From UHGV virus genome UHGV-0135847: DNA of 35,435 nt, one strand, 5' to 3'. The notes beneath the pieces were generated by a model. The model was given only the letters and a program-made list of their open reading frames with translations. It did not search any database and was not told the origin of the DNA. The stretch is from a virus. A program made the translations under genes and the position numbers. Below, in pieces: positions 1-35,435 of the stretch (position 1 is the first letter of the stretch; each line of letters opens with the position of its first letter).

Positions 1-1002
1 TTACCCTCTATTGTCAAAAGGGTTCAATTCAACAGCAGCCTCTAAATGACCTGGAGCAAAATGCGCATAACGCATAGTCATTTTTATATCGCTATGCCCC
101 AGTATTTTTTGCAACACAAGAATATTTCCGCCCCGCATCATAAAATGACTGGCAAACGTGTGACGTAGCACATGAGTTAATTGCCCATCAGGAAGCTCGA
201 TCTTCGCTCTCTTAATTGCAGCGTCAAAAGCCTCATAACATGGTGAAAATAGCGCTCCTCGTTTTTTAGGAAGCATAGCTTGCAATTGAGGTGAAATCGG
301 TACAGTGCGGTTCTTCTTTCCTTTAGTTTTAACAAATGTGATTCGACCGGGCAGTACTTGAGATTGCTTTAATCCTTCTGCTTCACTCCACCGAGCACCA
401 GTCGCAAGCCCAATACGGACAACAACCCCCAAATCTTTATTCCGTGACTCATCACACGCAATCAGAAGGCGTTCAATCTCATCTACATACAGAAACGCCA
501 GTTCCTTTTCTTCCTCACGAAACTTGCGAATACCGGTCAGGGGGTTTTCACCAGACCACTCTCCAAGGCGCTTCAGTTCGGCAAAAACAGCATGTAGATA
601 TGACTGCTCGCGATTAACGGTTGCTTCACTAAGTTTTTTCTTCCCCTTGGGATTCCATTCTCCTGATAGCCTTCTTTCCCGATAAGTAGCAAACATATTT
701 TTGTCAAACTGAGAAGCAAATGGATCTCCCAGCCTGGAACAAATCGCCTCAAGTTTGACTTTGCGCTCTGCACCAGAGGACAAGGTTTTACCGTACATCT
801 CAAACCAGCGAGCAATCAACTCAGAAAGACGAGGACCAGAACCATCTTGAAACTCGTCTCCAACTCTACTATTCATTAAACGGCGCTCATAAGAGAGCGC
901 CTCACTTTTTGTCGCAAACTGTTTACGAATGCGTTTTCCCGATGCCCCGTAGGGATAACATTCGCAAAGCCATTTACCTGATGGAATCTTACGAACCGAC
1001 AT
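1..1002 (-). CDS. int: Tyrosine-recombinase phage integrase
   Basis: 333 aa; C-terminal catalytic region with HxLRHT and terminal RYAHF Tyr motif typical of P2/186 integrases; stop codon at bases 1-3. Confidence 0.9.
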   Translation of the reverse strand: MSVRKIPSGKWLCECYPYGASGKRIRKQFATKSEALSYERRLMNSRVGDEFQDGSGPRLSELIARWFEMYGKTLSSGAERKVKLEAICSRLGDPFASQFDKNMFATYRERRLSGEWNPKGKKKLSEATVNREQSYLHAVFAELKRLGEWSGENPLTGIRKFREEEKELAFLYVDEIERLLIACDESRNKDLGVVVRIGLATGARWSEAEGLKQSQVLPGRITFVKTKGKKNRTVPISPQLQAMLPKKRGALFSPCYEAFDAAIKRAKIELPDGQLTHVLRHTFASHFMMRGGNILVLQKILGHSDIKMTMRYAHFAPGHLEAAVELNPFDNRG

Positions 1003-1007
1003 TTTAG

Positions 1008-1355
1008 TTACTTATCACATAAATCAAATGCAGCCTTAGTGACATCCCCCAGACTCTTTTTTAACCCTGGGGCGGCATCATTATCTAGCCAAAATGGATT
1101 ATTGTTATCTAACGGTAACGCACCAAATGTTTTACCTTTTATTCGAGCCAAACCTGTAAGTGCATATAACTTATTATCGTCAAAATTCATCACATAAGGA
1201 TTACCATCAAGACACTGTAATTGAACCTCATCAGTATTAAATGGCCATACCCCATTGAAACTCTCACGTTCAATAGTTTTAAAAGGCATTGCGACGGCGG
1301 AAAAAGAAAACATAGATAAAAAAGTAACTAATAGTTGAACCTTTTTTACTTTCAT
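1008..1355 (-). CDS. Small secreted (signal-peptide) protein of unknown function, lysogen-expressed cargo
   Basis: 115 aa; N-terminal MKVKKVQLLVTFLSMFSFSAVA looks like a Sec signal peptide with AxA cleavage site; two Cys in mature part; GAGGT RBS; 5 nt upstream of int start on same strand. Confidence 0.6.
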   Translation of the reverse strand: MKVKKVQLLVTFLSMFSFSAVAMPFKTIERESFNGVWPFNTDEVQLQCLDGNPYVMNFDDNKLYALTGLARIKGKTFGALPLDNNNPFWLDNDAAPGLKKSLGDVTKAAFDLCDK

Positions 1356-1384
1356 ATCATTACCTCAATTTAGCTCAAGTAAGA

Positions 1385-2035
1385 TTACAAATTAAAAAAC
1401 GCCCTAGAAATGACACCGCCTACCAAAACCCCTACGCAGATAAAGAATATTATTTCTTTTGGATAAAGTCGGATTAATTCTGAAGCACGAAGTCGGACTT
1501 CTGGTAAGGTCGAACTCTCTGTGTGGCTTGATGCCGATTGTTGCTCTAACCACGACAATGCAGACTGTAACTGAGAACGAGTAAGATCGTTTAAACGTCC
1601 TGTACCGAAATTGATATGGCAATACCGCAGAAGTTTTTGTCGAAGTCCACAGTCTTCACTGTTACGTAGTAATAAACTTACAAGAGCCTTACAGGCATCA
1701 TGATCTTTACATCGCTCAAGCATTGCATGCAGAAAACTCTCCGCTGTTTTATATTGATTTACTGTCATATCATCAATACCAGCTACACCAATCTCCGCAT
1801 GTACTTTTTGCCAAATAATAAACGCTTCAGTATTGCTAGCTTCTGCAATAGCAGCAACCAAGCTATTTAGCTCCTTACGCTGAGCCTTAAGCAAAGGGCG
1901 ATCGTCATCATCATTATTCGAAGGGATTGCGATATTGACGGTATGAGAACCATCATATCGCTCTATCTGAATATTCTTTTCGTGAAAATCACGCCCAGCA
2001 ACGCGATTGTTTGAACCGTTTGAGTTGACGGCCAT
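1385..2035 (-). CDS. Hypothetical protein with C-terminal transmembrane anchor, lysogen-expressed cargo
   Basis: 216 aa; strong GGGAGG RBS; hydrophobic C-terminal segment IIFFICVGVLVGGVI; N-terminus carries a 13-aa motif also present at repressor C-terminus; 15 nt downstream of repressor stop. Confidence 0.6.
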   Translation of the reverse strand: MAVNSNGSNNRVAGRDFHEKNIQIERYDGSHTVNIAIPSNNDDDDRPLLKAQRKELNSLVAAIAEASNTEAFIIWQKVHAEIGVAGIDDMTVNQYKTAESFLHAMLERCKDHDACKALVSLLLRNSEDCGLRQKLLRYCHINFGTGRLNDLTRSQLQSALSWLEQQSASSHTESSTLPEVRLRASELIRLYPKEIIFFICVGVLVGGVISRAFFNL

Positions 2036-2050
2036 GTCACCTCCCTACTA

Positions 2051-2455
2051 TCACCTACCCTTAGTTTCGTTATAGTCACGACCAGCGATACGGTTATTAC
2101 CACCAGAAATATTTAACTCACGTCCTGATGGCTGAGTTTCCTTTTCACTGATCGCACCTTTTAAAGCCCCAATCACCGCGTTTTTCACATCTAACGAAGC
2201 TGCTCGAAAGCGAGTAATCAATTCCTGCTCATCATCGTTATAAGTTTCAGGTGAGTGAATTCCCAACACAACATACTGAACATCAAGGCCAAAACGAGAC
2301 AGCGCTGCCAAATACGCAGCATCAGGAAAGCTATCTCCTTTCTCATATCTAAGCTGAGTTAGCTTTTTGACTCCACCAATGTCGCTCATGGCAACTTGAC
2401 TAAGTCCCAATCTTTCCCTTTCCTCACGCAACCGCTGACCAATATCATTTTTCAT
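2051..2455 (-). CDS. XRE-family helix-turn-helix immunity repressor (C/CI-like); start taken at internal Met (MKNDIGQRL)
   Basis: HTH signature IGQRLREERERLGLSQVAMSDIGGVKKLTQLRYEKG near N-terminus; divergent from early operon; longer ORF in track begins 2530 but would overlap the divergent promoter. Confidence 0.75.
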   Translation of the reverse strand: MKNDIGQRLREERERLGLSQVAMSDIGGVKKLTQLRYEKGDSFPDAAYLAALSRFGLDVQYVVLGIHSPETYNDDEQELITRFRAASLDVKNAVIGALKGAISEKETQPSGRELNISGGNNRIAGRDYNETKGR

Positions 2456-2465
2456 ACAAAAAACC

Positions 2466-2489
2466 TTGACAGGTATCTTTTTTGATACC
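2466..2489. promoter_or_regulatory. Early promoter -35 (TTGACA) followed by perfect palindrome GGTATC-N6-GATACC, candidate repressor operator in the divergent switch region
   Basis: TTGACA at 2466-2471; inverted repeat GGTATCTTTTTTGATACC at 2472-2489; weak -10-like CAAAAT at 2489-2494; lies between the repressor start (2455) and first early gene (2532). Confidence 0.4.
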
Positions 2490-2531
2490 AAAATGATTTC
2501 ACGAGCTATTAGATGATCACAATATACCACT

Positions 2532-2738
2532 ATGAAACAAGTTCTTCACGATACCAGATCACGCATTCCGCGTAACACCGCCACAGGTCCAAGACTGGCA
2601 CTTCGGCTGTCCCTCGAGGAGCGAGCCGTCATTGATGAAATGGCAGCTAAAGAACAACGCTCATCCTCTAACATGGCGCGCATGATCTTCCTTCGCGGCC
2701 TAGAGCTAACCCAGAAAGAACAAAACAAATCTTCCTGA
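2532..2738 (+). CDS. Small early regulator, possible ribbon-helix-helix / Cro-like protein
   Basis: 68 aa; first gene of early operon; segment LALRLSLEERAVIDEMAAKE resembles an RHH beta-strand/helix; assignment by position and composition only. Confidence 0.45.
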   Translation: MKQVLHDTRSRIPRNTATGPRLALRLSLEERAVIDEMAAKEQRSSSNMARMIFLRGLELTQKEQNKSS

Positions 2739-2754
2739 TCAGGAGGCTAGTGGG

Positions 2755-2958
2755 ATGTCAGGTATAACCATCAATATCAATGTGAATGCCCCCTATGTAT
2801 CCCTGCAGAAATATGCAGAGATAACAGGTATCCCTCTTAATACATGCAAAAAGATGTTGGCTGACGGTCGAATTATTATCCGCCCCAAACGCGCCAAAAT
2901 GGAAAAGCCTGAAGTAAACCTTGTGGCGATGTTAAAAGACGCTTTGGCTAACAGCTAA
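2755..2958 (+). CDS. Cox/Apl-like small HTH protein (excisionase / lysogenic-promoter repressor type)
   Basis: 67 aa; PYVSLQKYAEITGIPLNTCKKMLADGRI resembles the HTH region of P2 Cox as recalled; position in early operon. Confidence 0.5.
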   Translation: MSGITININVNAPYVSLQKYAEITGIPLNTCKKMLADGRIIIRPKRAKMEKPEVNLVAMLKDALANS

Positions 2959-2979
2959 AACAATGAACAGAGCACCATC

Positions 2980-3330
2980 ATGAAAAAAAACGCTGATAAT
3001 CCATACTCCAAATTTCGTAATGGCGTAGAACGCCATGTACACCACGTCGCTACCAGTGCATCACGTAGTAACAGTCGCTATAACCTGAACGAGACGCACG
3101 CAACACCGGATGGCCACGCTGTAAAACAAATCGGCGAACATGCCTGGCTGATTGAAAAAGCTGGAATCGTGGTCCACAAATGCCCACGCAATCCGTTTAC
3201 CGGAAACCGCATTTTTGCATTGAACTGCGGCGACAATCACTTCGGGCAGGATTTCACATTATACGAAGCACTTCGCACGGTTGATCGTCTGCTTCGCGGG
3301 CAAAGTTTTATTAAACAGGCTGATTTTTAA
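2980..3330 (+). CDS. Hypothetical early protein
   Basis: 116-aa ORF in early operon; no recognisable motif. Confidence 0.45.
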   Translation: MKKNADNPYSKFRNGVERHVHHVATSASRSNSRYNLNETHATPDGHAVKQIGEHAWLIEKAGIVVHKCPRNPFTGNRIFALNCGDNHFGQDFTLYEALRTVDRLLRGQSFIKQADF

Positions 3331-3340
3331 CAGGTGCTTT

Positions 3341-3619
3341 ATGACTAAAGAGCATGCACAAGGTGTATTTATCCGTTTTATTGATTTTCGCGGTGAACTG
3401 TTATTACGCGCATCAGCCATTGACGGAGTTGTTCCATCCGAAAAAAACGCAGCTACTTACGTTTATCTGAACGGTACGCGCCTGACTGTGGAGCTTCCGT
3501 ACCAGACCGTACGAGAAATCATTAGTGAAGCTGAAAAGGCACGTCAGGTTAATGGCGATGAACCCTATATCGAAATTATTTGTATGGATTCAGAAGCTGA
3601 AATTCAGAAAGCAGATTAA
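3341..3619 (+). CDS. Hypothetical early protein (start at ATG 3341)
   Basis: ORF track 3281..3619 trimmed to first ATG after upstream stop; no motif recognised. Confidence 0.45.
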   Translation: MTKEHAQGVFIRFIDFRGELLLRASAIDGVVPSEKNAATYVYLNGTRLTVELPYQTVREIISEAEKARQVNGDEPYIEIICMDSEAEIQKAD

Positions 3620-3630
3620 AGGGCGTTGCG

Positions 3631-3873
3631 ATGGGCAAAGAATATAAAACTCTCATTAACAAAGCACTTGAACGATTTTATTTTCGCTTAAGTGCATCAG
3701 GCGCTCATGCTGAACATGCAGCCCGTGACTCATTGACCAGGGCAATCCGGAGTTTGTATGACGTTGCTTTTTACGCTGATGATCTGGATGCACTTAACGA
3801 ACTTTCCGAGCTGATCTGTGCCGCAGAATGCGGGGAACACATTGAACCATATAAGCTGGGGAATATCGCATGA
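3631..3873 (+). CDS. Hypothetical early protein
   Basis: 80-aa ORF; stop overlaps start of the following small ORF (ATGA). Confidence 0.45.
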   Translation: MGKEYKTLINKALERFYFRLSASGAHAEHAARDSLTRAIRSLYDVAFYADDLDALNELSELICAAECGEHIEPYKLGNIA

Positions 3874-3983
3874 GTATATTTATCTCATGGCTTGTTCTGA
3901 TTATTTCGGTGGCCTGCGCCATTGGGATTATGCGAATTATTCATTCAGTAAAAAAGATTGAACGCTTTTTCACTGACGAATAA
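3870..3983 (+). CDS. Possible 37-aa single-pass membrane peptide (not in ORF track, below length cutoff)
   Basis: ATG at 3870 overlapping preceding TGA (ATGA coupling); translation MSIFISWLVLIISVACAIGIMRIIHSVKKIERFFTDE, hydrophobic helix then basic tail. Confidence 0.3.
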   Translation: MSIFISWLVLIISVACAIGIMRIIHSVKKIERFFTDE

Positions 3984-4075
3984 CAGCTTAAACAAAACAC
4001 CAGATTAAACCCGAAAACCTGAAAACTATCCGCATTCGCGGAGGTATTCGCACACGTAAATAACGGAGATATAAA

Positions 4076-4492
4076 ATGAACGCAAAAGAAGAAGGCATTA
4101 TCGACACATTAAAAAAAATATCAGAAGCGGAAGATGAAATGGCTAAAGATGCCGTGAAGCGTAGCCAACATATGGCAGCACTTCACGCACTGACCATTGC
4201 AAAAATCACCGCTGACGCAGCCAAAATTATTGAGGAACAGAGCAAAGAAATCGACACTCTTAAAACACAGTCAACAGTTGCAGCCATGAATCCGTCCAGC
4301 ATTGGACGCTGCATTTATATTCTTGGTTCAGCAATGATGCTGCAATACACCATTATTGCCGAACTGCACGGCAAATACCTGATAACGCCTTACCACACAA
4401 AAGAGTCAGAGCTTCTGACAAATCTCCGCCTGATAGAACGCTCTCAAGCTGTATTCATTGATGACGCGCAACGTGCCGTATTTAACGCATAG
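4076..4492 (+). CDS. Hypothetical early protein
   Basis: 138-aa ORF with GGAG RBS upstream; no motif recognised. Confidence 0.5.
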   Translation: MNAKEEGIIDTLKKISEAEDEMAKDAVKRSQHMAALHALTIAKITADAAKIIEEQSKEIDTLKTQSTVAAMNPSSIGRCIYILGSAMMLQYTIIAELHGKYLITPYHTKESELLTNLRLIERSQAVFIDDAQRAVFNA

Positions 4493-4515
4493 GGTTACTG
4501 GACAAAGGGGGCGCA

Positions 4516-4719
4516 ATGGCAATTAAGCATTTTTCCGTCGTTCGCTTTACCTCCAGAGGGCGCGAATACGAGGTCGACGAACGCCTGATTACCACTATCG
4601 ACAAACATCGTTCGGAAAAGGATGCACACCACATCTACCTCACTGACGGCACTTACTTCTGCGCCACCAACGTGGCGCGAGTAAATCTTATCCGACAGGT
4701 ACAGGAGCCACGCAGATGA
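4516..4719 (+). CDS. Hypothetical early protein
   Basis: 67-aa ORF, stop overlaps next start. Confidence 0.4.
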   Translation: MAIKHFSVVRFTSRGREYEVDERLITTIDKHRSEKDAHHIYLTDGTYFCATNVARVNLIRQVQEPRR

Positions 4720-4982
4720 CCATTCTGGACTACATCGCTACTCATCCGGGGTGTAGCGGCGGAGAGATCACCGCAGCACTGAATACCCCAACCACAGCCA
4801 TTAATGCTGAGTTACGCCGACTTTGGCGCGGCGGCTTAGTCATCAGAACAAACCGCAGCACAGGTGGTCGCGCTCGCAAAACAGGAGGCCAGGCTTCTTA
4901 CCACGTAAACCCGATGCCGTTCGGGTGTAGCAATCCACTTACCAACATGTTTAACCAGCTACTGAAGGAAGCCAGAGCATGA
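4716..4982 (+). CDS. Hypothetical early protein, possibly winged-helix DNA binding
   Basis: 88 aa; N-terminal ILDYIATHPGCSGGEITAALN...INAELRRLWRGGLV pattern resembles a winged HTH; overlapping start/stop with neighbours. Confidence 0.45.
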   Translation: MTILDYIATHPGCSGGEITAALNTPTTAINAELRRLWRGGLVIRTNRSTGGRARKTGGQASYHVNPMPFGCSNPLTNMFNQLLKEARA

Positions 4983-5278
4983 GCACCATCAACCACCAGA
5001 AGCTACGCGAACTGGCATTTGCCCTGCAACGAATGGCAACGCCTCAAAAATTACTGGCATTTCGCGCAATGCTCTCGCCGTCTGCTGTGCTGGCACTGCT
5101 GGATCAGCTGGAGCACGCCAGAACCACGGCTCCTGCCATTCGCCTCACGCTCCATCATGAAATCGCTGATTTCTGCGCAACGCTGGGGGCACCTGGCGAA
5201 CCGGAAACGCCGGAAGCAATGCAGCAAGAGCTGCTGCAACGCATCGATAACGTTTTTGATTTTTTTCTGAACCAGTAA
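4979..5278 (+). CDS. Hypothetical early protein
   Basis: 99-aa ORF; followed by ~320 bp structured non-coding region. Confidence 0.45.
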   Translation: MSTINHQKLRELAFALQRMATPQKLLAFRAMLSPSAVLALLDQLEHARTTAPAIRLTLHHEIADFCATLGAPGEPETPEAMQQELLQRIDNVFDFFLNQ

Positions 5279-5400
5279 GAAACCAGAACATGCACACACA
5301 AAAAAACCGCTTGCCATGCCGCAATCGGTCAGGTTACATTTCCGCTGCACCTCATAAAACGGGTGCCGGGATTCTCAACCCGATACAGAGCAAAGCGCAT

Positions 5401-5421
5401 AACCGCGCAAGCGGTTTTTTT
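5401..5421 (+). terminator. Candidate intrinsic terminator (AACCGC-GCAA-GCGGTT hairpin with GNRA loop followed by T7 run)
   Basis: Sequence aaccgcgcaagcggttttttt read directly; located inside the early region between ORFs. Confidence 0.45.
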
Positions 5422-5600
5422 GTGCGTACTGTATTGCCACGTCTTTTTCGCGTCAGAATTATGGCGGGGCGTACGGGGCCGACTTCGGTCGGGCCGGATT
5501 CTTTGCTCTCCGGTGTTGAGAACCCTGTACGTCTCGCCACCCCGAGATTCTCAACTCTGGATGGTGAGTTATTTCTATCACCGAGCAAAGAGGCCACACC

Positions 5601-5831
5601 ATGGCAGACCGCAAACAGCACCGCGCTATCGCGGAGCGTCGTCACATCCAGACTGAAATCAACCGCAGACTTTCCCGCGCATCACGCGTCGCGCAAATCA
5701 TGCACATCAATATGCTGCATGAGCGCAGCCACGCACTATCAAACATTTATTCCGCCTCTGTTTTCAGCTATCTGGCGGATGATCTGCACGAGCTTCAACA
5801 GCTCATCCAGCAGCAAAACAAACTCCATTAA
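5601..5831 (+). CDS. Hypothetical small basic protein
   Basis: 76-aa ORF with AGAGG RBS 7 nt upstream. Confidence 0.4.
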   Translation: MADRKQHRAIAERRHIQTEINRRLSRASRVAQIMHINMLHERSHALSNIYSASVFSYLADDLHELQQLIQQQNKLH

Positions 5832-5903
5832 TTCCTGTTCCGGGCCTTTCCTGCACCTTGCGGCGGGAGGCCTTCGCACATCTGTAGTAAAGAGAATTGC
5901 AGC

Positions 5904-6293
5904 ATGATTGACGCTCATGACTTCACAAGATGGGTGCGCACACAGGACACCCGTCTGGCTCCCGTTCTTCAGGGGTTATTTGATCTCTACATCCGTGGTC
6001 GTGACAACAGAGCACGCACCACAAAACCGGAGAATGCAGACACCCTTTATTTCACAGTAGACGACTGCTACCGCGTGGATTTCACACCACACGGACTGGC
6101 GTTGCACTGCCTGACACCGCACGGCGAATCACTGCTGGCGTATTACGACTCCCCGGCCTCCGTATTTGCAGCAATGCTGGCGCATCGCACTGCTGGCGGG
6201 TGTGCCTCGCTGAGTGAATACACCGCTGAATTTAACCGCCTTTCCGTCCTCTTCTCGCAGGAGTGGCAGCGCGTGACGGGATACCAGCCATGA
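5904..6293 (+). CDS. Hypothetical protein, translationally coupled to replication gene A
   Basis: 129-aa ORF; stop TGA overlaps ATG of gene A at 6290 (ATGA). Confidence 0.5.
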   Translation: MIDAHDFTRWVRTQDTRLAPVLQGLFDLYIRGRDNRARTTKPENADTLYFTVDDCYRVDFTPHGLALHCLTPHGESLLAYYDSPASVFAAMLAHRTAGGCASLSEYTAEFNRLSVLFSQEWQRVTGYQP

Positions 6294-9130
6294 GTGCGTT
6301 TGCATGGAGCTGGAATGAACCACGACCAGCTATTGATCCGGCCAGATTTACGGAGCGCAGGCAGGAAACTGAAACCGACCTGCAACGCGCCATCCGTTAC
6401 TACCTTGAGGCGGACAAAAGGGCACAGGAAGAACAGGAAGCGAAGGAAGAAGCCTTTTTCGCACAATCCGCCATGGGTAAAAAACTCATGGCATCCCTTG
6501 AGGAAGCCGGACAGCGTGAAAAGCTGGCACAGAGCATCATCAGTAAGCGCCGGGCAACAGAACAAGACCCGGTAGCCCGTGCCTTTGCCACACTGAAGGC
6601 GCTTCCCGTTTATCTGCGAGAACCTCTGAGCCGCCACCTCTCTTTCCTGCGCAAGAAGCAGGAAGCCGATCGTCAGAAAGGCAAAAAGAGCTGGCAGGCG
6701 GAACGCTATACACGCGGAACCCTGCGCAAAATATTCGAACGTCTGGATCGCACTGACGGGCGCTGGCTGACACCTGGTTATCGCTCCCTTGCCGGACGCG
6801 AACGCCTGGACGATTTGCTTTACCTGCCGCAGCTCAACAAACACCAGATACAGACGCTGGCCACCATGACGGCGGCGATGTTCAGCAGCACCTTCGAAAA
6901 ACTCTGCGATGGCTTTGGCGCGACCGATGGCGAACTGACCATGGATGTAACGCTGAAGGCGTATCAGATGCTGGCCCGCATGGCGTTACACCTGCACATC
7001 ATGCCTCCACATTATGACGCACTGACAACAGATAAAGACCGGAGGAACGAACCGGACACGGAGCTGCTGCCGGGCGCAATCCTTCGCCTGACCTGTACGG
7101 AATGGTGGAAACGCAAACTGTGGCTGTTACGTTGCGAGTGGAGAGAAGAACAACTCCGCGCCGCCTGTCTGGTTTCCAGAAAAACATCGCCCTATCTGAG
7201 CCAGGACGCATTAAGCGAGTTTCGCGCACAGCGCGAGAAAACACGCGATTTCCTGAAAAGTTTCATGCTGGAAAACGAAGATGGGTTCACGATTGATCTC
7301 GAGACAGTGTATTACGCGGGAGTAAGTAACCCGGTTCACCGTAAGGCAGAAATGATGGCCACCATGAAGGGGCTGGAACTTCTGGCCGAAGCCCGTGGCG
7401 ACAAAGCGGTGTTTCTGACTGTCACCTGCCCGTCAAAATACCACGCCACAACAGAGAACGGTCATCCGAATCCCAAATGGAACGGGGCCACCATGCGCGA
7501 CTCCAGCGATTACCTGGTTAACACGTTTTTTGCGGCGGTCCGCAAGAAACTGAACCGCGACGGCCTGCGCTGGTATGGCATCCGCACGGTGGAGCCTCAC
7601 CATGACGGCACCGTGCACTGGCATATGATGGTCTTTGCTCATCCGGAAGAAATCGACACTATTGTGTCCCACACCCGCGATATTGCCATTCAGGAAGATC
7701 GTCACGAGCTGGGTGATGATATTACCCCACGCTTTAAGGCGGAGTACGTCGACGGCTCAAAAGGCACACCGACCAGCTACATCGCCACCTACATCGGGAA
7801 AAACCTGGACAGCCGTGCCGTGGATGGCATCGACCCGAAAACGGGCAAGCCACGCGTTGACCACGAAACCGGAAAATCAATGGCCGAGAGCGTGGAACGC
7901 GCCATCGGCTGGGCGCGCCTTCACCGGGTCCGCCAGTTCCAGTTCTTTGGCATCCCCTCCCGCCAGGTATGGCGTGAACTGCGCCGCCTTGCCAGCCAGA
8001 TGGCACGCAACCCGGAAGGCCCGCAACGGCTGAAGGATGACGCAATGGATGCGGTTCTTGCCGCCGCTGATGCCGGATGTTTTGCCACCTACATAGAGAA
8101 ACAGGGCGGCGTACTTGTTCCACGCAAAGACTACCTGATTCGCACCGCCTACGACCTCGCCGATGAGCTGAACGATTACGGCGAACAGAGCGTACAGATT
8201 TACGGGATCTGGTCACCACTCATCGGGGAATCCTCCCGTGTGTGCACGCATCCGGATAACTGGAAGCTGGTAAGACGCAAACCGGAAGCGGAAGACAGTG
8301 CCCGCGAAAATGGTTTTGACCTTCAGGGCGGCCCTGCCGCCCCTTGGACTCGTGGCAATAACTGTCCCCGTGTACAGGAAACGGACAACAACGGGACAGA
8401 ACAGCCGGAAGAACGGCCAGCAACGTGGCCGCAGCTCCCTGACGGCGTTGAAGTGAACGAATGGATGCGCTCACTGAAACGGCACGAACGCCGGGCGCTG
8501 ATGCGTTCGCTTCGTGACAAACAGGCAAAAAACAGCAGTGATGAAATGCAGAGCTGGACACAGAGCCGCAAACAGCAGCGGCCTTTGCCTGATAACCACG
8601 AATTACTCGCTAAAGAATGGCGGGAGTCTGCTGAATCTCTCGGCCTGCATATCGGTGAACAACAGATGCAGCACCTGTTACGGGGCGGCAGTCTGTACGT
8701 TGACGGCAGCATCATTGCACCGCAGGGATTTGAAATTGTACGCAAACCGGATACCCGCCCGGACAGCCGAATCACGCAGCTCTGGCAGCGCCTGAGCCGT
8801 AATCATGGCGTAAGCAGCACGGAGATCCGCCATAACCCGGTCGCCAGCTATCTGGCACAGCTGGGGGCATCAGACCCTGAAGCCGCCGCACGCCTGGCAT
8901 CCACACTTCAGCAGGACCAGAACACCATGAAAACACCCGTTACCGTGCTTTCTGACATGCTGCGCGCCATCCGCGACGCAGAGCACGCACAGAGAATCAG
9001 TGAGACCACTGAACGCGCCAGCCGCAAAGCAGACCTGCTGCGGGGTGGCCTGACCAGCGGAAACAAAAAACAGACAGAAACGGGACTCACGAATCCCGTA
9101 AATGACCAAAAAACGCGCAGCGATATATGA
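6290..9130 (+). CDS. A: Replication initiation protein A (P2 gpA-type HUH rolling-circle initiator endonuclease)
   Basis: Motifs GIRTVEPHHDGTVHWHMMVF (HUH) and YIATYIGKNLD (catalytic Tyr region) typical of P2/186 A proteins; start taken at ATG 6290 rather than upstream GTG 6263. Confidence 0.9.
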   Translation: MSAFAWSWNEPRPAIDPARFTERRQETETDLQRAIRYYLEADKRAQEEQEAKEEAFFAQSAMGKKLMASLEEAGQREKLAQSIISKRRATEQDPVARAFATLKALPVYLREPLSRHLSFLRKKQEADRQKGKKSWQAERYTRGTLRKIFERLDRTDGRWLTPGYRSLAGRERLDDLLYLPQLNKHQIQTLATMTAAMFSSTFEKLCDGFGATDGELTMDVTLKAYQMLARMALHLHIMPPHYDALTTDKDRRNEPDTELLPGAILRLTCTEWWKRKLWLLRCEWREEQLRAACLVSRKTSPYLSQDALSEFRAQREKTRDFLKSFMLENEDGFTIDLETVYYAGVSNPVHRKAEMMATMKGLELLAEARGDKAVFLTVTCPSKYHATTENGHPNPKWNGATMRDSSDYLVNTFFAAVRKKLNRDGLRWYGIRTVEPHHDGTVHWHMMVFAHPEEIDTIVSHTRDIAIQEDRHELGDDITPRFKAEYVDGSKGTPTSYIATYIGKNLDSRAVDGIDPKTGKPRVDHETGKSMAESVERAIGWARLHRVRQFQFFGIPSRQVWRELRRLASQMARNPEGPQRLKDDAMDAVLAAADAGCFATYIEKQGGVLVPRKDYLIRTAYDLADELNDYGEQSVQIYGIWSPLIGESSRVCTHPDNWKLVRRKPEAEDSARENGFDLQGGPAAPWTRGNNCPRVQETDNNGTEQPEERPATWPQLPDGVEVNEWMRSLKRHERRALMRSLRDKQAKNSSDEMQSWTQSRKQQRPLPDNHELLAKEWRESAESLGLHIGEQQMQHLLRGGSLYVDGSIIAPQGFEIVRKPDTRPDSRITQLWQRLSRNHGVSSTEIRHNPVASYLAQLGASDPEAAARLASTLQQDQNTMKTPVTVLSDMLRAIRDAEHAQRISETTERASRKADLLRGGLTSGNKKQTETGLTNPVNDQKTRSDI

Positions 9131-9178
9131 AGCGCGCACAAAACAGGCAAAAACGGGATTTCAGAATCCCGTAAACGA
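9078..9178. repeat. Two copies of a 28-bp element, each containing an 8-bp-arm palindrome (ACGGGAYT-N4-AATCCCGT), 73 bp apart, spanning the 3' end of A and the A-parM intergenic region
   Basis: aaacgggactcacgaatcccgtaaatga (9078-9105) vs aaacgggatttcagaatcccgtaaacga (9151-9178), 23/28 identical by eye. Confidence 0.4.
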
Positions 9179-9206
9179 TTAATTAATCAACATAAGGAAA
9201 AGCGAC

Positions 9207-10166
9207 ATGAAAATTTGTATCGACGACGGCTCCACCAACATCAAGCTGGCATGGACTGAGAACGGCGAACGCCGCAACGCCATCAGCCCGAACAGCTTCA
9301 AGTCGGAATGGTCTGCGCCGTTCGGTGGCACGCAGCCCGCGAACTACATGCTTGATGGCGTGCGCTATGGTTTTGATCCGGTCAGCGATCGCTTTGTCCA
9401 GACGACCGACACGCAATACCAGTACAGCGATGTGAATGTCATTGCCATTCATCACGCGCTGGTCAAATCAGGCATCACGCCACAGGAGGTGGATGTGGTT
9501 GTCACCCTGCCACTGAGCGAGTATTTCGACACAAACGCACAGCCGGACATGGCCAACATAAACCGCAAAAAAGCAAACGTTATGCGCCCGGTGGAATACC
9601 AGAACGGCGAAGCATTCACTATCCGTAATGTACGGGTTATGCCTGAATCCATTCCGGCTGGCTTTAAAGCACTGGCTGACATGAGTCCGTTTGAATCCCT
9701 GCTGATTGTGGATTTAGGTGGAACCACGCTGGATGTGGCAAAGGTTCAGGGACAACTGGCAGGTATCAGCCAGGTGTTTTGCGATCCACACGTAGGCGTT
9801 TCCCTGATGGCCGATGCAGTACTGTCGGTGATGGCCACTAACGGTATGCGTACCAGTCACCACATCGCCAATACCATTATCGAACATCGCCATGATGAAG
9901 CCTGGCTGCGCCAGCACATCTACAATGACGCGCATTACGCCAGCCTGATGGCGGTTATTCGTGAAAAGGAAGAAACACTGAAACAACGCGTGATCCGCGC
10001 GCTGGCGGGTTTTTCGGGTTACGGGCGGGTGATGGTTGTCGGTGGCGGGGCGGAGATTGTGGCACCCGCTATCCGCGAAGCCTGCGGAGTTAATGCGATT
10101 TTCATCGCGGACGGGGTGCCACAGTTTGCTCTGGTTAATGGGCTGTACGCAATGGACAAGGAGTAA
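9207..10166 (+). CDS. parM: ParM/StbA-like actin-type segregation ATPase
   Basis: N-terminus MKICIDDGSTNIKLAW and motifs VMPESIPAG, LIVDLGGTTLD, VVGGGAE closely follow plasmid R1 ParM (StbA) as recalled. Confidence 0.8.
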   Translation: MKICIDDGSTNIKLAWTENGERRNAISPNSFKSEWSAPFGGTQPANYMLDGVRYGFDPVSDRFVQTTDTQYQYSDVNVIAIHHALVKSGITPQEVDVVVTLPLSEYFDTNAQPDMANINRKKANVMRPVEYQNGEAFTIRNVRVMPESIPAGFKALADMSPFESLLIVDLGGTTLDVAKVQGQLAGISQVFCDPHVGVSLMADAVLSVMATNGMRTSHHIANTIIEHRHDEAWLRQHIYNDAHYASLMAVIREKEETLKQRVIRALAGFSGYGRVMVVGGGAEIVAPAIREACGVNAIFIADGVPQFALVNGLYAMDKE

Positions 10167-10170
10167 ACCA

Positions 10171-10482
10171 ATGACGACACCAACCAGACGAATAAGTTTC
10201 TATCTGAAGCCCGCCGCCGTCAAGAACGAAGGCGAAGCATGCGCCTGGCTGGACAGCCTTACACCAGAAGCCCGTAAAAACGGCCAACGCGTGGCTTTTC
10301 TGGCCGGGCTGGCGCTTCTGAAAATGAATCCGGCAGAGGCTTACCGACTGGCAGCATGGGCTGACGATGAGGCGTTATCAGTGACACAAACCAGGACAGA
10401 ACGCCTCCTGTCACAGCCAGTACCAACCGCACAGATAACCAGTCAGATGGCCGGAAATATCAGGGCGTTATTTCCTGAATAA
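10171..10482 (+). CDS. parR: ParR/StbB-like centromere-binding adaptor
   Basis: 103 aa starting 5 nt after parM; pattern RRISFYLKP...WLDSL...AFLAGLALL...ALFPE matches R1 ParR layout as recalled; ORF track lists it inside a longer out-of-context frame (10036..10482). Confidence 0.7.
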   Translation: MTTPTRRISFYLKPAAVKNEGEACAWLDSLTPEARKNGQRVAFLAGLALLKMNPAEAYRLAAWADDEALSVTQTRTERLLSQPVPTAQITSQMAGNIRALFPE

Positions 10483-10545
10483 CACAACGTCAGGGCGAGT
10501 TCGCCCTGATCTCCATCTCAGAACATAAACAAGAAGAGCGACTTA

Positions 10546-10929
10546 ATGAGCAAAATCAACTATCAGGCATTACGTGAACGTTATTCACCTGCACCAGTAC
10601 CAAAATGCCCTATTTGCGGCGAAGAAATGTCAATTCAGCGAATATCTGGAGCACAGGTTGTTTATGGCTGCTCCGGTTATGGTGATGATGGAGATTTCAA
10701 AATTGGTCGAACTCTTGCCGACGAACATTATGAAAAATCACGCGTAACAGTGTTGGATGTCGGGGATCCTGAAGTATTGGCGCTACTTGATTGGCTGGAA
10801 ACCAAAGACAACCGAATCGCTGAACTGGAAAAAATCGCCACTGACTATGCACTTAAATTCCAGAAAGCACAGGACGCATTAAAGTACGCCGCTTTGCTGC
10901 ATAGCAGGACAGCGCAGCTACAAGACTAA
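10546..10929 (+). CDS. Hypothetical protein with N-terminal Cys-rich (CPICG...YGC) zinc-ribbon-like segment and C-terminal coiled-coil-like tail
   Basis: 127-aa ORF; Cys pattern read from translation; function unknown. Confidence 0.5.
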   Translation: MSKINYQALRERYSPAPVPKCPICGEEMSIQRISGAQVVYGCSGYGDDGDFKIGRTLADEHYEKSRVTVLDVGDPEVLALLDWLETKDNRIAELEKIATDYALKFQKAQDALKYAALLHSRTAQLQD

Positions 10930-11019
10930 CTTAAAGCGGAAGATTAATACATGGTGAGTCGGGGTAATTTGTTTTTATCCCGACAAATAAACAAAAAAGT
11001 GGACTATCTCTGTAGTATC

Positions 11020-11550
11020 TTATTCAGCATCGTCTCGTGCAGTCTGTGCATACGTCACAACAACGCCCAATGCATTAGTTTTCTTTTCAACATAGATAAT
11101 ATTGTCATATTCATAGTTACCATACGGATAGCAAATAAGAATATTTTTATGCAGATCGGGATCATCAACAAACGCTCCGGAACAGCTTCTTGAACTACCG
11201 GATGTATACTCATACGGTGCAACATATGATGATGTTAGTCCTGGTAAAAAATAAGTCACCATCATAAGAGGGATAATCAGGAATATCCCTGTAAGAATGC
11301 AAGAGCCAGCATAAACCTTCAGGTATTCCGACAGTCCTTTCCAGCCACTTTGCTTCACTACCCCCCTCTTCACCAGAAACAAGGAGAAGAAAAAGGACAT
11401 ACCCATACTACACAAGATGTAATAATTGGATATACGCGAATTAAGATATGTAATCCTGTAGATATCTGCCCTCCACCAGTAAAAGAGGAAAATAATCCCT
11501 AGCACTGAAACAGTCATGCAAATCAAATAAGGATATGAATCTTTCTTCAT
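11020..11550 (-). CDS. AT-rich cargo gene encoding a polytopic inner-membrane protein of unknown function
   Basis: 176 aa; three hydrophobic segments (approx. residues 10-30, 42-60, 82-105) then a soluble Tyr/Gly-rich C-terminal domain; DNA visibly AT-rich versus flanking phage genes; opposite strand to neighbours. Confidence 0.6.
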   Translation of the reverse strand: MKKDSYPYLICMTVSVLGIIFLFYWWRADIYRITYLNSRISNYYILCSMGMSFFFSLFLVKRGVVKQSGWKGLSEYLKVYAGSCILTGIFLIIPLMMVTYFLPGLTSSYVAPYEYTSGSSRSCSGAFVDDPDLHKNILICYPYGNYEYDNIIYVEKKTNALGVVVTYAQTARDDAE

Positions 11551-12080
11551 GTCTTGCGCTCATTAAAATTTCCCTGCTGCGAACAAATTTACCATCCGTT
11601 TTTTGCGCAGAAAACAGCACGATGCACACTGCACGATAGTGCACAAATTTGCACAATTTTTTTGAACGACTTTTTACCCTTCCGGCCCGCATGGCGGCTG
11701 GATCCGTCAAGGATCCGTGCGTGCACAAAAAAACGCGTTTTTTCTGCGCGCAGGTGACGGGGGAACAGCCCGCGTTTCAGGGGGTAAATAGCATCCCCTG
11801 AACGATGTCGCAGCGACACAACAGAATGGCTGTATTTCTCACACTGAGCGTGAAAAAGACGTGAGGGCTTTTGATTTGATGGGGTGAAAGGTAAGGCCGT
11901 CAAAATCGCACTGAGACGGCGAGAACATGCAGTCAACGCGGTGGGATTGCGTAAGAGTCTGACTGTCGATGATGGCAATAAGCAGGAAAGCGTCGTGAAA
12001 TTATCTGACTGATACAGGAGCTGGAGAGTCGGGGCATAAATTTTTTATGCCCCGGCGAAGCAGCAGACAAGCGAAGCGCG

Positions 12081-13127
12081 TCAGGATGTGGGCTGGGTGT
12101 CTAACAGTGCGTAAGGGTTAAAGCGGATCACCTCTTCGCCAAGCCAGTCATTGATGTGCTTCATGGCCTCCATGACGGGCATCAGCTCGTTAATTGCGTA
12201 AACCCGCGCGGCCTTCTCCACATCACCAAACGCGCTTTTTTCGCCCGGCATCGCCCCCATCAGTTGCGGCGGAACGCGGTGCGCAGCCAGCACATCATCA
12301 CGGGATGCCGCCTTAACATTCATGAACTCATCCTTTGCGGTGATCTGCTGGAACGGCAAAATTTGCACCCCCTCTTTGCCCCCGTTGGGCGCATGGATGA
12401 GCACGTTTTTAAACGCACCACCACCACGCGCACCCTGTAACGTTTCTTTCAGGGAGTCCATGCTTTCGCGGTTTACCTGCGCTGCACCGATGTAGATGAT
12501 GCACCCGGCGTGGGATCCATTGTCGTAATACAGTTTTCTGAACATGTCCGCCGAATGAGACAGGCTGGCCGAGAGTAATGCGCCAAGATATTCCGGCATA
12601 CCGTAAATTTCCTGGTTAATGTCCGGATTCATCAGGTGGCACACTTTGCCAGGGCGAAACTGAAACGCGTCCTTGCCATCCTGCACATACCACCATGATT
12701 CAAGATCGCTTCCGCGTCGCATGTATTTCGCCAGTGCGTGCCGTAATTTAAGCGGTTCGCCGAGCATATTGCTTCGAAGCTCAAGGAATGCGTTACCGAA
12801 CACAAACCAGTCCAGCGCCAGCGCCGAGAAATCCTGCCGGGAAAGCAGCGGGTGCGGGATGTAGCAACCGAGTAATACATTGCGCTTAAAGTAAAGCGCA
12901 GACTGATGCCAGGACGTTTGCCGGGCTGCTCTTGCCAGACCGTACCAGTCCACCGGGGTTTCATACCACCGCCCGTTATCAGCACAGTACATATTGTCCA
13001 GCAGGTCATGCCCGGTCAGGCGATAAGGACCATCAAATGTGAATGCACTGAGCGATGATTCTTTCCTGAGCGCATCAGCGAGATCAATGCGTGAACTCAT
13101 GCGCACTTTTTTATTTTTTCTGCTCAT
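12081..13127 (-). CDS. Q: Portal protein (P2 gpQ-type)
   Basis: 348 aa, position and orientation immediately beside the terminase ATPase gene, size typical of P2 Q. Confidence 0.9.
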   Translation of the reverse strand: MSRKNKKVRMSSRIDLADALRKESSLSAFTFDGPYRLTGHDLLDNMYCADNGRWYETPVDWYGLARAARQTSWHQSALYFKRNVLLGCYIPHPLLSRQDFSALALDWFVFGNAFLELRSNMLGEPLKLRHALAKYMRRGSDLESWWYVQDGKDAFQFRPGKVCHLMNPDINQEIYGMPEYLGALLSASLSHSADMFRKLYYDNGSHAGCIIYIGAAQVNRESMDSLKETLQGARGGGAFKNVLIHAPNGGKEGVQILPFQQITAKDEFMNVKAASRDDVLAAHRVPPQLMGAMPGEKSAFGDVEKAARVYAINELMPVMEAMKHINDWLGEEVIRFNPYALLDTQPTS

Positions 13128-14878
13128 CAGAACTCCATAACCGTGAAACGCTCGTTTTCTCCTTCGCCGCCAATCGGTTCGTTAATGACAGCAAGCATGG
13201 TTGCCCACGCAAGGTCGCCGTGGCTGATCCCCCTCGCGCGGTCCGTTTCGTAAGTGATAAAGCCGCCCGGTGTTTTCACCTTACGCACGGCGTTAAAGGC
13301 CGCGACCAGCTCGCGTTCGGCGCGATCGTATTCCCACCGCCCGGCACGCATTATTTGCAGCATTTTCAGTACCAGCGACCGTTTTGATGACAGCGTGAAG
13401 GTGTACGGAATAGCAGCAGGGAAAAACCGTTTCACTATCTGATAAACAGCCTCCCCGTTCCCGCCCGTCACATCAATGCCGATGTGTTCCACGTTGTAGC
13501 GATACGTGAACTCTTCAATGACTCTGGCCTGTTCTTCAAACTCCAGCCCCTGAACGCGTCGCGTCTCCACCGTTCGAAAACGGCCACCAGGAACAGCCGG
13601 AGGAACCACCACGGACACAGCGCCGCTGTCGCCGTTGCCACTGCTGCCGTTTGCGTCATACCCAATCCATACCGGACGATTCCCCATCGGGCGGGGAGCA
13701 AAAGGTTTCCAGTCTTTCCAGTCGTCGTATCCGTCAACACCGCAGCCAATCAGGATATTCAGGTTAAATGCCGATTCCCCTTCGCGAACAAACTCACACA
13801 TATAGAGATTGAGGAACTCGTCTTCGGTGTTTTCATCACGGATTTCGTCAATATCGGTGTGTTTCCAGCCGTGATTAACCACATCTTCCAGCGTGACAAT
13901 TTGCCGCCACGTCCGGTCAGGGCAGATAAGCCCGTTATGCAGCGTTTTCCAGTCCACAGAAAAACGCTGGCGTTTATGCGAGGCCTTTTTCTCGTTCCAG
14001 CGGTCGCCGTTCCAGTAGGCGTATGCCTCGTGCGTTTCGGTGGATGGCGTGGAGAAGTAGGTGCGCCGCAGTCCGCTGAGGGTTGCCATAGCGCCAGCTA
14101 CCTTGCGCAGTTCAGCAAAGCGACTGACCCAGAAAAATTCATCAAAATAAAAATTGCCCGTATAGGACTGTGCCGACGCAGCAGAAGTGCCGAGAAAATG
14201 CAGCTCTGCGCCGTTGGAGAGGATGATTTTATCGCCCCCTTTCAGCTCCACATCAACTTCAGCCGCGGCCTTCTGAATAATGCTTTTAAACTGGAACGCC
14301 TGACGACGCGACGCAGACAAAAAAATCTGGTTACGCTGGTAAGGTTGCGCCACATCGTCACGCAGCGCCATCAGCAGAGCTTCCTGTGCAAAATACCAGG
14401 TCGCCCCAATCTGTCGGGATTTCAGGATCATCCTGTTACGTATCCCGGCTTCCCTGCAAAGGGTCAGGGAGTCAAACCAGCCCCGCTGATGCCACTCCAG
14501 CCTGCTGATGATTTTTTCCCGCAGTGCGGCAATCTGTTCCGGCGTGAAATGATTTTTGAGTTTTTTCGCCCGGCCTTTCTTTCCTGTGACCGTCGCATCC
14601 GGCTGGCCATCATGCAGTTTTTTAAGCTGCCGGGTCAGCAGGTCTATTTCCTTAAAGTCACCGCCTGTTTTATTCTGTTTTTCAGTAAGCTGGATGAGGC
14701 GCGCATCGATGGACTGCGTGACACGCTGCACGGGTGGCGTTTCATCCCACTGGTCGCGTTTTTTCCACGCATAAATCGTGTTCGGGTTTATTCCCATCAG
14801 ACGTGATATTTCTGCGGGCGGATAACCCTGCCAGTAAAGTTGCCGCGCACGCTGGCGCACAAAAGCGTCCTGAATCAT
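13127..14878 (-). CDS. P: Terminase large (ATPase) subunit (P2 gpP-type)
   Basis: 583 aa; N-terminal MIQDAFVRQRARQLYWQGYPPAEISRLMGINPNTIYAWKKRDQWDE HTH-like start typical of gpP; stop overlaps Q start by 1 nt. Confidence 0.9.
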   Translation of the reverse strand: MIQDAFVRQRARQLYWQGYPPAEISRLMGINPNTIYAWKKRDQWDETPPVQRVTQSIDARLIQLTEKQNKTGGDFKEIDLLTRQLKKLHDGQPDATVTGKKGRAKKLKNHFTPEQIAALREKIISRLEWHQRGWFDSLTLCREAGIRNRMILKSRQIGATWYFAQEALLMALRDDVAQPYQRNQIFLSASRRQAFQFKSIIQKAAAEVDVELKGGDKIILSNGAELHFLGTSAASAQSYTGNFYFDEFFWVSRFAELRKVAGAMATLSGLRRTYFSTPSTETHEAYAYWNGDRWNEKKASHKRQRFSVDWKTLHNGLICPDRTWRQIVTLEDVVNHGWKHTDIDEIRDENTEDEFLNLYMCEFVREGESAFNLNILIGCGVDGYDDWKDWKPFAPRPMGNRPVWIGYDANGSSGNGDSGAVSVVVPPAVPGGRFRTVETRRVQGLEFEEQARVIEEFTYRYNVEHIGIDVTGGNGEAVYQIVKRFFPAAIPYTFTLSSKRSLVLKMLQIMRAGRWEYDRAERELVAAFNAVRKVKTPGGFITYETDRARGISHGDLAWATMLAVINEPIGGEGENERFTVMEF

Positions 14879-15032
14879 TGCTCCCCCTGAGTAATTACAG
14901 GAAGATTACCCGCGCGCGAAACTGTTCTCCTTAACCCCCTGTTCTGGCCGTTTTCTTACAACAAAAGCCCTTTGTATCAGCCTGTTACGCTTTGCCATCA
15001 TGACTGAAGAACCAGTCAGAGGGGCAAAAACT

Positions 15033-15869
15033 ATGGCTAATGAAAAAAAGACATCCCGCAAAAAGTTTCGCGTGGCTGTCTCCGGATCAACTGTTGATGG
15101 ACGTGAAATCAGTCCGGTGCATCTGCGTGAAGCCGCCGAGAACTTCAACCCGGATGTTTACGCTGCCCGCGTGAACGTTGAGCACTATCTCTCGCCATGC
15201 CCGTCAAGCGAATTTTCCGCAATGGGCGATGTCACCGCACTGAGTACGGAAGACATTACGGAAGGTCCGCTGGCCGGACGTACTGCGCTGTATGCAGAAA
15301 TCGAACCGACCGAGCGCATGAAGCAGCTTGTCGCGGACGGCAAGAAAATCTATTCCAGTATCGAACTGCACCCGCAGTTCTCCGTTAACGGGCGCGCCTA
15401 TCTGGTCGGGCTGGCGATGACCGACACCCCGGCAAGCCTGGGCACTGAGCGCCTGAAATTCACGGCACAGCAACGTCAGGCGGTAATGACGTTCAACAGT
15501 GTCCAGGGTGAAGCGCCGCTTATCTCCGAAGCCATCGAGTCTGAAATCATCGAAATGGCAGAACAACGCCAGGAAGAAGGCACCCAGTGGTTTAACCGCG
15601 TAATGGGGATTATTGGCCGTGGCCGCAAAGCGGATGACGCCAGTTTTTCCCGTATTCAGGAAGCGGTGGAAGGCGTCGCAACGTCACAGGCCGACATTAT
15701 CGACCGTTTTAATGTGCTGGAAACCCGCCATCAGCAGGACCGCCAGAAAATCACGTCACTGACCACAGAGCTGACAGCACTGAAGGAAAAACTGCGCACG
15801 CAGGACGGCGATCCGCAGAACCGCTTCACCGCAACGGGCGCAGCCTCCGACCAGCTGGCTGACTTCTGA
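15033..15869 (+). CDS. O: Capsid scaffolding protein (P2 gpO-type)
   Basis: Start at ATG 15033 after AGAGGGG RBS; similarity to P2 O (FRVAVSGSTVDGREIS..., YLVGLAMTDTPASLGTE) as recalled; divergent from Q/P operon. Confidence 0.85.
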   Translation: MANEKKTSRKKFRVAVSGSTVDGREISPVHLREAAENFNPDVYAARVNVEHYLSPCPSSEFSAMGDVTALSTEDITEGPLAGRTALYAEIEPTERMKQLVADGKKIYSSIELHPQFSVNGRAYLVGLAMTDTPASLGTERLKFTAQQRQAVMTFNSVQGEAPLISEAIESEIIEMAEQRQEEGTQWFNRVMGIIGRGRKADDASFSRIQEAVEGVATSQADIIDRFNVLETRHQQDRQKITSLTTELTALKEKLRTQDGDPQNRFTATGAASDQLADF

Positions 15870-15892
15870 TAAGACAAAGGAGCAAATTTTTT

Positions 15893-16945
15893 ATGAATCT
15901 GGTGATGTCAGATATTACCCGCAACAAGCTGGGTTGCTATATGGCGCAGCAGGCGTCGCTTAACAATATCCCGGTTTCCGCACTGGTATCGCGATTTACC
16001 GTGGAACCCTCGGTGCAGCAGCGTTTTGAAAACGCCTCAAAGGAAAGCACCGAATTTACAAAAAGAATTAACGTGATCGGCGTGACCGACCAGAAAGGCG
16101 AAAAAATCCTCCTGGACACCACCGGGCCAATTGCACGCACGAATACCAGTTATGACGGCACAAAACGCCGTAACCCGAATAACGTGGTTGATCTGAAAAA
16201 CCGCAAATACCAGTGCGAACAGGTGAACTACGACACGTTTATTTCATATCCGCAGCTTGATGCCTGGGCGGCACATCCTGATTTTCAGTCCCGCATCAGC
16301 GCACAGATTGCCCGACAGGTGGCGCTTGACCGCATCATGATCGGTTTCAACGGCACGTCTCACGCGGATGAGTCCAACTTCAGCACCAACAAGCTGCTTC
16401 AGGACGTTAACGTGGGATGGCTGGAGCACATCAGAACCGACGCCAGCGAACGCGTTATGAATGACGTGACGCTGACCTCCCGCAACATGGACAACACCGT
16501 GGCGCACGCGGGTAAGTATGCGAACGCTGATGCACTGGTACAGGACGCACGCTCATCCCTGCTGGATGAATGGCACAAGGAAGCTGACGACCTTGTGGTG
16601 ATTATGGGGCGCAACCTGTTTAACTCGCTGCGTCTGCCCGTGCTGAACAGCATCAGCGGCCAGAATCCCAATGCGGAATTACTTGCCGGGCAGCTCATCC
16701 TGTCATCGCGCACCATTGGCGGGCTGGGCGTGTTCCTTGCGCCGTTCTTCCCGGATGCAACGATGCTGATCACCTCGTTCAACAACCTGTCGATTTACTG
16801 GCAGAAAGGTTCAATGCGTCGCCTGATGAAAGACGAGCCGGAATACAACCGCATCGCCACCTACCAGTCCATCAATGACGCTTATGTCGTTGAAGACTAT
16901 GGCAAGTGCGCGATGGTCACTGGCCTGAAGTTCGCCGACAGCTAA
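15893..16945 (+). CDS. N: Major capsid protein (P2 gpN-type)
   Basis: 350 aa; motifs FTVEPSV, GFNGT, LSIYW, YVVEDY parallel P2 N as recalled; AAGGAG RBS. Confidence 0.9.
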   Translation: MNLVMSDITRNKLGCYMAQQASLNNIPVSALVSRFTVEPSVQQRFENASKESTEFTKRINVIGVTDQKGEKILLDTTGPIARTNTSYDGTKRRNPNNVVDLKNRKYQCEQVNYDTFISYPQLDAWAAHPDFQSRISAQIARQVALDRIMIGFNGTSHADESNFSTNKLLQDVNVGWLEHIRTDASERVMNDVTLTSRNMDNTVAHAGKYANADALVQDARSSLLDEWHKEADDLVVIMGRNLFNSLRLPVLNSISGQNPNAELLAGQLILSSRTIGGLGVFLAPFFPDATMLITSFNNLSIYWQKGSMRRLMKDEPEYNRIATYQSINDAYVVEDYGKCAMVTGLKFADS

Positions 16946-16990
16946 TCAACTCACGGCGGGCATCATGCCCGCCAGTAACGGAGAGAACAA

Positions 16991-17791
16991 ATGATTACTC
17001 CTGCACAGCAACACTGGCAGAACGTGATGGCACAGCGCGCAGGCCGGGCGAATGAAGGCGTGGACCACGCCGCGCGTACCGCGCATGAAGAGGTGCTGTA
17101 TCGTCTGCGTCTGGCACAGGCCCGGCTTAAGGGCGTACAGGCCAGAAGCGCGAAAGCCGCCATCAAAAAAGAGTTGTTGCCGGATTTTTCCGGCTGGATT
17201 GAGGGAACGCTGGAGGCTGACGGCGGGCAGCAGGATGAAGTGATTGCCACGCTGATGGTGTGGGCGATTGACTGTGGCGATCTTCCGCTTGCGCTGCGTA
17301 TCGGCGCGTATGTGGTCCGTCACAACCTCATCATGCCGGATAACTTTGGCCGTACTGCTGCCACGGTACTGACCGAAGAAATCTGTAATCCGGTACTGAC
17401 GCAGGCTGGGACGGATGCCGACGCGGATTTGTCCGCCTTTATCGAACCACTGGACACCCTCCGGGAGATTGTCACCGACCAGGACATGCCGGACGAAGTG
17501 CGCGCCAAATTATGCAAGGCGTGCGCCTTTGCCCGTCGTGGTCTGACCGATGCAGACAACATGGCCTTATCACTGAAGCTGCTGCGCGAAGCGATGCACC
17601 TGAACCCGAACGCAGGTGTGAAACGCGAGATTGCAACCCTTTCCCGCGCCCTGAAAAAAGCCGATTCCGCAGCCGCACCAGAAGACGCCAGCACACAGCA
17701 GGCGCAGGACGAAAGCAGCAAAAGTAAAAAGACAACGCGGAAGCCTGCAACACGAAAAACCACCGCGACGCAGAAGGCGAAGCGCGGTTAA
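16991..17791 (+). CDS. M: Terminase small (endonuclease) subunit (P2 gpM-type)
   Basis: 266 aa; PDEVRAKL and KKELLP motifs parallel P2 M; basic C-terminal tail. Confidence 0.85.
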   Translation: MITPAQQHWQNVMAQRAGRANEGVDHAARTAHEEVLYRLRLAQARLKGVQARSAKAAIKKELLPDFSGWIEGTLEADGGQQDEVIATLMVWAIDCGDLPLALRIGAYVVRHNLIMPDNFGRTAATVLTEEICNPVLTQAGTDADADLSAFIEPLDTLREIVTDQDMPDEVRAKLCKACAFARRGLTDADNMALSLKLLREAMHLNPNAGVKREIATLSRALKKADSAAAPEDASTQQAQDESSKSKKTTRKPATRKTTATQKAKRG

Positions 17792-17892
17792 CGACTGACC
17801 CCGTCAGCGGGCGGCGTGCGCGGTGTTCCGGTTTGACTCCGTGACCGTTTACACCGCGCACCCACCGCCCGATTTTTTCAGGAGTGAACCCC

Positions 17893-18387
17893 ATGAGTAT
17901 GGTTGCCAGAACCAACCCCGGACCCGCAGAGGACGACATCACCGATACCGATGATGGTGATACCCGTATTTCAGCAGGTGCATTCTGGCCGGATATTGTG
18001 CTGCGTGAACTGCGTCTGGCGGTACGACTGCCGGGCCGTGTGACCACCTCCCGCCTGCTGCATACCGCCACCGGGGCCGTGGCACACGTTACCCGCGAGC
18101 TGGAAGCGTGGCAGCAGGAACAGCAGGCGGCTGGCCATCAGACGCTGGCCGATGTTCCGGCACCCGTAATTAACGGAGAAAGCGTCAATCTCTGGCACTG
18201 GCGCAATGCGGTTTACACCGCCACACGCGCCCTGATTCTGGAGCGTTACCGCGATGCGGACACAACGGACAAGGGCGACCGCCGGGCGGACGCACTGGAT
18301 ATACAGACATCGGATTTGTGGCGCGATGTGAGCTGGGCCATCTCTGACATTCTGTGCCGCCCGCGAATCTTTGCGGAGTTGTGCTGA
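17893..18387 (+). CDS. L: Head completion/stabilisation protein (P2 gpL-type)
   Basis: Start at ATG 17893 after CAGGAG RBS; position between M and X; stop overlaps X start. Confidence 0.8.
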   Translation: MSMVARTNPGPAEDDITDTDDGDTRISAGAFWPDIVLRELRLAVRLPGRVTTSRLLHTATGAVAHVTRELEAWQQEQQAAGHQTLADVPAPVINGESVNLWHWRNAVYTATRALILERYRDADTTDKGDRRADALDIQTSDLWRDVSWAISDILCRPRIFAELC

Positions 18388-18587
18388 TGAAAGTGAAGGC
18401 ACTGGAAGGCGACACCGTGGATTCGCTCTGTTTCCGGTACTACGGCACGACGCAGGGCGTCACCGAAAAGGTGCTGGATGCCAACCCCGGACTCTGTCAG
18501 CAGGTATTTCTGGACGCCGGGCAGGAAGTGGAGATGCCGGAGCCAGAGAAGAAGAAACGAGAAATGATTCAGTTGTGGGGGGAGTAG
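18387..18587 (+). CDS. X: Tail protein X (LysM-like small tail component)
   Basis: 66 aa MKVKALEGDTVDSLCFRYYG..., start ATG 18387 overlapping L stop; position as in P2. Confidence 0.75.
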   Translation: MKVKALEGDTVDSLCFRYYGTTQGVTEKVLDANPGLCQQVFLDAGQEVEMPEPEKKKREMIQLWGE

Positions 18588-18589
18588 CA

Positions 18590-18913
18590 GTGAGCACCAT
18601 TCAAACAGGGATCACAGAGCAGGTTATTGCGTGGCTCTTTGACCACCTGCCAACGGTGTATGCAGTAGGCGCGGCGGTCAGCATTTCCGCGCTGATGAGT
18701 CTTTATGACGGACGAACACTGGTTCAGACCGTAACGGGATCGCTGGCGTGCGGCGTTCTTGCCATGGCCGTGGCCGGGTCGTTGCGCTTCTTCGGTTTTC
18801 CTGAAGATGCCGTGACGTTTATCGGCGCATCAATCGGTTTTATGGGCGCAGAGAAAGCACGCGACAAGGTTATTGCAGCCTTTAATCGCAGGGTGAAGGA
18901 GAAGGACGAATGA
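18590..18913 (+). CDS. Putative holin (GTG start)
   Basis: 107 aa with hydrophobic helices (IAWLFDHLPTVYAVGAAVSISALM, LACGVLAMAVAGSL, VTFIGASIGFMGA), GGGGGGAG RBS, first gene of lysis cassette; stop overlaps endolysin start. Confidence 0.6.
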   Translation: MSTIQTGITEQVIAWLFDHLPTVYAVGAAVSISALMSLYDGRTLVQTVTGSLACGVLAMAVAGSLRFFGFPEDAVTFIGASIGFMGAEKARDKVIAAFNRRVKEKDE

Positions 18914-19302
18914 GCAACACATTTAAATTCAGCAGCCGGAGCGAAAAGAATTTGCAGGGCGTAAATCCTGATCTGGTGAAAGTGACCCGACGGGCACTGG
19001 AAATTTCGGAAGTGGATTTTGGTATCACCGAAGGGTTGCGCAGCCGTTACCGCCAGAAGCAACTTGTGGCCACAGGTAAGAGCCAGACCATGAACAGCCG
19101 CCACCTTACGGGACATGCCGTGGATGTTGTGGCTTATATCGGCAGCCAGGTGTCATGGGAATGGCCGCTGTACGAAAAAATCGCAGCAGCATTCAGACAG
19201 GCCAGCCGGGAACTGAATATTCCGGTGGAATGGGGCGGCGACTGGAAGACCCTGAAAGACGGACCGCATTTTCAGTTACCACACGGAGCCTATCCGGCAT
19301 GA
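18910..19302 (+). CDS. Endolysin, T5-type L-alanyl-D-glutamate peptidase (peptidase M15 family)
   Basis: 130 aa; FKFSSRSEKNLQGVNPDLVKVTRRALEISEVDFGITEGLRS and SRHLTGHAVDV closely parallel phage T5 endolysin as recalled. Confidence 0.85.
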   Translation: MSNTFKFSSRSEKNLQGVNPDLVKVTRRALEISEVDFGITEGLRSRYRQKQLVATGKSQTMNSRHLTGHAVDVVAYIGSQVSWEWPLYEKIAAAFRQASRELNIPVEWGGDWKTLKDGPHFQLPHGAYPA

Positions 19303-19706
19303 AGCTCTGGCCCACGCTTGGCGTCGCTTTCCTTCTGATTGCCGGATGGGGAACATCCATGCGTCTGTCGTGGTCGCTGGGCCGGGAGAACGCCAGAAAC
19401 GAAGCGCAGGCCAGCGCCCTGAAAAGCACCGTCGACACCCTGAATATCATCAGCACCGGGGTACAGGATATGCAGCAGGTGCTGGCGCAACTCCGCGTGG
19501 AAAATCAACAGAGAAATCAGGACGGAGAGGCCAGACGTGAACAGCTACGCAACGATATTGCAAAAGATGAATGCGCCCACGCTTTGCCTGACGCTCGTTT
19601 TACTGACAGGTTGCGCAGGCACGCAGAACGCGCCACGGCCAGCGCCGTCAGTCCGGCTTATACCGCAGACGCTGACCATACCGGTAACGCCTCCCCCCTT
19701 CCCTGA
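19299..19706 (+). CDS. i-spanin (Rz/LysB-like), N-terminal membrane anchor
   Basis: ATG 19299 overlaps endolysin stop (ATGA); N-terminal TM LWPTLGVAFLLIAGWG then charged coiled-coil-like region. Confidence 0.65.
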   Translation: MKLWPTLGVAFLLIAGWGTSMRLSWSLGRENARNEAQASALKSTVDTLNIISTGVQDMQQVLAQLRVENQQRNQDGEARREQLRNDIAKDECAHALPDARFTDRLRRHAERATASAVSPAYTADADHTGNASPLP

Positions 19707-19857
19707 CACTCCCACATGGGGAAATCTCGGTATATGGGGCGACCGCCTTCTGGATGCACTGGAAACCTGTAACGCGGATAAACGGGCCATTGAATTACTG
19801 GAACAGCGCAGGCTGCAACGACTGAACAACGAGGACAACAACCATGCTGAAAACTGA
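19537..19857 (+). CDS. o-spanin (Rz1/LysC-like lipoprotein) starting inside the i-spanin gene in another frame and extending beyond it
   Basis: Lipobox LLTGC, Pro-rich mature part (PRPAPSVRLIPQTLTIPVTPPPFPDTP); alternative start ATG 19567. Confidence 0.65.
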   Translation: MNSYATILQKMNAPTLCLTLVLLTGCAGTQNAPRPAPSVRLIPQTLTIPVTPPPFPDTPTWGNLGIWGDRLLDALETCNADKRAIELLEQRRLQRLNNEDNNHAEN

Positions 19858-20311
19858 TTCCCTGCGTGAAGCCATGACCCGTTCATGCCGATGGTGTCAG
19901 GCTAACCCGGAAAAATTCACCATTTTCGTGGAGAGCGGCAACATTGAAACGACCGGAGAAACGCCCTCGTTTGTTTACCGCTATCAGATGGTGATGTTTG
20001 TCATGGATTACGCCGGAGAGCTGGACGACCTCACGCTGCCGCTGCTGGCGTGGTTATCCGAAAATCAGCCACAGTTGTTGCTCAATCCGGAGCGTAATCA
20101 GGACATCAAATTTTCCGCCGTTATCAATGACGATGACAGCGCCGATCTCCTGTTTACGCTCCCTCTGCGGGAACGCGTTCGCATCACGCGCAGCAGTCAG
20201 GGGACACCGCAGGCAGAACACCTGCCGGAGCCAAAACCCCGCCTGCCATCTTCCGAAGGCGACTGGTCGCATGTATTCCAGGATGTGACGTGGGGTGAAA
20301 GCGATGGATAA
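19844..20311 (+). CDS. R: Tail completion protein (P2 gpR-type)
   Basis: 155 aa, same size and position as P2 R. Confidence 0.8.
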   Translation: MLKTDSLREAMTRSCRWCQANPEKFTIFVESGNIETTGETPSFVYRYQMVMFVMDYAGELDDLTLPLLAWLSENQPQLLLNPERNQDIKFSAVINDDDSADLLFTLPLRERVRITRSSQGTPQAEHLPEPKPRLPSSEGDWSHVFQDVTWGESDG

Positions 20312-20939
20312 GGCATTCACCCGCGTGGATGAAACCTTTGAGGCCATCCGCGACAGCCTGAATCAGCAGGCCATCAATAACATCGCCAGAAAGCTGGCAC
20401 AGGATTTACGCCGCGCCCAGCAGGCGCGTATCCGGTCACAGAAAGCGCCGGACGGGACCGCGTGGACACCACGCAGACGCCGCGTAACCCGGATACAGGA
20501 ACGCATTCGCTTTATCTGGAATAACGAAGCACGCACGCTGAAAAACTGGCATCACGACACGGGGAAATACGGGCGAACCATTACCGGGTGGGATGAGGAT
20601 AAAAACAATATCCGCACGTTTTACCGGGATGACATCGACCGTTTTCTGGAAATACGCACCCGGCGCATCAACCAGGACAGCACAAAGCGCGTCCCCATGT
20701 TCGTAAAACTGCGCACCGCCCGCTACCTGAAAGCCCGTGCAGATGCTTCCGGTGTGACGGTGGGTTACAGCGGCGTGGCCGCACGTATTGCCCGCGTTCA
20801 TCAGTTCGGTGAGCGCGATCAGGTTGCGCCGGGCATTTTCACCGATTACCCGGTACGTGAGCTGTTGGGCATCAGCCAGGCAGATGAGCGCCTGATTTAT
20901 AACACGGTGCTGGGCCGGATTGCGGAGGCTGTACGGTGA
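20304..20939 (+). CDS. S: Tail completion / virion morphogenesis protein (P2 gpS-type)
   Basis: Start ATG 20304 overlapping R stop; position between R and V. Confidence 0.75.
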   Translation: MDKAFTRVDETFEAIRDSLNQQAINNIARKLAQDLRRAQQARIRSQKAPDGTAWTPRRRRVTRIQERIRFIWNNEARTLKNWHHDTGKYGRTITGWDEDKNNIRTFYRDDIDRFLEIRTRRINQDSTKRVPMFVKLRTARYLKARADASGVTVGYSGVAARIARVHQFGERDQVAPGIFTDYPVRELLGISQADERLIYNTVLGRIAEAVR

Positions 20940-21517
20940 GCGCAGAACTCATGCGACTGCTGAGCAACATCATCCGCACCGGGATCATCTCTGAAGTTGA
21001 TGAGGAATCCTGGTGCGTGCGCGTTCGCAGCGGCGAACTGGAAACAGGCTGGCTGCGCTGGAACACCACGCGCGCGGGAGACTTCAATGTGTGGCTGCCG
21101 CCATCACCAGGCGAACAGGTGGTAATTGCCTGCATTGGCGGCAACCCGGAAACCGCCATGATAATTGGCAGCCTGTGGAGTGATGCCAGTCCGGCCCCCG
21201 GCAAAAGCCTGAAAGAAATCGTGATCAGCACGCCGGATGGCGCGGTGTTCCGCTACGACGCGGACGCAGGCGCGCTGAGCGCCAGCGGCATGAAAACGGC
21301 CACTTTACAGGCATCCGTCAGCGTGACACTGGACACGCCCGTCGTGGAATGCACAAACCTTCTGAGAACAGCGACGCTTGACGTCACAAAAGGAGGAAAG
21401 ATGAGCGGCAATATCACGCACAGCGGCGGCGATTTCACCTCAAACGGCATCACAGTGCATACGCATAAACACGGTGGTGTTAAAGGTGGCAGCGATTCGA
21501 CAGGAGGCCCGCAGTGA
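20936..21517 (+). CDS. V: Baseplate spike/assembly protein (P2 gpV-type)
   Basis: GTG start overlapping S stop (GTGA); C-terminal VHTHKHGGVKGGSDSTGGP matches gpV spike apex motif. Confidence 0.85.
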   Translation: MSAELMRLLSNIIRTGIISEVDEESWCVRVRSGELETGWLRWNTTRAGDFNVWLPPSPGEQVVIACIGGNPETAMIIGSLWSDASPAPGKSLKEIVISTPDGAVFRYDADAGALSASGMKTATLQASVSVTLDTPVVECTNLLRTATLDVTKGGKMSGNITHSGGDFTSNGITVHTHKHGGVKGGSDSTGGPQ

Positions 21518-21864
21518 CAACCCGCTACACAGGAATGAACCCGGACGGAACGGGAAACCTGAATGATATGGAGCACCTGAAACAGTCAGTCAGGGACATC
21601 CTGACCACCCCGCTGGCAAGCCGGGTTATGCGACGGGAATATGGCAGCCTTGTGCCTGATTTGATTGACGAACCCATGAATAACACCACGCGTCTGCAAT
21701 GCATGAGTGCTGCCGTGATTGCGCTGACACGATGGGAACCCCGCATTGCCCTGGATGCCATCGACGTTGTCTGGAAAGCGGGAGGCCGCGCCGGGGTGAC
21801 GCTGTCGGGCACTGTCATGCAGACCATGCAGAATGTTGAGTTAACCATCACGCTGAGGGAGTAA
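21514..21864 (+). CDS. W: Baseplate protein W (gp25-like)
   Basis: 116 aa MTTRYTGMN... with SRVMRREYGSL motif as in P2 W; GTG start after CAGGAGG RBS overlapping V stop. Confidence 0.85.
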   Translation: MTTRYTGMNPDGTGNLNDMEHLKQSVRDILTTPLASRVMRREYGSLVPDLIDEPMNNTTRLQCMSAAVIALTRWEPRIALDAIDVVWKAGGRAGVTLSGTVMQTMQNVELTITLRE

Positions 21865-21867
21865 ATC

Positions 21868-22764
21868 ATGCCCGCCGTTGACCTTTCCCAGTTACCGGAA
21901 CCCGCCATCATCGCGGAGCCTGACTTTGAAGCAATTCTGGCTGACACAAAAGCCATGATGATTGCGTCCTATCCCGCCGAACAGCGTGAAGCCGTTTCCG
22001 CCGCGCTGGAGCTGGAATCAGAACCCCTTAACGTTATCGCTCAAACCATGTCGTTTCGTGAAATGCTGTTACGCCAGCGGGTCAATGAGGGTGCACGCGC
22101 CTGCATGTTAAGCCACAGCGCCGGGACAGACCTGGACAACCTCGCAGGCAATATGAACACAAAGCGCCTGGTTATCACTCCGGCAACGGATACCACCGAC
22201 GCGGTGATGGAAAGCGACACCTCGCTGAGACTGCGGGCGCAACGGGCGTACGACGGCCTGAGTGTTGCTGGCCCGTCAGGTGCATACGAGTATTTTGCCC
22301 GCAGCGCCAGCGGTCTGGTGCGTGATGCGCGGGCTATCAGTCCGTCTCCGGCAAATGTGACGGTTTCCATCCTGTCCACTGAAGGCGACGGCACAGCAAC
22401 GGAGGCGTTGCTTAATACCGTTCGCGCCGTTCTGAATGCAGAGGATACCCGCCCGGTGGCCGACCGCCTGACCGTACAGAGTGCCAGAATCGTGACATGG
22501 CGGCTGAATGCAAAACTGTACTTTTACCCCGGCCCGGAATCCGAACCTATTCTGGCCGCGGCGGAATCGTCGTTCAGGAAGTGGCTGTCTGAGCAGGGGC
22601 TTATCGGTCAGGACGTGGCGTTGTCAGCCATTGCTGCCGCACTGCATGTGCACGGTGTGCAACGCGTGGAGATAATCGAACCCACACAAAATATGGCCAT
22701 CAGCGACATACAGGCGGCGCGCTGTGAGTCATTCACCATCAGCGAAGGTGGACGTAATGAGTAA
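21868..22764 (+). CDS. J: Baseplate protein J
   Basis: 298 aa; N-terminus MPAVDLSQLPEPAIIAEPDFEAILAD parallels P2 J. Confidence 0.9.
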   Translation: MPAVDLSQLPEPAIIAEPDFEAILADTKAMMIASYPAEQREAVSAALELESEPLNVIAQTMSFREMLLRQRVNEGARACMLSHSAGTDLDNLAGNMNTKRLVITPATDTTDAVMESDTSLRLRAQRAYDGLSVAGPSGAYEYFARSASGLVRDARAISPSPANVTVSILSTEGDGTATEALLNTVRAVLNAEDTRPVADRLTVQSARIVTWRLNAKLYFYPGPESEPILAAAESSFRKWLSEQGLIGQDVALSAIAAALHVHGVQRVEIIEPTQNMAISDIQAARCESFTISEGGRNE

Positions 22765-23287
22765 TTCACTGTTACCGCCATCAGCCAGCAATTTCATGCG
22801 TTGCGCCGAAGCTGTCGGAGCGCGCATTACAAACATCCCGGTAGACCTCAACACACTGTGGTCACCAGATACCTGCCCGGTGCATCTGCTGCCTTATCTC
22901 GCCTGGGCATTTTCCGTTGACCGCTGGGATCGCAACTGGCCGGAAGAGACAAAGCGACAGGTTATTCGTGATGCATGGCTGATACACCGACACAAAGGGA
23001 CCATCAGCGCACTGCGCCGGGCCATTGAGCCGCTGGGATACCTCATTCGCGTGTCTGAGTGGTGGGAGTTCGGCGGAGAACCGGGAACATTTACCGTTGA
23101 AGTCGGCACGCTGGACAGTGGCGTGACGGAGGAAATGTATCTGGAAATGGAGCGGTTGATTGCTGATGCCCGCCCGGTCAGCCGCCACATGACAGGGCTG
23201 AATATCATTCAGGAAATTCCGGGGGATATTTTCGCAGCGGCGGCAACTTATGACGGTGAAGTTATTACCATTTATCCAGGCGATTAA
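22757..23287 (+). CDS. I: Baseplate protein I
   Basis: ATG 22757 overlapping J stop; 176 aa, size and position as P2 I. Confidence 0.85.
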   Translation: MSNSLLPPSASNFMRCAEAVGARITNIPVDLNTLWSPDTCPVHLLPYLAWAFSVDRWDRNWPEETKRQVIRDAWLIHRHKGTISALRRAIEPLGYLIRVSEWWEFGGEPGTFTVEVGTLDSGVTEEMYLEMERLIADARPVSRHMTGLNIIQEIPGDIFAAAATYDGEVITIYPGD

Positions 23288-23289
23288 GC

Positions 23290-25593
23290 ATGAGTACCAC
23301 AACACGAAAATTTAAAACCGTTATCACCGATACGGGTGCAAAAAAATTAGCTCAGGCAGCCGCGCCAGATGGTAAGCCTGTCCGCCTGACTCATATGGCC
23401 GTGGGCGACGGTGGCGGCACGTTGCCCACACCAGACAGTAAGCAGACCCGTCTGGTGCATGAGGTGTGGCGACATACTGTTAATCGCGTCATCCTGGACG
23501 CAACACATCAGAACCGCATTATTGCGGAGCTGGTTATTCCTCCTGAAACGGGCGGATTCTGGATCCGGGAAATTGGTGTATTTGATGAGCACGGCGATTT
23601 AATCGCGGTGGGAAATACTGCCGAAAGTTACAAGCCAGCCGTTGCCGAAGGGTCCGGTCGTGCACAAACATTTCGCACCATTCTGACCGTATCCAGCACG
23701 GCCACCGTGGCGCTTACCGTGGATAACACCATGGTGATGGCCACAGTGGATTACGTGGATGACAAACTAAAAGAGCATGAACAGTCACGACATCACCCGG
23801 ATGCCTCGCTGACCGCAAAAGGCTTTGTTCAACTCAGTAGCGCCATCAACAGCGATTCTGAAACACTGGCTGCAACGCCGAAAGCGGTTAAGGCCGCGTA
23901 TGACCTTGCTAACGGAAAATATACCGCTCAGGACGCCACGACAGCACGAAAAGGAATAGTCCAGCTCAGTAGTGCCACCAACAGCGATTCTGAAACGCTC
24001 GCCGCAACACCAAAAGCGGTAAAGGCCGCGTATGACCTTGCTAACGGGAAATACACTGCACAGGACGCCACCACAGCGCGAAAAGGTCTTGTCCAGCTCA
24101 GTAGCGTCACCAACAGCGATTCTGAAACGCTTGCGGCAACGCCAAAAGCGGTAAAGGCCGCGTATGACCTTGCTAACGGGAAATACACTGCACAAGATGC
24201 CACTACAGCGCGAAAAGGTCTTGTCCAGCTCAGTAGCGCCACCAACAGTGATTCTGAAACGCTGGCCGCAACATCAAAAGCAGTGAAGTCTGCCTATGAC
24301 AATGCTGAAAAACGTCTTCAGAAAGATCAGAACGGTGCGGATATTCCGGGAAAGGATACCTTCACGAAAAATATCGGTGCCTGTCGTGCTTATAGCGGCG
24401 CTTTGAGCACTGAAGCCGGAAACTGGACAACCGCTCAGTTTATTGAATGGCTGGATTCCCGTGGTGCATTTAATCATCCGTACTGGATGTGCAAAGGCTC
24501 CTGGTCATATGCAAATAACAAAATCATTACGGATACCGGATGTGGTGATATCCACCTGGCTGGTTGTGTCGTCGAGGTCATGGGAACAAAATCTGCAATC
24601 ACTATCCGAGTGACCACGCCAACAACATCAAGTGGTGGCGGTACAACCAGCGCGCAATTCACTTACATTAATCATGGGGACGGCTACTCCCCCGGCTGGC
24701 GTCGTGACTGGAATCGTCAGGGCGACTCAATGACCGGAACGATTAATCAGGATGGCGGAAGCCAGAATGCCTATATGTCTACGGCCTTATGTTCAGGCAC
24801 CAGAGGCGGCAAAAAATATCTCAGAAAGTTTCGTGGTGGAGAAGGAGATACTATCTGGCATGAAACAGTACAGGGCGGGGTAGTTCGCTGGGCGACAGGT
24901 AATACTGATGCTCAGGAAGAATTATCACTCAGCTCCGCTTATGGTCTCCGTTCTAGAGGTGAAATTACATCACTCAGTGCTAATGGTCTGCGCATTGCTT
25001 ATGGCAATTATGGATTCTTTATCAGGAATGATGGCGGCAGCACATATTTAATGCTGACGGCCTCTGGCGATAAATTTGGGACATGGAACGGTTTAAGACC
25101 GCTGACTATCAATAACGCTAATGGCGGAGTGTCAATGGGGCATGGCCTGAGTGTTACTGGTGATATTGCCTCAAGTACCAAAGTACGTGCCGGTAGCGGG
25201 AAAAAATTCACGGTCAGCAGCAGTAATACATCCACGAAGGAAGCCGCATTCAATTTGTGGGGAAACTCAAGTCGTCCGGTGGTGGCTGAATTAGGTGATG
25301 ATGCAGGCTGGCATTTTTACAGTCAGAGAAATACAGATAACAGCATCACTTTTGCTGTTAACGGTCAGGTATCACCATCTAACTATAGTAATTTTGATTC
25401 CCGCTATGTGAAAGATGTTCGCCTGGGTACGCGTGTTGTTCAGACCATGCAGAAAGGGGTGATGTATGAGAAATCAGGCCATGTAATTACAGGGCTTGGC
25501 ATTGTCGGCGAAGTTGATGGCGATGATCCGGCAGTATTCAGACCAATACAAAAATACATTAATGGCACATGGTATAACGTCGCACAGGTGTAA
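23290..25593 (+). CDS. H: Tail fibre protein H
   Basis: 767 aa; conserved N-terminal anchor domain, TPKAVK tail-fibre repeats, C-terminal ...YINGTWYNVAQV as in P2 H. Confidence 0.9.
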   Translation: MSTTTRKFKTVITDTGAKKLAQAAAPDGKPVRLTHMAVGDGGGTLPTPDSKQTRLVHEVWRHTVNRVILDATHQNRIIAELVIPPETGGFWIREIGVFDEHGDLIAVGNTAESYKPAVAEGSGRAQTFRTILTVSSTATVALTVDNTMVMATVDYVDDKLKEHEQSRHHPDASLTAKGFVQLSSAINSDSETLAATPKAVKAAYDLANGKYTAQDATTARKGIVQLSSATNSDSETLAATPKAVKAAYDLANGKYTAQDATTARKGLVQLSSVTNSDSETLAATPKAVKAAYDLANGKYTAQDATTARKGLVQLSSATNSDSETLAATSKAVKSAYDNAEKRLQKDQNGADIPGKDTFTKNIGACRAYSGALSTEAGNWTTAQFIEWLDSRGAFNHPYWMCKGSWSYANNKIITDTGCGDIHLAGCVVEVMGTKSAITIRVTTPTTSSGGGTTSAQFTYINHGDGYSPGWRRDWNRQGDSMTGTINQDGGSQNAYMSTALCSGTRGGKKYLRKFRGGEGDTIWHETVQGGVVRWATGNTDAQEELSLSSAYGLRSRGEITSLSANGLRIAYGNYGFFIRNDGGSTYLMLTASGDKFGTWNGLRPLTINNANGGVSMGHGLSVTGDIASSTKVRAGSGKKFTVSSSNTSTKEAAFNLWGNSSRPVVAELGDDAGWHFYSQRNTDNSITFAVNGQVSPSNYSNFDSRYVKDVRLGTRVVQTMQKGVMYEKSGHVITGLGIVGEVDGDDPAVFRPIQKYINGTWYNVAQV
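23818..24297 (+). repeat. Four tandem 120-bp (40-codon) coding repeats within tail fibre gene H (fourth copy diverges)
   Basis: Repeated unit KG(F/I/L)VQLSS(A/V)(I/T)NSDSETLAATPKAVKAAYDLANGKYTAQDATTAR read directly from translation and DNA. Confidence 0.85.
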
Positions 25594-25596
25594 TTT

Positions 25597-26130
25597 ATGC
25601 AGCATTTAAAAAATATTACTGCGGGTAATCCCAAAACTGTTGCCCAATATCAACTGACAAAAAATTTTGATGTTATCTGGTTATGGTCTGAAGACGGAAA
25701 AAACTGGTATGAGGAAGTAAGTAATTTTCAGGAGGACACGATAAAGATTGTTTACGACGAGAATAATATAATTGTCGGCATCACCAGAGATGCTTCAACG
25801 CTCAACCCTGAAGGTTTCAGCGTTGTCGAGGTTCCTGATATTACCGCCAACCGACGTGCTGATGACTCAGGTAAATGGATGTTTAAGGATGGTGCCGTCA
25901 TTAAACGTATATATTCCGAAGAAGAGCAACGGTTGCAGGTTGAAAATCAGAAACAAAAGTTGTTACAACAGGCCAGAGAAAAAACGCAGTTCTGGCAAAC
26001 CCAGCTTACTTTGGGGATTATCACTGATTCAGACAGGCAACAACTGATGAACTGGATGCGGTACGTGCAACAGATTGAAGCCACTGATACCTCTGAATTG
26101 CCCGTTACATTTCCGGAACAACCAGAATAA
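25597..26130 (+). CDS. G: Tail fibre assembly chaperone (P2 gpG-type)
   Basis: 177 aa [14 protein letters not shown]...[17 protein letters not shown] closely parallels P2 G N-terminus. Confidence 0.85.
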
Positions 26131-26168
26131 ACGATAAGACCAGAATACCGGGTCTTATCGTTTCTGTT
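26131..26168. terminator. Bidirectional intrinsic-terminator-like hairpin between convergent G and U
   Basis: 11-bp perfect stem ACGATAAGACC/GGTCTTATCGT with 9-nt loop, T-rich tracts on both strands. Confidence 0.55.
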
Positions 26169-26171
26169 AAA

Positions 26172-26666
26172 TCAGAACAGCCCTTTAACTGAACTGGCCG
26201 CGTTGTTAATGGATGCTGTCACCTTATCTTTGAAGCCGGACAGCATATCGCTGAACGATGAGGATTGCAGGCGCTCCCGCAAATCCTCATCACAGCGTTC
26301 AAGGGTCAGTGAAAATTCTATCTTTTTCGCCTTACCGTAGCGATCAAACTCGGAACGGGTCGTATTCGTTCCGGTCAGGACATACATGCCGTAAATCTGC
26401 CCGACGCCATCAATAAGAGGCCAGGGGCGTCCTGTATACGCCTGCGTGGTCAGCAGCGACAGCGACACTTCGCCACCTGTAATTTCAGGATAAAGCACAC
26501 CAGAAAGAACAATACGATCATCGCCTGCCCCGATATACTGCCATCTTGCTGAACGGTTAACGCGTTCATTTTTCACATGCCGCCAGCTTTTGCTTTGCTG
26601 TAACTGCTGATGCGGCAACGTGCGCAGCTCAAAAACAAACATGCCGTAGATCATCATCATGGCCAT
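26172..26666 (-). CDS. U: Tail protein U
   Basis: 164 aa; MAMMMIYGMFVFELRTLPHQQLQQSKSWRH start and overall pattern like P2 U. Confidence 0.8.
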   Translation of the reverse strand: MAMMMIYGMFVFELRTLPHQQLQQSKSWRHVKNERVNRSARWQYIGAGDDRIVLSGVLYPEITGGEVSLSLLTTQAYTGRPWPLIDGVGQIYGMYVLTGTNTTRSEFDRYGKAKKIEFSLTLERCDEDLRERLQSSSFSDMLSGFKDKVTASINNAASSVKGLF

Positions 26667-26672
26667 GACTCC

Positions 26673-29480
26673 TCAATCTTTATCGTAAAAACTGCCACGC
26701 CCGGCACGGGCGCGCCGTTCCATTTCTGCCCTGACCATTTCACCGACCAGTTTCGCCAGTTCGCGGGGATTCTGCGTAACGACGTTATGCAGATGAACAT
26801 GAATTTCACCGCCAAATCCTGAGGCAACAGGTTCCCGGTTACGCGAAGGTGCTGGGGCAGATGCCACTGGCGATCGTATGGCTTCCGCCACCGGGCGGGA
26901 GCTGGCCGCAACAACAGGGACCAGCGCCGGAGGCAGCGGGGCCGGAACCACAGGCGTGATATTAATTGCGGGGGCAGGCTTACTGACCTGCGCAATCTTC
27001 CGCTCCTGCCACTCCCCACGAACAGCAAGTGCGCGGGGCAGGTTCTTAAAGACAATATCGCCGGGGCCAATGCGTTTTTTCGTCTCATCAACCAGCTTAC
27101 CTGTGTTATCAGCAATTTTGCTGAGTCTGCGTAGCGTACCGGTATTGCTGTCTGTGAGCGGTTTATTATCTTTGGGTTTATCACCTCCGGTGCCATTGCC
27201 ATTTTCTACAGGCTTCGGCGGATTGATTTTCGCCAGGTCCCCCTGAAGCAAGGCAACCTTGTCCTGAAGAATGGCCGCACGCTGTGCGTCTTCGATTTTC
27301 TTTCTCGCCCTTTCCGCTTCATCCGGAAGCACACCGAGTTTTTCAAGTATCCACGCCAGCGTATCCAGCAACATTTTTGCAGGCGTCAGAACAAGCTGTA
27401 GCGCGCCACCAAGAGCGTTACCGAATATCTCGCCAGCACTGGTACATTTATCCAGCGTTTCCTTGCTGGACTCCATCGGTGACAGCAGCGATTTAAACCA
27501 GTTAAACACCTGGCTGATCCCGCTTCCGATTGCGTCAAAAACAGGACCAAACCGTTCAAAGGTTTCACGCAACGGGTTCAGCCTTTCCATAATCCCGCTG
27601 AACACCCCGGCAAAAAATGCCCTGATGGGATCCCAGTATTTCCAGATAAGAACGGCAGCTCCGGCAAGCGCAGCCACGATAAGACCAACCGGACTGAACA
27701 GCGCCCCGATAGCGCCTCCCAGCAAAGAAACGGAACCCGTCACCATTCCCCACAGCGCAGGCAACACTCTGACAACATTCATTGACCGGGTAAGAATGTC
27801 AAAACCAAGACGCAGGGTGGCCAGCTTCCCGTAAAGCACCCCAATAACCAGCGACAACGAGCCAATCGTTGCAGTCATTGCCAGCAACGCACCGCCTGCT
27901 ATCAGTAGCTGGCGCGTCAGCACCGGATGGGCCTGCGCCAGCGAGGTGATTTTTTCAAGCACCCGCGTGAGCCACTGCGTGACAGAACGCAGCGGACCGT
28001 CAACCAGATCACTGATGCGAATACGAAGACCTTCCCATGCGCTGTCGAGATTTTTCAGGTCCCCATCAAGATTATCGGCCATTACTTTTGCGACGCGATC
28101 GGCCTCTCCCCTTGCCCCCTGCAATTCTCTGGTCAGTTTTTGCAGCTCTCCTGAACCAGCCGCCGCAACAAGCGTCTGCAAACCAACGAACGCCTCTTCT
28201 CCGGCGATGTCCTTGAAGAAGGAGACCTGGTCCACCTGTCCGTATTTTTGTGTCGCCTTATAGAGATCAAGCAGCACATCCTCCATCGGGCGCATTTTGC
28301 CTCTGGCGTCAGCAACTGACACCCCCAGCTCTTTCAGTGCATCAGCCGCAGCTTTTGGCGGTGATGCAAGGCGGGACAAACTTGCGCGCATGGCCGTGCC
28401 AGCATCGCTTCCGCGAAGACCATTATTGGCAAGCATCCCGGCCATGGCCGCCGCTTCTTCAAGACTGATACCAAGTTTTGCGGCAACCGGACCGGTATAC
28501 TTCATGGTTTCGCCCAGCGCGCGTAAATCAGTATTGGTCCGGGTAAATGCTGCTGTCAGCGTATCGCCCACCCGGTCCATTTGATCGGCTGTCAGGTTGA
28601 ACTGTGTGAGGATATTGGAGCCTATATCCGCCGTCTCGCCGAGTTCGACGCCACCTGCCAGCGCCATATTAAGAACACCGGGCAATGCGGCCTGAATGGC
28701 CTGCGGAGTAAAACCAGCCATTGCCAGAAAGCTCTGCCCACTGGCGGCATCACTCGCAGTAAACTGTGTTTCAGAGCCAAGTTTTAACGCCTGCTCACGC
28801 AGCGCCTTAAACTGCGGGCTGTTTTTGTCGATTCGCGTCAGTGCCTGAACGCGGGACATCTCTTTGCCGAACCCGATCGCAGGCTGCAAAAAACGCCCGG
28901 CAGCATAGCCGCCCGCCGCTGCCGCACCAATTGCCAGCGCACCACCTGTTTTCAGTTTTCCCGCGGTTTCCTGCGCGCGCGAATACCGCTCACGCGCCCG
29001 CGTTACACGCGCAAGCGCCTGCCGTTCGCGTTCAAGCTGGTTGTTGTACTGTTCGGTGCGTCTGATGGCCTGCTGGATGGTGTTATCGCTGCCTGTCAGG
29101 GAAATGCCGTGGCGTTTCAGCTCTCCGCCAAGCTCCCGCATTTTCTGAATTTCCCGTGTGCGCGATTCATTCAGGCGTTCAAGCCGGGTGCTTAACTGCT
29201 GCATCAGCTTTTGTTGTTTTTCGCTGAGCACTGTACCCGTGCGTTGTAACTGATTAAGGGCGTTAAGCTGGCGTCGTGCTTTCACGATACCCGCATCCGC
29301 TTTACTGACAGCGTCGCGGGCGCGCTCAAATGATCGCGCCTGACGCTCGAGATTTTTGATCGCCCCCTGCGTTCGCTGGATGGAGTCACCAAACTGCCCC
29401 ATCAGGCGGCGGGCGTTTTCGGCAGGCCGGGTCAGCCTGTCAACGGCGCTGAAAGCGACCCGGATATCAAGAGTCTTCAT
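26673..29480 (-). CDS. T: Tail tape measure protein (P2 gpT-type); start uncertain (29480, 29489 or GTG 29516)
   Basis: ~935 aa, coiled-coil N-terminal half, Gly/Ala-rich hydrophobic middle, position after E/E'. Confidence 0.85.
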   Translation of the reverse strand: MKTLDIRVAFSAVDRLTRPAENARRLMGQFGDSIQRTQGAIKNLERQARSFERARDAVSKADAGIVKARRQLNALNQLQRTGTVLSEKQQKLMQQLSTRLERLNESRTREIQKMRELGGELKRHGISLTGSDNTIQQAIRRTEQYNNQLERERQALARVTRARERYSRAQETAGKLKTGGALAIGAAAAGGYAAGRFLQPAIGFGKEMSRVQALTRIDKNSPQFKALREQALKLGSETQFTASDAASGQSFLAMAGFTPQAIQAALPGVLNMALAGGVELGETADIGSNILTQFNLTADQMDRVGDTLTAAFTRTNTDLRALGETMKYTGPVAAKLGISLEEAAAMAGMLANNGLRGSDAGTAMRASLSRLASPPKAAADALKELGVSVADARGKMRPMEDVLLDLYKATQKYGQVDQVSFFKDIAGEEAFVGLQTLVAAAGSGELQKLTRELQGARGEADRVAKVMADNLDGDLKNLDSAWEGLRIRISDLVDGPLRSVTQWLTRVLEKITSLAQAHPVLTRQLLIAGGALLAMTATIGSLSLVIGVLYGKLATLRLGFDILTRSMNVVRVLPALWGMVTGSVSLLGGAIGALFSPVGLIVAALAGAAVLIWKYWDPIRAFFAGVFSGIMERLNPLRETFERFGPVFDAIGSGISQVFNWFKSLLSPMESSKETLDKCTSAGEIFGNALGGALQLVLTPAKMLLDTLAWILEKLGVLPDEAERARKKIEDAQRAAILQDKVALLQGDLAKINPPKPVENGNGTGGDKPKDNKPLTDSNTGTLRRLSKIADNTGKLVDETKKRIGPGDIVFKNLPRALAVRGEWQERKIAQVSKPAPAINITPVVPAPLPPALVPVVAASSRPVAEAIRSPVASAPAPSRNREPVASGFGGEIHVHLHNVVTQNPRELAKLVGEMVRAEMERRARAGRGSFYDKD

Positions 29481-29996
29481 TGTCTGCATTCCCGCTGCGA
29501 AGTGCCGCCCGCTCACGCCAGCTAACCACTTCGCCGGGCGTCATCATGAAGATTTCGGCGGGCGACCAGTTAAAAATGGCGGCAATATCCGCCACAAAGT
29601 CTTCTATGTGCTCAAAGCACACAACCGTGATCAGGCTTCCGTCGCCTGTTCGTTCTTCCCGCCAGAGTCCGCACCGCTCAAAAAATTTACGGCAACCACA
29701 CATAACTGAATAAAATCACGGGATGCCATTTTTTTGATCGTCACTTCATCCAGTCGCGGTGATGTCACGCGTGACAGCAGCGTAAACATGGATTCCGCTT
29801 TCAGATTCAGCACATCAGACAGCGACAAATCTCGCAGAGATCCAGCCTGCTCAATAGCCCCGGTGATCTCCACATACGTGATTTTTTCGCCGCCTCGCTC
29901 AATTGGTTGGGTAAGTTTTACGCCACGCTCGCTGGTTTCTTTCACAGTGTCAGCAACGACCGTGTTTTCGGTATCGATGTTTTTCGTCTCTTTCAT
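29467..29996 (-). CDS. Tail assembly chaperone E+E' fusion made by programmed -1 ribosomal frameshift
   Basis: Slippery T_TTT_TTG in E zero frame at plus-strand 29679-29685; -1 frame continues as FFERCGLWREE... (ORF 29467..29703). Confidence 0.65.
29631..29996 (-). CDS. E: Tail assembly chaperone E
   Basis: 121-aa ORF upstream of T; contains slippery heptamer near 3' end. Confidence 0.75.
   Translation of the reverse strand: MKETKNIDTENTVVADTVKETSERGVKLTQPIERGGEKITYVEITGAIEQAGSLRDLSLSDVLNLKAESMFTLLSRVTSPRLDEVTIKKMASRDFIQLCVVAVNFLSGADSGGKNEQATEA
29679..29685 (-). other. -1 frameshift slippery heptamer TTTTTTG
   Basis: Read on minus strand; codons AAT TTT TTG (N F L) in E frame. Confidence 0.6.
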
Positions 29997-30050
29997 CAGG
30001 AAACTCCTTTCAGTCAGAGGCGACGCACTGCGCCGCCTGCATATTACTTA

Positions 30051-30563
30051 TCAGCCAAGCCCGAGCGCGGAACGGATGCGATCGGGCACAATGTCCTTGC
30101 CGTCCTTCCGGTAAATGAAGTTCAGCAGGTCAATCTCCCACAACGGGCGATCGTTAACACTCAGCTTGTAGTAGGTGTTTTTAATGGCGTAAGTGTGTGA
30201 TGTGGCTTCGCCCTGTTTGGCTTCCCCCATATCAATTTCCGTCACACGTCCGCGCATTTCGACTTCATACAGGTCGCTTTCTGCATCGGTGTAGTATTCA
30301 CCCGCAAAACGCAGCAGCGTGCCGTCAATCGTGCCGCCATACTTAAGGAACAGCTCACGAACTGCGCCCCCCATGACAAAGCTCGCATCAAGCGCGGAGT
30401 CGTCCAGGCCGAGATCAATACTTACCGCCCCCATCATGCCACCACCCCGGTAGCTGTCGGTTTTGCGCGTCAGCTTAGGCAAAGTGACGGACGTCACCTT
30501 ACCCACTTCGTTTTCACCATCCACAAACAGCGTAAAAAAGCGAAGATGTTTTGGCACAGCCAT
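30051..30563 (-). CDS. FII: Tail tube protein (P2 gpFII-type)
   Basis: 170 aa; position directly after sheath gene; pattern as P2 FII. Confidence 0.9.
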   Translation of the reverse strand: MAVPKHLRFFTLFVDGENEVGKVTSVTLPKLTRKTDSYRGGGMMGAVSIDLGLDDSALDASFVMGGAVRELFLKYGGTIDGTLLRFAGEYYTDAESDLYEVEMRGRVTEIDMGEAKQGEATSHTYAIKNTYYKLSVNDRPLWEIDLLNFIYRKDGKDIVPDRIRSALGLG

Positions 30564-31747
30564 CAGGCACCTCCCAGCACCGCAAATGCGGGTTCAAAGT
30601 ATTCATCAGTAAACGTCTGGTAAAGCTCCATGTCTTCCAGTGGCGGAACGGGCGTATATTTGTAGCGAATACGCACACGCCCCTGACGTAAATCCGTGGT
30701 GCTGTTATCCACCACGTCATACCAGCACTCCGCGCCAATCAGTTTCCCGGCAGTCACCAGTGAATCCAGTTTTGCCCTGATGGCACTGATAACATCCTTC
30801 ACGTTCGCAGGCGTCAGTGGACTGTCGATGGTTTCAAACTGCGCTTCCGCAATTGAATCAGCCAGCACCTGTGCGGTTCGGGTATACACCTCAAAGATGT
30901 AGGCGTTCGTTTCCGGTGTGCGGTTGCCCCAGAAGCGGAACCCGTTGCGACGAATAATGGTCGTGATTTCTTTGTTGTTGAGGCTGTTGGCATCGCTGTC
31001 TTCGGCCTGCAACGACCAGAACACATGCCTCGACATCCCCAGCACATTTTTAACCGGAACGTTGGACAATGATTTGTGCCAGCCCTGCTCATGGTCAATG
31101 TACGCACGAAGGCCGCACGCATAGGCAGGCGCGGGGAACGTTTCGTTTTTGCCACTTTTCGGGTTGTAGGCGATGAAGTCCGGCCATAAGAGCATCACCT
31201 CACGTTCGTTGAATTTCTGGCGGTAGGTAATCGCCTCAGCCATCGTGTTACAGCCGTGACATGAGGCATACACAAACGCGCGCAGTTTACCTGCAATCAC
31301 GCACAGGGATTTTGTTACAGCCTCCGTGTCCAGCTCCGGCGCGGCCAGAATACGCGGACGGTATCCGATGCTTTCATCCTGCTCTGCAACAAGCAGCGCA
31401 TACATCCCCGTATAGCTGCCGTCATCCTCAGAACCACCGATAACCAGTTGATCCTGCGTCTTTCCGTCTTCTTCTTTGTGTTCAGCCACGCGAACGACGA
31501 CCACCTTTGTGCTCACCTGGTCTGCGATGGCCTTAAGCGCACGATAAAGCGTCCCCGTTGTCCCGCATTTTCCCAGCACATCATTGACGCGGGTCAGCAG
31601 TGTGGGCTTGTTCAGCGGGAACAGCTCCGCGTCCGCATCATCCGCCGTTGCCACGATACCGATAACGCTGGAATCAACATCGTTAATCGCTGTTACCAGG
31701 TCGGTATTTTCCGTAACACGGGCACCATGAAAACGAGTTTCACTCAT
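30563..31747 (-). CDS. FI: Contractile tail sheath protein (P2 gpFI-type)
   Basis: 394 aa; motifs FPLNKP, KLRAF, WPDF, EQGWHK, LIRRNGFRFWGNRT, YTRTAQV, YTPVPPLE parallel P2 FI. Confidence 0.9.
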   Translation of the reverse strand: MSETRFHGARVTENTDLVTAINDVDSSVIGIVATADDADAELFPLNKPTLLTRVNDVLGKCGTTGTLYRALKAIADQVSTKVVVVRVAEHKEEDGKTQDQLVIGGSEDDGSYTGMYALLVAEQDESIGYRPRILAAPELDTEAVTKSLCVIAGKLRAFVYASCHGCNTMAEAITYRQKFNEREVMLLWPDFIAYNPKSGKNETFPAPAYACGLRAYIDHEQGWHKSLSNVPVKNVLGMSRHVFWSLQAEDSDANSLNNKEITTIIRRNGFRFWGNRTPETNAYIFEVYTRTAQVLADSIAEAQFETIDSPLTPANVKDVISAIRAKLDSLVTAGKLIGAECWYDVVDNSTTDLRQGRVRIRYKYTPVPPLEDMELYQTFTDEYFEPAFAVLGGA

Positions 31748-31904
31748 AGCTTCAGCCCCTTGTATCCGTTAAATGATTCGGCAACAATCATCACCCACCA
31801 CGCGCGTAATCTCACCCCTGCGCCGTTCTCCCGACCCGGCGACAACAAAAAGCAGTAACCCCCTCTGCACGCACATGCGACCATGCCGCACAGGGAGGGA
31901 ACAG

Positions 31905-33014
31905 ATGACCGACACCACCATGCAATTGCTCAGTCAGGGCACAGACCCCGTGAAAATGCCAGATTTTGATATTCTCGCGGAGGGGAAAACGCTGTCAGGC
32001 GTGGCAGAGCGCCTGATGAGCCTGTCACTGACCGACAACCGGGGATTTGAGGCGGACCAGCTCACCATCACGCTGGATGATGCGGATGGTCAGTTGCAGC
32101 TACCGCCACGGGGCGCGCGCCTGACGGTTCTCATTGGCTGGAAAGGAGAACCGCTGACAGAAAAAGGCACTTACATTGTTGATGAAATCGCTCACGAAGG
32201 ACCGCCGGACAGGCTGACTGTTTCAGCCAGAAGCGCAGATTTTCGGGATGAATTTAACGTTAAACGTGAAGTGTCCTGGCATGATGTGACCGTTGAGCGC
32301 GTGGTATCCGCCATCGCTCATCGGTACGGCCTGAAACCGCAAATCAGCGAAATGCTGATGGATATCGAAATCGACCACGCCGACCAGACCGAAGAAAGCG
32401 ACATGTCCTTCCTCACGCGCATGGCGGAAATGCTGGGCGCAATCACCACGGTAAAAAGCGGTAACCTGTTATTCATCATGCCCGGCGGTGGCGTGAACGC
32501 ACAGGGCCAGCCGTTGCCCTCGTTCGCCATCACACGCAGCAGCGGCGATCGCCATCAGTTCCGCATTGCTGACCGCGAAGCGTATACGGGGGTACGCGCT
32601 TACTGGCTTGATCTTAATTACGGGAAAAAGAAAAAAGTCAGCGTGAAACGCCGCAAACCGCCAAAACCCAAAAAGGAGAAAAGCAGCAGCCGTGAAGGTG
32701 ATTATATGGAAGGCGCAGAAGGCAATGTGTTTGTGTTACGCAAGACTTATCAGAACGAGCAGGCAGCAAGACGCGCAGCGGCGGCAAAGTGGCAGCAGCT
32801 ACAACGCGGAGCCGCATCATTTTCCATCACGCTGGCGCGTGGACGTGCAGAACTCTACCCCGAAATGCATGGCACGGTAACAGGATTTAAAAGCGAGATT
32901 GATAATCAGGACTGGATTATTGCAAAAGCCGAGCACACTATTGATGACAGTGGCTTTACCACACAGCTTGAGCTTGAAGCAAAAATCCCGGAATGGATAG
33001 CGGAAACAGAATGA
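31905..33014 (+). CDS. D: Tail protein D (late control gene D product)
   Basis: Start ATG 31905 after GGGAGGGA RBS; ~369 aa; divergent from FI. Confidence 0.85.
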   Translation: MTDTTMQLLSQGTDPVKMPDFDILAEGKTLSGVAERLMSLSLTDNRGFEADQLTITLDDADGQLQLPPRGARLTVLIGWKGEPLTEKGTYIVDEIAHEGPPDRLTVSARSADFRDEFNVKREVSWHDVTVERVVSAIAHRYGLKPQISEMLMDIEIDHADQTEESDMSFLTRMAEMLGAITTVKSGNLLFIMPGGGVNAQGQPLPSFAITRSSGDRHQFRIADREAYTGVRAYWLDLNYGKKKKVSVKRRKPPKPKKEKSSSREGDYMEGAEGNVFVLRKTYQNEQAARRAAAAKWQQLQRGAASFSITLARGRAELYPEMHGTVTGFKSEIDNQDWIIAKAEHTIDDSGFTTQLELEAKIPEWIAETE

Positions 33015-33413
33015 GCAAATTAGATGTATTGACTCAAACCAGAACTGACACACTCACAGCACAGTGCCAGACCCAATCTGGCAGCCCGCTTTGTGCCTAG
33101 AGTAGGTGTTGCTTATGTAACAGTTAATCCACGGATAGTGGTCATGAATGCTGGTTGAAGTTGTATTGCCATGAGTGGTCAATTAGGGACTCACTTATTA
33201 TCGCGTGCTCACCATTGATGGGTAAGATCATGCATTTCGGCTACTGTACTTCGCGAATCCTCCACACACAGGCAACACCTGATTTAAGAACAGAGGGAGA
33301 TGATGACGCAAGGAAGATTTATTATCGTGCATGTGGCAGATGATCTTTTAGCTGCCGGAGTGATAAATTACACCTATTTTCGATAAGTGTTTTTGTTATA
33401 GAACATTAATTTC

Positions 33414-34553
33414 GTGGGAAACAATAAAGTGAAATTAGGAAGAAATGATAAGTGCTGGTGTAATTCAGGACTTAAGTATAAAAAGTGCCATCTTGGTCGA
33501 GACCGTGAAACTCCGGTATCCAAAGCCGAGGCACTGAAATTTTCAAAGTCTCTCTCGCAGAGAAAGGCATGTTATGCGCCAGCATCCATGCACGAAGATT
33601 GTGATAAACGCATCGTTCAGGCGCATACGATATCTAAGAGCAGTAGCCTTAAGGCGATCGCCGACTCCAGCAATCACGTCATGGGGGTGATAATGAACTT
33701 AGCAAGCCTGATGAGAAACAACGGAAAATGGCTTCCCGAGAAGATCGGTATCAATCAGGCATCCACTTTTACAGGATTTTGTGCAGTTCATGACAGAATC
33801 TTGTTTTCATGCCTAGAGAACGAAAAATTTACAGGCACGGACGAGCAGTGCTTTGCCTTAATGTTTCGTTCATTGTCTAAAGAAATTTACGCCAAAGAAG
33901 GGGGAGTGCTATCTTCCGATTTTGCTAAAAATGCCGATAAAGGAAAGCTACAAGTTGAACAGTATTATATTCAGAAATTAATCGACCAGCACCAAAGTGG
34001 CTTAAATGCAGCAATAATTGAATTAAATAATCTTAAAACTAGCCTCGACCGCATCCTACTTAGCAGGCAATTTTCAGAAATTGAAAGTGTTATCTTCACT
34101 TTTGCAGAGCCTTTACCAATTGTAGTTTCGTCAATTCTTTCACCGGAGAGGGATTTCGATGGGACCAAAATTCAGGATTTGAGCGATCTTACAGTGTCGG
34201 CGGAACAAGTATGTTTCAATGCTTTTTCCTGCGGAGGTAAGGGATATGTAGTGTTCAGTTGGCTGAGAACTTCAACAATTATCAGACGTTTTATACGGAC
34301 ACTAATTAAGATCCCGGCTAACAGGATGTTCAATACCCTTCTGTATTTTTTCTTCACAAAGGCCGAAAATACATATTCATCCCCTGAGTGGTGGGACAGG
34401 CTCAGTGATAAACAGCGAGAGAATATCGGCAACATGATTATGTCAGGGGTTGAATTTTTTGGCAGACCTACATCACAGGTTGATCATTCCGTTGATTATA
34501 ACGCCGCTGCACTTGAAGAGATAACATGCAGCAACAACGAAATTTGCAGCTGA
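33414..34553 (+). CDS. AT-rich cargo gene: protein with N-terminal SEC-C zinc-binding motif and ~340-aa uncharacterised domain (start GTG 33414 or GTG 33429)
   Basis: GRNDKCWCNSGLKYKKCH matches the SecA C-terminal SEC-C motif GRNDPCPCGSGKKYKQCH; rest of protein unrecognised; DNA visibly AT-rich. Confidence 0.65.
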   Translation: MGNNKVKLGRNDKCWCNSGLKYKKCHLGRDRETPVSKAEALKFSKSLSQRKACYAPASMHEDCDKRIVQAHTISKSSSLKAIADSSNHVMGVIMNLASLMRNNGKWLPEKIGINQASTFTGFCAVHDRILFSCLENEKFTGTDEQCFALMFRSLSKEIYAKEGGVLSSDFAKNADKGKLQVEQYYIQKLIDQHQSGLNAAIIELNNLKTSLDRILLSRQFSEIESVIFTFAEPLPIVVSSILSPERDFDGTKIQDLSDLTVSAEQVCFNAFSCGGKGYVVFSWLRTSTIIRRFIRTLIKIPANRMFNTLLYFFFTKAENTYSSPEWWDRLSDKQRENIGNMIMSGVEFFGRPTSQVDHSVDYNAAALEEITCSNNEICS

Positions 34554-34842
34554 ATGTTTACATGCTGTTAGAAAAAGCGGGCTGAACAATCATTTCGGGA
34601 TTGTAACAGATAAGATGGCACTGCCCGCTTGCTTCCCGATATGTACCTCAGCCAATAAACTTATGTAAGCAACCGATTTCCATTTATGCGGAGGTTATCA
34701 AAGTTGTTGGAGTTGCGAACTTCCGCTCTTCGCACAAAGCGTACCGCTAGGTTTGATTGTATTCTGGCTGCGCAAACTGTCAGTTGGAGTCTGAGCTATT
34801 ACAACTTAGAATAGCGGCAGCACCACGTTAAGGGAGGTCGCT

Positions 34843-35103
34843 ATGTTCCGTTGTCCGCTTTGTGGCGCATCTGCCCGAATCCGCACCAGTCGTCCGGAAA
34901 ACGATTCAAACACTGTGCGGCAAAAGTATTACCAGTGTAACAACCTGGAATGCGGCGTATGCTTCTCAACACTGGAAGCTTTCCATAAATTCACATCAAA
35001 ACACGCCTCCGGCGTTCACTCTTCGGAAGGTATCCCGTGGCATGAGCTGCCAGCTTCACACAGGGGAAACAATCAGATGAGTTTGCCTTTACCTCAGAAT
35101 TAA
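34843..35103 (+). CDS. ogr: Ogr/Delta-family zinc-finger late transcription activator
   Basis: MFRCPLCGASARIRTSR...YYQCNNLECGVCFSTLE parallels P2 Ogr MFHCPLCQHAAHARTSR...YHQCQNVNCSATF; GGGAGG RBS. Confidence 0.85.
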   Translation: MFRCPLCGASARIRTSRPENDSNTVRQKYYQCNNLECGVCFSTLEAFHKFTSKHASGVHSSEGIPWHELPASHRGNNQMSLPLPQN

Positions 35104-35294
35104 CAGGCAGAATTGCCGGAGTAACAAAAAAACGATAGATTACCCGCGGGTGCCTTTCGGCTGATGGTCGGAGGGAATACCCGAAGGCCGGATGTGGAAA
35201 GGCCCCGGAAAACATTTCTGTTTAACCGAGGCCCTAACATATCTACCTTAAGCAAGTGATAGGTTAGCGCCTCTCCAACAAAGGAGCAAGCGCT

Positions 35295-35435
35295 ATGTCG
35301 CAAAAATCGCTTACGGCCATCACGTTCTGCGTGACGGTAATCCTCATCATCTGGATGCTACACGGTTCGCTGTGTGAAATACGGATGAGCTTCTGGGGAG
35401 CGGAGTTTGCGGCGTTCTTACAGTGTAAGCAGTAA
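35295..35435 (+). CDS. hok: Hok/Gef-family type I toxin (46 aa), not in ORF track
   Basis: MSQKSLTAITFCVTVILIIWMLHGSLCEIRMSFWGAEFAAFLQCKQ: TM helix plus SLCEIR and E(F/L)AAFL motifs as in E. coli HokA and R1 Hok; AAGGAG RBS 8 nt upstream; stop is the last codon of the window. Confidence 0.7.
   Translation: MSQKSLTAITFCVTVILIIWMLHGSLCEIRMSFWGAEFAAFLQCKQ

What the first reader, a model, noticed from the sequence alone, without database searches (positions are those of the whole stretch)
35104..35435. Hok/Gef-family type I toxin locus immediately beyond ogr at the prophage right edge
A 46-aa ORF with a TM helix and the Hok signature (SLCEIR...EFAAFL) lies behind an AAGGAG RBS and about 190 bp of leader-like sequence that could hold the regulatory fold and an antisense Sok-like RNA. 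Together with the ParMR module this gives the element two plasmid-type maintenance functions; alternatively the gene belongs to the host flank and marks the integration site. The window ends at its stop codon, so the 3' regulatory elements and attR are not visible.
Basis: partly seen in the sequence, partly recalled or inferred. Interest (0 to 1): 0.5.

Follow-up and report, generated by a model that had tools for sequence, protein, structure and literature searches.

The report
Phage-borne hok/sok toxin-antitoxin cassette
The last 330 bases of the window hold a complete-looking hok/sok-type small-toxin/antisense-RNA cassette that belongs to a P2-like prophage of E. coli, not to the host; this peptide is already annotated and catalogued, so it is an ordinary find.

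Summary
Window 35295-35435 encodes a 46-aa Hok/Gef peptide (Pfam PF01848 above its cutoff; PHROG 251, E 2.5e-23). It lies behind an AAGGAG ribosome-binding site and a 147-nt transcribed leader homologous to hok leaders (Rfam sok, E 1e-8, below the gathering score).

Identical genomes supply the sequence beyond the window. There the mRNA 5' end (GGGUGCC...) pairs with a 3' GGCACCC box, followed by a terminator. This long-range closure covaries in 84 distinct relatives.

An antisense Sok-like RNA (about 35253 to 35192, minus strand) is inferred from homology to the annotated K-12 SokB and SokC. Its promoter-like hexamers are conserved.

The cassette is phage DNA. It lies about 940 bp inside attR (yecA/leuZ site) and is present in the isolated phage P88.

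One family feature fails: no mok reading frame runs into hok in this allele.

The exact peptide is listed in a 2026 Hok catalogue, and a one-residue variant was reported toxic there. Verdict: already known; low interest.

The parts
34843..35103 (+). ogr (late-gene activator of P2-like phages), the upstream neighbour. No intrinsic terminator separates it from the hok cassette.
   Evidence: Pfam PF04606, E 5e-14. The terminator scan finds none between the ogr stop and the hok start. In 93 of 162 related loci an ogr homologue ends 192-194 nt before the hok ATG.
35113..35141 (+). hok promoter-like site: TTGCCG (35113-35118), 17 nt, TAGATT (35136-35141). It would start transcription near 35148.
   Evidence: Read from the sequence. 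TAGATT/TAGAAT and the spacing to GGGTGCC are conserved in the relatives. It was not picked up by the stricter consensus scan, so it is an inference.
35148..35162 (+). 5' end box of the hok mRNA (tac-like), GGGUGCCUUUCGGCU. It pairs with the 3' fold-back box that lies beyond the window.
   Evidence: The Rfam RF01794 match starts here. In the 409-nt fold these 15 nt pair with GGCUGAAG-UGGCACCC. The helix covaries.
35148..35294 (+). Transcribed hok leader (147 nt), homologous to the leaders of K-12 hokB and hokC and of Stx-phage hok copies.
   Evidence: Rfam sok model 1-157 matched in full, E 1.2e-8. Alignments A1.
35192..35253 (-). Predicted Sok-like antisense RNA (about 62 nt): a single-stranded 5' tail of 13-17 nt, then a GGGCCUCGG...CCGGGGCCU hairpin.
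   Evidence: Positional homology to the annotated SokB and SokC of K-12. Fold -22.9 kcal/mol, z -3.4. The tail is variable among relatives and the hairpin is conserved. No expression data were available.
35261..35289 (-). Sok-like promoter on the minus strand: -35 TTGCTC (complement of 35284-35289), 17 nt, -10 TAACCT (complement of 35261-35266). The -35 overlaps the hok ribosome-binding site.
   Evidence: -10 TAACCT is present in 83 of 84 distinct relatives. The -35 reads TTGCTC, TTGCCT, TTTACT, TTGTCT or TGACTC at the 17-nt spacing. It places the start at about 35253, where the homology to SokB also puts it.
35228..35273 (+). Sok-target hairpin of the leader: GAGGCCCUAAC ... GGUUAGCGCCUC around a variable loop.
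   Evidence: RNAalifold helix, columns 110-122 with 146-157, 98.6% of cells paired. The mok start codons of hokB and hokC align to its 5' arm.
35164..35259 (+). 31-codon leader ORF in the frame homologous to mok. It ends at TGA 35257-35259, 22 nt before the ribosome-binding site. It is probably not a functional mok.
   Evidence: It is not conserved: the Stx-phage copy stops after 6 codons. A 1-nt indel separates this allele from relatives in which the frame runs on to +80.
35281..35286 (+). hok ribosome-binding site AAGGAG. It can pair with CUCC at 35272-35275.
   Evidence: Sequence. Local hairpin in the minimum-energy fold.
35295..35435 (+). hok toxin gene: 46 aa, one hydrophobic helix, SLCEIR and AEFAAF motifs.
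   Evidence: Pfam PF01848 above its cutoff. PHROG 251. 68 homologues were found, all those that carry a source name being called Hok/Gef. Median dN/dS 0.24. The exact peptide is entry 1628 of cluster 72 in the 2026 Hok catalogue.
35401..35416 (+). Box inside the coding region (GCGGAGUUUGCGGCGU) that pairs with the start-codon region 35295-35310.
   Evidence: RNAalifold helix, columns 181-196 with 289-304, 99.7% of cells paired. The pairs never vary or vary on one side only, so covariation is uninformative here.

Best explanation
This is a hok/sok-type type I toxin-antitoxin cassette carried as an accessory gene (a moron) by a P2-like, P88-type (Xuanwuvirus) prophage. It sits between ogr and the phage attachment site.

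Proposed mechanism:
1. A weak promoter (35113-35141) makes a roughly 410-nt hok mRNA.
2. The 5' end of that mRNA folds back onto a 3' box, and its start codon is paired with a box inside the coding region. The full-length mRNA is therefore stable but untranslated.
3. A short antisense RNA (about 35253 to 35192) is made from a promoter that overlaps the hok ribosome-binding site. It pairs with the leader and keeps the activated mRNA silent or triggers its cleavage.
4. If antisense synthesis stops, the unstable antisense RNA decays, the 46-aa membrane peptide is made, and the cell is killed or lysed. Synthesis could stop on loss of the prophage, on transcription shut-off, or possibly on induction.

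Shown here:
- Family membership of the peptide.
- Homology of the leader.
- The conserved, covarying mRNA fold.
- Location inside the prophage.
- Purifying selection on the peptide.

Inferred:
- Both promoters.
- The ends and the existence of the antisense RNA.
- 3' processing of the mRNA.
- The biological role. Prophage addiction or help with lysis are the most plausible, by analogy with R1 hok/sok and with hokW-sokW of prophage Sp5.
For: Peptide:
- Pfam PF01848, 30.1 bits against a cutoff of 22.
- PHROG 251, E 2.5e-23.
- 68 homologues were found, and all those that carry a source name are called Hok/Gef. The full-length members form a uniform 46-aa subfamily in Escherichia, Shigella, Salmonella and Klebsiella.
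- Median dN/dS is 0.24.
- The exact peptide is listed in a 2026 catalogue. The V16A variant 72_1621 and the Stx-phage type 72_1589 were cloned there; the text names only three other constructs as non-toxic.

RNA:
- Rfam sok model matched end to end, E 1.2e-8.
- The leader aligns with K-12 hokB and hokC.
- The 409-nt transcript folds at -178 kcal/mol, z -7.3, with 5'-3' closure.
- In 84 distinct relatives, 99.1% of cells pair, against 36-45% when the partners are slid.
- 10 pairs changed on both sides, reached by 0 of 500 shuffles. These include all 4 variable pairs of the long-range helix.
- The antisense -10 hexamer is conserved in 83 of 84 relatives.

Phage ownership:
- A 121-bp att duplication lies about 940 bp to the right of the hok stop, and K-12 shows the empty site.
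- The identical peptide and leader are present in phage P88.
- ogr lies upstream in 110 of 162 related loci.
Against: - No reading frame with an ATG, GTG or TTG start runs into the hok start in this allele. In plasmid R1, mok translation up to the hok ribosome-binding site is mandatory (PMC9841398). Hok might therefore be translationally silent here, or be regulated differently.
- The Rfam score is below the family's gathering score.
- Neither promoter passed the stricter consensus scan.
- No transcript data were available for either RNA.
- The covarying structure was derived from the same alignment on which it was counted.
Confidence: 0.85

Rival explanations
1. The cassette is a translationally silent relic. 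The peptide gene is intact, but with the mok frame broken Hok is never made, as in the inactive chromosomal hok loci of E. coli K-12.
For: - No ORF reads into hok. The frame homologous to mok stops at TGA 35257-35259, and the mok ATG position of hokB and hokC carries ATA here.
- Stop codons in R1 mok upstream of hok abolish toxicity.
- The K-12 hok loci are reported to be inactive (PMC1635323).
Against: - The mok-less arrangement is the majority type (109 of 162 loci), and the inducible phage P88 carries it.
- The peptide is under purifying selection.
- The fold is kept by compensatory changes.
- A truly decayed copy about 700 bp away in the same prophage shows what relaxation looks like: 73% identity and an internal deletion.
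Confidence: 0.12
2. The hok gene belongs to the host chromosome and marks the integration site.
For: The window ends at the gene, so nothing in the window itself places it.
Against: - In E. coli E5 and O157:H7 PV15-279, the host sequence resumes only at the leuZ 3' region, about 940 bp beyond the hok stop.
- The K-12 empty site (yecA-leuZ) has no hok.
- The cassette is in the genome records of P88 and other phages.
Confidence: 0.01
3. The ORF and the leader resemble hok by chance.
For: The ORF is very short, and the Rfam hit is below the gathering score.
Against: - Two independent protein models match above threshold.
- The leader is homologous base by base to hokB and hokC.
- The fold has z -7.3.
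- Covariation supports the fold.
Confidence: 0.01

Closest known systems
Cluster 72 Hok peptides of the 2026 Hok catalogue (Escalera-Maurer et al., bioRxiv 10.1101/2025.08.07.668861); RefSeq WP_000078920.1 'Hok/Gef family protein'; gp52 of phage P88
   Same: The amino-acid sequence is identical to catalogue entry 1628 and to the P88 protein. The cassette and its position after ogr are also the same.
   Different: Nothing at the level of the gene. The catalogue did not analyse Mok, Sok or the mRNA elements of this cluster.
hok/sok (parB) of plasmid R1
   Same: - Toxin family.
- Weak hok promoter and 5'-3' fold-back of the mRNA.
- Antisense RNA with a single-stranded 5' tail and a terminal hairpin, encoded opposite the leader.
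- A terminator after the 3' box.
   Different: - The peptide is 46 aa rather than 52.
- No mok frame overlaps hok.
- The cassette is carried by an integrating phage rather than a plasmid.
hokB/sokB and hokC/sokC of E. coli K-12
   Same: The leaders align base by base. The annotated Sok RNAs map onto window 35192-35253.
   Different: The K-12 loci have annotated mokB and mokC frames whose ATG aligns to a position that has no start codon here.
hokW-sokW of Stx2 prophage Sp5 (Takada et al. 2021, PMC8621323)
   Same: A prophage-borne hok/sok system. It has been shown experimentally to be toxic, to be neutralised by its antisense RNA, and to speed lysis and phage release after mitomycin C.
   Different: HokW is a different 51-aa paralogue, judged from the hokW cloning primer, which encodes M-K-Q-Q-K-A-M. 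The 46-aa type in Stx phages, about 85% identical to this cassette in DNA, is a separate locus.

Membership tests
Hok/Gef toxin family (Pfam PF01848) | Match to the family model above the curated cutoff | tested here: met
   30.1 bits against a cutoff of 22, E 3.7e-7, residues 7-44. PHROG 251, E 2.5e-23. The NCBIfam HokA and Hok models match only below their cutoffs.
Hok/Gef toxin family (Pfam PF01848) | Peptide of about 50 aa with one N-terminal hydrophobic helix and the residues conserved in more than 80% of Hok peptides (M1, C..T in the helix, L-C-E, a later E) | tested here: met
   46 aa, with C12-x-T14, L26-C27-E28 and E37. The list of conserved residues comes from the 2026 catalogue. Matching them by position is my own reading of the sequence.
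Hok/Gef toxin family (Pfam PF01848) | The peptide is toxic when expressed | not testable with these tools
   Indirect only. Constructs 72_1621 (one substitution, V16A) and 72_1589 were tested in the 2026 preprint and are not among the three reported as non-toxic.
[quoted passage not shown] | Long-range pairing of the mRNA 5' end (tac) with a 3' fold-back box (fbi) | tested here: met
   15-bp closure in the 409-nt fold, using the downstream sequence of identical genomes. Six near-invariant pairs plus four pairs that all show compensatory changes.
[quoted passage not shown] | A cis-encoded antisense Sok RNA with its own promoter opposite the leader | tested here: inconclusive
   Positional homology to the annotated SokB and SokC. 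Conserved promoter-like hexamers. Fold of tail plus hairpin. No transcript evidence. The Rfam sok model scored 44.8 bits, below the gathering score of 59.
[quoted passage not shown] | A mok reading frame that starts in the Sok-target region and is translated at least up to the hok ribosome-binding site | tested here: not met
   No ATG-, GTG- or TTG-initiated frame reads into hok in the window, in P88, or in 109 of 162 relatives. 53 relatives have a long overlapping frame, but from a different start.
[quoted passage not shown] | 3' processing of the mRNA that activates translation; unstable Sok against stable hok mRNA | not testable with these tools
   Needs RNA half-life and end-mapping experiments.
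P2-like (Peduoviridae, P88-type) prophage cargo | Lies between the phage's own genes and the attachment-site repeat, and is present in isolated phage genomes | tested here: met
   att repeat at L003 2806-2926 and L004 2972-3092, with the hok stop at L004 2029. Present in P88, 500465-2, Chuche, PhiR44_2 and P884B11.

The most novel reading that the evidence does not exclude
The 46-aa 'cluster 72' hok cassettes of P2-like and Stx phages may work without a Mok leader peptide. In the commonest allele, including the window and phage P88, the leader frame is closed before the hok ribosome-binding site. Hok translation would then be gated only by mRNA folding and the antisense RNA, or by read-through transcripts from ogr during lytic growth, since no terminator separates ogr from hok. 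That would be a regulatory variant of the hok/sok paradigm that ties toxin release to the phage late programme.
Probability: 0.3. Interest if true: 0.45.

Novelty: already known. Interest (0 to 1): 0.2.

Why it matters
It matters little beyond annotation. Hok genes are known to be enriched in prophages: 9.3% of Escherichia phages in IMG/VR carry one, and hok is about four times over-represented in prophages. This exact peptide is annotated in RefSeq and in phage P88, and it is catalogued.

Three points are useful:
- The cassette is phage cargo, which settles the prophage boundary. Gene-based prophage callers cut about 940 bp short of attR and truncate the 3' control elements of hok.
- The element combines homologues of both stability systems of plasmid R1 (ParMR and hok/sok) on an integrating phage.
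- The apparent lack of mok in most members of this cluster is a small, testable open point about how these toxins are controlled.

Tried and rejected
- The 31-codon leader ORF (35164-35259) as mok: rejected. It is not conserved, since the Stx copy stops after 6 codons. It also ends before the ribosome-binding site.
- The short ORF from ATG 35192 (19 codons) or GTG 35194 as a universal mok: rejected. The Salmonella-type relatives lack both start codons.
- Host-flank origin: rejected.
Alignments were used instead.
- The scan of one genome per species gave only 7 loci, some of them in non-enterobacterial assemblies that look contaminated.
- Literature searches for this locus in P2-like phages or in P88 found nothing specific.
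- PADLOC returned no match for the peptide.
- The promoter scan at default stringency did not report either proposed promoter.
- Folding the 3'-truncated mRNA gave a local 5' hairpin rather than the tac-ucb pairing implied by the Rfam model. I did not interpret this further.
- Abortive infection as the role: weakened. A 2026 report found that R1 hok/sok does not protect against T4.

Full report
**What is in the sequence**

It runs from 35295 to 35435 on the plus strand and encodes 46 aa, MSQKSLTAITFCVTVILIIWMLHGSLCEIRMSFWGAEFAAFLQCKQ. Its stop codon is the last codon of the window. AAGGAG sits at 35281-35286, 8 nt before the ATG. The gene upstream (34843-35103) is ogr (PF04606, E 5e-14), so the spacer is 191 bp.

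The peptide matches several family models:
- Pfam HOK_GEF above its curated cutoff: 30.1 bits against 22.
- PHROG 251, 'MokW-like host killing', over its full length, E 2.5e-23.
- The NCBIfam Hok models, but only below their cutoffs.

A search of 5.8 billion proteins returned 68 relatives. All those that carry a source name are called Hok/Gef. The full-length members form a uniform 46-aa subfamily in Escherichia, Shigella, Salmonella and Klebsiella.

**The RNA side**

The Rfam 'sok' model (RF01794) matches 35148-35305 on the plus strand from its first to its last position. The E-value is 1.2e-8, but 44.8 bits is below the gathering score of 59. The model lies on the sense strand of the hok leader. 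The hit therefore shows leader homology and is not direct evidence of an antisense RNA.

The window stops at the stop codon, so I took the continuation from genomes that are 100% identical over the last 876 bases: E. coli O157:H7 PV15-279 and strain E5. Downstream of the stop come, in order:
- a GC-rich hairpin;
- the box GGCUGAAGUGGCACCC;
- a terminator hairpin followed by a T run.

The 409-nt transcript from 35148 to that terminator folds at -178.1 kcal/mol (z -7.3). Its first 15 nt, GGGUGCCUUUCGGCU, pair with that 3' box. This is the fold-back closure that defines hok mRNAs.

I then collected 160 related loci from IMG/VR and from genomes and aligned 84 distinct full-length cassettes. Counting on the consensus structure gave the following:
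- 99.1% of cells pair, against 36-45% when the partners are slid by 1-3 columns.
- 10 pairs show changes on both sides, a value reached by none of 500 shuffles.
- All four variable pairs of the long-range helix are compensated, for example U-A to C-G and G-C to A-U in 9 sequences each.
- The start-codon region 35295-35310 pairs with a box inside the coding region (35401-35416). These pairs hardly vary, so they say little either way.

One caveat applies: the structure was predicted from the same alignment on which it was counted.

**The antisense RNA**

K-12 annotates SokC and SokB opposite the hokC and hokB leaders. Aligned to the window, they cover about 35192-35253. The minus strand there reads GCUUAAGGUAGAUAUGUUAGGGCCUCGGUUAAACAGAAAUGUUUUCCGGGGCCUUUCCACAU. 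It folds into a free 5' tail plus a strong hairpin, which is the architecture of SokB.

Upstream on the minus strand lie TTGCTC, a 17-nt spacer and TAACCT, spanning the complement of 35261-35289. The -35 hexamer overlaps the hok ribosome-binding site. Among the 84 relatives the -10 is TAACCT in 83. The -35 reads TTGCTC, TTGCCT, TTTACT, TTGTCT or TGACTC at the 17-nt spacing. The 5' tail of the predicted RNA exists in about 30 versions, while the hairpin is conserved. A variable tail is expected for the recognition part of an antisense RNA.

The sense promoter would be TTGCCG, 17 nt, TAGATT (35113-35141). Neither promoter passed the stricter consensus scan, and I had no expression data. The antisense RNA and both promoters are therefore inferences.

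**Phage or host**

In strain E5 the prophage lies between yecA and the leuZ-cysT-glyW tRNA cluster. K-12 has the empty site.

The two junctions share a 121-bp direct repeat: the 3' 55 nt of tRNA-Leu plus the 3'ETS-leuZ small RNA. The right copy starts 943 bp after the hok stop. Host sequence resumes only there.

Other evidence points the same way:
- The same cassette, with an identical peptide and a leader differing by one base, follows ogr in the isolated phage P88. It is also present in 500465-2, Chuche, PhiR44_2 and P884B11.
- 110 of 162 related loci have ogr within 1.5 kb upstream, and in 93 of them ogr ends 192-194 nt before the hok ATG.
- Stx phages carry a copy about 85% identical in DNA. 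Its homology runs from about 35127 to just past the 3' box. P88 shares the sequence up to 120 nt after the stop.

The mobile unit is therefore the roughly 375-bp stretch from promoter to fold-back box, and the host-flank alternative is refuted.

The window itself begins at the stop codon of the integrase gene and ends at the stop codon of hok. In addition, 31 of the related IMG/VR contigs end at exactly the same point. Both facts are signs of gene-based prophage trimming.

**The feature that does not fit**

In R1, hokB and hokC, a mok frame starts in the Sok-target region and overlaps hok. In R1 its translation up to the hok ribosome-binding site is mandatory.

In the window the picture is different:
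- The position aligned to the mokC ATG reads ATA.
- An in-frame TAG lies 30 nt before the hok ATG.
- No ATG-, GTG- or TTG-initiated frame reads into hok.

The same holds for P88 and for 109 of 162 relatives. The other 53 relatives have a 60-70-codon frame overlapping hok, but it starts about 100-130 nt upstream of the hok ATG (at ATGTGG about -103/-100, or at an ATG near -130). A single extra base in AACATATCTACC closes that frame in the window allele. The Salmonella-type members lack those start codons altogether.

A conserved Mok is therefore not evident in this cluster. The 2026 catalogue of Hok explicitly left Mok unanalysed.

This does not look like decay:
- The peptide evolves at a median dN/dS of 0.24.
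- The fold is maintained by compensatory changes.
- A genuinely decayed second copy lies about 700 bp further right in the same prophage. It is 73% identical and has lost the antisense promoter, the ribosome-binding site and the first 23 codons.

**What is known**

- RefSeq names the protein WP_000078920.1, 'Hok/Gef family protein'.
- The P88 record notes it as hok/gef.
- Escalera-Maurer et al. (bioRxiv 2026) list the exact peptide as entry 1628 of their abundant cluster 72. They cloned 72_1621 (V16A) and 72_1589 (the Stx-phage type). Their text names only three other constructs as non-toxic out of 45 tested.
- They also report 6290 Hok homologues in IMG/VR phages and a four-fold enrichment of hok in prophages.
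- For the role, the nearest experiment is hokW-sokW of prophage Sp5. HokW is a different 51-aa paralogue. That system is toxic, is neutralised by its antisense RNA, and halves phage release when deleted.
- Protection against T4 by R1 hok/sok was not reproduced in 2026.

**Verdict**

The remark about ParMR also holds: ParM at 9207-10166 matches R1 ParM at E 3e-92, and a ParR/StbB-like ORF follows it.

The locus is a known kind of thing and a known sequence, so novelty is 'already known' and interest is low. The one open point is how Hok translation is controlled without a mok frame. A related question is whether read-through from ogr, which has no terminator of its own, links the toxin to the late programme.

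Noticed in passing
window 9207-10166 (+) and 10036-10482 (+): A full-length ParM (PF06406 and PF21523; E 3e-92 to R1 ParM structures) and a ParR/StbB-like protein (PF10784) sit in an integrase-bearing P2-like prophage. With hok/sok, the phage carries homologues of both stability systems of plasmid R1.
   Followed up: partly
window 33414-34553 (+): A 379-aa ORF lies between tail gene D and ogr, in a stretch of about 40% G+C against about 55% for the neighbouring phage genes. Only an N-terminal SEC-C motif is recognisable. RefSeq calls it 'YecA family protein'. It has no PHROG match, and homology with P88 starts only after it. It is probably another accessory gene (moron) of unknown function.
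   Followed up: partly
L004 2732-2860 (E. coli E5, about 700 bp beyond the window's end): A second, decayed hok cassette lies inside the same prophage. It is 73% identical to the promoter and leader. An internal deletion of about 128 nt joins the leader to the SLCEIR part of the gene. It is present in 26 of 85 related loci that have a long right flank.
   Followed up: partly
L003 2806-2926 and L004 2972-3092; K-12 empty site L005 2247-2370: The attachment-site duplication is 121 bp. It covers the 3' 55 nt of tRNA-Leu (leuZ) and the whole 3'ETS-leuZ regulatory small RNA. After integration, the tRNA operon therefore ends in phage-supplied sequence.
   Followed up: partly
window 35104-35147; L004 2115-2142: No intrinsic terminator lies between ogr and hok. 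The first plus-strand terminator after ogr is the one behind the hok 3' box. ogr transcripts may therefore run through hok with a 5' extension that could change its fold.
   Followed up: no
31 related IMG/VR loci among L016-L168: 31 of 162 related loci end exactly at the hok stop codon, as the window does. Gene-based prophage trimming seems to cut this phage type about 940 bp short of attR as a rule, and it removes the 3' control elements of hok.
   Followed up: partly
L009, L010, L013: Cassettes 74-100% identical to the query peptide were found in assemblies labelled Planococcaceae MAG, Vagococcus sp. and Xanthomonas pisi. Enterobacterial contamination of those assemblies is the likely cause.
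   Followed up: no
L004 2218-2499 (-): A 93-aa ORF with a signal-peptide-like N-terminus lies between hok and the decayed copy. It has no Pfam match.
   Followed up: no
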